DNA of 64,000 nucleotides from Candidatus Bathyarchaeia archaeon (GTDB lineage: Archaea; Thermoproteota; Bathyarchaeia; Bathyarchaeales; Bathycorpusculaceae), in the NCBI GenBank assembly GCA_050012255.1, contig JBEKHN010000010.1:1-64000 (forward strand), written 5' to 3'. Of the stretch, positions 1-64,000 are shown piece after piece. The translations under genes were made by a program, and so were the position numbers. The first letter of the stretch is position 1. Each line of letters starts with the position of its first letter. Below the pieces are notes generated by a model. It was given only the letters and a program-made list of their open reading frames with translations. It did not search any database and was not told the DNA's origin.

Positions 1-42
1 AATCATCCCAACCACGAAAGCAAACAGGAGTGGATCTGCCAT
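1..42 (-). CDS. 5' end of a probable membrane protein running off the window (MADPLLFAFVVGMI...)
   Basis: ATG at 42-40 followed by a hydrophobic open frame to the window edge. Confidence 0.4.
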   Translation of the reverse strand, partial: MADPLLFAFVVGMI

Positions 43-303
43 AGCAATTCCTTACACTTTCTCGTTTTGCACCTTAATGATGTCTGGCATAACAGTTGGT
101 CGCGTCTTCTTTTCCTTTCATACGGTAGCCTTGCCCCTTGACTAAGAAGAGGAGCTTCTCACTTGATAAGGCTGACCCTGAATCGACCGTACAACATGTT
201 GATCCTTGTCGTAAACTCCTTTTTGTTTTCGCAATCGCGCGCCCCCTCTGAAAGCAGTAAGTCTTCAACGATAGAAAAAGATTCGACAATTGTTTCTCGA
301 TGC

Positions 304-530
304 TTATTCTTTCAACCAGACTTTGCCACCCTTAGCCTTTCCGACTTTGCCTTGCTCCACCAAATAGTTAAGCCAGCCCAGTTCACGTCCTGAAGTTATC
401 CCAGCTTCTTCTGGAATCACTCTCGTCTTTTTCGAGACTGCACCTTTCCCACGTAACTTCTTCTCGATATTTCTGATCTGAGCTTGTCTGCAGCAACACC
501 GACGATCGCTCCTATGTAACCCGTTCGCAT
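304..530 (-). pseudogene. Small basic protein with a winged-helix-like C-terminus, apparently frameshifted
   Basis: SD GGAGGTG at 537-531. The frame MRTGYIGAIVGVAA shifts by one base near 489 into QAQIRNIEKKLRGKGAVSKKT...LVEQGKVGKAKGGKVWLKE*. Confidence 0.45.
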
Positions 531-826
531 CACCTCCTGAGCTACGTGTAAACGGGAGCACGGATTGTTGTGAATACCGAGACACCTGCAATGTAAACTT
601 CCACGTCTACTTGTATAAAGCCACTATGGGTGGGGCTTATAGGTTGCACCCTAAAAAACCCGATTCCGTCGACCGATTGACCACTACTTACAGATCCCAT
701 AGATTCTATGTATGCAGATGCGTACGAAGTGTCATGGCCGTATGATGTGAAGGGAGTTTCTTGTATGCCTAGCGCTCGCGTTATGACAGCACTTCCGTTT
801 CGAGATAGCGCGCGCCGGCTCCGCGT

Positions 827-1384
827 TTACAGAATTTCATTTGCCGCTTCATTGTAAACCTTAAAATCATGCTCCGTAAACAAGACGAAGGTTATTTCGC
901 GCAATGTGCTCTCCCTTTCAAGAAATTGCTTCACCGTCGTTAGAGCTGTTCGGCTTGCCTTTTCAGCAGGGTATCCGTACGCTCCTGTGCTTATTGAGGG
1001 AAGCGCCAGTGTTTTCAGTTTCTTGGAAGCAGCTAGCTTCAGCGAGTTCTTGTAGGCATCAGCCAGAAGACCTGGTTCACTGTGTGACCCTCCATGCCAG
1101 ATGGGTCCGACCGTGTGGATCACGTGTTTAGCTCTTAGGTCTCCTCCAGAGGTGATTACTGACTTTCCCGTTGGGAGACCGTTCGGCCACTTCGAAGCTG
1201 TTATGCGTTTGCACTCCTCGAGTATTGTGGGTCCGCCTTTTCGGTGTATGGCGCCGTCGACGCCTCCGCCTCCCATGAGAGTTGGGTTTGCCGCGTTCAC
1301 TATGGCATCAGCGTCAAGGTCGGTTATGTCTCCCTGAACGAGGCGGATTTTCGCATTTCTGACGTTGAATTCTGCAGCAATCAT
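827..1384 (-). CDS. Macro-domain protein (O-acetyl-ADP-ribose deacetylase, YmdB-like)
   Basis: GDIT, AIVNAAN, GGGGVDGAIH, VIHTVGP and SISTGAYG motifs. Confidence 0.95.
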   Translation of the reverse strand: MIAAEFNVRNAKIRLVQGDITDLDADAIVNAANPTLMGGGGVDGAIHRKGGPTILEECKRITASKWPNGLPTGKSVITSGGDLRAKHVIHTVGPIWHGGSHSEPGLLADAYKNSLKLAASKKLKTLALPSISTGAYGYPAEKASRTALTTVKQFLERESTLREITFVLFTEHDFKVYNEAANEIL

Positions 1385-1405
1385 CTTCTTTTCCCCAATG
1401 ACATT

Positions 1406-1972
1406 TTATTTCCTATCCAGATCAGAAATGAAGCGTTTCTGCAACTCGACTATTTCTGTGCTGCTTCGGGCACTTTTGTAGCCTTCCAGTCTCTCATGGT
1501 TCATTTCGAGAAAAGTGTGCCCCCACTTGAAGATAGAAAGTAGCTGAACAGCCTCCTGTTCAAACCCAACGATGTACAAGGCTGCAGCCAGAGCCTCAAC
1601 AGTTGAGAGTTTGGTTGGCTTGCCAAAGTTAACAGGGTTTCCTGCGATCAAGAAGGGCAGACAGCGAGACGTCCCCCTAACGCGTTTCAGAAGCACTTCT
1701 TCAGCCCGCTCCCAGCTGCAATCCAAACCGACCAGTCCAAACCCTTCAACACGCTCTTTATCGGCAGGAGAAAAGGCAACTTCTGAAAAAGGATTGAGCA
1801 CAATAGCCCTCTTTGGCAGGTATCTTATTTGAAGTACTTCACGGACGAGTCCAAATCGTCTGAGCTTCGACGCACTACATTTTCTTGGATCATCTTGCTT
1901 CGCGTTGTAAACGACGATCTTAACTTGCCTTTGCACGTGCTTCCTGCACCCTTGCGTGATCCATCGGGTCAT
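1406..1972 (-). CDS. tsr3: SSU rRNA aminocarboxypropyltransferase Tsr3 (DUF367); true start probably near 1939
   Basis: DDPRKCSA, LDCSW, LPFLIAGNPVNFG, LSTVEALAAAL and FKWGHTFL motifs. Confidence 0.93.
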   Translation of the reverse strand: MTRWITQGCRKHVQRQVKIVVYNAKQDDPRKCSASKLRRFGLVREVLQIRYLPKRAIVLNPFSEVAFSPADKERVEGFGLVGLDCSWERAEEVLLKRVRGTSRCLPFLIAGNPVNFGKPTKLSTVEALAAALYIVGFEQEAVQLLSIFKWGHTFLEMNHERLEGYKSARSSTEIVELQKRFISDLDRK

Positions 1973-3455
1973 TCAGAACGTGCGGAATCCAGTCGATAAG
2001 ATCCGTGGCGACCATGTGGGGTCCAATTTCTTGGAAGACGAAGTCTCCAGCAGCTCCGTTCACAAACGCCCCGGCGACAGCCGCCTCAAACGGGTCGACT
2101 TTTTGAGCTAGAAAAGCTCCGACGACTCCTGAGAGTACGTCTCCTGTTCCGCCGACCGTCATGCCAGGGTTACCTGTGAAGTTGAGTTTCAAGCGGTCTC
2201 CGTCAGAGATTATGTCGACGTGTCCCTTCAACAGTATGACCGCGTTGAGCTTCGCCGCTGCCCTCTGAACTTCCGTGACTTTCTGAGACAACGTCTCTGG
2301 CAGTTTTCTCCCAGTCAGTATAGCATACTCTCCAGCGTGCGGAGTCAAGACCAGGGGCACTTTGAGTTTTCTCTTGAAACCCGCGAAAGCCTTCAAACCG
2401 TCTGCGTCTAAGAGCAACGGCTTTCCAGCACGCTCGACGGTGTCAACGATCGCCCTAACGGCCTCGCTGGTTTCATCGTGCAAGCCGAGACCTGGACCTA
2501 AGACGACGGCGTTACAAGTCTCCACGTGTTCTTTCAATTCTGAAACGTTGCTCAGGTTCAAGTGGTCTCCAGCGAGCTTTATTGTGATCAGGTCTGGGGA
2601 CATCGATGAGATCGCATATGCGGTTTTCTCCGGCGCAGCTAGATAGGCTAGGTCGACGCCGGTACGCATAGCGGCCTGGGCCACAAAGGTGGGAGCACCT
2701 GAGAAAACTTCGCTTCCACCGACAACAAGTAAACGTCCAAAATCGCCCTTGTGCGACTCTGATGGCCGTGGTTTCACGACTGCCAAAACGTCGCCTGGAC
2801 CAGCGTAACTCTCGAACTCTTTGGGCAAACCTATGCCCTTGACAACCAGTTCGCCCACGAACTTCTTGGCCTTCTCAAGCCCCTTCTTCAACTTGTGAAA
2901 GGTTATGGTCAAATCAGCCTTCACTGCCGCTCCAAGAACTTCCCCCGTGTCCGAGTCAATCCCCGTTGGCACGTCTACGGCAACTCGGAAAGCATCCATT
3001 GCGTTGATCTTCTTGACCAACTGCAGAACCGGAGGCCTGAGGCTTCCTTTTGTGCCCGTTCCGAGCAGTGCGTCAATAACCACGTCCACGTCTACTTCCG
3101 GTATCAGAGTGCTGTCGTAAACCTCATGTACGGCTATCGTGTCTTGCAGAAACTGTAATGCTTTGAGATTTTGTAGAGCTTCCTTGTCCGAGATGTCCTT
3201 GCTCTTGCCCGCAAGAATCACCGTGACCTTGAAGCCCATAGAAGAGAGGTGTCTCGCGGCCACGAAACCGTCCCCGCCGTTTCCGCCCAATCCGCAGAAG
3301 ACCGCAGCAGACTTTCCTGGTTTGAAGCGCGAAGCGAGTTGGCAGGCCACGCAGTGCCCAGCGTTCTCCATCAACAGAAGCCTCGAGACGCCGAAGTACT
3401 CAGAGTTCACTTCCAGAGCACGCATTTCACGGCTGGTTATGGCATCTCTTAACAA
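1920..3455 (-). CDS. nnr: Bifunctional NAD(P)H-hydrate epimerase/dehydratase
   Basis: LMENAG, GNGGDG, DALLGTG, DVPTG (YjeF-N) and SHKGDFG, LDADG, TPHAGE, GGTGDVL (YjeF-C). Confidence 0.95.
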   Translation of the reverse strand: MLRDAITSREMRALEVNSEYFGVSRLLLMENAGHCVACQLASRFKPGKSAAVFCGLGGNGGDGFVAARHLSSMGFKVTVILAGKSKDISDKEALQNLKALQFLQDTIAVHEVYDSTLIPEVDVDVVIDALLGTGTKGSLRPPVLQLVKKINAMDAFRVAVDVPTGIDSDTGEVLGAAVKADLTITFHKLKKGLEKAKKFVGELVVKGIGLPKEFESYAGPGDVLAVVKPRPSESHKGDFGRLLVVGGSEVFSGAPTFVAQAAMRTGVDLAYLAAPEKTAYAISSMSPDLITIKLAGDHLNLSNVSELKEHVETCNAVVLGPGLGLHDETSEAVRAIVDTVERAGKPLLLDADGLKAFAGFKRKLKVPLVLTPHAGEYAILTGRKLPETLSQKVTEVQRAAAKLNAVILLKGHVDIISDGDRLKLNFTGNPGMTVGGTGDVLSGVVGAFLAQKVDPFEAAVAGAFVNGAAGDFVFQEIGPHMVATDLIDWIPHVLNDPMDHARVQEARAKAS

Positions 3456-3613
3456 GCCTGAAGACCCAGTAGCCTAATGCTTTGAAACTGAAGATAAGCA
3501 TATCCGTTAATCTTGATACGCAACATTTCCTGAAATATGCCATGGCAAGGCCAACAGGGCACGTAGCAAAACATTTTAATGCACAGAGCCAAACAATAGA
3601 GGCGGTGATGCAA

Positions 3614-3856
3614 ATGCCAACGGCATTCGTGTTGATAAACACAGAAATCGGTTCAGAAGCAGACGTGCTGAAAGACTTGAAGAAGGTAGAGGGAGTTGAA
3701 GAAGCAAACGCCGTCTATGGAGTCTACGACATAATTGCCAGAGTGAAGGCAGACACGATGGACAGACTGAAAGAGATCGTGACGTGGAAGGTCAGGAGAC
3801 TCGACAAGGTCAGGTCAACGCTGACCATGATCGTCGTTGAAGAAGGAGCAAAATAG
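3614..3856 (+). CDS. Stand-alone Lrp/AsnC ligand-binding (RAM) domain protein
   Basis: AFVLIN...VYGVYDIIARV...VRSTLTMIV; start placed at the MPTAFV codon. Confidence 0.88.
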   Translation: MPTAFVLINTEIGSEADVLKDLKKVEGVEEANAVYGVYDIIARVKADTMDRLKEIVTWKVRRLDKVRSTLTMIVVEEGAK

Positions 3857-3943
3857 CAAGCACTCCCCCTTTTTATCGAAGACAAACAATCCCTTTATTT
3901 ACGTTATATTCTGACTTATTCGAAAGAGAACAGGCTGCTCTGA

Positions 3944-5281
3944 ATGAAGAAAACGATGCACATTGGGCTCGACGATACGGACTCGACCAGAAAGGGGTGC
4001 ACAACATACGTCGCAGCTCTCCTCGTGGAGAAACTGCTGAAGCTCGACGCCGGTTTCATCGACTATCCTAACTTGATCAGGCTGAACCCTAACGTTCCCT
4101 GGAAAACGAGGGGAAACGGCGCACTGTGCCTCAGAATACAGCACGACGAGAGTGTTATGGACAAAGTCAAAGAAACAGTGATCTCCACAGTTGAGAAACA
4201 AGCGGACTTAGAATGCAATGGCACGGATCCAGGTATAGTGTTTTTCCGGTCATCAAGGATTCCGAGGGAACTCGGCACTTTTGCAAGGAAGACCATAACA
4301 GGAGTAGTAAACCTGCGAGATGCAACGAGGCTCTTGAAGAAGTTCAAAGGTGAGGCATTCGGATTCAAGAGTGGCAGAGGAGTCATCGGCGCCTTGGCAG
4401 CCGTTGGAGAGAGCCTTCAAGCAGACCACACATATGAAATCATCGCGTACCGCACTTCGGAAAACTATGGGTCAAAGCGAATGGTAGATGCGGCTTCAGT
4501 CTTTGAGATGGACGCGGCAACGAGGCCCTACACGTTCAATAACGTCGACGCGGAGAAGAGAAGAGTTATAATCACGCCTCGAGGACCAGACCCGATTCTT
4601 TTCGGCATACGAGGCGAAAGCCCAGAGATCGTGAAGAAGGCTTTTCAAATGCTCAAGGTTCTGGAACCCGTCGAGAGATGGGTCATCTTTCGCACGAATC
4701 AAGGAACGGACGCGCATCTCAAACGAGTTGAGAAGCTGAGCCGAATCACGCCTTACAGTCCGCTTATCGCGAGGGGAACGATCTCGGTTAGCCCTAGGAT
4801 GATTCGAGGAAGACACGTGATCTTCTCGATTAAAGACGAGAGCTCTGAGGTGGATTGCGCAGCCTACGAACCCACGGGGGCCCTCCGCGCCGTTGTAAAG
4901 AAACTGATCGTCGGGGATCAAGTGGAAGTCTACGGTGGTGTCCGTCCTCCTTCGCCGAACACGCCTCTGACCATAAACCTCGAGAAGATCCGATTGCTGA
5001 AGCTTGCATCACAAATCGTCTTCCGCAACCCGTTGTGTTCAAAGTGTGGGAGAAGACTCAAGTCTATGGGAACGGAAAAGGGGTTCAGATGCGACAGGTG
5101 CGGCGCGAGATACCCTTCTCTCACAAAGGTTGAGGCTAGAATGAAACGTGAAATAAGAAGAGGCCTTTGTATGACTTCAACTCGGTCTCAGAGACACTTG
5201 ACTAAGCCTAGTGTCCGTTATGGGATGGAGAAGCGCCATGAACGGGTTGAAGAGTTGACGAGAGAATGGCACTTCCCCTGA
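3944..5281 (+). CDS. tiaS: tRNA(Ile2) agmatidine synthetase
   Basis: IGLDDTDS..GCTTY, LIRLNPNVPWKTRGNGA, TNQGTDAHL, CAAYEPT, C-terminal CxxC...CxxC, RHLTKP. Confidence 0.96.
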   Translation: MKKTMHIGLDDTDSTRKGCTTYVAALLVEKLLKLDAGFIDYPNLIRLNPNVPWKTRGNGALCLRIQHDESVMDKVKETVISTVEKQADLECNGTDPGIVFFRSSRIPRELGTFARKTITGVVNLRDATRLLKKFKGEAFGFKSGRGVIGALAAVGESLQADHTYEIIAYRTSENYGSKRMVDAASVFEMDAATRPYTFNNVDAEKRRVIITPRGPDPILFGIRGESPEIVKKAFQMLKVLEPVERWVIFRTNQGTDAHLKRVEKLSRITPYSPLIARGTISVSPRMIRGRHVIFSIKDESSEVDCAAYEPTGALRAVVKKLIVGDQVEVYGGVRPPSPNTPLTINLEKIRLLKLASQIVFRNPLCSKCGRRLKSMGTEKGFRCDRCGARYPSLTKVEARMKREIRRGLCMTSTRSQRHLTKPSVRYGMEKRHERVEELTREWHFP

Positions 5282-5283
5282 GG

Positions 5284-5535
5284 CTATTTTTGATCCACCC
5301 GGAAGATTTCTTGCAGCATCTGGTACAGCTCGTCGCCGCCCTCAACCTTAGAGAAAAGGTCCTTTTCCGCCTTAAGCAATCTTCCCATAGTCGTGTATGT
5401 CTCTCGCCACTCCAGCTCCTTCCACATTAAGCGGTAATTCTTCAGTTCAAGCCATGCACGGAAAACGAGGACTGCGAACATTGCGAGCGTCGCCAGCAGG
5501 TTCAGTATGTATATGTCCAATATTTCGTCTGCCAT
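5284..5535 (-). CDS. Small single-TM hypothetical protein
   Basis: ATG with SD GGAGGTGG; N-terminal hydrophobic helix. Confidence 0.75.
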   Translation of the reverse strand: MADEILDIYILNLLATLAMFAVLVFRAWLELKNYRLMWKELEWRETYTTMGRLLKAEKDLFSKVEGGDELYQMLQEIFRVDQK

Positions 5536-5630
5536 CGTCCACCTCCTCCTTGCTCTTTTAGCCCTACCTTATCGGCAAAACGCATTTAAATCAGACTCTG
5601 AGTAACTCTGAAACAGAGAGAAGGCTCGGC

Positions 5631-5939
5631 TTGAGCGAGGTTGTCTCGCCAATCGTTTTCCAGTTGGGCGTCGGCGGGGTAGGCGGCTTCATAGTCGGGT
5701 TTGCACTCAAGAAGCTCAGCAAGCTCATACTCTTTCTGATAGGTGTTTTCATACTGGCGCTTATCTACTTGAGCACGCAGGGCATAATTAACATAAACTA
5801 TGACGCCCTTTGGAAAGCACTGGCGAGTTTGCTCGGTTCAGCTGGCCCAGCGTTCTCATGGCTGATCGGCGTCATATCAATACTGCCTTTCGCGGGAAGT
5901 TTCACCGCGGGCTTCCTGATAGGGCTCAAGCTTGGATGA
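5631..5939 (+). CDS. FUN14-family membrane protein
   Basis: QLGVGGVGGFIVGFALKK...GIININY...FAGSFTAGFLIG pattern. Confidence 0.85.
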   Translation: MSEVVSPIVFQLGVGGVGGFIVGFALKKLSKLILFLIGVFILALIYLSTQGIININYDALWKALASLLGSAGPAFSWLIGVISILPFAGSFTAGFLIGLKLG

Positions 5940-6061
5940 GGATCGCTTCGAAGGCGAGACTTACGAAGGTGCGCTTTCATTATTAGGGAGAACAATGCCC
6001 AAGAATTCGGCTGTCACAAATCATTAATAGCTTTGGTTAAGCGCTAGTTCAGTGACACGTC

Positions 6062-6745
6062 GTGGATGACAAAGAGCAGTTTTCATGGCCGTCACGGTTG
6101 GCCAGATACTTTCTACACGGAATAGCATTTTCGATCTTGCTTCTCCTGCTGGGGCTCGTCTGGGTCATTATTCTAGTCATGTTGGTTGTGGTGGGAGCCC
6201 TCATCGGCCTCAAAATAGGGGTTATAGTGCTCTTTTTCTTCATAGTTGGTCTCAACACAGTTCTGACCGATTTCATATGGTCGACAACCATAGAATCTGG
6301 CTGGAAGACCCTTCTGATTCATGGCTTAGGCCTATTCTTCGCACTGTTTTTTGTGGATCTACCAGGGTACATATACTTGGCGAGTAGCGGGCCAAGCCCA
6401 ATCACATTGATAGGTCTTATCGTAGTTTGCTCGTTTATTGATGGGTTCATGGCCAAGAATGTGGCCTCTCTGTGGGAAGAAGGATCTGGCTACGGCGTTT
6501 CAGAGAGAGCTGAAGCCATGGCAGAATCCACAACTCAAGAATCAGCTCTCAAGTTGCGAACTGAGGAAGTTGATGCACAATCACTTTACGATAAGCTGTT
6601 GGCCGAGTACATACAGCATTGGGGAGCCAAGCTTGGAACCGAACTTCTCGACAACGAGATAAAGGCCCACACGTGGCACAGAGACACTTTTGAAGAAGAC
6701 GTCAGAAGGGTCTACGAGCGTCAGCGAAGAGAGTCAGCGAAATAG
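6062..6745 (+). CDS. Hypothetical membrane protein (about 4 TM plus a soluble C-terminal domain)
   Basis: 227-aa ORF with hydrophobic segments. Confidence 0.7.
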   Translation: MDDKEQFSWPSRLARYFLHGIAFSILLLLLGLVWVIILVMLVVVGALIGLKIGVIVLFFFIVGLNTVLTDFIWSTTIESGWKTLLIHGLGLFFALFFVDLPGYIYLASSGPSPITLIGLIVVCSFIDGFMAKNVASLWEEGSGYGVSERAEAMAESTTQESALKLRTEEVDAQSLYDKLLAEYIQHWGAKLGTELLDNEIKAHTWHRDTFEEDVRRVYERQRRESAK

Positions 6746-6812
6746 TTTAAATGCCCGTTTCATGTTAATTCTTTGAAAAATCTGGTTCCATAGTTTGTCG
6801 GAGTGACTGAAG

Positions 6813-9605
6813 TTGAAGAGATTTCCAGCTGAGGAGTACGATCTTCCGTTTTTCCATGAACAAGGCTTCGTTAGAAAGCTGTGCCCTAAATGCGACATTT
6901 ACTTTTGGACCCAGAACCCGCAGCAAGAAACTTGTGGCGAAGCAACGTCAGAAGGATGTGCTTCATACACTTTTTTGAATAACCCTCCCACAAAGAGAAG
7001 CTACAACCTGCGTGAAATGCGGGAATCTTTCCTTTCATTCTTCGAAAAACATGGACACGCACGCATAAGACCGTACCCAGTTGTGGCTAGATGGAGAGAA
7101 GACCTCTACCTAACCCACGCAAGCATAATCGACTTCCAACCATACGTGACCGACGGGCTTGCGCCGCCTCCGGCGAACCCCCTGGTTATTTCTCAACCCT
7201 GCATCCGACTCGTCGACATCGACAACACCGGACCCACCTTTGGCAGACACCTGACAATCTTTGAGATGGGTGGCGCACACGCCTTCAACTACCCAGACAA
7301 GGAGGTCTACTGGAAAGACCAGACGGTGCGTTATCAGCACGAATGGGTCACAAAGGATCTGGGCGTGAAATCTCACGAGATAACGTATAAGGAAGCGGTT
7401 TGGGTGGGCGGCGGAAACGCGGGCCCGTGCGTCGAATCGATTATCCGAGGCCTAGAAGTCGACACACTCGTTTTCATGCAGTACAAGGTCAAAAACAACG
7501 AGTTCGTCAAGCTGCCGATCCGAACGGTGGACACGGGCTACGGAATAGACCGTTACGCGTGGGTTTCTCAGGGTGTGCCAAGCGGGTTTCACGCGATCTA
7601 CGGTGAACTTCTTGCTAGAATATTCAAGATGGCTGGGCTAACAAAAATCGACAAAGAGATGCTCGTGAAGGTGGCAAGGGTCTCGGGCCTAGTGAGCCTA
7701 GACAAAGCAGCAAGCAGGCTGGAAACAAGAAAGAAGGAGGCTGAGCTTGTCGGGGTGAAAGCAAGCGAACTTGACAGATTCGTCGGTCCAATTGAGAATG
7801 CTTTCGCGGTAGCCGACCACACGAAATGCTTGAGTTTCATACTTTCTGAGGGCGTTGTCCCTTCGAACATTCAGGAAGGATACTTGGCTAGGCTTGTCTT
7901 CCGAAGGATTTACCGGCTGCTGAGGACGCTCGGCATTCCGGACAAGCTGTACGACATCATGGACATGCAGGTTGACCTGTGGGGTGAAGACTTTCCGCGT
8001 CTTAGGGAGACGCGTGACGAGATTATGGAGATGGTGAAGGTCGAAGAGGAGAAGTTCGAGGAGACGATCAAGCGCGGCGAGGGAATGGTTAAGCGCATCT
8101 CTGCAGAGTTGAAAGAAAAGGGGCGGAAAGAGGTGCCCGCAGAAACGTTGACGGAGCTTTATGACTCTCATGGGCTACCGCCTGAGATCGTCAAACAGAC
8201 GGCTGAGAAAGAAGGCCTCAAAGTGGAGGTTCCGGACAACTTCTACACGTTGATCGCCCAGAGACACATGCAGGTGTCCAAGCCAGTCGAAGAAGAAGTC
8301 GAGTCAAAAGAGTGGCTGAAAAAAGCTGTTGCAGACCTTCCGCGGACAGAACCGCTCTACTACGAGGACCAATACTTGAAGGAGTTCGATGCAAAGGTTC
8401 TGAAAGTGGTCCAAAACGATTTCGTTGTGCTTGACAGAACCTGCTTCTTCCCCGAGGGCGGAGGTCAACCGCCGGACACGGGCCACATCAGGTTTGATGG
8501 AAAGATGGCAGAGATAACTGACGTCCAAAAAGTTGGCACCGTCATAGTTCACAGGATAAAAGGCGATGCTCCCGAAGAAGGCCAGAAAGTGAAGGGCACC
8601 ATCGCTTGGGATAAGCGTTACAGTCTCATGAAGAATCACACGGCAACCCATGTCATCGGCGGGGCAGCGAAACGAGTGCTCGGACAGCACGTTTGGCAGT
8701 ACGGAACTCAGAAGGGCATTGAGTCCTCAAGGCTTGACATCTCCCATTATCGTAGGTTGACGCTGGAGGAACTGCAGAAGATAGAGACTTTGGCGAACGA
8801 GGCGGTCCTGAGAAACATTCAGGTTGACGTCGCGTGGATGCCTAGAAACGAAGCCGAGAGTCGGTATGGTTTTCGACTTTATCAGGGCGGAGCGGTTCCT
8901 GGAAAGGAGATCCGTGTCGTGAGAGCCGGAGACTGGGACGTTGAAGCCTGCGCGGGAACGCATTTGAATAGCACCGGGGAGATCGGTTTCATCAAGTTAG
9001 TGCATTCTGAGAGAGTCCAGGACGGCGTTGAAAGACTCGAGTACTCCGTGGGAATTCCAGCGGTCAAGGCCGTTCAAGCGAACGATAGATTGCTTGTAAG
9101 GCTTTCAGAAACGTTGAACGCACCGTTTGAGAAGCTGGACCAAACGGCTGAAAAAATAGTCAAAGAACTGAAGGAAGCAAACGTCGATAGGAGGAAGCTC
9201 ATCAAGGAGCTGGCAGCGCGGGAGAGCACAGACGTGGGCTCAGAAACGGCCGCCAAAGGTGAAAAAATGGGCGACATAAACATCGTGCTCCGTGATTTTC
9301 GGGGATCGGTTGACGTTGACCGCATGGTTCAAACAGCGACTGAAATTATCCGAAGGAACGAGGCAACCGTAACAATATTCTACGGTGCAGATGAGGAGAA
9401 CGCTAGGATAATGGTCATGGCTGGAAAAACCGCGCTTGAAAAAGGCGTAAACGCCGGCGAAATAGTGAAAGAGGCTTCAAAACTCATAGGCGGCGGAGGA
9501 GGAGGAAGACCCAACTTCGCCCAAGGCGGCGGAACACAAGTTGAAAACGTGCAAGAAGCCGTCAAAAAAGCGGAGGAAGCCTTGAAGAAACAATTGAAAC
9601 CCTGA
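6813..9605 (+). CDS. alaS: Alanine-tRNA ligase (archaeal type)
   Basis: N-terminal CxxC, SQPCIRL, HLTIFEM, GGGNAGP, DTGYG, HTATH editing motif, ACAGTH, C-terminal GGGGG. Confidence 0.98.
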   Translation: MKRFPAEEYDLPFFHEQGFVRKLCPKCDIYFWTQNPQQETCGEATSEGCASYTFLNNPPTKRSYNLREMRESFLSFFEKHGHARIRPYPVVARWREDLYLTHASIIDFQPYVTDGLAPPPANPLVISQPCIRLVDIDNTGPTFGRHLTIFEMGGAHAFNYPDKEVYWKDQTVRYQHEWVTKDLGVKSHEITYKEAVWVGGGNAGPCVESIIRGLEVDTLVFMQYKVKNNEFVKLPIRTVDTGYGIDRYAWVSQGVPSGFHAIYGELLARIFKMAGLTKIDKEMLVKVARVSGLVSLDKAASRLETRKKEAELVGVKASELDRFVGPIENAFAVADHTKCLSFILSEGVVPSNIQEGYLARLVFRRIYRLLRTLGIPDKLYDIMDMQVDLWGEDFPRLRETRDEIMEMVKVEEEKFEETIKRGEGMVKRISAELKEKGRKEVPAETLTELYDSHGLPPEIVKQTAEKEGLKVEVPDNFYTLIAQRHMQVSKPVEEEVESKEWLKKAVADLPRTEPLYYEDQYLKEFDAKVLKVVQNDFVVLDRTCFFPEGGGQPPDTGHIRFDGKMAEITDVQKVGTVIVHRIKGDAPEEGQKVKGTIAWDKRYSLMKNHTATHVIGGAAKRVLGQHVWQYGTQKGIESSRLDISHYRRLTLEELQKIETLANEAVLRNIQVDVAWMPRNEAESRYGFRLYQGGAVPGKEIRVVRAGDWDVEACAGTHLNSTGEIGFIKLVHSERVQDGVERLEYSVGIPAVKAVQANDRLLVRLSETLNAPFEKLDQTAEKIVKELKEANVDRRKLIKELAARESTDVGSETAAKGEKMGDINIVLRDFRGSVDVDRMVQTATEIIRRNEATVTIFYGADEENARIMVMAGKTALEKGVNAGEIVKEASKLIGGGGGGRPNFAQGGGTQVENVQEAVKKAEEALKKQLKP

Positions 9606-9659
9606 CGTGAAGCTTTTAGGAGACATTCCATCTCATTACACCTGCTTTGAGGAGTCTGG

Positions 9660-10808
9660 ATGAAGTATAGGAGCTTTGGAAGACTAAACTGGAAAGTTTC
9701 AGCTCTCGGCTTCGGTGCGATGAGACTGCCGATCCTTGGGAATGACGCTGCAAAAATCGACGAGCCTGAAGCGATCCGCATGATAAGGCACGCGATCGAT
9801 AACGGCTTGAACTATTTGGACACGGCGTATCCGTATCACCGGGGAAATGCGGAGACCTTGGTTGGAAAAGCGTTGCAGGACGGGTACAGGGAGAAGATCA
9901 AGCTGGCCACAAAGATGCCAACGTGGCTCATCAAATCCGAACAGGACATGGACAAGTATCTGGAAGAACAGTTAAACAGGCTCCTCGTGAAGCAGGTCGA
10001 TTTCTACCTTCTGCACGGACTGACCGGCGAGCGCTGGCAGAAGCTCACTGAACTGAACGTGTTGAAATGGCTCGAGAAGAAAAGAGACGAAGGAAACATC
10101 AGCGGTTTTGGCTTCAGTTTCCACGACGAATACGACGTGTTCAAGAAGGTCATAGACAGCTCTGACGAGTGGACCCTGTGCCAGATCCAGTACAACTACA
10201 TGGACTCGAACTATCAAGCTGGTACAAGAGGGCTGAAGTATGCCGCGTCGAAAGGCCTCGCGGTCGTAGTTATGGAGCCGATCGCCGGTGGAAGACTTGG
10301 CGTTAAGCCGCCAGCCGAGATTGAGGCTACTTGGGATGAAGCAGACTTCAAGAGAACCCCAGCGGAGTGGGCCCTGCAATGGGTTTGGAACCAGCCTGAA
10401 GTGTCCGTGGCGCTCAGCGGCATGAGCACCATGGAGCAGGTTGAGGAAAACCTTCGAAGCGCAGACCGTTCAGGCCCAGAAACTCTGACCGAAAGGGAAC
10501 TTCAACTTGTCGACCGAGTCAAGGCGAAGTACATGCAGTTCGGTTTCGTCGGGTGCACGGGCTGCAGGTACTGCTTACCGTGTCCTGAAGGAGTTAACAT
10601 CCCAGAGATAATCTCGCTTTACAATGAGTATTACATGAAGGACAAGGACGATGAGATAAAGAAAAAGTACTGGGAGCACATCACAAAGGAAAGTCAAGCG
10701 AAAAGATGCGCAAGATGCGGAACGTGCGAGGAGCTCTGCCCACAGAAGCTGACGGTAAGAGACGTCCTCAACAGAGCGGCTTGGATATTCGAACAAGACA
10801 CTGGTTAG
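9660..10808 (+). CDS. Aldo/keto reductase with C-terminal Fe-S motifs
   Basis: GFGAMRLP, DTAYPYH, GFSFH, CTGCRYCLPCP, CARCGTCEELCPQ. Confidence 0.92.
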   Translation: MKYRSFGRLNWKVSALGFGAMRLPILGNDAAKIDEPEAIRMIRHAIDNGLNYLDTAYPYHRGNAETLVGKALQDGYREKIKLATKMPTWLIKSEQDMDKYLEEQLNRLLVKQVDFYLLHGLTGERWQKLTELNVLKWLEKKRDEGNISGFGFSFHDEYDVFKKVIDSSDEWTLCQIQYNYMDSNYQAGTRGLKYAASKGLAVVVMEPIAGGRLGVKPPAEIEATWDEADFKRTPAEWALQWVWNQPEVSVALSGMSTMEQVEENLRSADRSGPETLTERELQLVDRVKAKYMQFGFVGCTGCRYCLPCPEGVNIPEIISLYNEYYMKDKDDEIKKKYWEHITKESQAKRCARCGTCEELCPQKLTVRDVLNRAAWIFEQDTG

Positions 10809-10815
10809 GCGCAGC

Positions 10816-11478
10816 TTGTTGTTCGGTGTCTCGATGATTAAGGCCGTACTATTTGATATGGACGGAGTGATAGCAGAAACTGAACACGTTCACGTCGAAG
10901 CGGAGAAGCAGACCTTGCTGAAGTACGGCGTTCAAATCACTGAGGATGAGCTGCACCGATACACGGGGACGACGGCCAAGCAGATGTTCATGGAGCTGAT
11001 CGCAAAGTACAAGCTTGACACGACCTTCGAGAAAATATTCAATGAGAAAGAAGAGATCATGTTCAAACTTCTGGAAATGGACACTCAGCCAGTAAAGGGA
11101 GTCATTGAGTTAATCTGTAAGCTGAAAGAGAAGCATTTGAAGTTGGCAGTGGCTTCGAGTTCGCACAGGAGATTGGTTCAGTACGTCTTGAGAAAGTTGG
11201 AGATAACTGAGCTTTTTGATTCAATAATCAGCGCGGAAGATGTTGCACGTGGCAAACCGGACCCAGAGATATTCTTGATGTCCGCAAAGAGGTTAAAGGT
11301 GAGTCCAGCTGAATGTTTGGTGGTCGAGGATGCAAAGTTGGGCGTTGAAGCCGCGAAAGAGGCGGGAATGAAATGCTTAGGCTACAGAAATCCGCACAGC
11401 GGAAATCAAGACTTGTCAAAAGCGGACATCGTGACTGATGACTTCTCCAGCCTAGACGTTCAGGAACTGCTTTCGTGA
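10816..11478 (+). CDS. HAD-family phosphatase (beta-phosphoglucomutase-like)
   Basis: FDMDGV, ASSS, GKPDP, VVEDA. Confidence 0.92.
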   Translation: MLFGVSMIKAVLFDMDGVIAETEHVHVEAEKQTLLKYGVQITEDELHRYTGTTAKQMFMELIAKYKLDTTFEKIFNEKEEIMFKLLEMDTQPVKGVIELICKLKEKHLKLAVASSSHRRLVQYVLRKLEITELFDSIISAEDVARGKPDPEIFLMSAKRLKVSPAECLVVEDAKLGVEAAKEAGMKCLGYRNPHSGNQDLSKADIVTDDFSSLDVQELLS

Positions 11479-11502
11479 ACACGCGATTGGAGCCAGGAGC
11501 AA

Positions 11503-12366
11503 ATGACAGAAAGACTCACGAGGGTTGAGTTCAGCAACTTGGACAAGATCCTATATCCTGAACTGAGGGTCACGAAAGCGCAGGTTATCGAATACTACAT
11601 CAAGGTAGCTCCGAAAATGCTGAATCTGCTGACAGGCAGACCGATAGTCATGACGAGGTTTCCCAACGGCATAGATAAGGAAGGGTTCTATGAGAAGGAC
11701 GCTCCGCAGGGCACGCCGGCTTGGGTGAAAACGTTCAGAAGATACTCTGAGACCGCAAAGCGAGAGATAAGCTACGTACTCTGCGATGATCTTGACTCGC
11801 TTCTCTGGTTGGCTAACCTCGCATCCTTAGAAATTCACATGACACTTTCGAAAGCTGAATCTTTTGAAAACCCAGATCTCGTCGTGTTTGACCTAGACCC
11901 AAAACCTCCAGCGGATTATGATGACGTCGTCGAGGTTGCTCTCCTGATAAAGGAGAGACTGGATGGCTTGAGCTTGAGGTCTTACGTCAAGACTTCTGGG
12001 AAAAAGGGACTCCACATTATCATGCCCATCGTTAAGGGCTACACTTTCCAGCAGGCCAGAGAATTCGTCCAAAAGATCGCAGCACACGTGGGAAAACAAA
12101 CCGAGAAAGTCGTTGCTCAGCGTTCTCGGTCAGACACGCCCGGAAAGGTCTACTTAGACTATGTGCAGAACTCGCATGGAAGAACGATGATTTGCCCATA
12201 CAGCACGAGAGCTACACCGCGGGCCACGGTGTCAACGCCGCTTGAATGGAGCAACGTGAAGAAAGGATTAAACCCAGAAGAATTCAATCTGTTCAGTGTG
12301 GTCAAGGTCTCCAAGAGTCCTTGGGAAGGATTGTTGGAGAACAGGCAGAAGTTGGAGGCGAGTTGA
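11503..12366 (+). CDS. NHEJ primase-polymerase (stand-alone LigD POL domain)
   Basis: SNLDKILYP, RFPNG, FYEK, EIH, VFDLDP, KTSGKKGLH, YLDYVQN, PYS.R, VSTPL.W. Confidence 0.95.
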   Translation: MTERLTRVEFSNLDKILYPELRVTKAQVIEYYIKVAPKMLNLLTGRPIVMTRFPNGIDKEGFYEKDAPQGTPAWVKTFRRYSETAKREISYVLCDDLDSLLWLANLASLEIHMTLSKAESFENPDLVVFDLDPKPPADYDDVVEVALLIKERLDGLSLRSYVKTSGKKGLHIIMPIVKGYTFQQAREFVQKIAAHVGKQTEKVVAQRSRSDTPGKVYLDYVQNSHGRTMICPYSTRATPRATVSTPLEWSNVKKGLNPEEFNLFSVVKVSKSPWEGLLENRQKLEAS

Positions 12367-12368
12367 TA

Positions 12369-13166
12369 ATGACCGATGTAGAGAAAACCCGAGTGCGCAA
12401 AGGGTCTATCTGGAGTGGCACGGTTACGATAGGTCTGGTCAACGTGCCTGTTAGGCTGCAGGCCATGATTTTTGACAAGAGCGTTACCTTCAAGTTCCTT
12501 CACAAGACCGATAATTCACCCCTGAAGTACGAGAAAGTCTGCATCAAAGAAGACAAGGTCGTGCCATGGCAAGATGTCGTCAAAGGGTACGAGGTCAGAA
12601 AGGGCGAGTTCGTCGTATTCACCAACGATGAGCTGAAGGCAGCGAGGCCGGAGTCTGACCAGAGGATTCGCATCGACAAGTTCATTGATTACTTTTCAAT
12701 TGACCCTGTTTACTTTGACAGGTCATACATCTTGACTCCTGACAAGAGCAACGATGCCTACAGCCTGCTTCTAACGGCTCTGGAGAAGATGGGCAAGGCG
12801 GGGGTTGGCAGAATAACGTTAAGGACGAAGGAGTACCCGGTTCTGGTGCACCCTTACAAGGGCGCCCTGGTTTTGACCACTCTGCGCTACGCTTTCGAGG
12901 TTGCTGACCCTGGAAAACTGGAAGAGATCGAGAAACTCAAGGAACCTAAGAAAGAAGAGCTCGACCTAGCAAAGAAAATAGTCACCGATCTGTCAGGAGA
13001 GTTTGACATAACCGAGTACAGAGACACGTTCAAAGAGAAGATCGATCAACTGGTTCAGAAGAAGACGAAGGGTGAAACCATCACCCTTGAGAAGCCCGTG
13101 AAAGAGGAAGCCAAAGAACTGATGGTCGCGCTGCAAGAGACGCTTAAACAGCTGAAGAAGAAATGA
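12369..13166 (+). CDS. ku: Ku DNA end-binding protein
   Basis: SIWSG.V.IGLVNVPV, VVKGYE, IDPVYFDRSY, AYSLL, YRDTF; ATG at 12369, 2 nt after the POL stop. Confidence 0.95.
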   Translation: MTDVEKTRVRKGSIWSGTVTIGLVNVPVRLQAMIFDKSVTFKFLHKTDNSPLKYEKVCIKEDKVVPWQDVVKGYEVRKGEFVVFTNDELKAARPESDQRIRIDKFIDYFSIDPVYFDRSYILTPDKSNDAYSLLLTALEKMGKAGVGRITLRTKEYPVLVHPYKGALVLTTLRYAFEVADPGKLEEIEKLKEPKKEELDLAKKIVTDLSGEFDITEYRDTFKEKIDQLVQKKTKGETITLEKPVKEEAKELMVALQETLKQLKKK

Positions 13167-14557
13167 ACAGGCACTACAAGCCGATGCTCGCACAGTCCGC
13201 AAAAGCCCCGTTTAACTCAAAGGACTGGATCTTCGAGGTAAAATGGGACGGAATCAGAGCAATCAGCTACGCCAACGATGATCTGAGCATAAGGAGCCGG
13301 AATGACAAGGAATTAAGGTACAACTTTCCCGAGTTGGAAGAACTCAAAGACCTGGCAAAGAACGCGGTTCTCGACGGCGAAATCGTCGTCATGAAAGAAG
13401 GCAGCACGGACTTTCAAACACTCATGGAGAGAAGCAAGATGAGTTCACCACGGGACATCGAGCACATGTCTCGCGAATTCCCAGCAACTTATGTTGTTTT
13501 CGACATACTCGAAAGACATGGCAAACCTCTCATCGACCTTCCCCTAATCGAGAGAAAAGACATTCTCAAAGAGACCTTGAAAGAAGGAAAACACGTTATC
13601 ATATCGTTGTTCGTTGAGGACGAAGGCGAGATTTACTACAAGGAAGCCCTCAAGAAAGGCGTAGAGGGGATAATGGCAAAGAAAAAGGACAGCCCTTACA
13701 TGCTTGGAGTGCGGAGCGACAACTGGTTGAAGATAAAGAAGCTGCTGTCCTGCGATTGCGTGATTTTCGGGTACACTGCAGGAGAAGGAAACAGAGAAGA
13801 AGCATTTGGAGCACTGATCTTGGGACTGTATGAAAGGGACAAACCAGCGTACGTTGGCAAGGTTGGAACGGGTTTCTCACGGACCAGCATGAAACATCTG
13901 ATGGAACTCTTCCGAAGATTGGAGACAAGGGAGAAAACGCTTGAAGGAGTCGATGCTCCTGAAAAGGTCACTTGGCTCAAACCGGAGCTCGTGTGCGAAA
14001 TTGTCTATCAGGCTGCGACGAAGGATGACAGGCTGCGCATGCCCAGATTCCGCGTTCTCAGACCTGACAAGTCTCCGGTCGAATGCACCATAGACCAGAT
14101 ACGGCAGAGCAGCCTTCTGGAATACGCTTCGAAAAGAGACTTCACGGTCACGTCTGAGCCGGCGGGCAGCAAGAAGGACAGAGAAGGACAGGTCTTCGTT
14201 GTGCAGGAGCATCATGCCAGAAGATTGCACTATGACCTTCGCTTGGAAAAGGAAGGCGTCCTCAAGAGCTGGGCGGTGCCGAAGGGCATTCCGGAGAAGG
14301 TTGGCGACAAGAGGCTCGCTGTTCAGACGGAGGATCACCCGTTAGAATACGCCAACTTTGAGGGAACGATACCTGAGGGGCAGTATGGAGCTGGAACGGT
14401 AAAGATATGGGATAAAGGAACTTTCGATGTTAAACTCTGGAAAGAGGACATGGTAGAGCTCACGTTGAAGGGAGAGAAGCTTCACGGAAGGTACGTTCTG
14501 ACAAAGTTCAAGAAAGCAGGGGACGATGATTGGCTTCTGCTGAGGGCGAGAGACTGA
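13163..14557 (+). CDS. ligD: NHEJ ATP-dependent ligase fused to a C-terminal LigD 3'-phosphoesterase (LIG-PE)
   Basis: KPMLA, FEVKWDGIR, LDGEI, VFDIL, EGIMAK, WLKIK, VGKVGTGF, RMPRF; then YASKRDF.VTSEP, FVVQEHHARRLHYDLRLE, SWAVPKG, TEDHPLEYANFEG, YGAG.V.IWD. Confidence 0.95.
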   Translation: MNRHYKPMLAQSAKAPFNSKDWIFEVKWDGIRAISYANDDLSIRSRNDKELRYNFPELEELKDLAKNAVLDGEIVVMKEGSTDFQTLMERSKMSSPRDIEHMSREFPATYVVFDILERHGKPLIDLPLIERKDILKETLKEGKHVIISLFVEDEGEIYYKEALKKGVEGIMAKKKDSPYMLGVRSDNWLKIKKLLSCDCVIFGYTAGEGNREEAFGALILGLYERDKPAYVGKVGTGFSRTSMKHLMELFRRLETREKTLEGVDAPEKVTWLKPELVCEIVYQAATKDDRLRMPRFRVLRPDKSPVECTIDQIRQSSLLEYASKRDFTVTSEPAGSKKDREGQVFVVQEHHARRLHYDLRLEKEGVLKSWAVPKGIPEKVGDKRLAVQTEDHPLEYANFEGTIPEGQYGAGTVKIWDKGTFDVKLWKEDMVELTLKGEKLHGRYVLTKFKKAGDDDWLLLRARD

Positions 14558-14558
14558 G

Positions 14559-15305
14559 ATGAACAGCGTTCACGTGGGAAGTATGGGCTGGAGCTACAGC
14601 TTTTGGGTTGAGAACTTCTACCCTAGAGGCCTTAGGCCGAGCGAGTTTTTGGCCGAGTACTCGAAGCATTTTGAAACGGTGGAAGTGAACAACACGTTCT
14701 ACAGAGTTCCCAGCGAAAGCACTCTGTTGAAATGGAGGGAACAGACGCCCAAGGGTTTTCTGTTCTCCGCAAAGTTCCCCCAAGTCATAACGCACAAGAA
14801 GATGCTGAAAGACGGTGAGCCGGAAATGCAGTTTTTCATCGAAAGAATCTCCGTTCTACAAGAGAAGGTTGGGCCCCTGCTTCTACAGTTTCCACCTGTG
14901 TTTGGACCGGAAGAAGCCACTCTTCTGGGAGATTTTCTAACCAAGCTGCCGAAGAAGCACAGGTACGCCGTGGAAGTAAGAAACAAGAAATTGCTTGGCC
15001 ACAAGCTCTACTCTCTTCTCAAAGAGAACGGAGTCGCACTCGCCATCAATCCTCTCATGCCCGAGACAGAGCAGATCACAACCGACTTTGCGTGCATAAG
15101 ATGGGAAGGAGACAGGAGAAAAGTGAACGGCGCGCTTGGAAAGGTAGAGGTCGACAGGACGGACGACATCGAAAAGTGGGCAGCGAAGATCAGCAAATTC
15201 CTCGTTGAAACAAAGGAAGTGTTCGGATATTTCAGTAAATACTACTCGGGTCATCCTCCTACAGACGCAAGACAACTCGTCGAATCGCTCGGTCTAATCA
15301 GCTGA
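14559..15305 (+). CDS. DUF72 (YecE-like) protein
   Basis: VG.MGWSY..W...FYP, VEVNNTFYRVP, KFPQVITH, LLLQFPP, AVEVRN. Confidence 0.93.
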   Translation: MNSVHVGSMGWSYSFWVENFYPRGLRPSEFLAEYSKHFETVEVNNTFYRVPSESTLLKWREQTPKGFLFSAKFPQVITHKKMLKDGEPEMQFFIERISVLQEKVGPLLLQFPPVFGPEEATLLGDFLTKLPKKHRYAVEVRNKKLLGHKLYSLLKENGVALAINPLMPETEQITTDFACIRWEGDRRKVNGALGKVEVDRTDDIEKWAAKISKFLVETKEVFGYFSKYYSGHPPTDARQLVESLGLIS

Positions 15306-15366
15306 AACTGAAGCTTTTTTTGTTATTCTTCTCAGAGTCGTGCTAGTGTCTTTTGACAAGCATGGC

Positions 15367-16071
15367 TTAGGTCTTTGGTGGTGGTGGCGATGGAATTCTG
15401 TCACTCGACACGTTGCCCTTACGCCTTCTTGCAACTAAAAGAACAGTCACTAAGGCAAAAACTATGGTAGTGACCATAAGCGTAAGAGCTATCCCTTGAT
15501 AGAAGTTTAAGCTACTTTTTAGTGAGTTGGTGTCACTCAGATACGTCTGATTTAGAGAAGCATAGGACTGTTCTAGTGAATCGTAATTTTGTGTAAGGTT
15601 GCTATACGTTACAGGATAGATGTTTCCGATTAAAAAGTTTGAATAGACTGAGTAGTCTTGCCCATTAAAGTTATAAGAGGCTTGAATTTCCCCTGTTAGA
15701 TATCCTGCATTACCATAGACTCTGGAAAAATTGTTATTCACATAGTAAGTGTTGTTTGCTACATAATCAGTATCTCCATGCATGGTCATGTTTGTCCACG
15801 TATAATTCCAAGATGTCCATTCGCCAAGGGGTCCAATGTTTCCATAAACCGCCACAAAGATGCGGGACACAGAAATATCATCAAAGATTGGTCGAACATC
15901 AAACGCTATAGAAAATTCCTGATTCGTCACCGCTTCAGTGGGTGCAATAACAGAGCATTGAAATGGAAAATCTTCAACTAGAAGAACGGATTGGTTTTGA
16001 GCTAAAACTGTATTCACTACTAATATAGATATTAAACAACTCAACATTAGAACAAACAACATTCTCTTCAT
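15367..16071 (-). CDS. Secreted, C-terminally membrane-anchored hypothetical protein (AT-rich)
   Basis: Signal peptide, many N-x-S/T sequons, coiled coil, TM helix, RRRK stop-transfer, Pro-rich tail. Confidence 0.8.
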   Translation of the reverse strand: MKRMLFVLMLSCLISILVVNTVLAQNQSVLLVEDFPFQCSVIAPTEAVTNQEFSIAFDVRPIFDDISVSRIFVAVYGNIGPLGEWTSWNYTWTNMTMHGDTDYVANNTYYVNNNFSRVYGNAGYLTGEIQASYNFNGQDYSVYSNFLIGNIYPVTYSNLTQNYDSLEQSYASLNQTYLSDTNSLKSSLNFYQGIALTLMVTTIVFALVTVLLVARRRKGNVSSDRIPSPPPPKT

Positions 16072-16264
16072 AATCCAATCACTAGTCCAGCTTCTGTTGC
16101 TATGCAGATTTAAGATTTCTGCCCTTAAGGTCTTACCTATGAGTAATACTTATTAACAATGATACTGGATTATTGATATAGTACGTTAGCCAAAACGCTT
16201 AAAAGTCTGTATTACCGCAAAAATCACGGATTTGAATCCTCAAACCCAAGTTCAAGAGTTGGGA

Positions 16265-16356
16265 TGCCGAGGATGGGAGTTGAACCCATGCTCCTTAGTG
16301 TGTGCCCGTCCCAGAGCAAAGACACGCTAAGGCTCGTCCGACCGAATTGCCTCGGC
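16265..16356 (-). ncRNA. tRNA-like RNA with reduced D arm and extended anticodon arm
   Basis: Acceptor GCCGAGG/CCTCGGC+A; T arm ATGGG-TTCAACT-CCCAT; long central hairpin; TTTAATAA box upstream at about 16386-16393. Confidence 0.65.
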
Positions 16357-16461
16357 ATTCCGGCCATATATCCACTGTCGAAACTTATTAAATTATCCGT
16401 AAAAGTTTTTGGGTTCCAATATGATTAAACTGACTCACTTTTTTGCCTTATATTTCCGTGT

Positions 16462-16500
16462 AAAACCATTTTTGACCATTTTAGGAACAAGCCAGCGCGC
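16462..16500. mobile_element. Solo IS/MITE terminal repeat
   Basis: Reverse complement GCGCGCTGGCTTGTTCCTAAAATGGTCAAAAATGGTTTT nearly matches the MITE end at 51581. Confidence 0.75.
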
Positions 16501-16563
16501 TATGAAAAAGACTGTTTGGGTTTAGGAGGTAAAGTCTTCTATTAACTTTTTTTTGGGTGAAAA

Positions 16564-16914
16564 CTAATACGTAACTCGCAAATCTCTGCTTCCGCCAGGA
16601 TGCCAGCCAGCCATTTTGAGCCATACGATGCTCAGCACGAGGAAATATGCCCACACTCCGAGAACGTAGATCAGAAAAAACTGAATGGTCATGGTAAGCC
16701 AGAAAAGGACGCCTGCAATAATAAAGGGCGCCGGAAATGCGGCGGTTAGAAGAATTGCGATCACTACCTGATTCTGCAGTATGTTTCGATGGCCTATAGG
16801 CATCTTGGTCTTCAGGTGTGTGAGGGCGTCGTCCTCGAAAAAGTAGATTAACTGCATTAGAAAGAACGTTTTCAGTTTTTGTTTCAGAGAAAGAAAGAGG
16901 GACTTGATTGTCAT
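16564..16914 (-). CDS. Small 2-TM hypothetical protein (start may be 16803)
   Basis: ORF with two hydrophobic helices. Confidence 0.5.
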   Translation of the reverse strand: MTIKSLFLSLKQKLKTFFLMQLIYFFEDDALTHLKTKMPIGHRNILQNQVVIAILLTAAFPAPFIIAGVLFWLTMTIQFFLIYVLGVWAYFLVLSIVWLKMAGWHPGGSRDLRVTY

Positions 16915-17055
16915 GAATCTCCCAACGACACGTTTTTGGGGCCTGCGTTATTTAGCCTGGAATCCAGCCCTGGCGCGCGCTCACAGCAGGACCAACTATG
17001 TATTTCACTAGATAGATGTTCGCTAAAAGCTTGTTGGGTTGGGGTTTGGGTTTGA

Positions 17056-17545
17056 GATAAAACTTTACCCCAACCAACCTTTTGCGTACTATGAGACTTG
17101 CTCACATGGAGAAAAAGGCGCCGAGGAGACGAGTAAACGCCCTATTTGTCTTCGCCGAGTATCTCGGCTAAGACTCGTTCTGCGTATAGAACATACTCGT
17201 CCATGTCTGGACCGAGAAGTACATGCATGACTTCATGGAAAACCACTAGAGTAAACTTTCTCAGACAGAAATCGAAATCGTTTTTCCAGTCGCAGTTGCC
17301 GACGTATATGTGGATGATTCCGTCTGGATTCTTCTTGTTTATGTCATACATGCCTTCAATTGGCGGAGGAACATAGTCCGTGCGAACCTTGCGTACGTAC
17401 TTCTTCTGTGCTTCTGACAAATCTAGAAGAATCACGATTTCCAAGAAGTATCCCATCTATCAAACAAGATTATTGACAGATGAAAATAAGAGACTTGTGT
17501 AATGTGTGTCATTAGTCGGTTTGGGTTTGGGGGTAAAGTTTTATC
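17056..17545. repeat. Inverted pair of a 16-bp element GGGGTAAAGTTTTATC (17056-17071 and 17530-17545); degenerate third copy near 16514-16540
   Basis: Exact reverse-complement match of the cores, each with GGTTTGGGTTT-like flanks. Confidence 0.7.
17142..17456 (-). CDS. Small hypothetical protein with an HExxH motif
   Basis: 104-aa ATG ORF containing VFHEVMHVLL. Confidence 0.65.
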   Translation of the reverse strand: MGYFLEIVILLDLSEAQKKYVRKVRTDYVPPPIEGMYDINKKNPDGIIHIYVGNCDWKNDFDFCLRKFTLVVFHEVMHVLLGPDMDEYVLYAERVLAEILGEDK

Positions 17546-17619
17546 CACACCACAACGCACGCAAGAATCCAAGGCTTTATCTTTTCTAACGATGTTACCC
17601 TGTCCAATAGGTCGGTCGA

Positions 17620-18294
17620 ATGAAGGCAGAGATTTTTCCTTTTTCTCTCGGGTTCAACGAATGCTACATAATTCGAGAACAGGGCGTGATAATGATTGAC
17701 GGTGGGACACCAAAGAAAAAAACGGATTTCATCAAGGCAATGAAAAACATTCCATTGGAGCCTGAGAACATCAAGTTGGTCGTCATAACAGATGGACATC
17801 CAGACCACATAGGCTCTGCCAGAGACATCAAAGAGGTCACGAAGGCGAAGATTGCCATGCATCGATTGGACAAGGATTGTCTTGAGTCTGGAAAATGGAA
17901 GGAGCGGATAAGACAAGGGGGGATAAGTAATAAACTGTTCGGTCGAGTCGTCGCATGGTTCTCTGGTGAGATTCCATCTGCTGAAGTTGAGCTAGTTGTC
18001 GAAGATGATGGTCTGTCTTTGAAGGAGTATGGAGTTTCTGGAAGAATTGTCTACACTCCTGGGCATACGATGGGTTCAGTCAGCGTGCTGTTGGATTCTG
18101 GAGAGGCTTTCGTGGGAGACCTTGCGATGAACAAGCTACCGCTCAGATTCGGCCCAGGGCTACCTACCGTCGCTGAAGATAGAGTGAAAGTCAAGGAAAG
18201 TTGGAGGAAGTTGCTGGAACTTGGGGTAACGACGGTCTATCCTGCGCACGGAAAACCCTTCTCAGCCGAAGTCATCAAGAAGGCTCTGAAGTAA
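17620..18294 (+). CDS. MBL-fold metallo-hydrolase
   Basis: IDGG, TDGHPDHIG (first His of HxHxDH replaced by Asp), TPGHT.GS, GD, YPAHG. Confidence 0.9.
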   Translation: MKAEIFPFSLGFNECYIIREQGVIMIDGGTPKKKTDFIKAMKNIPLEPENIKLVVITDGHPDHIGSARDIKEVTKAKIAMHRLDKDCLESGKWKERIRQGGISNKLFGRVVAWFSGEIPSAEVELVVEDDGLSLKEYGVSGRIVYTPGHTMGSVSVLLDSGEAFVGDLAMNKLPLRFGPGLPTVAEDRVKVKESWRKLLELGVTTVYPAHGKPFSAEVIKKALK

Positions 18295-18444
18295 TAGACT
18301 AAACACGTAAGTCACGTAGCAGTGTTTTTGGTTTGGTTGTACGTTGGTTGGTGGGTTTGTCATGAGTGGGTGGCTGCTTGGGCGCGCGCGACAGCAATGA
18401 GTGAGAAATTCCTATTTCGTTTTGTTTGCGCGCGTGGGGATTGA

Positions 18445-18918
18445 TTAGAACCGTTTTGGTTTTTGTCTGGTGTAGATTTCTATCACATAGTTGTCCGGGT
18501 CACAGAATGAGACAGCATAGTATCCTGGCTCGAATTCAGGATGCTCTTCACATGGGAACAGGGCTTTAAACCCTTTAGTCTTCATTTCTCTCTCGATGTC
18601 ATAAACAGCTTTCTTGTCCTGAACGAGGATCGCTAAATGATCAGTCACGACGAACTCTTCCCCAGTCGGAGCCTTGCGCCTAACCCTTGGTTCCGGCAAC
18701 GCACTCACCCAAACCGAGAAATTCTGGTTGGAGAATCCTACTCCATCTTCAGTGTCCATCATGACCCTGAAGCCTAGCCCTGCCAGCAAAGCCTTGTAAA
18801 ACTTCTTCGAATTGCCTAGGTTCGAGACTTCGATTCCAACATGACCAACAATTGCTTGAGTTTGCTTATCTGAAGGCAAAGCGTCACCCCACGAAACCGA
18901 TTGATGTGGCTTCTCCAC
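18445..18918 (-). CDS. VOC/glyoxalase family protein
   Basis: HVGIEVSNL..SKKFY, HLAI, YYAVSFCDPDNYVIE. Confidence 0.88.
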   Translation of the reverse strand: MEKPHQSVSWGDALPSDKQTQAIVGHVGIEVSNLGNSKKFYKALLAGLGFRVMMDTEDGVGFSNQNFSVWVSALPEPRVRRKAPTGEEFVVTDHLAILVQDKKAVYDIEREMKTKGFKALFPCEEHPEFEPGYYAVSFCDPDNYVIEIYTRQKPKRF

Positions 18919-18991
18919 TTAAATAACTTTCATGTTGATGAAGCTCCTATCTGATGATCGCCTCAAGCGTGCGACTTGAGCAGCGTTCAAT

Positions 18992-19906
18992 TCAGGGTCT
19001 TGGTCGGTCTCTAAGTTGTAGATACGTGTCGAAGAATTCTTCGCTTCCTTGTTGTACGAGCTTTCTGAGTGTTTCTGTACCGAGGCGATTCTCGATCTCT
19101 TGAGCCATGTGGCAGCCTGTGATGTACCAAAGCCGTGTTTCTTTTCCACTCATCTCCTCAAAGATTTTGAGACGAGATCCGTTAACACTATTCAAATCGC
19201 TTTCAAGCTCACCAAGCAGTCTGAAATAATGGCTAACTCTTTTTGCTCTTTCTGCATTATTCAAGAGTACCCTGTAGTCGTTGTCGAGCAAGCCGCTTTC
19301 CTGAATTCTGAGTCTCAAGGGACTGATGACGCCCATTCCTTCGAGATGCGTCAGAAATTTGACGACGCTCAACAGCTCCGCATTTGTTCTCACGTCCCAA
19401 AGCTCGGGCAGCCGATGATACCTCAAGTAACCAGCATGAGCAAGCTCGTGGATCAAATAATAAATCGATTCACGCTTATCCAAACTGAACTGTCTAAAGT
19501 TCAGGTTTAGGGCAACGTTCTCGCCAAAAACGATGTTGTCGTACCCCATGTTGAGATAGACAGTCGTGTTGAAAAAATGACTTTTCGGAAGATATCTCAG
19601 AACTTCACTCAGCCATTTCGTTTCTTCCTGTTTCAGCAGGTACTCTTTGACGGCGTTGACATCGGATTCAAGCTCTGCACTCCAAGAGACCTTCGACAGT
19701 TGTGCCGACCAAAACTCCTCGATAGTCGCTTCAGAGTCAAAGGAAGACCACGAGTGATGAGCGTACGCAAGCTTGTTTCCAGGCTCAGATGCAAGCAGTC
19801 TGAGGCTTTCGTCAGTTGGATTTTGCAGATAATTGAGAGATGCCTCTAAACCTGAATCGTCGAACGTTACGACCTGCTTCTTGTCTGACGTGTCAATTGA
19901 GTTCAA
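18992..19906 (-). CDS. Putative Zn-dependent protease (DUF5700-like)
   Basis: HELAH with downstream EG and WYITGCHMA. Confidence 0.7.
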   Translation of the reverse strand: MNSIDTSDKKQVVTFDDSGLEASLNYLQNPTDESLRLLASEPGNKLAYAHHSWSSFDSEATIEEFWSAQLSKVSWSAELESDVNAVKEYLLKQEETKWLSEVLRYLPKSHFFNTTVYLNMGYDNIVFGENVALNLNFRQFSLDKRESIYYLIHELAHAGYLRYHRLPELWDVRTNAELLSVVKFLTHLEGMGVISPLRLRIQESGLLDNDYRVLLNNAERAKRVSHYFRLLGELESDLNSVNGSRLKIFEEMSGKETRLWYITGCHMAQEIENRLGTETLRKLVQQGSEEFFDTYLQLRDRPRP

Positions 19907-20275
19907 CGGTGTTTCCTGAGATTGAATTGTTGCCTTTCAACTTTATCAACATACTGTTGTGAAGCATACTATTTCGTCCACGTTCGGTGTGAGCACACAC
20001 GCAAGACATCCATTAATCCCTTATGAGGGAATTTAGACCAGAATCTTCCATCTCCCATTTCTGAAGAGAGTTTTTCTACGCACAGCCTCCTTGCTTGACC
20101 TGCCTTTCCAAGAGCGTTCAGGCTAGTTCCAAAAAAAGAGATTTTTTGAAAAAGTGACAAATAATGAGCCAGGAAAAATGGAGTGTGGCGCGCGCTTGTC
20201 TGATCGGTAAAAAGTCTTAAAACTCTCACTGTCCAATATTGAGAATGGCAAGTGTTGCGTAGTGGAGATTTGTGT

Positions 20276-20341
20276 ATGCCTTCATTGAAGAAGAAGAATG
20301 TTCAAAAGAAGAAAAAACACGCGGACAAGATTGGCAAATAG
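20276..20341 (+). CDS. Possible 21-aa Lys-rich peptide MPSLKKKNVQKKKKHADKIGK
   Basis: BRE/TATA-like AAAAAGTCTTAAAA at 20209-20222, GGAG upstream, ATG...TAG. Confidence 0.35.
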   Translation: MPSLKKKNVQKKKKHADKIGK

Positions 20342-20556
20342 TGGATTTCACGTTTGCTTTCCATGCTGGTCTTCGTCGCTAACATATTACGCCGTTGACG
20401 AGGGTTACCTATTCAGGAAAAGATAAGCGCGCGCGTCAACTGCAAATCGCTGTCTACAAGATTCTCCTTTTCAGATTCCGCCGCACAAGATATATCAAAG
20501 ACAAGCAAACCGTTTGGCTAGTCCACACGAATTTGAATGACTACGGGGGTGGGTGC

Positions 20557-20913
20557 ATGGAGACCTTAACGATGATTATTAGTAGTTCTCCTTACGGAGA
20601 CGAAAGAATCTGGAATGCCCTGAGGCTGGCAGAAGCGTTGTGTTGCATCGGTGAAAAAATGAAGATCAACATTTTCCTGATCGGCGACGCCGTAAACGCT
20701 GCCAAAAAGGGACAGAAGCCCCCTAGAGGCTTCTATAACATCGAGAAAATGCTTGCGGACCTTGTCAAGGCGGACGTGAACGCCCGCGTTTGCCACACAA
20801 GCATGAACTTAAGGGGGTTAACGGAGCAAGACTTGGTCAAAGGAACAAAAATGGGTACAATCACAGAGCTGTCCAAGTGGATACAGCAATCACAAAAAGT
20901 CATATCCTTCTAG
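20557..20913 (+). CDS. DsrE/DsrF-like (YchN-type) protein
   Basis: SPYGDE...NALRLA, IFL.GDAV, CHTS..LRG; SD GGGGGTGG before ATG 20557. Confidence 0.88.
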   Translation: METLTMIISSSPYGDERIWNALRLAEALCCIGEKMKINIFLIGDAVNAAKKGQKPPRGFYNIEKMLADLVKADVNARVCHTSMNLRGLTEQDLVKGTKMGTITELSKWIQQSQKVISF

Positions 20914-21118
20914 GGCACTAGTGTGCGCCCGTGGTTTTGAGGCCCGGTTCTACCCTCTGCTGAGCGCTCGGCACGCGCTATGCTTCAAGCCCGCGCAAAG
21001 TCAGAAAGGCCTCTCCCAACGCCCACATGCAGTGCTAGCACCTTAGGGGGGGTAGGTGGAATAGACGGGGTGAAAACGCGAATACAGGGATGTTGCGTCC
21101 GCTTCTTCAAACGCCCTG

Positions 21119-22063
21119 TCATTCTATCTGTTTCAGCATCTGACATGTCCTGCAGACCTTGTCGGTCGTCGGCTCCCCGCATTCGCTGCATTCGCCTAAG
21201 TCTTCCTTGCTTGCCACGTCTTCCAGGGCCGGCCTTATCTTCTCAATCGACTTGAAGACCGTGAACTTGATCCCTGCATGTTTCTCCTCCATTCTGTTAA
21301 GCATCGCACGCGCGTCGTTTCTCAACGCTTCTGAAGCGTACGGACACGGCCTGCTCTGAAACCTGATTCCTCTAAGGTAAGCGTACAAGGAAGTCTCCCT
21401 CTCAGGAACCTCGCAGAACGGCTTAATCCTCCGCACAAGCTTCGGATGCACTTCATCCGTGACCGGCTTCTCCCTCGCGATCCGCAAAACATCACCGTGA
21501 AGAATGTTCAGCAGAATCGTCTGCACCTCATCATCCAGCGTGTGAGCCGTTGCAAGCTTGTCTGCCTTGACCCTTCTTGCCGCTATGTTGAGTGCCTTTC
21601 TTCGGAGGACACCGCAGTACGCGCACGGTGTCTCTTTCGCACTGGCTTTTCGCCGTAAGCGCTCAACCATTTGGTCGAACGTGAAGCCAAAGAGTTCTTC
21701 AAAAGAGATTGTGACGTGCTCGACGCCGAGCTTTTGACAGTTTTCTGAGGCTATCATTAGGGCTTCGTCCCGATAACCCTTGATTCCCTCGTCCACAGTT
21801 ATTGCGACAAGGTGAGCCCTGGGGTATTTTCTCTCTATCCTCGCCAGTATGTGCAACAGGCTGACGCTGTCCTTTCCCCCTGAAACGGCAACAGATATCC
21901 TGTCGTGAAACTCGAACATGTTGTACTTCGCAATTGTCGCTCTCGTCTTCTCTTCCACGGACTTAGTCAAACATCGTCTGCACAGTCTAACACCAGAGTA
22001 TTGCCTAAAGAAGAACGCTTCTCGGCGGCGGCACACATCGCAAACGCTCGCACCCGTCATCAT
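21119..22063 (-). CDS. TtuA/Ncs6-family tRNA 2-thiolation protein
   Basis: N- and C-terminal CxxC pairs, SGGKDS PP-loop, CAYCGVLRR, ATAHTLDDE, CPY. Confidence 0.92.
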   Translation of the reverse strand: MMTGASVCDVCRRREAFFFRQYSGVRLCRRCLTKSVEEKTRATIAKYNMFEFHDRISVAVSGGKDSVSLLHILARIERKYPRAHLVAITVDEGIKGYRDEALMIASENCQKLGVEHVTISFEELFGFTFDQMVERLRRKASAKETPCAYCGVLRRKALNIAARRVKADKLATAHTLDDEVQTILLNILHGDVLRIAREKPVTDEVHPKLVRRIKPFCEVPERETSLYAYLRGIRFQSRPCPYASEALRNDARAMLNRMEEKHAGIKFTVFKSIEKIRPALEDVASKEDLGECSECGEPTTDKVCRTCQMLKQIE

Positions 22064-22324
22064 CCGAACTACCATCGTTGACTTTTTCTGCGGAACCATC
22101 GGAATAAGAAGCAAGACCTGTGTATATGTTAGCTGGTTGAACGATGTCAGCAACTCGTCCTGACCAGACGACTATTTCAGCATGGCAAAGTGCTACAAGC
22201 CCTTGAATATTGTTGCAAATGCTAACCAAGATTTCGGCGGGCACTCTGTCTCTAAACACACCGAGCCCATCCAACATTCGGTTTTCCACAGTCATCGAAT
22301 CCTAAAAATAAATGCTGTTCGCAA

Positions 22325-23056
22325 TTGTATCAAAGAGGCCAAAGGATGGCAAAAAAACCCACAAGGCGCTCAGAGCTACGAGAGTTAGTCTACGGCACCG
22401 AGCGTTGGCTCCTGCTTGAACAACTCAGGAAAAAAACCCTGCTGATAATGGAGCCCCTTGAAAAATCTCACCTTGAAGCCATCGTGCACGGCAGCATCGC
22501 AAGAGGGGACGTCTCAAGGAAAAGCGACATTGACATCTTCATACCAGCTCAAGTCTCATCATTCAGTGTAGAAACGGCCTTGGAAAAAGCAAGCATATCA
22601 GTCAACAGACGTTTGATTGTCCAGGCCACCCCCACCTACGACATGAAGGCCCACATCGAGGTAGACGAGAGCACAAGCGTCACGTTTCCCCTGATGAGAC
22701 TCCGCAAGGTTGAAAGAGAATTCTACAAGTTCGGCGGCGAAGTCGACTCTGACAGCGTCAGAAAAGGTCTGCGAACACTCGGGGTCGACAAGCGCTTGAT
22801 GCTCATCGAACCGATGGAGAAAGGCCACAGAGAGAGCACGGTCGTGGGCCGAGAGGAGCACGTTGCAAAAACGTTAGGCATAGCTGTGGAAACAGTGCTG
22901 GACCGGGTTCATGCCCTTCTCAGAAGAGACGAAGTCGGCAGAACAGGCGTCTTCATAAAACAGGAGCTTGCTCCAAGCGAAACTTTCGAGATGGTCCTGA
23001 GAAGGCTTGTCAGAGAGAATCCTGCAGTTCGCAGGCGACTGAAAAGCCTATCTTAA
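22325..23056 (+). CDS. Archaeal nucleotidyltransferase-domain protein (start probably 22347)
   Basis: HGSIARGDV...SDID, QATP, EFYKFGG, GVDKRL, GRTGVF. Confidence 0.88.
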   Translation: MYQRGQRMAKKPTRRSELRELVYGTERWLLLEQLRKKTLLIMEPLEKSHLEAIVHGSIARGDVSRKSDIDIFIPAQVSSFSVETALEKASISVNRRLIVQATPTYDMKAHIEVDESTSVTFPLMRLRKVEREFYKFGGEVDSDSVRKGLRTLGVDKRLMLIEPMEKGHRESTVVGREEHVAKTLGIAVETVLDRVHALLRRDEVGRTGVFIKQELAPSETFEMVLRRLVRENPAVRRRLKSLS

Positions 23057-23059
23057 GCT

Positions 23060-23629
23060 TCACGCATCAGGGGGGTAAAAGATGAGCTCCTTTTCCTCCA
23101 GTAGCTTCTGAAGCTTGCCGACCGCTTCGTAAACGTCTCCCTCCCGCTTTGCCCCCACGCACACCAGCTTTCCAGCTGAGAATATGAGGAACACAACCTT
23201 CGGGTCATCCATCCTGTAGACTGCTCCCGGAAACTGCTCGGGCTCATACATCACTTTTTGAAGCTTGTAGACAACGTTTTCCAAGTCTATTTCTCCGTTT
23301 AACTCTGCAGAAGCAACGATGTTCTGGATTTTAACCTCAGGCTTGTTTGGAAGCGGTATCCCATGGCTTCGCAGCTCCTTAGTAACCTTGTTCACCGCTT
23401 GAACCGCTTCCTTCTCAGATTTCGCACCTGTGCAGACCATCTTACCCGTCTCAAATATGAGAGTAGCCGTCTTCGGCTTCTTCAGCCGGAAAACGAGTCC
23501 CGGGAACACACGGGGGCTGTACTCAGCAAAGGGGAACTTCTGAACTATCTTTCCCAAGTTTATCCTCTGGTTAAGCGCCGCTGACGCAACAATGTTTTGA
23601 AGCCGTATCGTAGGTTTTGTCTTCGGCAT
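23060..23629 (-). CDS. tbp: TATA-box-binding protein
   Basis: Two repeats NIVASA...FPG...IF..GK.VC.GAK. Confidence 0.97.
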   Translation of the reverse strand: MPKTKPTIRLQNIVASAALNQRINLGKIVQKFPFAEYSPRVFPGLVFRLKKPKTATLIFETGKMVCTGAKSEKEAVQAVNKVTKELRSHGIPLPNKPEVKIQNIVASAELNGEIDLENVVYKLQKVMYEPEQFPGAVYRMDDPKVVFLIFSAGKLVCVGAKREGDVYEAVGKLQKLLEEKELIFYPPDA

Positions 23630-23721
23630 TATTTCATCTCAAACTCATTCGACTGATATAGCATGGCTTTATATAATACCTTTTAGGCAAACCAAACCAG
23701 ATTGAACGGAAAATCAAGTGT

Positions 23722-24609
23722 TCAATAGCTCTCTTCTGTTTGCGAGCGACCCCATTTCTTGACAAAGTCATAGCCAATTGTGAACACGAACTGGAGTCCT
23801 ATGGCAAGCAAAATACCGCTTGTAAATGGAATATTATCGTAAAACGATTTTTCATTTATGTCAATAGCTTCGATGGTTACGGAGTTCTGAAGTGTTCCAG
23901 CGTCCCATGTCATCGATGCCTGGGCTTGTGTTACATTGAAGTGTGATGGAGGATATTCAAGTCCTCTATTCAGAGGGAATGTCGTGGTTGGCCTAAAGCC
24001 CACAGGAAGTGCAACATACAGCGTGATATTCACACCACCAGAATTGAATGGCACTTTGAGTGCTTGCCATAGGTCCCGAACCACTTCAAAATCCATACCC
24101 ATTCCGAATGGAAGAATGATTGTGTATGACCCTCTGGTTCCATCCTGAAATGTGTTTTCAATCACGAAATCGCCCCATATTTCATGACCCAATCCCCATG
24201 AAGAGACGTTGTCTACTACATATTGGAGCCAGATTGCTGAACCGTGAGGCCTCGATCTCGTTGCCATTTTTTCAGATGCACCAGTTTGTTCCAGAATGTT
24301 GAAAGGAAAGGCAAAAATGAAGTTATAAGTACCATTCGCATTGCAAATGAAGTAATAATCAAAAAACAAATGCGGCGGATTGACTGATACCAGAACTGTC
24401 ATCGTGACAGGCGTGATGCTGCTGGTGTTATGAGCAATCTCAAAACCGCTGTAGCCTGCTTTGAACGAATAAACAGGTGCACTGTAAAAACTGACGAGAT
24501 AATAGGAAGCAAAGCCAATGCAAATAAGTCCTATTAAAAAGAGTGCGATCATGGTCCATCTGGTAATCTCTCTACGGTAAAACCGCATCCTCAGTCTAAT
24601 TGTCCTCAT
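23722..24609 (-). CDS. Hypothetical membrane protein with extracellular domain (AT-rich)
   Basis: 295-aa ORF with N- and C-terminal TM helices. Confidence 0.75.
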   Translation of the reverse strand: MRTIRLRMRFYRREITRWTMIALFLIGLICIGFASYYLVSFYSAPVYSFKAGYSGFEIAHNTSSITPVTMTVLVSVNPPHLFFDYYFICNANGTYNFIFAFPFNILEQTGASEKMATRSRPHGSAIWLQYVVDNVSSWGLGHEIWGDFVIENTFQDGTRGSYTIILPFGMGMDFEVVRDLWQALKVPFNSGGVNITLYVALPVGFRPTTTFPLNRGLEYPPSHFNVTQAQASMTWDAGTLQNSVTIEAIDINEKSFYDNIPFTSGILLAIGLQFVFTIGYDFVKKWGRSQTEESY

Positions 24610-24677
24610 GGTTCTTTCTAATTGTCATCTTGGCGTTATAAAGTTACTTCGCAAGTTCGTAAATACTAAAAAAAAGA

Positions 24678-24812
24678 TTACGGCAAGGCGTACAATTTCT
24701 TCGCTCTGCCTTCCTTCGGCTCAACAGCCTTAACCTTGCCGTCCTTGATCAACTTTTCCATCCGTGTCCTCACCATCTGCCTGCCCTTGTCTGGGTTGGT
24801 TAGCCTGCGTCC
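24678..24812 (-). pseudogene. 3' remnant of a small winged-helix-like gene
   Basis: Frame GRRLTNPDKGRQMVRTRMEKLIKDGKVKAVEPKEGRAKKLYALP* followed by a T-tract; no canonical start upstream of the internal Met. Confidence 0.4.
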
Positions 24813-24860
24813 TAAAGAATTATAAGACAGAAAACAACCTGTTGTTTAAACTGAGAAAGC

Positions 24861-25571
24861 ATGGCTGAGAACATAGGAAACCAATTCTGGCAAATTCTTA
24901 CATATATCTTGATACCTGTTGCAGCAATAATCGTCACAGTCACTCTGTGGTTCAAGGGTCGCCGACGTAAAGACTTGTCTTTCTTAGCATCCTGCACCGC
25001 TGTCCTGCCAAAGGTAGAGGATACAGTTGGAGAGAAGTTGAAGATACTGTTTGATGGCAGATGGGTCAGGCAGATATATCTCAATACTGTCACGCTCTTG
25101 TGTTCTGGCAATGAACCGATAAGGGCTGACGACTACGAAAAGCCAATTGAAGTGAATTTCGGAACTGATGTTAGAATACTTTCAGCAGAAATTGTCAAAC
25201 CGTCTAAGAGATGCCTCGAACCTGCAATCATAATCGAAAGAGGATCAGTGCACCTCACACCGATTCTTATGAACCATGGAGACAGGATAGATATGAAGAT
25301 AATAACAGGAAGTCGCCCTGAGAAAACAGCGATACGTGCTCGGATAGCAGGTGTAGATGAAATAAAGGCGATAAACAGGCACGAAAGGATGAGCTTTTGG
25401 GCTGCTGAGCTCGGAGTGGGATTCTTGCTTGCGACATTTGTATTGGTTGTTCCATTAACACAAGGGTTTACTTACTTTTTCGGTTGGCAGCTCGTTGGAT
25501 TTCTAATACTGGCTTCTGTTGGAATCTCGCTAATTGCAATAAGCCATTTCATATCAGGACCGAAGCTATAA
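24861..25571 (+). CDS. Hypothetical membrane protein
   Basis: N-terminal TM, beta-rich soluble part, two C-terminal TMs. Confidence 0.75.
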   Translation: MAENIGNQFWQILTYILIPVAAIIVTVTLWFKGRRRKDLSFLASCTAVLPKVEDTVGEKLKILFDGRWVRQIYLNTVTLLCSGNEPIRADDYEKPIEVNFGTDVRILSAEIVKPSKRCLEPAIIIERGSVHLTPILMNHGDRIDMKIITGSRPEKTAIRARIAGVDEIKAINRHERMSFWAAELGVGFLLATFVLVVPLTQGFTYFFGWQLVGFLILASVGISLIAISHFISGPKL

Positions 25572-25900
25572 TTCATGTGATACCGAGCCTCAATGACAAG
25601 CCATGCTTCGAACGGATTTCGACTGGATTTCGAACTTTGCTCATCAACTTTCGAACCCCCTCACAGCGCAACCGTATGGAAATCATCCAGTCGAAGCGTC
25701 GAAAAATCCCATCAATTCCCATTCGAAGAAGCGAAAAATTTAAAGATTGCCGCTCGACAATAGCATGCAAGCGCGCGCGGGACGTATTTAGGACTACCTA
25801 TAGTGTTTTGGTTTAGTTACGCAATCATATTATACAGTTTTGATTCGAGCGCGGGCTTCTTGCATTCGAGAATGGATGCACGGTTGATTTTTTTCGAGGT

Positions 25901-27016
25901 TCAGAAAACTGGGTAGCGAAGAAGCGCGGCTATCCCGCCCAAAGCAAGCAGTTTTAACCCCGCTTCATGCTCAGTGCTCACAATCATAGTGGTACCACCG
26001 CCCTTCTGTTCAACGGTCCTCATGATCTCCTCGACCAGCAAGCGCTTCTGTTCGTCAGCCTTACGGAGCACCGCATCTGCCAAAACAAGTTTTTCAACAG
26101 CCCCAAACTTCGCTGCCTTCTCAACCTCTTCAAAACCGTAACTAACGTTTGATTCGCCCTTTCCTAGCCTCTTCAAAACTTCTTCTACCACTCTTGCTTC
26201 TTCAGAAACCCGCAGATGCTTCACCGCTTTCAGAAGTATTCCTGCGCGTAGCGCCTCGTATATTCCAGCAACACCGCCGCTGTTGACACTTTTCACGTCT
26301 ACCACCGACTTCGCCAAGTCGGCCGCCTCGTTCTCTATGAACTTTGCAAAATCATTCTTTGTGAAGCCGACGCCGATGACTGCTATGGGGCTACGCGTCT
26401 GGGTCCAGATTTCCCGCAGACTGTTGAGTGCTCCCCTAAAGTATACGCTCGTAGCGGCATCTCTCTTCTCAGTCTCCAGCTTTCCAGGAAGCCTCATTCT
26501 CTGCTCAACCCTTTCTTCAACGCCGTACTGAGCCGTTGTAGCAATGGCATAGCCCTCGTCGTCTATCGAGATTATTATGATCGGTTTCTCAGAAGTCTTG
26601 CTCGCCCTCTGTAACCTCTCAATTTCATGTTCAGCCCAATCCTCTTTAACGATCGTCATCGGCGTGTTGAGCGTGATGTTAAGCGTGTGGTGCACACCTG
26701 ATGGAACGTCTTCAGACGCATCGCGGATGATTCCGTGAACTCTGAGCCTGCTTACGAGCTTGTCCCAGTCTACCTTTTCAACGCTGACGCCCAGAAAAAC
26801 AGGGATTCTTTCTCCGCGCTTGGGTCTCCCGTACTTCTCGTCAACCTTCACTTCTCGAGTTGTTCTAGCGTAAACCAGGTCATCCTTGCGAATAATGTTG
26901 TACAGATGCCAGAAATCATCCGCTGTTTCAGGAACAACCTTCACATACTCCTTCTTGCGGTTTATTTCCAGTATTCTCAAGGCTCTCAGCCTGCAAGCTT
27001 GGTGTTCAACATCCAA
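25901..27016 (-). CDS. pelA: mRNA surveillance protein Pelota
   Basis: DFWHLYNII, RLRVHG, HHTLNI, GGIAALLRYP. Confidence 0.96.
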   Translation of the reverse strand: MDVEHQACRLRALRILEINRKKEYVKVVPETADDFWHLYNIIRKDDLVYARTTREVKVDEKYGRPKRGERIPVFLGVSVEKVDWDKLVSRLRVHGIIRDASEDVPSGVHHTLNITLNTPMTIVKEDWAEHEIERLQRASKTSEKPIIIISIDDEGYAIATTAQYGVEERVEQRMRLPGKLETEKRDAATSVYFRGALNSLREIWTQTRSPIAVIGVGFTKNDFAKFIENEAADLAKSVVDVKSVNSGGVAGIYEALRAGILLKAVKHLRVSEEARVVEEVLKRLGKGESNVSYGFEEVEKAAKFGAVEKLVLADAVLRKADEQKRLLVEEIMRTVEQKGGGTTMIVSTEHEAGLKLLALGGIAALLRYPVF

Positions 27017-27185
27017 TAATCCCTTCGCCTATTAAAGGTGTAAATCCAGCAACACGAGGCCAAACGGTTCAGTTCTTTGAGGCAGAAGATCGGTTTGGTT
27101 TGAAGTCTTCTCTCAACTTCATGTCGAAAAGTCTATTTGTTCGTCTTGTGTTGCTCTTGCTTCAAAATCGTGAAGGCCACCGTGT

Positions 27186-29309
27186 TTGGTCATCGCCGAG
27201 TTCAGGTACAAGCTAAACAGGGTTGAAAGAGGCTACAACAACAGAACTCTGTACGTAAACCTCTCAAACATGCAGGTCGCAAGCAAACCAGTCAGTCAAG
27301 AGATGAAGGAAAAATTCATAGGCGGTCGCGGCTTCAACCTCTGGCTTCTCTGGAATGCCCTGCCTAGGGACCGTATCGTCAAATGGGACGACCCTGAAAA
27401 CGAAATTTGCATCGCATGCGGCCCATTAGGCGGAACACCTGTATATCCGGGCAGTGGAAAGAGCATAGCTGTTTCGATATCTCCGTTGACCGACACCGTT
27501 GTCGACTCGAACGTTGGCGGATACTTTGGACCTTACTTGAAATTTGCGGGATGGGACGCGCTTGAAATTCAGGGAAAAGCCAAGTCTGAAGTCGTTGTTC
27601 TAATCGACGGTGACGAAGGCAAGGTTCAAATTGAAAGTGCCTCACAACTGCCATCAGAGACTTATCCGATTACGGACTATTTGGCCAAGAAATATGGCGG
27701 AGAGAACGGCCGATGCGTATCCATAGTTTCTTCAGGTCCAGGCGCTGAGCACACGCGATTTGGATGCCTTAACCTCTCATGGTACGACGCTGCACGCAAG
27801 ATCCACAGGTTCAAACAGGCCGGCAGAGGGGGAATAGGCACAGTCCTCAGGAACAAGAGGGTGAAGGCAATAGCTGTCAAGTACTCTGGCAAGATTTCAG
27901 TAGACACAAACGGCCCGGCTGACCCAGAAATGTTTAAGCAGGTTGGCACGGCTCACAGTCAGGAGATCAGAAACCTTGACCCAACACAAAACGAAATGGC
28001 GTCTGTCGGCACGACTCATCTCGTGCTGATAATGAACGACTTCGACCTGCTTCCCATAAACAACTTCAGGTTCGGTAGCAACCCTGAAGCAGAGAAATTG
28101 GGACGCGAAGTCTACAGAAAGAAGTTCCACAAAGGCTTTGACGGTTGCTGGATGGGCTGCGCAATGTCATGCGCCCACGGCGTCAAAGACTTTGAGCTCA
28201 AAACAGGTCCCTACAAGGGGCAGAAAGTATTCGTGAACGGACCAGAATACGAAACAATCGCCGGCGTAGGAAGCAACTGTGGAATATTCGATGCCGACTA
28301 TGTTGTTGAAATGAACTTTTACTGCGATACGTACGGCTTGGACACAATTTCAGTGGGCACAGCCACCGCCTTTGCAATGGAATGCTACGAGATGGGACTC
28401 ATCGACAAGAGAGCGACTGAGGGTATGGACTTGAGGTTCGGCAACAAGGAAGCGGCTCTTGAGTTGGTTCATCAGATGGCGAAGGGTGTAGGCTTCGGCG
28501 TCGTGATTGGACAAGGGATCAGACGGATGAAGAGGCTTTTCGCAGAGAAATACGGCGCAGACTCCAAGGTCCTGCAAGAAATCGGCATGGAATCAAAAGG
28601 GTTAGAGTTCTCCGAGTATGTGACAAAGGAATCGTTAGCCCAGCAGGGCGGCTACGGGCTTGCCCTGAAAGGTCCTCAGCATGACGAGGCTTGGCTCATA
28701 TTCTTAGACATGGTGCACAACTTGATGCCCACCTTTGAGCAGAAGGCTGAAAACCTGCACTGGTTCCCCATGTTCCGCACTTGGTTTGGCCTGAACGGCC
28801 TTTGCAAACTTCCGTGGAACGACGTTGTTCCAATGGACAACAAGGAGACGAAAGAACCGGCCAAGGTTATTTCGCACGTCGAAAATTATGCGAAGTTTTT
28901 CTCAGCGGTCACGGGCATCAAGACTACTCGGGACGATTTGATCTTCATGAGCGAGAGCGTCTACAACTTTCAACGAATCCTCAGCCTGAGGATGGGTTTC
29001 GGCACCCGTCAGCATGACACATTACCCTACCGCGCTGTAGGCCCAGTAACCAGGGAAGAGTACGAAAGCAGAGCAGAACGCTACGATGAGCAGCTTAAGG
29101 AAAAACTCGGTTACAACCCTCAGGGCAAGTCAACAGAGGAGAAGATAGCTGTTCTGAGGAAGTACAGAGAGACGGAGTACGAGAGACTGAAAGACGCTGT
29201 TTACGCAAGACGAGGTTGGAACGCAAACGGCGTGCCCACTGTCGAGAAAGTGAAAGCTTTGGGAATAGACTACCCCGACGTGGTGGACTTGCTCGAGAAG
29301 CACGTCTGA
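27186..29309 (+). CDS. Tungsten aldehyde:ferredoxin oxidoreductase family protein
   Basis: FIGGRG, ISPLT, SNVGG, AGRGG.G, CWMGCAMSC, GPEYET, DTYGLDTIS. Confidence 0.93.
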   Translation: MVIAEFRYKLNRVERGYNNRTLYVNLSNMQVASKPVSQEMKEKFIGGRGFNLWLLWNALPRDRIVKWDDPENEICIACGPLGGTPVYPGSGKSIAVSISPLTDTVVDSNVGGYFGPYLKFAGWDALEIQGKAKSEVVVLIDGDEGKVQIESASQLPSETYPITDYLAKKYGGENGRCVSIVSSGPGAEHTRFGCLNLSWYDAARKIHRFKQAGRGGIGTVLRNKRVKAIAVKYSGKISVDTNGPADPEMFKQVGTAHSQEIRNLDPTQNEMASVGTTHLVLIMNDFDLLPINNFRFGSNPEAEKLGREVYRKKFHKGFDGCWMGCAMSCAHGVKDFELKTGPYKGQKVFVNGPEYETIAGVGSNCGIFDADYVVEMNFYCDTYGLDTISVGTATAFAMECYEMGLIDKRATEGMDLRFGNKEAALELVHQMAKGVGFGVVIGQGIRRMKRLFAEKYGADSKVLQEIGMESKGLEFSEYVTKESLAQQGGYGLALKGPQHDEAWLIFLDMVHNLMPTFEQKAENLHWFPMFRTWFGLNGLCKLPWNDVVPMDNKETKEPAKVISHVENYAKFFSAVTGIKTTRDDLIFMSESVYNFQRILSLRMGFGTRQHDTLPYRAVGPVTREEYESRAERYDEQLKEKLGYNPQGKSTEEKIAVLRKYRETEYERLKDAVYARRGWNANGVPTVEKVKALGIDYPDVVDLLEKHV

Positions 29310-29422
29310 GCCAGCTTCTTGAAATCGTTCAGATGCCTTCATCTTTTGGATTTTCACAGAATCTAAAGCATTTAAAAGCATGTCTTCATCCACTAATGAT
29401 AGTCTAGCATGGAGAATCTTCG

Positions 29423-31807
29423 ATGAAAGTCACTTTTTGGCTCTTAGACTTGAACTACGAGGTTAAGGACGACGTTCCAGAAATCTGGCTCTGGGGTGTG
29501 ACCTGTTCTGGAGAAAGAGTGCTTGTCATAGACAGGAACTTTGTCTCGTACTTCTACGCTGTGATTGAAGAAGCGGCAGACCCTGAGAAGGTCGTCAACG
29601 AAATTGGTCAAGGTCGTTTTCCTTGTGTTTCGAAGCTTGAAATTGTTGAGCGAAAGTTCTTTGGAAAACCCGTGAAGGCTGTGAAGGTTTACTGCAAGAA
29701 TCCTGATGTTATGCTGGATTATGCGAAGGCTCTTCGAAAGCTCGAAGGCGTCAAAGACTGTCTCGAAGACGACATTCGATACACTATGCGGTACCTGATA
29801 GACAACAACGTTGTTCCATGCGGATGGCATGAAACAGAAGTAGTTGGCGAACCCAACAAAAGTAAGGCTCGAATTGACAAGGCTTACTCAGCAAAATCGT
29901 TTCCGCGACTTCTTGAAAAGGTTGAAGCTCCGCCCCTGCGCATACTGGGCTTTTCATCAATCTACTACAGCAGAGAAGGCTCGCCTAAACCAGACAGAAA
30001 TCCCGTGATAATTGTTTCAGCCGCAACCAACGGGGGTGAACATAAACAGTTCTTGGCCGGCGATGACAAGAGCGACAGGCCAGTATTGGAGGCTTTTGCG
30101 GAGTATGTTCGAAGCTTCGACCCAGACATAATCGTAGGCTACGGTAACAATGGGCAAGACTGGCCTTTTCTCAAAGAGAGATGCAAGAAGCTCGGCTTAC
30201 GCTTGTACGTTGACAGGACTCAGACTGAACCTCACACGAGCGTGTACGGCCACGTTTCGCTGACCGGAAGGGCAAACCTGGACCTTGCAGATTATGCGGA
30301 GGAATTTCCAGAGGTAAAGGTCAAGACTCTGGTCAATCTTGCCGACTACTTGGGTATCATGAAGATTGAGAACCGAAGGATCATCGAAGACATAGACTTC
30401 GCAGACTTCTGGGACAGTGAAGACAAACGCGTGTTCTTGGCGAAGTTTTCGGCAGACAATACCCGTTGCATTATGGGTATTGCAGAGGCGATTCTGGACT
30501 TCGCCATGCAGCTTTCCAATCTCGTAGGTCTGCCGCTGGACCATGCTGGAACAGCGGCTGCGGGCTTTCGTGTGGAATGGTTTCTCATAAAGCGTACTCA
30601 CAGGATCGGCGAGCTTGTGCCAAGGAGGGTTGAGCAGCCCTACAGGTCCTACGCGGGCGGTTTGGTGCTTCAGCCAGAGCCAGGGCTGCACGAAAACATC
30701 GCTGTCCTCGACTTCAAATCGATGTACCCCAACTTGATGATCAATTATAACCTCTCGCCGGACACCTACGTGTCGCCCAAGGATCCGTTGCCTGCTGGCG
30801 GAGCGTTCGAAGCTCCTGAAGTCAATCATAGGTTCCGAAGGGAGCCCCCCGGCTTCTACAAGGAGGTTCTGTCTTACCTGATTGAGGTTCGAGACGAGAT
30901 CCGGCCGAAAATGAGTAAGCTCAAGCCGGGAAGTGTGGAGTATCGTGTCTTGGATGCTCGTCAGAAAGCCGTGAAGATCTTAACCAACGCGTCCTATGGG
31001 TATGCTGGGTGGATAGGTGCAAGATGGTACGTGAAGCCTGTTGCTGAGGCAGCCGCTGCGTGGGGAAGACACACGATACTGACAGCGATCGAAATGGCCA
31101 AAGAAGAGAAGTTGAAGGTTGTCTACGGTGACACTGACAGCATTTTTGTTGAGAATCGGCCAGAAAAGGTGGAGAAACTGTCAAGAGAGATAAAGGAGAA
31201 AATGGGGTTGGAAGTCAAACCGGACGAGATCTACGTGCGCATTTTTTTCACTGAAGCAAAGAAGCGGTATGCTGGTCTTTTACCAGATGGGCGACTTAAC
31301 ATCGTTGGTATGGAGGTTGTACGCGGGGACTGGGCGGCCATTGCAAAGAAGGTGCAGGAAAAAGTCTTAGAGATCATCTTAAAGGAACAGTCGCCCAAGA
31401 AGGCTGCCGATTTCGTGCAGCAGTTCATCTGTGAGCTCAGACAGAAACGTGTTGCTTATCGAGACCTAATCATTTGGAAGACGCTGACCAAGCCTGCTAA
31501 AGAGTATGAGGTTAAGGCCTCCCACGTTGAGGCTGCCAAAATGCTTATGGCAAAGGGCTGGGAACTTGCCGTTGGCGACAAGATCGGCTTCGTAGTCATT
31601 ATGGGCACGGGGCGGCTCTATGAAAGGGTCAAACCGTACATGCTCGCTTCGTATGACGAAGTGGACTTGGAGTACTACGTGTCGAAGCAGGTTGTGCCAG
31701 CTGCAACCAGGATTCTTGAAAGTTTTGGCATATCGGAAGAGCAACTTTTGCAGTCGGAAAAGGGAGAAAAAGAGACTAGAAAGCTCTCTGATTTCTTTGG
31801 AAACTAG
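29423..31807 (+). CDS. polB: Family B DNA polymerase (PolB3-like) with degenerate 3'-5' exonuclease motifs
   Basis: LDFKSMYP, KILTNASYGY, YGDTDS, KKRYA; ExoI reads LGFSSIYY. Confidence 0.95.
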   Translation: MKVTFWLLDLNYEVKDDVPEIWLWGVTCSGERVLVIDRNFVSYFYAVIEEAADPEKVVNEIGQGRFPCVSKLEIVERKFFGKPVKAVKVYCKNPDVMLDYAKALRKLEGVKDCLEDDIRYTMRYLIDNNVVPCGWHETEVVGEPNKSKARIDKAYSAKSFPRLLEKVEAPPLRILGFSSIYYSREGSPKPDRNPVIIVSAATNGGEHKQFLAGDDKSDRPVLEAFAEYVRSFDPDIIVGYGNNGQDWPFLKERCKKLGLRLYVDRTQTEPHTSVYGHVSLTGRANLDLADYAEEFPEVKVKTLVNLADYLGIMKIENRRIIEDIDFADFWDSEDKRVFLAKFSADNTRCIMGIAEAILDFAMQLSNLVGLPLDHAGTAAAGFRVEWFLIKRTHRIGELVPRRVEQPYRSYAGGLVLQPEPGLHENIAVLDFKSMYPNLMINYNLSPDTYVSPKDPLPAGGAFEAPEVNHRFRREPPGFYKEVLSYLIEVRDEIRPKMSKLKPGSVEYRVLDARQKAVKILTNASYGYAGWIGARWYVKPVAEAAAAWGRHTILTAIEMAKEEKLKVVYGDTDSIFVENRPEKVEKLSREIKEKMGLEVKPDEIYVRIFFTEAKKRYAGLLPDGRLNIVGMEVVRGDWAAIAKKVQEKVLEIILKEQSPKKAADFVQQFICELRQKRVAYRDLIIWKTLTKPAKEYEVKASHVEAAKMLMAKGWELAVGDKIGFVVIMGTGRLYERVKPYMLASYDEVDLEYYVSKQVVPAATRILESFGISEEQLLQSEKGEKETRKLSDFFGN

Positions 31808-32949
31808 CCTTCTGTAACATCCGGGAAGGTTACCAGCTGAACTGTCAACGATGGTTTTACAGCGTCTGATAGACGTGAAGCAATGATTCGTTTTATGTTC
31901 TTCTCGCTTGCAACGTCGACGATCCTCTGCGTTATGATGCCGTCGAAGACGACTGTGTCCACGCCTTCTGCCTGCTGAAGTTTTTCGGCAAGCTGGTTTA
32001 CGGGTAATCGTTCTATCTGTTCGAGCTTTTCGTTTAAGAGAACTGCCTCTAAAGTGCCTTCAAGCGTCTTTATCGTTTCAACTATTTCTTTGGGAACCTC
32101 CGCCTTCAGCTTCTCTTTCTTCGGTGGCTTGTACTGTTCCAGAATTGGAACCTTGGCCGCCAACGCGTCAAAGATTTCTTTGCAGTTCAATTCTTCAACT
32201 TCTTTTCCCCTTGGCGCCCTAGCAATGTATTTCACGTCTGTTACCTGTTGCAGTTCCTTCAGGATTAAGTCTCCGCCCCTGTCTCCGTCAAGGAGGGCTG
32301 TGGCTTCTTTTTCCTTGCAGAGTTTCTTTATTGCCTCAGGAACCTTTGCCCCTTCCAAAGCCACCGTGTTCAACAGTCCGCATCGCATCAGGTTTATGAT
32401 GTCCGCTCTGCCCTCAACAACAACTATTTCCTTTGCGCTTTCAAGCCCAGGTCCAGCGGGAAGTTCTTCAGGCCCGTACTTCTCAACCTTACCGAGCTTC
32501 AAGGTTTCCGCGACTTCTTTGAACACTTCGTCGACCGAGGGCATGGACTCAATCGTCCACTTGTGAAGAATCTCTTTTGCTCTATCGATTATGATTTTTC
32601 TCCGCGCCTCTCTTACATCCTCGATTTTTTCAAGTGTAACCTTTGAAGCGCAGGGCCCCACTCTGTTTATGCTCTCTATGCTTGAGGCGATCAATGCCGT
32701 GGAGACTCTGTCTAGGCTTGTTGGAATGGTTATAGTGCCCGTTGTCTTATCCTGTTTAGAGTGAAGTTCAATCTCTATTCTTCCGATTCTGCCTGACTTC
32801 TGAAGTTCTCTAAGGTCGAGCTCCGGCCCAAAAAGACCTTCCGTCTGCCCGAAAACCGCTCCGATAACATCCGGCTTTTCAACTACGCCTTCTATTTCGA
32901 ATTTAGCGTTTATAACGTACTTTATAGTAAACGTCTGTGACGAACCCGT
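31804..32949 (-). CDS. dnaG: Archaeal DnaG (TOPRIM; exosome-associated primase-like protein), non-canonical start
   Basis: VVEGRAD and DGDRGGD motifs. The frame stays open 85 codons upstream of the TTG at 32694 and encodes the conserved GVVEKPDVIGAVFGQTEGL. Confidence 0.93.
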   Translation of the reverse strand, partial: TGSSQTFTIKYVINAKFEIEGVVEKPDVIGAVFGQTEGLFGPELDLRELQKSGRIGRIEIELHSKQDKTTGTITIPTSLDRVSTALIASSIESINRVGPCASKVTLEKIEDVREARRKIIIDRAKEILHKWTIESMPSVDEVFKEVAETLKLGKVEKYGPEELPAGPGLESAKEIVVVEGRADIINLMRCGLLNTVALEGAKVPEAIKKLCKEKEATALLDGDRGGDLILKELQQVTDVKYIARAPRGKEVEELNCKEIFDALAAKVPILEQYKPPKKEKLKAEVPKEIVETIKTLEGTLEAVLLNEKLEQIERLPVNQLAEKLQQAEGVDTVVFDGIITQRIVDVASEKNIKRIIASRLSDAVKPSLTVQLVTFPDVTEG

Positions 32950-33097
32950 AATTATGCACCTCCTAGTGACGAGTTAATGGTTAGAGTTAATCACGTGGGT
33001 CGAGAATTTTTCTTCTCAACCACGAGATCTTGTCTTAACATCCACTATATATTACACTTATGAATTACAAATCACACTCTATAAGCTTTTCTCATTC

Positions 33098-33517
33098 CTA
33101 ACGTATTTCGCCAGCTTTCTTCTTCAACGTTTGAACGTAGGAGGCCAAGCCTTCAACATCCTTGACCTCTCTGCCTGCGAACCGCATCAGCTCATTCCAA
33201 AATGTGAGGTTTGGTTTTATCCTCGCCTTTTCCAAGCGTTGCTTGAGCACTCTTGTCCATTCTCTGCCGTGCCTATCAAAGTCCAGCAGCATAATCACTT
33301 CCTTTGCTGCGCTTTCCTCCACTTCACAGATAACATCCAGTTGTGTCCTTCCGCCTGTTTTTGCGGATATTATCTCTCCCTCCACACCCAGTTGTCTCAG
33401 CGTCTTAACGTCATTCCTTCCTTCTACGATTATGAGAATTCCTTTTGACGATTCTTCTATCAGACACGCTAGTACTTGCTGAATTCTCTCCATTCTCTCT
33501 TTCAGGTGCGTGGACAA
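33098..33517 (-). CDS. Small stand-alone TOPRIM protein
   Basis: IIVEGRND, LLDFDRHG, KDVEGL. Confidence 0.9.
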   Translation of the reverse strand: MSTHLKERMERIQQVLACLIEESSKGILIIVEGRNDVKTLRQLGVEGEIISAKTGGRTQLDVICEVEESAAKEVIMLLDFDRHGREWTRVLKQRLEKARIKPNLTFWNELMRFAGREVKDVEGLASYVQTLKKKAGEIR

Positions 33518-33522
33518 GGCTT

Positions 33523-34617
33523 CTACCTTGTAACGTCAGCTTTCCTCACGAGGTTCAGGCACTCAGTTGCTTCTCTGTTACAGTCGAAGTACCTTTTTAC
33601 TGGTGCAAGGATTTCTGCCAGCTTTTCAGCCACTGAGTTCTTAAGGTCTTGTGGGTGTAGGCTTCCGCTGGCGTAGGAATGTGCAAGCTCTCGGAAACTG
33701 TGGAACTCGGCTCTTCCGCCGTACTTGGCAGGCCTGTCTATCGTGAATGTCTTCTCTTCTTTGAAGATTATGTACTTGCAGATTTCCAGTATCGGGTTAT
33801 ACTCGACGGCTTTTTCCGGGCAGAAGGCCATTGAAATCTTTTTCTTTATCTCTTCAGGCGAGTCGTAGATGAAAATGCAAGTGTCGGGCCTGCTTTTTGA
33901 CATTTTTATCGATGACAGGATCTCTCTCTCTTTTTCTTTCGGGATGGGCCAGACGGGAGGTTTCACAAGTCCTTGAAGGTAGCTGTGGTGCACGCACACT
34001 GGCTTCCAGTATCCGAGGCGTTCGCCCAGTTCTCGGGCGACAACGTTGGCTTTTCGCTGGTCCATGCCTAGCTGACATATCTTCACCTCCATGTGGAATA
34101 TGTCAGCGACCTGCATCGGCGTGTACATGTAATCTGAGACGCGTCTTGCTTCGGATTCTTTTCTTCCAGCAATCTCCAGTGTCCTAGTCACCCTGGCTAT
34201 GGACAGGTTCTTTGCAATCATAACTACCTTAGCCCAATAGTCTACATCGTCGTACAGTTCGTCTGAGTAGATGAATTCAACCTTTTCCGGCGGCACGCCT
34301 AAGGCTATCCACGAGTGCTTGAAGAGTTCTGCTGCTTTTCTGATGAGTTTGAGGTCTCCGCCCATCTTGTTGTTCAGCCATGCGTGCCACGTGGAAAGGT
34401 ACGCTTTGTAACGTATTCCAGCCTCTATGAAGTCCTTAATCTTGTAGACACAGATCAAGCCTGTTCCGAGGTGAACCAGGCCGGATGGTTCCCATCCATT
34501 GTAGGCTATCGGATGCTCCTCTGTTTGTAGAAGGTGCCTCAAGTCTTCTGGTGTTAAGACCTCTTCAGTCGGCGGTCTGCAGACAAGTTCCATCTTCGTC
34601 TCGATGTCCAAGTTCAA
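33523..34617 (-). CDS. tyrS: Tyrosine-tRNA ligase
   Basis: AYNGWEPSG..HLG, YTPMQVADI, GMDQRK, KMSKS, LHPQDLK. Confidence 0.96.
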   Translation of the reverse strand: MNLDIETKMELVCRPPTEEVLTPEDLRHLLQTEEHPIAYNGWEPSGLVHLGTGLICVYKIKDFIEAGIRYKAYLSTWHAWLNNKMGGDLKLIRKAAELFKHSWIALGVPPEKVEFIYSDELYDDVDYWAKVVMIAKNLSIARVTRTLEIAGRKESEARRVSDYMYTPMQVADIFHMEVKICQLGMDQRKANVVARELGERLGYWKPVCVHHSYLQGLVKPPVWPIPKEKEREILSSIKMSKSRPDTCIFIYDSPEEIKKKISMAFCPEKAVEYNPILEICKYIIFKEEKTFTIDRPAKYGGRAEFHSFRELAHSYASGSLHPQDLKNSVAEKLAEILAPVKRYFDCNREATECLNLVRKADVTR

Positions 34618-34707
34618 CCTTACCTATGCGGTTTTCTTCCTAGCTTCTATGTATGAGTGCAACTTAAAAGTTGCTTCCGACTCAACGCGACGGTCTGAGC
34701 TCGATGT

Positions 34708-34910
34708 CTATTGTTTCTTGCTGCCTATGACTAGGAACCATGGGACGGGCTCGTATTCGTCACCGAATTCTCTGTAGTGTTTTTCAATGGCCTGCTTTGA
34801 TGGCGTTGTTTCCTCAAAACCCGTGATCATGAACTCATGTTTGAGCAGTGTCCTAATGTACTCGGAAAGTGGACGGTGGAAACTGTAAAGAGGCGCCGAC
34901 TTGCGTCTGA
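34708..34910 (-). pseudogene. C-terminal remnant of a class I SAM methyltransferase
   Basis: SFHRPLSEYI..L....F.I.GFEE....P.FLVI. The recognisable part begins next to the GCGCGC at 34912; no SAM-binding N-terminus. Confidence 0.65.
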
Positions 34911-35230
34911 CGCGCGCTAGAGCACGTTTCTGAACGTTGTTTTGTCGCGGGACAGTGTCTCCCACGTAACCTAACACTTAACTTCATTGTGGGGCGATGC
35001 GCTCCTCTAAGCTAAGCTCTCTCCGTCGAGGGAATTTTGCCCGCGCCCGTCGTGTCCCACGTTTGGGTAAACCCGTCGTCATAAGAATAGGCAAGCACAC
35101 AGCTTGCTCTCTTCTGTTGGGTCCGTCTGCGTGGATGTATCGACGGGATTAGGAATGGCTCAACTGTGTCATCGCCAACCAGAAATAGGCGTGTTAAGAA
35201 AGTTAAAGGTTATTGTGCTTGCCTCAGTGT

Positions 35231-36919
35231 TCATGGCCTGATTCTGCCTATTCTGTCCATGTTTAGTTCGAAGACAGCCACGGGGTTCTCAAGCGTCCAT
35301 GGTTCCAGAACTTTTGGATGGATTTCGCCCAGCATCCCGACTTCTACTCTGTTAACGATCACTGTTCCCACTCTTCCTTCTATGAAGCTCGGATGCTCTG
35401 TCTCTCTTATCTTCCATTGGAGACCAAGGTTCATGAGCAGCGCGTCTAGAGCCGACTTTGTTTCCGTGAAGCTCGCGTTTGCATGGGATATGACCGCTGC
35501 AAGAGTGTGCACGTCTCTCGTTCTTGTCTCTGTCTTCTCATCCAAAACCGTGACCGTGCCGAGTTCAAACACTTTCTGGGGATATTCAATGTGAAGGTTG
35601 TGGCTCAAGAACTCCAGTAGGCTCGGCAGCATCCAGTTTCTGAGGCATGTCAACGTTTGAACCTTTGGGTTTGCCAACTCTACTATTTTCTGTTTCTTGA
35701 CGTTCATTTTAGTGAATAAGTCTTCTGGGTTTGTCATGTTGAACGTGAGAACTTCTTGGAAGCCCAGCCCCACCATTAACTCTCTGGCAACGTTAAGAAA
35801 GGCTTGCGATGGCTTGGCGCCGCCTCTCGTCGACAGTTTGCGCCAGAATGGTTTGATATTATCGTATCCGTAGGCTATGGCAACATCTTCAATCAGGTCT
35901 ATCGGGTGCATTATGTCAATTCGGTAACAAGGGATCTCCACGGTAATCTTGTCCCGTTCGAGTCTTGCTACTCCGAAGCCAGCTTTCTCAAGCAGTTCAA
36001 CGATCCGTCGGGCTTTCAGCTGAAGGCCTAGTACCTTGTTTGCATATCCAACGTCTAGGTCCATCTGTCCCGTTTCAAAACTCGGCGTCACCACTGTCAA
36101 ACTGTCATCTGGATAATGAACCGTGGTGGAGTAAGCCTTTCCTCCTCTGTCAATCAGGGACAAGGTTACTATCTTGAGGGTGTTGAGCACAGTTTCATGA
36201 ACCGTGCCCGTGACTTCGACGAGGACGTTCTTAGTATCCTCGGTCACTCTTCCAAGGTCGTTCGAGTTTATGATCGGTGGGAATGATAGTACTCTCTTCT
36301 CACTGTCAAGAAGTATCGGGTAGACGCTGTTTCCCCTTACGATCGAACCGTACTCTAACCCTTTGGGATGGTGCTTCAGAATCTCCTTCAGACTCATTTC
36401 TTTCTCAAAGCCAAGTGGCACAAAACTGACTTCTGTTGGCTTGGCAACGGTATAGCTGAATGGAGGGGTCATGAGGTCAAAGTTGTACAGGCCGATGGAC
36501 GTTCGGCGCCTGTTTCTCCCATAAGTGTGATCCAGCTTGTCCTGAAGCTGCATCACTGCTCGAATCATCGGGTCTGTCAATTTGAGGTTCTTGATTATGG
36601 AACAGCCTATGTACGGTCTGATATTGGCTAATCTCTTGTCAACGTACACCTCTGCTATTTCTTTGACTGTCTTGTACCGCTTCAAGCCTCTATCCAGTCC
36701 TAAGAGCAAGCGCAGAGTCCTGACTAGTCCTTCAATGTTCCATAGATCTGGTCGGTTTGTGTCCTTGACCTCAATGGTCATTGCGCCTGTCTTTTCATCG
36801 AAGAGTTTCATTTCGCTCTTGGCTAAGGCTAAGACTTCATTGATTTTTTCAGGGTCTTTGTGTAGCTCTGCCCCTAGCAGTTTTTCGAATTCTGCGTAGT
36901 CGACGTCTATGGTTGGCAT
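35231..36919 (-). CDS. pheT: Phenylalanine-tRNA ligase beta subunit
   Basis: NRPDL, LQDKL, SFPPIINS, RIDIMHPIDLIEDVAIAYGY, LGEIHP. Confidence 0.97.
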   Translation of the reverse strand: MPTIDVDYAEFEKLLGAELHKDPEKINEVLALAKSEMKLFDEKTGAMTIEVKDTNRPDLWNIEGLVRTLRLLLGLDRGLKRYKTVKEIAEVYVDKRLANIRPYIGCSIIKNLKLTDPMIRAVMQLQDKLDHTYGRNRRRTSIGLYNFDLMTPPFSYTVAKPTEVSFVPLGFEKEMSLKEILKHHPKGLEYGSIVRGNSVYPILLDSEKRVLSFPPIINSNDLGRVTEDTKNVLVEVTGTVHETVLNTLKIVTLSLIDRGGKAYSTTVHYPDDSLTVVTPSFETGQMDLDVGYANKVLGLQLKARRIVELLEKAGFGVARLERDKITVEIPCYRIDIMHPIDLIEDVAIAYGYDNIKPFWRKLSTRGGAKPSQAFLNVARELMVGLGFQEVLTFNMTNPEDLFTKMNVKKQKIVELANPKVQTLTCLRNWMLPSLLEFLSHNLHIEYPQKVFELGTVTVLDEKTETRTRDVHTLAAVISHANASFTETKSALDALLMNLGLQWKIRETEHPSFIEGRVGTVIVNRVEVGMLGEIHPKVLEPWTLENPVAVFELNMDRIGRIRP

Positions 36920-36920
36920 G

Positions 36921-38432
36921 CTATGCGACCTCCTTGGTCCTCAACCACAGCAGATCGTTAGAGAAGATGCTGCGTATGTCGTCTATTCCTGCCTTCATCA
37001 TGAACAAACGGTCTATGCCCAAACCCCACGCGATAACAGGAACATTGATACCCAGGGGCAGGGTGACTTCGGGCCTGAAGATGCCTGAGCCTCCGAACTC
37101 GATCCATCCGTATCCTTTCTTGTAGGCGCTGAGTTCCACGCTGGGCTCTGTGAATGGGTAGTAGTCTGGCTTCAGCCTGACTTTGTCAGCCTCGGCTATT
37201 TCAGTGGCGAAAGTCAGCAGAATTCCCAAAAGGTCTCGAAGGTTCAGGTTCTCGTCGACGACGATGCCCTCAACCTGGTTGAACTCGGTGAGATGAGTTT
37301 GGTCAAGCACGTCTGGTCTGTAGCAGCGGGCGATCGAGAAATACCTGCCTGGAACGTGTAATTCTTTGCTCAGAAGCGTTCTGGCGCTGAGGCAAGTTCC
37401 ATGACCTCGCAGGATCAGACGTTTTGCATCTTTGATGGAGTATCTGTACCGCCATCCGGTTGAGCCTGTTTTCCAGCCGTTCTCATGGGTTTGCTTGACG
37501 TTTTGCAGGACATGCTTCGGAGCGCCTATGCTGCCGTACTTTGGAGACTTCACCAGGTATATGTCCATGATCTCGCGGGCCGGATGGTCCTGAGGCATGT
37601 ACAGAGCATCGAAGTTGAAGAAGGACGTTTCGACGTTGGTGCCAGTCATCTCTTCAAATCCTAGGTTGATGAGTTTTTCCCTGACTTTGTCGATGAACTG
37701 GAGGTAGGGATGTTTTTTGCCGGGCCATGTCTTTGCAACTGGGGCTCGTATGTTGTACTTTTGAAGGCTTACCTTCCGCCATTTACCAGTAATTATGAGT
37801 TGAGGGGTGAGCTGCGTCACTTCCGCAGCGGCTTTCATACCTCTCCTGACTATGGCATTACCCGCTTCTGTTATCTCGATTATTCTCTTCGTCTTCTCTT
37901 CGACATCAAGGAGTTTTCTCCTCTTCAGAAGTCGAAAAGCTTCTTGAAGAGGAGGATTCAGATCTTCAACTCTGGCTTCTTTCCGTTCGGCCAAAAGCTT
38001 CACGAGTTTCTCATCGTTCTCCTCTTCTTGTTTTCCCTGCAACTGCAGAGTGTTCGCTTTCGAGTCCAGAGTTGCCCATTTCTTTCTTTGAATCCAGCCT
38101 AACACGATAGGAATGAGCTCCTTCTCAAGCTCAGTTTTTTCGAAGATTCCTCCAAGAGGCGCTTTGCCGCCTAGTCTGCTTAAAGCGCGTATGGCCTGCC
38201 TCTCCGGGAGTCCGTTTGTTGCGTACACTTTTCCTTCCGCGTTAAGTCTCGCGATTGTCTCTTCTTCTTCATTGATCTGTACAAGTTTCTTGTCCTGCAG
38301 TGTTAACGCTGCGCGCATCACTGCAGCATCGGAGAGTCCACTTTGGCTTATCAACTGTTCAGCTGATGTTTTTCCGCCTAGCTTGGCCAAGGTTGAGAGT
38401 GTTTTTTGTTCGTGTTCTCTGAGGTCAACCAT
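36921..38432 (-). CDS. pheS: Phenylalanine-tRNA ligase alpha subunit
   Basis: GKKHP, NFDALYMPQDHPARE, THLTEFNQVEG, YPFTEPS, GSGIFRPE; start set at MVDLRE. Confidence 0.97.
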   Translation of the reverse strand: MVDLREHEQKTLSTLAKLGGKTSAEQLISQSGLSDAAVMRAALTLQDKKLVQINEEEETIARLNAEGKVYATNGLPERQAIRALSRLGGKAPLGGIFEKTELEKELIPIVLGWIQRKKWATLDSKANTLQLQGKQEEENDEKLVKLLAERKEARVEDLNPPLQEAFRLLKRRKLLDVEEKTKRIIEITEAGNAIVRRGMKAAAEVTQLTPQLIITGKWRKVSLQKYNIRAPVAKTWPGKKHPYLQFIDKVREKLINLGFEEMTGTNVETSFFNFDALYMPQDHPAREIMDIYLVKSPKYGSIGAPKHVLQNVKQTHENGWKTGSTGWRYRYSIKDAKRLILRGHGTCLSARTLLSKELHVPGRYFSIARCYRPDVLDQTHLTEFNQVEGIVVDENLNLRDLLGILLTFATEIAEADKVRLKPDYYPFTEPSVELSAYKKGYGWIEFGGSGIFRPEVTLPLGINVPVIAWGLGIDRLFMMKAGIDDIRSIFSNDLLWLRTKEVA

Positions 38433-38535
38433 CGTTTTTCCCTTCAAGGTGGTGTGAACAGGAGTCGGTAATGTAGTTGTTCTGTTTTTAATAAAAACCC
38501 AACGGTGAAACTTGACGATTCCAAGCACGCAACGG

Positions 38536-38583
38536 AAAAAAAGAGGCCGCGGGGCATGCTGGGTTCGCGCCTCATGCCCTGCG
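38536..38583 (-). terminator. GC-rich hairpin followed by a T-tract on the minus strand
   Basis: CGCGGGGCATG...CATGCCCTGCG stem (38548-38583) next to an A-run at 38536-38542. Confidence 0.4.
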
Positions 38584-38939
38584 AACGGTGATTGACCCAT
38601 CAGGGTTTTTCTCGATTTTGAGCGGCATACCCAGTTTTCAGCCGAGCGCTTCAAGCCAGACGTCTCATTGCGTCTTTGGGTGAGTGAGGCGTAGCTGCAA
38701 CTTTTCTGCAGAATTGAGAATGTACCCAGAAATCCATTTAGGCAGTTGAGCGCGCCCAGGAAAATTACGCCAAGGGTTCGACAAGAGCGCACAAGGATAG
38801 TCGATCATGCAATTGTGAGGAAACTCGTCCAGCTCAAGATTAGAGAGTCAACTCAATGTCCCGCACGATAATTTCAGAATCCTTAAATCCGCAGAATGGA
38901 AACGTATACGTGAGGAATAAGGAGAAGGGAGAAACAAAA

Positions 38940-40589
38940 ATGAAGAATAACCTAGCTAAAATGCTCTCTGCACTAATGATCGTAACAGCCCTATTCGGAT
39001 TCGCAGCAGTACTTCCAACGCTCGCAAGTATACCACAACCCGCAGCCTACGTCATCGTAGACCCAGCCTTGAACTTTTTCACAACACCATCCACGATCGT
39101 CGGCAGCACGTTCAACGTAAACGTTAGCCTCGTAAACATCACAGGCGTCGCAGGTGTCCAGTTCCAGCTCACGTGGAACCCGACCCTTCTGAACGTCACA
39201 ACCATGACAGAAGTCCTGTTTCACACAAAAACACCAAGCGCACACTGGGGCAACATCTGGAATCTGAAGTTCGCCTACAACAACACTGCCGGCAAGGCAG
39301 ACTACGCGCAGGCGTGGTCGGACTCCGGCACAGCACAAGCCGATGGCTACGCGCCGTTAAACGTAACAACGGCCACTGACCCGCCTGAGGGAAAACTGGC
39401 TGCTGCCACGTTTACATTCCAGGTTTTGAAGGTTCCGACGATGGCGCCACACAATCTGACCTGCGCCTTCCACTTAACCATCGTCAAGATACTTGACCTG
39501 GCAGTCAATCCTATAATAGATCCTTCTAAGAGCACGGGCAACCCACCTGTGGACGGAACCTACGTAATCACATGGACTCCACCGGCAATACTTCCGTACT
39601 ACTCAGTGTCGTCCCACACCGCATTATCGTTGGGTGAAGTCTTCAACATAAGCGTCAGAGTCAACAGCCTAGACCCCGGCTGGGAAGCCGTAGGCTTCGG
39701 ATTCAAGCTGGGTTACAACAGCACGCTGCTGCAGGTGTTGAACGTTTGGGAAGGTTCGTGGCTCCCTCCGTACGGAGCTCTGCCAAACAATGGCACATCA
39801 TTCGTGAAATCCTATGGTTCAGACTACGTGGAAGTTCAGGATGCTGTGCTCCCAGATGCTAACGGCACGTGGCACCCACCTTATCCGAGCGCACCTAACC
39901 CAAACTCTTTCCCCCTTGCGATAATCGAGTTCAACTCAACAATGCAAAGCATGTTCCCAATCATATACGAGTGCCCGCTACACCTATACGACACAAACGT
40001 TACTGACTGGCTTGCCGAACCTGTAACTCCGACTATTGCAGTTGATGGCCTATACCAGATTCTTCCGGCGATCCCCCTCGTCTCCGGGCATGATGTAGCG
40101 GTAACCAGTGTCGAATGTTCTAAGACTGTTATCGGTGAAGGTTACAGCGAGATAGTGAATGTGACGGTCGCAGACGTAGGCAACTACACAGAAACCTTCA
40201 ACGTCACGGCCTACGCCAACACGACCGCAATGGGAAAGGAGGAGGCAACTCTAACGAGCGGAAGTTCTATGAGCCTCATGTTCGCGTGGGACACTACAGG
40301 ATATTCATACGGCAACTACACCATCAGCGCTGTGGCAGACACCGTTCCAAACGAAACGAACACAGCTAACAACAACATGACTGATGGTTCAGTAGTCGTA
40401 ACCATCCCAGGCGACATAAACGGTGACGGCACTGTTGACATCTATGACGCCATACTGCTAGCTGGCGCCTTCAACTCCAGTCCAGGCAGTAAAAGGTGGA
40501 ACCCCAACGCGGACATAAACGGTGACGGCATCGTCGACATCTATGACGCCATAATACAGTCAGGCCACTTCAACCAACACTACCCATAG
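38940..40589 (+). CDS. Secreted protein with two cohesin-like domains, a CARDB-like domain and a C-terminal dockerin
   Basis: Signal peptide; FNVNVSL...QFQLTWNPTLL and FNISVRV...FKLGYNSTLL; HDVAVT...GNYTISA; duplicated DINGDG.VDIYDAI. Confidence 0.88.
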   Translation: MKNNLAKMLSALMIVTALFGFAAVLPTLASIPQPAAYVIVDPALNFFTTPSTIVGSTFNVNVSLVNITGVAGVQFQLTWNPTLLNVTTMTEVLFHTKTPSAHWGNIWNLKFAYNNTAGKADYAQAWSDSGTAQADGYAPLNVTTATDPPEGKLAAATFTFQVLKVPTMAPHNLTCAFHLTIVKILDLAVNPIIDPSKSTGNPPVDGTYVITWTPPAILPYYSVSSHTALSLGEVFNISVRVNSLDPGWEAVGFGFKLGYNSTLLQVLNVWEGSWLPPYGALPNNGTSFVKSYGSDYVEVQDAVLPDANGTWHPPYPSAPNPNSFPLAIIEFNSTMQSMFPIIYECPLHLYDTNVTDWLAEPVTPTIAVDGLYQILPAIPLVSGHDVAVTSVECSKTVIGEGYSEIVNVTVADVGNYTETFNVTAYANTTAMGKEEATLTSGSSMSLMFAWDTTGYSYGNYTISAVADTVPNETNTANNNMTDGSVVVTIPGDINGDGTVDIYDAILLAGAFNSSPGSKRWNPNADINGDGIVDIYDAIIQSGHFNQHYP

Positions 40590-41263
40590 CGCGCCCTGGG
40601 TTCCTCACCCAACCTTTAAGAGACTTTGCTTTTCAACCTTAAATTGAGACGGTTTTGCCACAAAAGGCGCACATTGGGTTCAGATTTGCAGGGTGCAAGG
40701 CGATCACACTTTCTCCCCCCCAAGTTTTCATGGCCATCGGTCTCTGAGTTGTGCCCCAAGCCGTCGTGCATAACTTTGAAGTTATGCAGGGTCGGTACCC
40801 GCTATCCTAAGGTGCAGGCTCCTCAAAGGAGTTAAACCCCTCAAGGTATTCGCCTCCACGACTTCCAACACTTTCCGACGCTTTCCAACACTCACCACCA
40901 ACACTTTATTTGTAATGGAATGTCCTTGATCCGTTATAGCACGGTAGAGTGGGTTGTTCCCTGAGAACACGGTGCTTTCTGGGCCTTGTAGCCTTGTAAG
41001 AGCCCTCGATTACTTTAAACTCACTTTGAATTCTCTTGAGGAAAAAGTTGAAAAATAGCACGGCAAATTGTACAGAAGAAATATGCCCTTTTAGAGAAAT
41101 TGGCAGGGCATCACTAACCCACAGCAACCAGAGAATCAAGAATCATATTCATGTCTTATTCTTGCAAGCATCGAGCACACGTGGGTTCTCAGAGGTTCAC
41201 ACAAGATTTAATACGTTTTCCATGAATTGTATAGAGAGCTAAGGTAATCGGGCGGATTCAAGC

Positions 41264-42394
41264 TTGACTGATGAAGAAAAAAACGAAATGGTCGTTACTC
41301 CTTGGGAAGTGAGGGGCAAGGTTGACTATGAACGGTTGATCCGAGAGTTTGGAACCGAACCCTTAACCGAAGAGCTTCGGCGAAGACTTGCCAAGTACAC
41401 GGGCGGCGTTCATTTTCAGCTGCGCAGGGAACTGTTCTTTTCTCATAGGGACCTAGACGTTGTTCTTGACTTGTACGACGAAGGGGTCAAATTCGTGCTG
41501 TACACGGGCAGAGGCCCTTCGGGCCCTGTTCACATTGGACATCTTGTCCCTTGGATTTTCACGAAGCATCTGCAAGACGCGTTTAACACGAGGCTCTACT
41601 TCCAGATGACCGACGATGAGAAGTTCGTGGTAGACGACGATCGCATCCTGTCTGAAACCACGAGGTTGGGTTATGAGAACGCTTTGGACCTCGTTGCGCT
41701 GGGCTTTGAACCGAAGAACACTTTCATCATCTACGATGTTGATGACATCGATCTGCTCTACGACATTGCGTTGGAAGTTGCCAAGCGCATAACATATTCC
41801 ACGGCAAGAGCGACCTTTGGTTTTCAGGACAGCACAAACCTCGGCTGGGTGTTCTGGCCAGCTGTCCAAGCGGTGCCATGTTTCATACACAAGAAACTAA
41901 CTGGTGAAAACGTTCCCGCTCTTATACCCGCAGCGATAGACCAAGATCCCTTCTGGAGGATCACGCGAGACATCGCCCAGAAGCTTGGGTACTACAAGCC
42001 AGCTCAAATCCACAACCGCTTCTTGCCAGGATTAGGCGTTGGTGGAAAAATGAACGCTTCAGAACCTGAGACAGCGATTTTCACTACAGACCCGCCTGAA
42101 CTGGTTGAGCAGAAGATCTGGAAGGCGTTTACTGGCGGGAAAGGAACAGTCGCTGAACAAAGAAAAGAGGGCGCCGACCCTGATGTCTGCACAGTCTTTC
42201 AATATTTCCTCTATCTATTCGAGGAGGATGACCAGAAACTTGCAGAAAGGAAGAGACGCTGCAAGGCTGGCGAGGTTTTGTGCGGCGAGTGCAAGAAAGA
42301 ACTCGCTGAAAGAGTCAACAAGTTTCTTGCTGGGCATCAGAAGAAGCGTGAAAAAGCAAGAGATGTGATCGAGAAATTCCACATAAAAAGGTAA
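41264..42394 (+). CDS. trpS: Tryptophan-tRNA ligase
   Basis: VVTPWEV, YTGRGPSG.VHIGH, TDDEK, AIDQDPF, KMNAS, CGECK. Confidence 0.97.
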   Translation: MTDEEKNEMVVTPWEVRGKVDYERLIREFGTEPLTEELRRRLAKYTGGVHFQLRRELFFSHRDLDVVLDLYDEGVKFVLYTGRGPSGPVHIGHLVPWIFTKHLQDAFNTRLYFQMTDDEKFVVDDDRILSETTRLGYENALDLVALGFEPKNTFIIYDVDDIDLLYDIALEVAKRITYSTARATFGFQDSTNLGWVFWPAVQAVPCFIHKKLTGENVPALIPAAIDQDPFWRITRDIAQKLGYYKPAQIHNRFLPGLGVGGKMNASEPETAIFTTDPPELVEQKIWKAFTGGKGTVAEQRKEGADPDVCTVFQYFLYLFEEDDQKLAERKRRCKAGEVLCGECKKELAERVNKFLAGHQKKREKARDVIEKFHIKR

Positions 42395-42420
42395 AGTGCA
42401 AGATCACATGTCTGGAAAAA

Positions 42421-43335
42421 GTGACTTTGATGAGCGAATCTGAAAAGGAAGCTCTTGAAAAGCTTCGCCAGTCAGGGAAGATTCTGCGCGAGACACGAGA
42501 AGAAATGAAAAATTATGTACGTGAGGGCATGCCGATCATCGACATCTGCGAGAAAGCGGAGGGCCTGATAAGGCAGAAGGGAGCAAAACCAGCGTTTCCA
42601 TGTAACGTCTCCGTGAATGAGGTTGCTGCACATTACACGTCTCCACCGAATGACAAAAGAAGAATCCCCGAGAACTCCTTAGTCAAGGTGGACATCGGCG
42701 CCCACATCGACGGCTACCTTACTGACACCGCAGTTACGGTTTGTTTTGACCCCGAACACGAAAGCCTAGTAGAAACGGCAGAACGTGCCTTGAAGACTGC
42801 CGTCGAAAACATTCAGCCAGGAATGTCCACGGGAAAGCTTGGGACAATGATAGAAGGTGTAATCAAGTCTCGCGGTTTCAAACCCATCTCTAACTTGACG
42901 GGTCATCAGGTCGGCAGGTACGTCGTGCACACTGGCACGTCGCTGCCAAACGTTTCACAGCTTTTTTCAACAAAAATCAAGTTAGGCGGCGTTTATGCTA
43001 TCGAACCTTTCGTAACTGTTCCAAACGCTGCGGGCAGGGTTGAAAACGGTGACGAAGCCACGATTTTCCGTTTTCTCAGGTCGAGGTCTACGAAAAACCC
43101 ACACGCGAGAGAACTTCAAAAATACATTGAGGACAACTTTAGAACTTTACCCTTTGCGGAACGCTGGCTGCAGAATGTCGTGCCCCAACAACATTACAGA
43201 GGAGCCTTCGATGAACTGCTGGCATCGAAGACCTTGATGAAGTATCCAATTTTCGTCGAGGCGAGCGGAAAAACAGTTGCCCAAGCAGAGCACACTGTTT
43301 TGACCGTTGCGGACGGCTGTTCCGTGTTAACCTAG
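42421..43335 (+). CDS. map: Type II methionine aminopeptidase
   Basis: AFPCN, AAHYT, KVDIGAHIDG..TDTA, NLTGH, AIEPF, AQAEHT. Confidence 0.96.
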   Translation: MTLMSESEKEALEKLRQSGKILRETREEMKNYVREGMPIIDICEKAEGLIRQKGAKPAFPCNVSVNEVAAHYTSPPNDKRRIPENSLVKVDIGAHIDGYLTDTAVTVCFDPEHESLVETAERALKTAVENIQPGMSTGKLGTMIEGVIKSRGFKPISNLTGHQVGRYVVHTGTSLPNVSQLFSTKIKLGGVYAIEPFVTVPNAAGRVENGDEATIFRFLRSRSTKNPHARELQKYIEDNFRTLPFAERWLQNVVPQQHYRGAFDELLASKTLMKYPIFVEASGKTVAQAEHTVLTVADGCSVLT

Positions 43336-43745
43336 AAAGATATTTTTTCTTTCTCTTTCTCCTTGACTTCCCTGTAGATCGCTGTTATCAGCATCTTTTC
43401 ATTGCATTTTTGGCACGGTTCGCCTTCTTTGAAAATGTAGTCTCCTCGCTGGAACTCTCTGACGTTCTTGAAGCCACATTTCTTGCATTCTATGGTGGTC
43501 GTCACGGGGGCAGGCACCATCTTTAGCTTTGAAAGTCGTCTCCGCGTCTGGAACAAAACGTACGTGGACAACGCTACTCCCACGAATCCCATTATCAGGA
43601 AGATCGATGCAGTTTCATAATCTTGATCAAGAATGCTGAGCGCGTATATGAGGGCTACGAACGAGAGTGCGAGGGCTAAGAACACGGCTATTATCACGGA
43701 GGACGATATTCGGGGTGTTGGGCCTGATGCTTGGGTTTCAGTCAT
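43332..43745 (-). CDS. 2-TM protein with a C-terminal zinc ribbon
   Basis: CKKC...REFQRGDYIFK...CQKC. Confidence 0.8.
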   Translation of the reverse strand: MTETQASGPTPRISSSVIIAVFLALALSFVALIYALSILDQDYETASIFLIMGFVGVALSTYVLFQTRRRLSKLKMVPAPVTTTIECKKCGFKNVREFQRGDYIFKEGEPCQKCNEKMLITAIYREVKEKEKEKISF

Positions 43746-43757
43746 TTCGTTTGTCTC

Positions 43758-44924
43758 CTACTGTCCGATTCCGATGCTGTTCCCCACGCCGGCGATTACT
43801 ATTTTGTCTCCTTCCTTCGTCCTCTCTAACACGACCGCTTTTATCCTTTCTATGACGCCGTCGATCGAGTCGAAAACTTCTTTGCGCAGGGGTGAAACAG
43901 CGTCTCCTATGTCTTCCTTTATTACGATGGCGTTTACGGGAATGTGATATTTCAGAATCGCATCCTCGATCTTGTACTGGTCAACTCCTGGGCCTCCGAT
44001 AGCCGCACCAACACCTTCAGCCAACTCGCCCAATCCCTCTCCTTCAAGCTTCAGAGCAGCATCGATCATGACGACCATGGCAATCTTCCCCTCGTTTTCG
44101 TCGATGACTGCTTTTACCGCGTCTCCCGGTTTGCCCACGTTTCCTCCTGGCCCTTCAGCCTTTATGACGAAGGCTGTTCGTCCTTCGAAGGGAACGGATG
44201 CGACAACGCAGTCCTTGGCTATTTTCCTCGTCTCAAGTCCATGCATGAGCTTTGCCGCGACCAGTGCGCCAGCACCGTCACCTATTGGCTGGCCGTACGC
44301 GAAGGCTTTTAACGCGCTTGCGTAGGCCTCTGCCTCTTTCATAATCATCGGCAGGATCATCTGTATCTGCATTATGACGTACAGGCTGAGTGTTTTCTTG
44401 CCCAGCAGGTAGAAGTGCCTTATCACTTTGTAAATGAAATTGAGGGCCATCGCTGCCTCAAGGGTGTTCTCCAGGTTGTTTGCCTGGGTTTCGTCTGCAG
44501 ACGGAGCCATGAACTTGACCTCATCCTTAAAGCGCGTGTCCCTTACATCCAGTATGTGCTCAAGCTTCCAAACTATGCCCGCAGGGTCAAGAGACTGAGG
44601 AGATATCGTGAAATATTCCAGGAACCTGTCAACCCTTACCGTTGGATCCGTCTGCGGCTTTCCAATCTCTTTTATCGTTTCTATAGTTATCTTGCGTCCC
44701 TCTTCCTTTATGTACTTCAGTTTGTAGAGTGACCCCTCTACTTCCCTGATCATCACGTACGTCTGAAGTCTCTGCCCATAGAAAATGAAGACAATGAAAA
44801 CGACATAGAAGAGCACGTTCAGAATCCAAGTTACACTGGTATCGCCAAACTGTGCTTGGATGATCCGGCTGTGTAAGCCTAGTATTGCCGCCGTTATGCT
44901 CACGAACTCACCTTCGCAACACAC
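43758..44924 (-). CDS. DUF1512-family archaeal protein
   Basis: LDPAGIV, PIGDGAG, AEGPGGNVG, DAALKLEGE, GVGNSIGIGQ. Confidence 0.85.
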   Translation of the reverse strand: MCCEGEFVSITAAILGLHSRIIQAQFGDTSVTWILNVLFYVVFIVFIFYGQRLQTYVMIREVEGSLYKLKYIKEEGRKITIETIKEIGKPQTDPTVRVDRFLEYFTISPQSLDPAGIVWKLEHILDVRDTRFKDEVKFMAPSADETQANNLENTLEAAMALNFIYKVIRHFYLLGKKTLSLYVIMQIQMILPMIMKEAEAYASALKAFAYGQPIGDGAGALVAAKLMHGLETRKIAKDCVVASVPFEGRTAFVIKAEGPGGNVGKPGDAVKAVIDENEGKIAMVVMIDAALKLEGEGLGELAEGVGAAIGGPGVDQYKIEDAILKYHIPVNAIVIKEDIGDAVSPLRKEVFDSIDGVIERIKAVVLERTKEGDKIVIAGVGNSIGIGQ

Positions 44925-44985
44925 TATAGATGCTCAGTTATAAGTTTTGGGTAATTCTCCTCCAAATTCACGGACTATTTTGAAG

Positions 44986-45113
44986 TGGGGTTACCAGCTT
45001 TTCCGGGTTCACATGGCCGAAGACCAAATTACAGCCGGAAACGGAGCGTGGTTTAACTTCTGAGTTCGGTATGGGATCAGGTGGGACCCGCGCCCTATGA
45101 CCGGCAAACCCCA
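44986..45113 (-). rRNA. rrf: 5S rRNA (stand-alone)
   Basis: Reverse complement has GGTCATAG...CACCTGATCCCATACCGAACTCAGAAGTTAA and pairing termini GGGGTTTGCCGG/CTGGTAACCCC. Confidence 0.95.
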
Positions 45114-45255
45114 AACTAGACGACAGACCTGTGCTCATAAGCTTATCGCTCTAGGCTGATGTGTCCTCTCGAATCTCTGGCATGTGCACAGATTCTGTTT
45201 CTGACGCAATAATGCATATATTTAAAATCTGGCAAGTCGTTCTCAGTGTAGCCGT

Positions 45256-45427
45256 GGGGTCGTAGTCTAGGCAGGTATGACGACGGGCTCCAGAAAGTAG
45301 CTAACGGGTTTGCGGACCTCAAAAGGGATGAAGAGGTTCTGGAGCTGTTAGAGAAACCCGTAGGAGCAGCGCCGAAAGCACTGTTTCCGGGGAAAGGTCG
45401 TCGGTTCAAATCCGGCCGGCCCCACCA
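45256..45427 (+). tRNA. tRNA-Trp(CCA) with two introns (45294-45355 at 37/38; about 45362-45394 in the variable region) and encoded CCA end
   Basis: Acceptor GGGGTCG/CGGCCCC, anticodon stem ACGGG/CCCGT with CT-CCA-G, T arm GTCGG-TTCAAAT-CCGGC, TATA-like TATATTTAAA upstream. Confidence 0.92.
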
Positions 45428-45528
45428 AGACATTATTTTGCCAAAACAGACCATCTTGATGAATTTCCATGAAATTGCGCCTCAATTTACGCATTTGCAG
45501 TCTGTGCAGACAATTTGGAACGGTTTCA

Positions 45529-46674
45529 TTAGAGATCCATAGCGTCAACATAAACCATTCTCTGAGTGCTCAGAGCTTTATCTTTAAGGCTCTTTGCATA
45601 GATGTGATATGTAGTCCTTACCGGTCTGTATCTTGCGATCAAAGGAATCGCAGGGTTTAAAGGATCAAGAGGAAACACAAGGAAATTGCATCCACAACTA
45701 TAAGATAAACTGAGGCAATGCTTTATTAGTTCCCTGATAGGGTCCGCTTTTCCTGTGAAGGCAAAGTCTGTAACATACATTAACCTGAAGAATTCTCCAA
45801 CTGAAGGCAACTTCATAGTTCTTGTGAATAGGTTGGCAAACCTTAGGATGTATGTTAGCATCTTCAGCCTTGCTGTGACGCGAAGAACGCTTGCTCTGAG
45901 TATTCTAGAATAATCCCATAGTCCAGCGCAAGCAACGATTCGATTCTCAACTTCGACGACCTGTGTGCTCTGAAACCCATAATCTGTCAGTTGTCTTGTC
46001 CTGTTGAGAAAGCTGTCTATGTTAAGTGGTACAAAGAAGTCATGGTTGCGGTAGTGATCATTTATCAAGTCCACAACGCTTAGCGTATCATCTGCATCCA
46101 TTTTCCTAACCTTGCTAGCAGTCTGCTCTTGTCTCTTGTAGAGCGACACATTCAACAGCATGCAGTCATGAATATTCTGGAATCCCATTCGCTTAAACAG
46201 AGCAATAGAAGGATAGTTCTCTTCCATTATGTGTCCGTATGCAAGGTCCGCTTCATTTTCCTCAGCCATGACATGCTGAATGAGTCTTGAACCTATGCCT
46301 CTTGCACGAAAAGTTGGATGAACTCGCAAGTCATAAATGTAAACGCCTTTTGCAACCTCTTTGCCCATGTTGAATTCTTTAAGAGCAGCCCCTACCGTCC
46401 CTACAATTTCACCTTCCTCTTCTGCAACATAGACCCTATAGCTATCATAAACCCGTGACCTAAGGAAGAAATCGGGACTTCGGTCGAATTGCAGGACTAA
46501 ACTTGTGCCTTGCGGGCACATCTTTTCGAGATCCAGAAGTTCCGCATTGTCAGCATCGTCCGCTATTCTGATAGAAACCAAAGCGCATCCAACCGCAGCA
46601 CTGATACCAGATATCCAATTCGTAAAATTTAAACGTAAGTCTAAACCTATACGGCCCCACCACTCAATTTTCAT
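45529..46674 (-). CDS. GNAT-family acetyltransferase
   Basis: YDLRVHPTFRARGIGSRL, NYPSIALF.RMGF. Confidence 0.85.
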   Translation of the reverse strand: MKIEWWGRIGLDLRLNFTNWISGISAAVGCALVSIRIADDADNAELLDLEKMCPQGTSLVLQFDRSPDFFLRSRVYDSYRVYVAEEEGEIVGTVGAALKEFNMGKEVAKGVYIYDLRVHPTFRARGIGSRLIQHVMAEENEADLAYGHIMEENYPSIALFKRMGFQNIHDCMLLNVSLYKRQEQTASKVRKMDADDTLSVVDLINDHYRNHDFFVPLNIDSFLNRTRQLTDYGFQSTQVVEVENRIVACAGLWDYSRILRASVLRVTARLKMLTYILRFANLFTRTMKLPSVGEFFRLMYVTDFAFTGKADPIRELIKHCLSLSYSCGCNFLVFPLDPLNPAIPLIARYRPVRTTYHIYAKSLKDKALSTQRMVYVDAMDL

Positions 46675-46740
46675 CGTAGCGGCAAGTTTCTGGCTCGTCT
46701 TGAGAAAATAGCTTGTCTAGGAGATATTGACTTTTTGCTC

Positions 46741-49209
46741 TCATTCCTTTTTCGGATTCGGTTTGAACAGCAGGAGCTTCGCAATTTCCCGCCAAACGAT
46801 GGTGAGAAGAGCGAAGGCGAAGATCAAGCCAAGCTGACCGGCCGAGACTGTTGAAAGCTTGAGTTGGACACTTACGGAGGGAACGGCGACTGCTACGAGC
46901 AGGAAGGACACGGCGAGAAGTGCCCACAGGTCCATCACCTTGTTTGACAGGGGGCCTAGAATGTAGAGCGGTTCGTTTTCTGAACGTGTGACGAAGGCGA
47001 GGATTATGTGTCCCATCATCCAGGCCGAGAAGGCGAAAGTCTGTATTTCAAGGGGTGGAAGATTCTGCCAACGTGCGTAGAAGTATGCGAGCATCACAGC
47101 TGAGAAAAGGCTTGCCGCGGAGACTGCTAGGTCCTTTATCATTCTTGAATCAGGGAACTTTGCTCTGGGGTCTCTTGGTTTTCGGCTGTAAATCGTTTTT
47201 TCAGCGGGTTCCGTGACAAATCCGGCAGAGGCAGCGAGGTCCATGAAAAGTTCGAGGACGATTATCTGTATTGGGGCAAACGGTAAAGGTATGCCCAGAG
47301 CAAGGGGCAAAAGGAAGATGGAGATCAGTGCAGCTTTGATTGCTAGATAATACTTGAGTCCTTTTCTCAGGTTGTCAAAGAACGTGCGGCCTTCAAAGAC
47401 CGCGTGCCCGATGCTTACAAAATTATCGTCAGTCAAAATGACATCTGCTGCTTCTTTAGCCGCGTCGGTGCCTTTCACGCCCATCGCAATGCCGACGTCT
47501 GCTCCCTTGAGGGCCAATGTGTCGTTGACACCGTCGCCGGTGACTGCGACAACTTCGTTGTTTGCGTGCAGCGCCTTCACGAGTCGATACTTGTCCTCGG
47601 GCGTGGTTCTTGCGAAAACGGATGTTTCCTTCACGACTTTCTGCAGATCCGCGTCGGAAAGCCTTTGAAGGTCTTCGCCAGTGAGCACGTTTTTTGAGGG
47701 GATGCTGACGCTAGTTGCGATGTACGCGGCTGTTTGCGGATAGTCACCAGTGACCATGATCGTCCTGATCCCCGCTCGGCTGATTGCCTCTATGGTTTCC
47801 TTGACACCTTGACGCGGGGGGTCTTCAATCGAGATCAACCCGACGAAGTCCCAGTTTCCCTCCAACTCTGAGAAGGGCAGGTCTGCTTCTTCAGTGGAGA
47901 CGGCTTTTTCTGCAACGCCGATTACTCTTCTTCCTTTCGCTGCTTCCTCTTTCAGTTCTTCGTCAAGAAGTCCATCACTGCCTTCAGAGTCAAGAATTTC
48001 CTCCGGTGCTCCAATCGTTGAAAGCATGAGACCACCGTTTCTCGCGCGGAGGACAGCTTTGGTTCGTTTGTTGATTTCAAAACCGCGTTCGCGACTAACG
48101 CTTCCGAAACTCTGTGCGATTCCGAGTTCGTCTGCTTTCTCAAGGACAGCCTTGTCAGTGGGGGACAGTGACATTTCGGTCAATGCCGCGGTTGCCGCAC
48201 CAAGCGTTCTGGCTTCTTGTTTTCGCGGATAGACCTGAGCAACTCGCATCTTGTTCTCAGTGATCGTGCCTGTTTTATCAGTGAGGATAACGGTTGCGTC
48301 CCCCAGAGTCTCGGCAGCTTTGAGTTTCTTGACTAGAAAACCTTTTTGTGAGAGTCTGTAGGAGCCCAATCCCAATATCATGGTGATTATGATTGGCAGT
48401 TCCTCTGGGATGGCTGCAAAGGCAAGTGCCAGTCCGGTCAAGATTAAATCCTTGTCCTTAGCTAGGTCTTGGTACCCAAAGCGGACGACGCCGAGAACAG
48501 GGATGATTACACTGAAGAATATGGCAACGTACGCAAGCGTCTTCGAAAGCGACTTCATTGCCAATTGTAATGGTGTTTTCGGAGGCTTAATCGCCTGCGC
48601 CAAGGCCGAAATCTTGCCGAATCTACTGTTCTTGCCAGTAGCGTATGCTTCTCCTTTTCCTTCGCCAGAAAGTACCAGTGTTCCAGCATAAACTTCGTCC
48701 CCAACCCCCTTCTCGCTGGGAAAAGACTCACCCGTCAAAACGGACTCATCGACTTGAACGTCATATGCCACGTTAAGCTTACAGTCAGCTGCAATTCGAG
48801 TGCCATCGGTGAAGACCAAAAGGTCGCCAGGGACCACTTTCTCAGTTTCAACTTCAACTATCCTGCCATCTCGCACAACCCTCGTTTTCGGAGCTGCAAG
48901 CTCAGAGAGTGCAGATATGGCCTTCTTGGCTCGATACTCGTTCCAGATTTCGACGAAAACCAACACGAAGATGATGCTGAAGATCGTCAGGGCGTCTTGA
49001 AGATTCGGCCACGTGAACGTCGTGTAGAGCACACCCACGACAAGTAGCAGCAGAATCATGGGTTCAACTACTTCTTCTTTAGCAATACCGAGGAAACTTA
49101 TCCTCAGGGGTCTAACAAACTGGTTCGGCCCGACCTGTTCGAGCCTTCTTTGAGCTTCCGCCTCAGAAAGTCCCCTTGACTCTCCACTCGAGCCTTCCAT
49201 GCCCCGCAT
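46741..49209 (-). CDS. P-type cation-transporting ATPase
   Basis: LTGES, DKTGT, DPPR, TGD, TGDGVND. Confidence 0.95.
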   Translation of the reverse strand: MRGMEGSSGESRGLSEAEAQRRLEQVGPNQFVRPLRISFLGIAKEEVVEPMILLLLVVGVLYTTFTWPNLQDALTIFSIIFVLVFVEIWNEYRAKKAISALSELAAPKTRVVRDGRIVEVETEKVVPGDLLVFTDGTRIAADCKLNVAYDVQVDESVLTGESFPSEKGVGDEVYAGTLVLSGEGKGEAYATGKNSRFGKISALAQAIKPPKTPLQLAMKSLSKTLAYVAIFFSVIIPVLGVVRFGYQDLAKDKDLILTGLALAFAAIPEELPIIITMILGLGSYRLSQKGFLVKKLKAAETLGDATVILTDKTGTITENKMRVAQVYPRKQEARTLGAATAALTEMSLSPTDKAVLEKADELGIAQSFGSVSRERGFEINKRTKAVLRARNGGLMLSTIGAPEEILDSEGSDGLLDEELKEEAAKGRRVIGVAEKAVSTEEADLPFSELEGNWDFVGLISIEDPPRQGVKETIEAISRAGIRTIMVTGDYPQTAAYIATSVSIPSKNVLTGEDLQRLSDADLQKVVKETSVFARTTPEDKYRLVKALHANNEVVAVTGDGVNDTLALKGADVGIAMGVKGTDAAKEAADVILTDDNFVSIGHAVFEGRTFFDNLRKGLKYYLAIKAALISIFLLPLALGIPLPFAPIQIIVLELFMDLAASAGFVTEPAEKTIYSRKPRDPRAKFPDSRMIKDLAVSAASLFSAVMLAYFYARWQNLPPLEIQTFAFSAWMMGHIILAFVTRSENEPLYILGPLSNKVMDLWALLAVSFLLVAVAVPSVSVQLKLSTVSAGQLGLIFAFALLTIVWREIAKLLLFKPNPKKE

Positions 49210-49544
49210 TAAACCACTTCCAATCTTTAAGAGTTTTTGCCTGAAAGCATGTGATACACCGAAAGGAAGCTGACTCAGTCAAACAATGACGGAGGCCAGA
49301 ACTGCAAGGTCAGAAGCGTCGTATTCGAAAGCCCACTCAAAGAAGACTAGGAAAAGCTGAAGACAAAGGAGACCGCGCTCTTCCAAATGAGCTGGCATGC
49401 TCTACGCTTTGCTTTCCAATCGTTCATACCCGAAAACAAAAAGAAGCAGTAGTCCACCCACAATGCAAATAAGCAGTAAAGACGGGCTGTTTAAAGCAGG
49501 ACTTCGAAGTAACGTGTGGCGCGGCACCAAACCCTCCCTCCTGC

Positions 49545-50237
49545 TCAGACGTCGGTTTTCCTTTTGATAACTTTGCAGAAAATGCTGGATTCGTCTCCTT
49601 CAATGATGGACGCCTTCACTCCAAACTCATTGAAAAGCTCAATAAATTGGTCTCCGCTGACTGTGGTGGCTGTGAACCCATCCTTGCACACTATGGTTCC
49701 CCAGCGCGTCGCCTCTTCATCAATTTCCCCAAGAAGACCTAGCTGGGACTGCTTTCTAAACCAGTCGAGACGCTCCTGCCATATCTTGGGCGAGTAGCTG
49801 GAAAACAGGATTAGCCCATCGTCTTTCGTTACCCTTATGGATTCTGCAATGAGGTGCTTCCTGTCCACTCCAAATGCAGAAATCCCGTTCTGGATACAGA
49901 ATACAGCATCGAAGACGCAGGGGGAGAAAGCCATGTTAGATGCATCCATCTGAACTATTCTATGGTTTCCGCAAGGTTTCATGTATGAGTTCGCAAGCTC
50001 CAGACTTGCCCGCGAAATGTCAACGCCAACAATCATGGAAACGAAGGGAGACACTGCTCTCATAACTCTTCCATAACCGCATCCAAGTTCGAGAACCAGA
50101 TTTGCGTCACGAACATTGGAAATAACGAATTGGATTTCCGCCTCAAGATACTGCTTGATCCTGGGAGTGGCCACTTCGTAACATTTGAGCAATTTGCTGG
50201 CAGAAAGCTTGTCTTTGTAGTATGTGCCTCTGCGCAT
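49545..50237 (-). CDS. Class I SAM-dependent methyltransferase
   Basis: VLELGCGYG, GVDIS, MDA, FDAV. Confidence 0.9.
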   Translation of the reverse strand: MRRGTYYKDKLSASKLLKCYEVATPRIKQYLEAEIQFVISNVRDANLVLELGCGYGRVMRAVSPFVSMIVGVDISRASLELANSYMKPCGNHRIVQMDASNMAFSPCVFDAVFCIQNGISAFGVDRKHLIAESIRVTKDDGLILFSSYSPKIWQERLDWFRKQSQLGLLGEIDEEATRWGTIVCKDGFTATTVSGDQFIELFNEFGVKASIIEGDESSIFCKVIKRKTDV

Positions 50238-50419
50238 AAAACAAACTGAGGTTCTGGCCTTAAATCTGTTTCATGTTCCCAACAGGTGTCATCAGGCAAT
50301 CTTCAGCCTTAACCCTGTGCTGGACCAGTTGATGAGCAAATGCTAAGAGCGAAAATGTGAAAAGGTGAAAAGGCAGGAGCTAAATAGCAGCCATGGCAAG
50401 AAGCAAGAAGATGAACTGA

Positions 50420-51193
50420 ATGTCAGGACCAGCGGGAACAGTAATGAATGTCGCGGTACTGTTTGATCTGGAGGATACACTGGTTAAGACTCCATGGTCA
50501 GTTCGTAAGCACGTGTTGGAATTCAGGCGTGATACGAGACGGAAGCTCATTGACCTTGGAATTCCAAAAACCGTCCTTGAAGGAACAAGACGCGCTACCC
50601 TCATGCGTAACATTGCATCGGAATACGTTCAACAGCATTTTAGTGAAGAGAAGACCAGAATATACCGGCGAGAAATGGAGATATTTCTAAACCATTACGA
50701 ACTGGATTCAGCAAAGAAGTCAAGGCTTTTCCCCGAGACCATTTCCACACTGCAAACACTTAGAGAACTTGGAGCGAAAATAGGGCTGGTCACTAATACT
50801 TCGAGACGGGCGGTGGACGTTGTCTTTGAAATTCATGGTTTGAAAGAATATTTCGATGTTGTAGTAACAAGGGAAGATGTTTCAAAGTTAAAGCCTCATC
50901 CTGAAGGCGTTCTGCTGGCCATAAGAAAACTCAGCGTCGGGCGCTTTCTTGTCGTGGGCGACTTGGTGCTTGACGTGTTGGCTGCCAAGGATGCAGATGG
51001 AGTAGCGATAATTGTTGCAAGAGACCTTGAGAAATCAGATTCCCAAGATCTCTTTAGGAGCCTACCGGAGATTCTGAAGGAAAACAAGCGAGCTCGCGGA
51101 GAGGGAGGAGCCTTTCAGGCGGACTATGTTATTAAGTCCTTGCGTGAGGTTCCAGTAATCTTTCGAGCGGAAGAAAGAAAAGACCGATGCTGA
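50420..51193 (+). CDS. HAD-family hydrolase
   Basis: FDLEDTL, LVTNT, LKPHP, VVGD. Confidence 0.88.
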   Translation: MSGPAGTVMNVAVLFDLEDTLVKTPWSVRKHVLEFRRDTRRKLIDLGIPKTVLEGTRRATLMRNIASEYVQQHFSEEKTRIYRREMEIFLNHYELDSAKKSRLFPETISTLQTLRELGAKIGLVTNTSRRAVDVVFEIHGLKEYFDVVVTREDVSKLKPHPEGVLLAIRKLSVGRFLVVGDLVLDVLAAKDADGVAIIVARDLEKSDSQDLFRSLPEILKENKRARGEGGAFQADYVIKSLREVPVIFRAEERKDRC

Positions 51194-51310
51194 TCGTGGA
51201 GGGGGAACGGCTCGTGAAAGCTTTGGCAACTGACTGGATTTGCTGTTCGAGGAGCATCTTAAGCTTTTTATTCCAAGACTTTCCAAGTTGTTCATGTTGA
51301 GGGAAATGTT

Positions 51311-51550
51311 TTGAAGGCCTACATTCTCATGAACACGGAAGCCAGTGAACTGTGGAGTGTTGCCGAAGCGGCGCTTAGAATTGAGGGTGTCAAGACGGCG
51401 GACGCAGTGACAGGACAGTTCGACGCAATAGCCTTGGTGGATTTTCCCAAGATGGATGATTTGGGAAGAATGATTGAGAAAATCCAGTGCCTGAAAGGCG
51501 TGATCCGAACACAGTCTCTGATAGCCATTCCGCCTCCTGTGAGAGAATAG
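51311..51550 (+). CDS. Stand-alone Lrp/AsnC ligand-binding domain protein
   Basis: AYILMN...VTGQFDAIA...GVIRTQS. Confidence 0.85.
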   Translation: MKAYILMNTEASELWSVAEAALRIEGVKTADAVTGQFDAIALVDFPKMDDLGRMIEKIQCLKGVIRTQSLIAIPPPVRE

Positions 51551-51580
51551 ACAAAGACAAAGAGTGCAGCAAGTTGCGTA

Positions 51581-51764
51581 GCGCGCATGCGTGTTCCTAA
51601 AATGGTCTAAAATGGTTTTAATTCCGTTTTGCACATTTCTGCCAGTGCTCAAGAAGACAGTTGCTCAAAGAAATCAAGAACAGATACGAAGCCCAAAACC
51701 TTCCTTAAATCATGGAAGGCGAATAAAAACCATTTTAGGCCAATTTCGGAACAAGCATGCGCGC
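51581..51764. mobile_element. MITE of about 184 bp with about 39-bp imperfect terminal inverted repeats
   Basis: Left GCGCGCATGCGTGTTCCTAAAATGGTCTAAAATGGTTTT; right (reverse complement) GCGCGCATGCTTGTTCCGAAATTGGCCTAAAATGGTTTT. Confidence 0.85.
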
Positions 51765-51888
51765 GTCCGCCAAAAGTCAAACGCCGATATTGAGTCGGGA
51801 TGCTGAGGGCTCTTCAGAAAAATAGTCTTTCGCGGAATTTCTTTGCGATGTGTTTGGAGTCACAATTTAGAAAATCTTCTTGCTCCGT

Positions 51889-52713
51889 CTATGGTGGAGG
51901 AGGCGATGGTGGAGGCATGCTGATCCTTGGATGAGTTCGCGGGTCTGGCAGAGGCTCAAAGAAGTTCTGAAAGTTGAAATGACCGCCTAGCAGGTCCCTC
52001 AAGATCGTGGCGAACGGAAGAAAAACGATGATCAGGTTCATTAAAAGTACCCCAACCCCGATTGACGGTGCGAGTCCCACAGAAAGGGCATTCCAGGTCA
52101 TGTGAGCGATTAGCCCTAGAAACAAGAACAGTACTCCCAGTCCAAGAAGTACTCCTTCATCAGATGATTTTTTGGCTAAGAGAACGAAGATTCCCATTCC
52201 GACGAAGGCTGACCAAAGCGGATGCATGAACGGTTCCACCATCAATCTGGCCAACAAGGCGTCCGTGCTTGCGCCGCCAACTGCGTACACAACAGTTTCA
52301 GCGATTGCGAACCCCAGTCCAGCTGAGGCTCCTACGGCCGCTGCCCACCGACGATTTGGAATCGTTTTCCACATAAGTAGAACCACAATCAATACGCTTA
52401 AGGCTTTGAAAGGCTCTTCAGTGAGAGGCGCAACGATCACTAATGGAACCCAATCACCTGCTTGCAGACCATATGCAAGTTGCACGATTAAGGATAGCAC
52501 AATGCTGAGTGTGGCCCCGAGGAATAGAGCCACGATTAGACCTTTTCTCGGACTTCTGCCCATTGACAATTGAAGATTCTGTTCAAGAGTGGCTAGGCGG
52601 GCTCTTATGCCCAAGAAGAAACGGGTTTCAGGTCCGTGAAAACCCCTCATTGCTGGGATATCTTCGGGAGGTGGTGGAGGTGGGTAGGACTGTTCGGTCA
52701 TGTTTTTCGCCAC
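51889..52713 (-). CDS. PrsW-family intramembrane metalloprotease
   Basis: APLTEEPFK, GLGFAIAE, MH, HMTWN; Pro-rich at both termini. Confidence 0.88.
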   Translation of the reverse strand: MAKNMTEQSYPPPPPPEDIPAMRGFHGPETRFFLGIRARLATLEQNLQLSMGRSPRKGLIVALFLGATLSIVLSLIVQLAYGLQAGDWVPLVIVAPLTEEPFKALSVLIVVLLMWKTIPNRRWAAAVGASAGLGFAIAETVVYAVGGASTDALLARLMVEPFMHPLWSAFVGMGIFVLLAKKSSDEGVLLGLGVLFLFLGLIAHMTWNALSVGLAPSIGVGVLLMNLIIVFLPFATILRDLLGGHFNFQNFFEPLPDPRTHPRISMPPPSPPPP

Positions 52714-53000
52714 TCACAATTCGGCTTCAATATTCATTAGGTTTTCGCAACTGTCTTGGCTAAAGGCATCTGATGCTTAGAAGATCCAAAACTGAGAAGC
52801 GCGCGCTCCTCCAGTAAGGGAATAAATGAAGATCTGAGACTCCGGCTAGTTGTGGGCCAGAGTGTTTGTAAACGGGCTAAGTCTCGGAGGAGTTTTTGTC
52901 CCGTGATAAGATCGCGAGATAAACGTGTGTCGGGCTGATGATACTGTAAACTTATTTGTCATGGGAACCTTCAGTCTTTTGCTTGACTCCATCGAAGCTA

Positions 53001-53199
53001 GCGCGCATGCTTGTTCCTAAATTCTGTTCAAGAGGAGGTATCGCGTTTTTCGATGGTCAATGGTTACTGTCACGGTTCATGCTGGGTTCTTGCGTGCTCA
53101 CACCCTCCCCCGGGTATCCTATATGATCCAAATATGGCTGAAGAGCAAATGAGCAGCACAAGCTACTTCCCAAAAGAATTTAGGAACGCGCTAGCGCGC
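53001..53199. mobile_element. MITE of about 199 bp with about 25-bp terminal inverted repeats
   Basis: Left GCGCGCATGCTTGTTCCTAAATTCT; right (reverse complement) GCGCGCTAGCGCGTTCCTAAATTCT. Confidence 0.8.
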
Positions 53200-53325
53200 T
53201 ACAGTATCCGGGCTGATTGAGTTGTCTTTGATATTGGAGGCACGGATAGACAGTGAAAGCACGCGCCTTGCCACCAGAGAGCCACACATCTTCTGTCATG
53301 TTCGTCTTTCCAGATTGACCGTGAT

Positions 53326-54090
53326 TCAAATCTTGATCCGTTTGAAGCTCCAAGCCGCCAAAAGAAACATACCTACGCTTTCAACCACGAGCAACAAGAC
53401 TTCGTAGCCAAGATAGCTGGTTTGAAGACCTAGGATTCCAAATCTGAACATGTCGGCGGCGTAAGTCAGTGGGTTAGCTAAAGCTAATGCACGTATGAAT
53501 GCAGGAACGTTTTCAAGTGGGTAAAAAGTCGAACTTAAAAAAAGTAGTGGAGGCATTATAATGTTGAACACGACGTTCAAGACTTCATCGGTTTTCACGG
53601 CCGTGGAGACTACTATGGAAAATGAGCCGAACAATAGAGATCCGAGCATCCAAGCGGCCGCAATGTATAAGATTCCAAGAGCATTGACCGATAAACCAGA
53701 CAGAAGTGGAGATGTGAATAGAAGAACTAGAAAGGCCATTGCAAGACCCTGAAGGGCTACTGAGAGAATCTTGCTTGCTATGTATTGCGTTTTCGTGAAT
53801 GGTCCAACAAGAATCTGTTCAAACATCCCGAATCTTTTGTCGAACCATATCGACGCTCCCGCAAGGACTCCTCCCGTGAGAAACTGACTTACAATTATGC
53901 CTGGGGCGAGGAATAGGACGTAGCTCATGCTGATTCCGCCTGAAACAACGCTAGGAATAGCACCGCCAAGGGCAAATCCCAGAACAAAAATGTAGATGAG
54001 AGGTGAAACAAGCATCGATGCCAAGAATAAGGGTGACATGAGAAGACTTCCTCGAATGTCCCGAACAAGTAGCTTGAGCATGCTGTTCAT
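53326..54090 (-). CDS. ABC-2 type transporter permease
   Basis: FLAPG, FLSSTFYP, NPLTYA. Confidence 0.92.
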   Translation of the reverse strand: MNSMLKLLVRDIRGSLLMSPLFLASMLVSPLIYIFVLGFALGGAIPSVVSGGISMSYVLFLAPGIIVSQFLTGGVLAGASIWFDKRFGMFEQILVGPFTKTQYIASKILSVALQGLAMAFLVLLFTSPLLSGLSVNALGILYIAAAWMLGSLLFGSFSIVVSTAVKTDEVLNVVFNIIMPPLLFLSSTFYPLENVPAFIRALALANPLTYAADMFRFGILGLQTSYLGYEVLLLVVESVGMFLLAAWSFKRIKI

Positions 54091-55043
54091 GCTTCTTCCT
54101 CCTTCTTTGAAGTCAATCTTAAGAAAGCCTCTTCGAGAGTTGACTCTTTAATGTTGATTGTTGTGACGTGCTGTCCATTTGCAAACAGAGCTTGAAGTAA
54201 TCTGGGCAGCACGGTTGATGGGTCGTCTGTCGATATCCTGAAAAACTCATCCTCTTCTTGCGGTTCATAGAAAGCGTTAATCCCCTCAATAGGCGTCAAG
54301 ATTCTTCTCAGTTCTGCACCCTTCTCAGCAAGTGTAAACTCGATGATCTCTCCCGTTCCAAACCTTGACCGAAGTCTATCAACCGTGTCATCAGCCAAGA
54401 TCTTGCCGTGGTCTATTATCGCCACCCTGTCGCACAGGTATTCAGCTTCTTCCATGATGTGGGTTGTGAAGAAAACCGTCAAGCCTTCTGAAGCACGTTT
54501 CTTCACGTAGTCCAATAGTGTTCTTCGCACTTGAGGGTCGAGACCAAGAGTAGGTTCATCCAGGAAAAGGATGTCCATGTCGTGCATCAGCTCGCGGGCA
54601 ATTTGAACTCTCCTTCTCTGGCCGATCGAAAGCTCCGGACCTTTCGTTTTCAAGCAATCCTTCAACCCGAAAAGCTCACTCAAGAACTGAATCTTCTTAC
54701 TCCTCTCCTCTTTAGGGATATCCCAAAGGAAACCAGAGCTATCCAGATTTTGCTCAACCGTCATGAACATTTCGAGACTCGGCTGCTGCTGAACCACTCC
54801 GATCCTGCGTCTAATCTTCAAAGGCTCCTCAGTGACATCGTGGCCAAGGACGATGGCTTTGCCGCGTGTAGGGGGAATCAAAGTTGTAAGCACCTTTATG
54901 GTGGTCGTCTTCCCAGCACCGTTAGGACCCAAGAAGCCAAAAATCTCGCCTTTTCTTACACCAAAAGAAACGCCGTCAACGGCAGCCTTTTCACCGTAAA
55001 CTCTAACGAGCCCATCAACCAAAATGGTATAGTCTGAAATCAA
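54087..55043 (-). CDS. ABC transporter ATP-binding protein (DrrA-like)
   Basis: GPNGAGKTT, LSIGQ, LDEPT, TTH, C-terminal TLEEAF. Confidence 0.94.
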   Translation of the reverse strand: MISDYTILVDGLVRVYGEKAAVDGVSFGVRKGEIFGFLGPNGAGKTTTIKVLTTLIPPTRGKAIVLGHDVTEEPLKIRRRIGVVQQQPSLEMFMTVEQNLDSSGFLWDIPKEERSKKIQFLSELFGLKDCLKTKGPELSIGQRRRVQIARELMHDMDILFLDEPTLGLDPQVRRTLLDYVKKRASEGLTVFFTTHIMEEAEYLCDRVAIIDHGKILADDTVDRLRSRFGTGEIIEFTLAEKGAELRRILTPIEGINAFYEPQEEDEFFRISTDDPSTVLPRLLQALFANGQHVTTINIKESTLEEAFLRLTSKKEEEA

Positions 55044-55135
55044 ACCGTTCCGCTCAAGAAATGTGCGTCAGGCTCTTCTTTTAAGTTCTCCTGAAGTTTC
55101 AGTAGCGTCAGGGTGGCCATAGTATTGTTTAATTA

Positions 55136-55630
55136 TTGGGTTTCACTAGAATGTATTCGAGTTGTTCTGACAGTGGCGAGGGGAAGTTTTTGAGGGCGGC
55201 CGAAGCTATGAGAACAAGCACAGTCACCGTTGAAGAAGGCATGTCTGTTGCTGAAGCCTCTCTAGGCATGTACAAAAAAGGAGAGGGATGCGCTATTGTT
55301 TTGCGGCAAGGGAAACCGTTTGGCATAGTAACTGAACGCGACGTGACTTGGAAAGTTGCTGCAAAAGGGCTTGACCCCAAAAATGTGAAAGTCGCCGAAG
55401 TAATGTCGACGCCCTTGATAACGATCGATCCGAACGCGGACCTGACAGAAGCAGCTAAGATAATGAAAAAACACAAGATCCGGAGACTAGCAGTGGTTAG
55501 AGAAGGAGCCCTTCACGGCGTCTTAACAGCCAACGATGTTGCCCGCAACCTTGAAAACTACATGGATAAGGAGATACGAGATATTCTAGGATATTTGTGG
55601 ACGCCTCGCTATCTTCCCGAAGAGGGTTAA
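55136..55630 (+). CDS. CBS-domain protein
   Basis: GIVTERD, EVMSTP, IRRLAV, GVLT. Confidence 0.9.
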   Translation: MGFTRMYSSCSDSGEGKFLRAAEAMRTSTVTVEEGMSVAEASLGMYKKGEGCAIVLRQGKPFGIVTERDVTWKVAAKGLDPKNVKVAEVMSTPLITIDPNADLTEAAKIMKKHKIRRLAVVREGALHGVLTANDVARNLENYMDKEIRDILGYLWTPRYLPEEG

Positions 55631-55736
55631 AATAAACCTCTGAAAAAGCGGAAGCGCTCTACCTCGTATCTCATATTAAGACGCATTATGATTTGTCACG
55701 GCCAATCACGCTTATCTCTTCGATTGTCCGCATAGA

Positions 55737-56492
55737 CTATTGTGGTGTGTCTGTTCCTGTTTCTTCTCTGAATTGCAGTCTGTAGAATGAGCTGTACAAT
55801 CCTTTCTGGCGCATGAGCTGTTCATGCGTGCCTCTTTCCACGATTTCGCCGTGATCGATCGTTAGGATTTCGTCGCACAGTCTGATTGTTGAGAGTCGAT
55901 GTGCGATTATTATCGTCATTCTGTTTTGCATCAGTCTCTTTAAGGCTCTTTGGATCACCAGTTCGGTGTAGGCGTCAACTGAGGATGTTGCCTCGTCCAG
56001 CACTAGGATTTCGGGATTTGCAAGTAGTGTTCTGGCGAAGCTTACGAGTTGTCTTTGACCTATGGATATATTTGAAGACCCTTCCTGTATGACGTAGTCG
56101 TAGTCGTTGGGAAGTTTCATTATGAAATCGTGGGCACCGATGGATTTTGCTGCGTCCACGACTTCTTGGTCTGACGCTTCAAGTCTCCCGAATCTTATGT
56201 TTTCCCTTATGGAAAGTGAAAAAAGAAACGAGTCCTGCAGCACTATGCTCATGCGGCCTCTTAAAGAAGCAAGCGGGATGTCTCTTATGTCATGTCCATT
56301 GATGAGGATTCTGCCTTCGCCTGGGTCGTAGAATCTTGCAAGCAGGTTGATTATCGTGCTTTTTCCCGCGCCTGTCTGGCCGACAATCGCGAGTTTCATG
56401 TTGCGTTTCAGGGTGAAGTTGATGTTCTTTAAAACTGGGACGTCGATGTCGTACGCGAAATTGACGTTTTCGAATCTCACTTCTTCTATCAT
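55737..56492 (-). CDS. Nucleotide-binding half of a split ABC exporter subunit
   Basis: GQTGAGKST, ISIGQRQ, LDEATS, AHRLST; ATGA overlap with the upstream TMD ORF. Confidence 0.85.
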   Translation of the reverse strand: MIEEVRFENVNFAYDIDVPVLKNINFTLKRNMKLAIVGQTGAGKSTIINLLARFYDPGEGRILINGHDIRDIPLASLRGRMSIVLQDSFLFSLSIRENIRFGRLEASDQEVVDAAKSIGAHDFIMKLPNDYDYVIQEGSSNISIGQRQLVSFARTLLANPEILVLDEATSSVDAYTELVIQRALKRLMQNRMTIIIAHRLSTIRLCDEILTIDHGEIVERGTHEQLMRQKGLYSSFYRLQFREETGTDTPQ

Positions 56493-57556
56493 TGCAATGA
56501 GATACTCCTTTCAGGCGGTGCGTCCACGACTTCGACTTTCGTGTCTATCACATCGAACATTCTTTCAATCGCAGACATGGCTGACTGGTACTGGTCGTAC
56601 ATGGTTACAAGGTCAATCAGCGGCATGAAATATGAGAACTGGTACTCGATGAAGGCTACCAGAATTCCCAGCGTGATCGTTGGCGGTACTGCCACCAATG
56701 CATAGACGCCGAAGAACAGGATTATCATGGTTCCGATCAGTCTCAGTGCCATCACAAACGGCGTGTACGACGAGCCTATGAGGATGGCTCTGATGGTAGC
56801 CTTGACGTTTTCGTCTTGACTTCTCAGGAACTTCTTTTCTGTCTCTTTCTCCTGCGCGTAGGCTTGGGTGACTTTTATGCCTGCCAAGTCTTCCTGTAAC
56901 CTGGCCGTCAACCCTGAAGTCGTGATCAGCGTTCTCCTGTAGGCTGCTCTTGAGTATTTTCCGAGGTACCAGACCAGCACTATGGCCACGGGCAGAACTG
57001 AGATGGCCAGAAGTGACAGTCGAAGGTCAAGATAGAACATAATTGCGAAGGCGCCCAGTATCGAAGAGATGTCTACCAGAATGCTCGTTAGTCCAACTCT
57101 GATGAATATTCTGACGGTGTTGGCGTCGTTGGTCGGGCGCGAGATTATTCTTCCAGCTTCGCCTTCTGAAAAATACCTGAGGGAGATGACCTGCAGCTTT
57201 TCCATCATGTCGTCCCGCATCTTTGCAACCACTTTTTCTCCCACTATACGCATTTGATAGGTTTGGATGTACTGGAACAGATAGTTGCCTAGAATGATAG
57301 CGGCGAACAGGGGGATCCACCATATGAAGCTCGAAAGGTTCTTCGGCGTTATTATGCTGTCTATGGCTATTGCGTGCATGTAGGGGGCAGCTAAGCCGGT
57401 GAAGGCGCCTGCTATCGTGGCGGTAACGCCGATTTGCAGGTTTCGTTTGTGGGCTTGAGCGTACTCGTAGACCCTTCTAATCAACACCCGGTCAGGGACG
57501 GTTCTCTTTCTTCTTTCTTCCTGTTTTGTCGAGAAAGTTCCGTACGAACCTGACAT
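56489..57556 (-). CDS. Transmembrane half of a split ABC exporter subunit
   Basis: Six-TM ABC_membrane pattern ending in the linker ERMFDVID...DAP. Confidence 0.85.
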   Translation of the reverse strand: MSGSYGTFSTKQEERRKRTVPDRVLIRRVYEYAQAHKRNLQIGVTATIAGAFTGLAAPYMHAIAIDSIITPKNLSSFIWWIPLFAAIILGNYLFQYIQTYQMRIVGEKVVAKMRDDMMEKLQVISLRYFSEGEAGRIISRPTNDANTVRIFIRVGLTSILVDISSILGAFAIMFYLDLRLSLLAISVLPVAIVLVWYLGKYSRAAYRRTLITTSGLTARLQEDLAGIKVTQAYAQEKETEKKFLRSQDENVKATIRAILIGSSYTPFVMALRLIGTMIILFFGVYALVAVPPTITLGILVAFIEYQFSYFMPLIDLVTMYDQYQSAMSAIERMFDVIDTKVEVVDAPPERSISLQ

Positions 57557-59400
57557 TAGGAATCACCTGCTTCTCGTAGGATGGGTGAAGTTTTTTGGAC
57601 AAACTGGGTTTCATAGACCTTCTTGTAGACGCCATCTCTTGCTATGAGCTCCTCGTGTGTGCCAAATTCCGCTACTGAACCGTTCTCAAGGACCAGTATC
57701 TTGTCAGCCGTCTTTATCGTTGAGAATCTCTGCGCGATTATGAGGGTTGTCCTCGCCCTTGTTGCTTCTTCTATTGCGGATTGAATCTCTTGCTCCGTCT
57801 TCGCGTCCACAAAGGAGAGCGAATCGTCCATTATCAGCATCCTCGGGTTGCCCACGAGCGCTCTCGCTATGGTTATTCTCTGCTTCTGACCTCCCGAAAG
57901 CGTGACCCCCCTTTCCCCAACAGCTGTGTCGTAACCAGATGGAAGGGATTCAATGAAATCGTGTATTCTGGCCGACTTGGCAGCTTGCACTATTTCATCC
58001 ATCGAGGCGTCAGGCTTACCGAAAGCAATATTCTCCCTCATCGTTCCAGAAAACAGGAAAACATCCTGCAGGACCACGCCTATCTGCCGCCTTAGGGAAG
58101 CCAGCTTGAATCCGCGGATGTCCGTGCCATCTATCCTTATGCTGCCCGCCTGGATGTCGTAAAACCTTGGGATTAGGTATATCAGAGAGCTCTTTCCTGA
58201 CCCCGTTGCACCCAGTATCGCTATTTTTTCACCTGGCTGCACCGTAAAAGTGACCTTATTTAGCACAGGCCTGTCTTTCACGTACCCAAACGCGACGTTT
58301 TCCAGCTCAAGTTTTCCTTTTTCTATCCTAACGTCTCTGGCGTTAGGCACATCTTCAACGCTTCTTGGAGCATCTATCATTTCTTGGACTCTTTCCAGTC
58401 CAGCATAAGCCGCAATCCACGTTCCCAAAGTCTGGCTTACGTCCCTTATGGGAAACGTCAGTCTCATCATGTACCTGACAAAGAGAATCAAGTAGCCAAT
58501 TTGTTCAACCGCCAAGGCTGAGTATGGAACTCCTAGCGTAATTCCTGCGTACACGTAGACCAGGGCCGCTCCAAGCGTCAGCAGCGCTGGACCGAGTGGC
58601 ATGTAGATTGACTGTATTTTGCCCGCGGTGATTGCCGTGTTCACGTATACGTCTTCCACGTCTTTGAATCCGTCAACAACATCTTTTTCTCGGCGGAATA
58701 TCCTGACTGTCTTCATTCCGATGATGTTTTGCTGTATGTAGGAGGTCAATCTTCCCATGATTAGCTGCATGTTTCTGAAGAGGGGCATCGTGTCTATCCA
58801 TAGGCGCGTTGTGAAATAGAAGATGAGCGGCATCGTGGCTACGGAGATCAGGGTCATGGTCGGGCTTATTGGAAGGATTATCGCAATGATGATGATTGTT
58901 GTGAAGACGGCGTTGAGAACAGTGCCCAGCCATGTTCTCAGAAACATGTCGACCAATTGAAGGTCTACTGTGGCTCTTGACGTCAGATCTCCAACGCCTA
59001 CAGAATCATAAAAACTGAAGGATTTGCTCTGAAGCGAACGGTAATACTCGGACCTTATGTCTCGCACTATGTACTGGGACATTACCCCGTGCATGTAAGT
59101 CAGAATGAAGTTTGTTATGGCGTAGCCTATTCCGGCCAGTACGATAACGAGCAGATAGCCCAACAATAGACTGGTGTTAGTCGGGGGTCCTATCACATAG
59201 ATGATGATATAGGACGTGTACAATGGTTCGAGCGAGAACAGAATGGATCTTATCACTGCAAGAACGACTATTGCCGTGACGTGCCAAGGGTATTTCCTGT
59301 GGTACTGCAAGAGTCTTTTGAAAGCCGAAAAGGATTGCGCGAAACCCTTCTGCGGTTTAAGCGACTTTGCATAATCGAGAAGAGGCTTTGCTATACTCAT
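57556..59400 (-). CDS. ABC exporter subunit, fused TMD-NBD (degenerate-site partner)
   Basis: GATGSGKS, LSGGQKQR, Walker B MDDS, switch AQR. Confidence 0.95.
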   Translation of the reverse strand: MSIAKPLLDYAKSLKPQKGFAQSFSAFKRLLQYHRKYPWHVTAIVVLAVIRSILFSLEPLYTSYIIIYVIGPPTNTSLLLGYLLVIVLAGIGYAITNFILTYMHGVMSQYIVRDIRSEYYRSLQSKSFSFYDSVGVGDLTSRATVDLQLVDMFLRTWLGTVLNAVFTTIIIIAIILPISPTMTLISVATMPLIFYFTTRLWIDTMPLFRNMQLIMGRLTSYIQQNIIGMKTVRIFRREKDVVDGFKDVEDVYVNTAITAGKIQSIYMPLGPALLTLGAALVYVYAGITLGVPYSALAVEQIGYLILFVRYMMRLTFPIRDVSQTLGTWIAAYAGLERVQEMIDAPRSVEDVPNARDVRIEKGKLELENVAFGYVKDRPVLNKVTFTVQPGEKIAILGATGSGKSSLIYLIPRFYDIQAGSIRIDGTDIRGFKLASLRRQIGVVLQDVFLFSGTMRENIAFGKPDASMDEIVQAAKSARIHDFIESLPSGYDTAVGERGVTLSGGQKQRITIARALVGNPRMLIMDDSLSFVDAKTEQEIQSAIEEATRARTTLIIAQRFSTIKTADKILVLENGSVAEFGTHEELIARDGVYKKVYETQFVQKTSPILREAGDS

Positions 59401-59505
59401 TGTGATCTTCTTAGGTTAGCCCAAACGCCTCAAATCAATATAAAGATTTTCAGAACGCCCCTTTTTATTGCGTATTAACAAGTGGAAGTTGGCTGCCTGG
59501 AGGCT

Positions 59506-59530
59506 GCGCGCATGCCTGTTCCCAAATTCG
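59506..59530. mobile_element. Solo IS/MITE terminal repeat
   Basis: GCGCGCATGCCTGTTCCCAAATTC matches the family end. Confidence 0.65.
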
Positions 59531-59737
59531 CTGAAGTGTAATAGGTTGAGTGCCGTACCTCTTTTTGAGGGGATAAATGAAGAGATGCGAGACTCTTGAG
59601 ACATTGTTTGGCAATGTTCACTTTTGAGTTTAAGGCTCTCACAAGGGGTATGTTTTATTATTGCCTGTTACGAGTAGCACTATCGTTTAAACAGAATCTG
59701 CGTTGCCGAACAACTGAGTTATTGTGAGAGTGATGTA

Positions 59738-60528
59738 TTGTCGTTGCCTCTCAAAGAAGGTTGGAACAAAATCTCGGACGATTACCAGCAAAGAATGGAG
59801 ATGCCAACAGACGACGTTTATTGAGGCGATTTTGTAGCCTCGGAAAGTCAACTCGGAGTGTTGGGCGAGGTTAGGGGCAAGAGAATCCTGGAGATTGGTT
59901 GTGGCGCGGCTCAAAACTCGCTAGTTCTCTCAAAATGGGGAGCGCATGCTTTTGGAATAGACTTGTCGTGGAACCAGATACTTCACGGTAGGCGACTCTC
60001 AAGAAAGGAAGCAGTGGAAGTGAACCTATTTGTTGGCAGTATAGACAGCTTGCCCTTCAAGGATGAAACTTTTGACATGATCATTGCGGCGAGGGCTTTG
60101 CACTATGTGCCAGACCTGAAGGCAGCAATCAGTGAAGTACATAGAGTCCTTGTGGAAAATGGATGCTTCACCATCAGCACTGTTCACCCGCTTATTTGGG
60201 GAAGTGCGGGCAAACTAGCTAAATACAGAGGAAAACCATCTGTCCAGTCAGAAACTACTTCGAACGCAGGGTTGAACACTGGATAAACAAACTGCCGAAT
60301 GGAACTCAAGTAAAGATGCATTCATACTATCGAACCTTGCAGGATCACTTTGACATACTGATTCAAAATGGATTTACTATTGAACGATACATGGAACTTG
60401 AGAGATTACAAGAAAGTGCGCTGCATCCGCTGAACCAAGGGAAGCTCAAGAAAGACAAGAAGGCGCGCCAGCTCTACACAAAGATGAAAGAAGTGCCTTA
60501 TTGGATAATCATCAAAGCCCGTAGGTGA
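59738..60528 (+). pseudogene. Class I SAM methyltransferase pseudogene
   Basis: In-frame TGA at 59822 (DVY*GDF), ILEIGCG motif, and a frameshift near 60245 into VRNYFERRVEHW...MHSYYRTL. Confidence 0.85.
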
Positions 60529-60531
60529 GGT

Positions 60532-60753
60532 GGCGCATGTCTGTTCCTAGTTAGTTTGTGAAGTACCTTATGCTTCTTGCTTTGCTCGGTTTGTGTGTGC
60601 TGATGCCTGCTTGAGCTGTGAACAGCATGACCAGCAGGGAGAGTTGAGCGTGGAATGTGATCCTGGCCAGTCCTCTCATGTCGTGCTGCGTTAAGCCTGC
60701 AAGGTTCTTGATTCGGCTGAAGACTCGTTCCACGGCCACTCGCTAGCGCGCGC
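60532..60753 (-). mobile_element. IS remnant: DDE transposase C-terminus (IS5/IS1182-like) plus its terminal repeat
   Basis: VERVFSRIK...MRGL...H..L. The stop is followed at once by CTAGGAACAGACATGCGCC; the 5' side is cut at GCGCGCGC. Confidence 0.8.
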
Positions 60754-60754
60754 T

Positions 60755-62044
60755 CTACTTTCCATAATGTTCTAAATAGCCCTCCGTTTCCTTGAATAGT
60801 TTCTGGAGGTCTGCTTCTGAGTGGGCAGTGCTCAAGGCTCCGCAGTGCGTCGGTAGGAAGAAGATTCCGTTTGCCATCAACGTCAAGTTGTATTCGAGAA
60901 GCCTCTTTTTGTCGGCTCTGAAGACGGCGGGGGCATCTCTTATCCGCTCCTTTGTGAAGTGAACATTAAATAAGGATCCTAAGCCTACAACTTGCGCGTC
61001 AACATCATGCTTCTCAAAGGTCCGTCGCAGTCTCTCCCTGATTTCGTCGCCCTGCCTGTTGAGGCGGCTTGTTACCCTGCCATCTTCCAGGGTTTTCAGT
61101 GTCGCGAGTCCAGCAACCATTGTCATCGGGTTTCCAGCGAAGGTTCCTCCGTGAAAAGAGTAGTGCGGACGGTTGTAGGCGATGTTGTCTATCCTCTCCA
61201 TTATCTTCTTCGACCCGCAGAAGGCACCGACAGGGAAGCCTCCTCCCAGAATCTTTCCCAGAACGGTTATGTCAGCGTTTACGCCGTAGAACTGTTGTCC
61301 CCCTCCAGGAGCCAATCGGAACCCTGTGATCACTTCATCAAAGATTAATAGGATATCTTTTCGGTCGCAGAATTCTCTCAAGCCTTTCAGGAACTCCTTT
61401 TCAGCTGGCACTGCTCCTCCGGCTCCTAATACGGGTTCGATAACGATGGAGGCAGGCTGCTTGTTTTTCAGCTTCTTCTCAACCCCTTCGAGGTCGTTGA
61501 AAGGCAAAAGAACAGTGTCTTGAAGAGCTCCATGTGTGAGGCCTGCCGACTCCGGAAGGTCGAAGGGCTGCTTGACCCCTACGTGGAGTGCATCGTAACC
61601 TCCATGCCATCCACCTTCAAATTTGGCAATCGTGTCTCTGCCCGTGAACGCGCGTGCCAGTCTGGTGGCGTACATGTTTGCTTCTGTTCCAGAATTGGTG
61701 AAGCGAACCATTTGGACGCTCGGAACCATTTTGACAACCTGTTCAGCTAGAGCAATTTCCAGTTCGTGCGATGTTCCGTAGTGAGTTCCGTTTTCCAGTT
61801 GTTTCTTGACAACTTTCACAACTTCCTTTGGGCTGTGTCCCAGGATAAGCGCAGCATGTCCGAGCCAAAAATCGATGTACTCGTTTCCGTCAACGTCCCA
61901 AAGCTTACTTCCGTGCGCTTTGACAGTGTAGAAGGGGTATGGCTCAAAATAACGTATCCCGTACGAAACACCCGCGGGAAAAACCTTCTTTGCACGGTCA
62001 TAAAGAGTCCTCGAAGTCGGAGTTTTTGAAGTGTATTCATCCAT
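60755..62044 (-). CDS. hemL: Glutamate-1-semialdehyde 2,1-aminomutase-like class III aminotransferase
   Basis: DVDGNEYID, NSGTEA, FEGGWHG, FDEVITGFR, GKILGGGFPVGA, GTFAGNP. Confidence 0.8.
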   Translation of the reverse strand: MDEYTSKTPTSRTLYDRAKKVFPAGVSYGIRYFEPYPFYTVKAHGSKLWDVDGNEYIDFWLGHAALILGHSPKEVVKVVKKQLENGTHYGTSHELEIALAEQVVKMVPSVQMVRFTNSGTEANMYATRLARAFTGRDTIAKFEGGWHGGYDALHVGVKQPFDLPESAGLTHGALQDTVLLPFNDLEGVEKKLKNKQPASIVIEPVLGAGGAVPAEKEFLKGLREFCDRKDILLIFDEVITGFRLAPGGGQQFYGVNADITVLGKILGGGFPVGAFCGSKKIMERIDNIAYNRPHYSFHGGTFAGNPMTMVAGLATLKTLEDGRVTSRLNRQGDEIRERLRRTFEKHDVDAQVVGLGSLFNVHFTKERIRDAPAVFRADKKRLLEYNLTLMANGIFFLPTHCGALSTAHSEADLQKLFKETEGYLEHYGK

Positions 62045-62225
62045 CTGTAAGACCGTTCCTAATGCTTCTTTTCTATGGCTGATAGTCTCAACTCTAAGAA
62101 TTCATTTAAATTGTTTACCGTGAAAACACTGCGTTCTAGGAAAATGAGACTGACATAGGCACGCTTTCACAAATGCTTTTTATCCTCCTTTGGCCAGGTA
62201 TTCCAGCTAACTGGAAGGTTGACAA

Positions 62226-62798
62226 ATGGACTTTAAGGGAAGTCAAACTGAAAAGAATCTGCTGGCAGCCTTCGCCGGCGAATGTCAGGCCAGAACTAGG
62301 TACACCTTCTTCTCGAGCGTTGCTAAAAAAGAAGGATTCGAACAGATATCCAGCATCTTCCAAGAAACGTCTGACAACGAGAAGGAGCACGCGCGTCTGT
62401 TCTTCAAGCTTCTCAAGGGTGGACCCGTTGAGATCAAGGCTGCATATCCTGCAGGCATCATCGGATCAACTGCACAGAATCTCAAAGCCGCCGCAGAAGG
62501 AGAAAAGTTCGAATGGGGAACGCTGTACCCTGGGTTTGCTGAAGTCGCAGAAAAAGAAGGCTTCAAGGATGCGGCCAGAACTTTCCGTCAAGTAGCTAAA
62601 GTCGAATTTTACCATGAGCGACGATACTTGAAGTTGCTCGCAAACGTCGAGCAAGGCAAGGTCTTCAAGAGAGACACTCCGATAAAATGGATATGCAGAA
62701 ACTGCGGCTACGTTCACGAAGGATCCGAGGCGCCTGAGAAGTGCCCAGTCTGCGACCATCCGAGAAGCTTCTATGAGGTTTGGTGCGAAAACTACTGA
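62226..62798 (+). CDS. rbr: Rubrerythrin
   Basis: AFAGE, NEKEHA, EGE..E, E..HE, WICRNCGY, CPVCDHP. Confidence 0.96.
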   Translation: MDFKGSQTEKNLLAAFAGECQARTRYTFFSSVAKKEGFEQISSIFQETSDNEKEHARLFFKLLKGGPVEIKAAYPAGIIGSTAQNLKAAAEGEKFEWGTLYPGFAEVAEKEGFKDAARTFRQVAKVEFYHERRYLKLLANVEQGKVFKRDTPIKWICRNCGYVHEGSEAPEKCPVCDHPRSFYEVWCENY

Positions 62799-62831
62799 GC
62801 AAGCAAAGAAAAATCGGAGTTACTAAAACTG

Positions 62832-63953
62832 TCAGAGCCTTAACCTGTGACCCTTCGGTTTCACACTCTGCTCAAATTCTCTGGCCAACTGTTCAAGTAG
62901 GGTTCTCTGTTGCTGGGTCAACTTCTCAGGGACCTCTATCTCAACTCGCACCAGCATGTCGCCCCTGCCGTACCCTCTGAACCTCGGCATGCCTTTTCCT
63001 CTCAGTCTGACTATTTCGCCTGGCTGTGTTCCAGGATGAATTGTCAAGCTCGTGTTTCCTTCAAGCGTGGGGATCGAAACATCTGTGCCTAGGGCCGCTT
63101 GTGGGAAGCCTATTGTTAGACTGTAGAGGAGATCGTCTTCGTCTCTTTTGAAGTACGGGTGGGAGGCTATATGAATCACAGCGTAAAGGTCCCCAGGAGA
63201 TCTTGCTTCTGCAGACATTTCCCCCTCTCCTGAGAGTCTGAGCTGGTATCCTTCATCTATGCCTGAGGGCACCTTCACGGTGATTCTTCGTTCTCTCTCT
63301 ATCAAACCGTTGCCTCTACACTTTGGGCACGGTTTGTCTATGATTCTTCCTCTTCCGCTGCACGTGGGGCATGGTATGACTCGTACAAACGTGCCGAAGG
63401 CGTTTCTCGTTGTACTCTGTACTCTTCCAGCCCCGTTGCATCTGGGGCAGGTTCTCTGCGGGGTGTTAGGAGCCGCTCCACTGCCTCCGCAGACGTCGCA
63501 TTTTTCGACTCTCGAAATCTGTATGTCTTTCTCCGCGCCTCTTGCTGCCTCTTCCAGTGTGACCTCAAGATCGTATGCTAGGTCTCTGCCTCTCGTGACC
63601 CTTTCCTCAAAGTCTCCTCCGCCGAAGAAGACTCGGAAGACGTCTCCCAGACCGAAGCCGGAGCCCATGTCCCTGAATATGGACTCGAAGTCCGCACCCC
63701 TGAATATGTCTTCTCTAGTGTAGCGTTGGTCAAAACCTGCGTGGCCTAGTTGATTATACTGCGTACGCTTTTCGTCGTCTGATAACACGGCGTAGGCTTC
63801 GGATATTTCTTTGAACTTCTCCTCTGCGTCGGCGGCTTTGTTTCTGTCTGGGTGGTATTGCAACGCCAGCTTTCTGTAGGCATCTTTAATTTCGTCTTTA
63901 GAAGCGGTTCTGGGAACGCCGAGAACCTCGTAGTAATCTCTTTTACTGGCCAT
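62832..63953 (-). CDS. dnaJ: Molecular chaperone DnaJ
   Basis: J domain with HPD, G/F region, four CxxCxGxG repeats. Confidence 0.97.
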
Positions 63954-64000
63954 CTCCTTACCATCAGACTAGTGATGCAGGTACTAGATCGGCTCGGCCT

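Follow-up and report, generated by a model that had tools for sequence, protein, structure and literature searches.

A candidate stand-alone gene for a tRNA-like, non-decoding RNA in a strain-specific islet of a Bathyarchaeia archaeon

In this study, we identified a 92-nt gene on the minus strand of an archaeal contig in which the acceptor and T arms of a tRNA are intact and a 40-nt arm takes the place of the anticodon arm. Our best reading, held tentatively and as something short of an even chance, is that this gene, probably an import, stands alone and specifies a tRNA-like RNA that does not decode. The fuller proposal, in which a working non-decoding small RNA with tRNA-type matured ends and a stalk for its anticodon arm serves the archaeon, or an archaeal virus of which the surrounding islet is the remnant, is possible but doubtful.

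The reading as an RNA shaped to be an RNA is favoured because of the intact top half, the two-sided pairing of the extension, the promoter-like box and T-run stops, and a GC content that is high inside an AT-richer islet. The missing U8, A14 and A21, the modest structural z-scores and the off-consensus promoter box weigh against it. The lack of relatives, and with it of covariation, also weighs against it, so that a pseudo-tRNA stays a strong rival.

Anatomy and predicted fold of the gene

The window is the whole stretch of DNA that was analysed, 64,000 nt in length, and the pattern of the gene occurs in it once, against 0 expected. The elements of the gene and its surroundings are listed below.

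15313..18428, no strand: strain-specific lower-GC islet of 3.1 kb, with breaks of synteny against the two closest genomes at these two points
16385..16392, minus: TATA-box-like TTTAATAA, 28 nt upstream of G1, the first acceptor base
16265-16356, minus: tRNA-like gene for a 92-nt RNA, from sequence reading
16350..16356, minus: acceptor 5' strand GCCGAGG, 7/7 Watson-Crick with 16266-16272, pair probability 0.97-1.0
16333..16349, minus: CAA linker and D-like hairpin UUCG-GUCGGA-CGAG, with GG in its loop, pair probabilities 0.49-0.90
16293..16332, minus: long arm of 40 nt at the anticodon-arm place, from sequence and predicted fold
16273..16292, minus: 3-nt linker AGC (16292-16290) and T arm AUGGG-UUCAACU-CCCAU (16289-16273), from sequence reading
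16265..16272, minus: acceptor 3' strand CCUCGGC (16272-16266) and discriminator A (16265), CCA not encoded
16219..16244, minus: trailer hairpin UUUGA-GGAU-UCAAA (16244-16231) and, beyond it, a T5 run (16223-16219), from sequence reading

A preliminary description of this locus had reported a perfect 7-bp acceptor stem, discriminator A and a canonical T arm, and we found all three where it had placed them on the minus strand. The small D arm without U8, the 3-nt AGC linker and the upstream TTTAATAA box were likewise confirmed by reading the sequence. Specifically, the D hairpin itself (TTCG-GTCGGA-CGAG in DNA letters) occupies 16346-16333 and is preceded by CAA in place of a linker with U8; A14 and A21 are absent from the core as well. 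An encoded CCA is likewise absent from 13 of the 42 real tRNA genes listed in the host genome. The GC content of the gene is 0.60.

The long arm consists of a 5' strand, CCTTAGCGTGTCTTTG (RNA form CCUUAGCGUGUCUUUG; 16332-16317), and a 3' strand, CGGGCACACACTAAGG (RNA form CGGGCACACACUAAGG; 16308-16293). When the two strands are aligned in register, 14 of 16 positions are paired, three of them as G-U, with one C-A and one C-C mismatch, and they enclose an 8-nt loop, CTCTGGGA (RNA form CUCUGGGA; 16316-16309). Since the extension is paired on both strands, it is unlike a random insertion.

We then considered the predicted fold. The minimum-energy structure of the 92-mer is a cloverleaf at -36.6 kcal/mol (z -2.28; 3 of 200 shuffles were equally good), and its helices have pair probabilities of 0.8-1.0 in ViennaRNA. 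With leader and trailer added, the cloverleaf reaches -55.5 kcal/mol against -55.6 kcal/mol for the best alternative. The hairpin alone has a z-score of -2.3 and is only moderately better than its shuffles (29 of 1000 mononucleotide shuffles were as stable). By this modelling, the structural z-scores of the tRNA-like RNA, about -2.3, are modest.

The in-register arm was not the form that the prediction favoured. Its top, UUUG/CGGG with the 8-nt loop, has a pair probability of 0.02, whereas a shifted top, GCUC/GGGC with a hexaloop UGGGAC and a 4-nt bulge CUUU, reaches 0.90-0.95 (both ViennaRNA). The favoured arm thus runs through 6 bp (CCUUAG/CUAAGG), a 1x1 C-A mismatch, 4 bp (GUGU/ACAC), the 4-nt bulge, 4 bp and the hexaloop, which lacks U33. 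The preliminary description had drawn a 16-bp in-register arm, about one helical turn too long, with a Gln-like 8-nt loop; the pairs and the likeness of the loop do exist, but this register is the less stable one. In the predicted geometry, the stalk exceeds the normal anticodon arm by about 9-11 bp and probably would not fit the ribosomal decoding site.

The gene has the look of an independent transcription unit, as had been proposed, with a TATA-like box of its own and T5 runs on either side. The distance of TTTAATAA from the gene is compatible with a short leader, and we regard it as a putative promoter element. The real tRNA genes of the host genome carry boxes of the ...GAAAGCTCTAAAT type about 35-45 nt upstream, and TTTAATAA resembles this consensus less well. 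At the other end, the trailer hairpin with its T5 run is likely a putative transcription stop; oligo-T is used as a stop by archaeal RNA polymerase. A second T5 run (16509-16505) sets the tRNA-like unit apart from the gene upstream. The pairing of leader GGAAT with trailer ATCCC, also noted in the preliminary description, was found at 4 of 5 positions, with one A-C mismatch.

tRNA ancestry, relatives and genomic setting

To place the gene, we compared it with the tRNA genes of its own genome (2.35 Mb in 38 contigs, 98.5% complete, 5% contamination). Host tRNA-Cys (C4:23494-23566) has exactly the same 17-nt T arm, and a 24-nt stretch of the gene comprising the T arm and the acceptor 3' strand matches this tRNA at 96% in BLAST. 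The acceptor differs from that of tRNA-Cys at one pair, where G5-C68 is replaced by a compensated A5-U68, and together with A73 it is the same as that of host tRNA-Phe (C1:35537-35638). For the 5' half and the hairpin, blastn-short against the same genome returned just chance matches of 11-16 nt.

The Rfam tRNA model (RF00005) aligned to the gene end to end (model positions 1-71) with 25.0 bits (E 0.0066 per genome), which is below the gathering threshold of 29 bits, so that the gene goes unreported at that threshold. ARAGORN called no tRNA at the locus with or without introns, the run with introns of 0-200 nt covering the whole genome, and it called no tmRNA. The gene has the 7-bp acceptor stem of a tRNA and a 5-bp T stem with a UUCRANY loop. 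In place of a 5-bp anticodon stem and a 7-nt loop with U33 and purine 37, it has the 40-nt arm with a 6- or 8-nt loop. These observations agree with the earlier view that the gene is non-decoding as encoded. Judged by its sequence, the gene is derived from a tRNA and is not a standard tRNA.

A likeness to tmRNA or Y-RNA, which had been raised before, did not extend past the T arm. The Rfam tmRNA model scored 10.8 bits on 18 nt only, and no Y-RNA family matched at E<=10. At this cut-off, searches with 461 nt and with 98 nt matched T-arm fragments only (tmRNA 10.8, mascRNA 12.3, Tymo tRNA-like 9.6 and sn2343 12.7 bits).

The preliminary description had proposed a homologue search across Bathyarchaeia, and we ran it with BLAST and with a covariance model. 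No homologue was found among the genomes searched. BLAST against 40 relatives gave no full-length match; 21 of the 40 matched over just 19-33 nt, in the T arm and the acceptor 3' strand, and the partial matches inspected were tRNA-Cys or tRNA-Leu. The covariance model R1, for which this one sequence and the structure of the preliminary description were used, scored the gene itself at 119 bits and the best other sequence in 150 genomes of the family at 39.4 bits; these other matches were ordinary or intron-bearing tRNAs by length. At E<=1e-6, R1 found nothing in 10 genomes of the same genus and nothing in 150 genomes of the class. At 60 syntenic, DUF72-linked loci, it gave 4 matches at E<=1, and the three that were aligned are ordinary tRNAs.

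Furthermore, an exact 21-mer had no occurrence in the genome contigs collection, a gapped pattern had none in viral contigs, and blastn had none in phages or in plasmids. The gapped pattern did recover one locus among metagenome contigs (L129), which is 100% identical over 4,091 nt and therefore adds no independent information. The gene is a singleton, and no homologue with compensatory base changes, as a conserved structured RNA family would have, was present in the collections searched.

The preliminary description had held that a lack of homologues would point to a decayed pseudo-tRNA, and such an origin accordingly has to be weighed. The gene would then be a Cys- or Phe-type tRNA copy whose anticodon region was wrecked by insertion or rearrangement, too recently for the rest to have decayed, and which may still be transcribed. 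In favour of this view, the gene is a singleton, none of the collections searched contains a relative, and the islet around it is strain-specific. The core without U8, A14 and A21 and the sub-threshold Rfam score point the same way. Moreover, each amino acid checked already has a tRNA gene in the host, including Gln-CUG, Gln-UUG, Asp, Val, Phe, Cys and Tyr. However, the helices are all intact and the sole acceptor difference from tRNA-Cys is compensated. The two-sided pairing of the extension, the high GC content within a low-GC islet, and the promoter-like box and terminator-like end that have been kept also argue against a dead copy. We consider it unlikely, but a serious contender.

The gene lies in an islet whose GC content is 0.37-0.46, compared with about 0.49-0.54 in the flanks. 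In the two closest genomes, the flanks are 92-94% identical, and the place of the islet is taken by other genes, over 4.5 kb and 1.6 kb, with no tRNA-like sequence. Besides the tRNA-like gene, the islet encodes three orphan proteins of 234, 116 and 104 aa, all from the minus strand, and has an MBL-fold gene on the plus strand.

None of the three orphan proteins belongs to a Pfam, PHROGs or NCBIfam family. The 234-aa protein is secreted and membrane-anchored, and its nearest atlas clusters are Bathyarchaeota-only; the 116-aa product is a membrane protein. The 104-aa protein carries an HExxH motif. The clusters that a language model places next to it are viral (score 0.93, the shared features numbering only 143-147), which we take as a weak hint of a virus link, useful as a lead only. 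At the thresholds used, the orphan neighbours had no orthologue in 25 relatives, except for two weak matches of the 234-aa protein, and a search for related loci with the neighbour proteins found none.

The strain-specific, low-GC character of the islet fits loosely with the earlier suggestion that the gene is cargo of a mobile element. There is no integrase in the islet or in the equivalent segments of the two relatives, and there are no att-like repeats. Specifically, the idea that the gene marks an att site was rejected, as the window holds no second copy of its 3' part and no flanking direct repeats were present.

The arrangement of the genes allows another interpretation. The 116-aa gene lies upstream and the 234-aa gene downstream of the tRNA-like unit; all three share the minus strand and are spaced about 200 nt apart, so the unit could be a processing signal of the t-element type, marking an RNase P/tRNase Z cut between the two flanking messages. 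But co-transcription with the neighbours appears unlikely because T5 runs stand on either side (16509-16505 and 16223-16219) and the unit has its own TATA-like box. The gene also specifies a full four-arm molecule and not a minimal acceptor/T-arm mimic. We regard a role as a processing signal as improbable.

Search for a hidden splice

The host genome is rich in interrupted tRNA genes with canonical and non-canonical introns, and we looked for an intron in the long arm. In the excerpted text of PMC4090602, the bulge-helix-bulge (BHB) is a 4-bp helix flanked by two 3-nt bulges. We took the register of our scan from this definition and checked it on real tRNA genes of the host. The scan recovered the true intron of host tRNA-Phe at 30/31, with central helix CGCU/GGCG and a 6-bp inner helix, and a hand parse showed that the intron of host tRNA-Gln(UUG) at 10/11 is a strict BHB. 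Within the long arm, the same scan found no strict BHB, and many chance 4-bp matches turned up.

We also made single deletions of 8-40 nt in the region that separates the D hairpin from the T arm, 660 in all, and accepted those that left a 5-bp stem (at least 4 pairs) with a 7-nt loop containing U33 and R37. With the D arm of the preliminary description kept, none of the 660 yielded a valid anticodon arm. With looser junctions, 4 of 660 yielded a formal one, each by removing 19 nt. These four share the stem UUAGC/ACUAA with a C31-A39 mismatch and G32, their anticodons are CAC, GAC or GUC, and their cut sites have 2, 0, 1 and 1 of the 4 central-helix pairs. Genes for Val-CAC, Val-GAC and Asp-GUC are already present elsewhere in the host genome.

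Finally, ARAGORN was run on 2,224 variants spliced in silico and made 67 calls of two kinds only. The 'Ala-AGC' call (65 variants) rests on a different 5/7 acceptor that starts 9 nt upstream, and the 'Lys-UUU' call (2 variants) has C33 in its loop; both were rejected. Taken together, the scan, the deletions and the ARAGORN variants bear out the earlier statement that no BHB restores a normal loop. We found no splice that restores a decoding tRNA.

An intron-bearing tRNA could still be proposed if a lenient splicing endonuclease of the lineage cut at a relaxed motif to give a 73-nt tRNA, for example Asp-GUC or Val-CAC/GAC. Relaxed hBH/HBh' motifs are described for alpha2-beta2 endonucleases in the same excerpt (PMC4090602), and such a product would suit a genome with so many introns. 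Its length would be right (92 - 19 = 73 nt), and by hand numbering the standard segment lengths, G18G19 and G15-C48 are in place. The favoured fold even holds half a BHB (a 4-bp helix, a bulge and a helix), but on the 3' side a 1x1 mismatch takes the place of the 3-nt bulge that the motif requires. Against this proposal, only the four formal deletions are available, all with their mismatch, G32 and 0-2 of 4 central-helix pairs, none of the 67 ARAGORN calls is credible, and the anticodons concerned are already served. In addition, both true non-canonical introns that we parsed (tRNA-Phe and tRNA-Gln-UUG) obey the strict BHB rule. We therefore judge this explanation quite improbable.

That the 'D arm' is itself the intron is barely credible: a BHB-like motif at 10/11, the position of the true tRNA-Gln(UUG) intron, would excise the 19 nt at 16346-16328 with 4/4 Watson-Crick central pairs (AGGC/GCCU), a 3-bp inner helix (UCG/CGA) and a 2-bp outer helix, equalling the real Gln-UUG intron, but the same scan gave many 4-bp coincidences as good, and we treat the motif as a coincidence because its 73-nt product is not a cloverleaf and, in a hand parse, retains a 9-bp hairpin that leaves no possible D arm or 5-bp anticodon stem.

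Proposed maturation, known analogues and significance

Returning to the stand-alone gene for a tRNA-like RNA, we propose the following course. The gene would have arrived with the small low-GC islet, which may be what is left of a virus or of some other mobile DNA. It would be transcribed from its own TATA-like box, and transcription would end at the hairpin and T5 run. The acceptor/T-arm minihelix, with an elbow formed by the D-loop GG and the T loop, would make the transcript a substrate of RNase P and tRNase Z. CCA could then be added to the trimmed end, and the outcome would be a stable RNA of about 95 nt. Acceptance by RNase P, tRNase Z and the CCA enzyme is expected because those enzymes recognise the acceptor/T-arm half. 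The RNA might act as a competitor or decoy for tRNA-binding enzymes or for tRNA-targeting defence or attack nucleases, or it may have no role. Transcription, end processing, stability and any function are thus deduced from sequence features.

Several known systems resemble the gene in part. An archaeal intron-containing pre-tRNA also combines a tRNA top half with extra anticodon-arm sequence, and 92 nt would suit a 19-nt intron; unlike such a precursor, the arm here has no BHB, and no deletion gives an acceptable anticodon arm. The t-elements of Haloferax share a non-decoding tRNA shape and an expected recognition through the acceptor/T-arm half. According to the excerpted text of PMC4326828, they are cut by RNase P and tRNase Z, which provides an archaeal precedent. 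In contrast to the gene described here, which is a complete four-arm unit that has a promoter-like box and T-run stops to itself, t-elements adjoin the RNA that they mature (5S rRNA).

By shape, the closest analogues are the tRNA-like RNAs of phages T4 and T5. RNAC and RNAD of T4 and RNA1 of T5 are all small, and in each a tRNA body bears a long stalk where the decoding arm would be. These RNAs are phage-encoded within tRNA clusters of bacterial phages, whereas the gene here stands alone in an islet of an archaeal chromosome, and it shares no sequence with any phage record in blastn. The roles of RNAC and RNAD are given as unknown in the excerpted text of PMC3014915.

We also compared two decoding tRNAs of unusual build. 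In tRNA-Pyl the core is compact: the variable linker measures 3 nt, the D loop is small, and the anticodon stem has 6 bp or more. The gene likewise has a 3-nt linker, a small D loop and, at the anticodon place, a stem of at least 6 bp. Identity with tRNA-Pyl was rejected, as the loop has no CUA and the genome has no PylRS (best TIGR02367 match 26.9 bits, cut-off 178.15). A likeness to frameshift-suppressor tRNAs with 8-nt loops lies in the in-register loop CUCUGGGA, which equals the host tRNA-Gln(CUG) loop CUCUGGA plus one G. Unlike in these tRNAs, the form that presents this loop is the one with a pair probability of 0.02, and the arm would be about 11 bp too long for the ribosome on geometric grounds.

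As a single copy, the finding carries modest weight. Should the gene be a dead paralogue, it would show how a tRNA gene can be disabled while a perfect top half is kept. It would also warn that BHB-blind and BHB-dependent tRNA finders both mishandle such genes in intron-rich archaea. To our knowledge, what long-stalked tRNA mimics do has been an open question since the small RNAs of phage T4 were described. If the RNA is expressed and processed, it would be among very few tRNA-shaped, non-decoding RNAs from an archaeal chromosome. It would then be an archaeal counterpart of the unexplained tRNA-like RNAs of phages T4 and T5, and would offer a handle on the function of long-stalked mimics.

Overlapping motifs in the D region of the tRNA-like gene

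The D region of the long-armed tRNA-like gene (window 16265-16356, minus strand) contains a bulge-helix-bulge (BHB)-like motif, and a second tRNA-like reading overlaps the gene.

Features of the D region (window coordinates)
16328-16352, minus strand: BHB-like motif at tRNA position 10/11
16341-16365, minus strand: second, overlapping reading that resembles a tRNA 5' half, starting 9 nt upstream

In the BHB-like motif, AGGC/GCCU forms the central helix and the 'D stem' serves as the inner helix. Position 10/11 is also the site of a genuine intron in tRNA-Gln(UUG) of the host genome (G000:C19:16557-16653). The predicted product of excision at this motif is a 73-nt RNA without a cloverleaf fold.

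In the overlapping reading, GCCGGAA-UG-CCGA-GGCAAU-UCGG, U8 is present and all 4 bp of the D stem are paired. In the predicted precursor fold, this leader sequence is able to pair with the D region. The 'Ala-AGC' calls of ARAGORN were built on this upstream start and were rejected as spurious.

The islet and its recurring promoter-like motif

The tRNA-like gene lies in a flexible islet (window 15313-18428), with a DUF72 gene on one side and a glyoxalase-family gene on the other. Three different gene sets occupy this segment in the three genomes compared (the host and its two closest genomes), and no integrase was found in the segment in any of them. Outside the islet, a single 464-aa reading frame (window 13163-14557, plus strand) encodes an ATP-dependent DNA ligase that carries a LigD 3'-phosphoesterase domain at its C terminus.

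We also identified a repeated motif of about 30 nt in the window, consisting of GTTTGGGTTTGGG followed by GGTAAAGTTTTATC or the near-palindromic partner GATAAAACTTTACCCC.

Copies of the repeated motif
16514-16545, plus strand: copy
17043-17071, plus strand: copy
17518-17545, plus strand: copy
16249-16225, minus strand: degenerate copy directly after the tRNA-like gene

The motif resembles a BRE/TATA promoter preceded by a G/T-rich element. Across the whole host genome, GGTTTGGGTTTGAG has 11 matches at no more than one mismatch, and GTTTGGGTTT has 30 exact matches.

Interrupted tRNA genes and the genomic tRNA complement

A tRNA-Trp(CCA) gene and a 5S rRNA gene lie 150 nt apart on opposite strands of the window.

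tRNA-Trp and 5S rRNA genes
45256-45424, plus strand: tRNA-Trp(CCA) gene, 169 nt
44989-45108, minus strand: 5S rRNA gene

The intron that ARAGORN calls in tRNA-Trp(CCA) is 76 nt long and canonically placed, and the remaining sequence suggests further interruption. The Trp intron is described as carrying a box C/D RNA in other archaea (PMC4090602).

Elsewhere in the host genome, G000:C8:29455-29526 (plus strand) comprises a T arm followed by the 3' strand of an acceptor stem, G73 and CCA. No 5' strand to pair with this acceptor was found within 330 nt, and the locus may represent the 3' half of a tRNA that is split or heavily interrupted.

The 3' CCA is encoded in 29 of the 42 tRNA genes listed for the host genome (hand count). 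ARAGORN without intron search reported only 29 tRNA genes genome-wide, whereas the Rfam tRNA model gave 51 matches at E<=10 (39 above threshold). Therefore, many tRNAs of this lineage escape standard finders.
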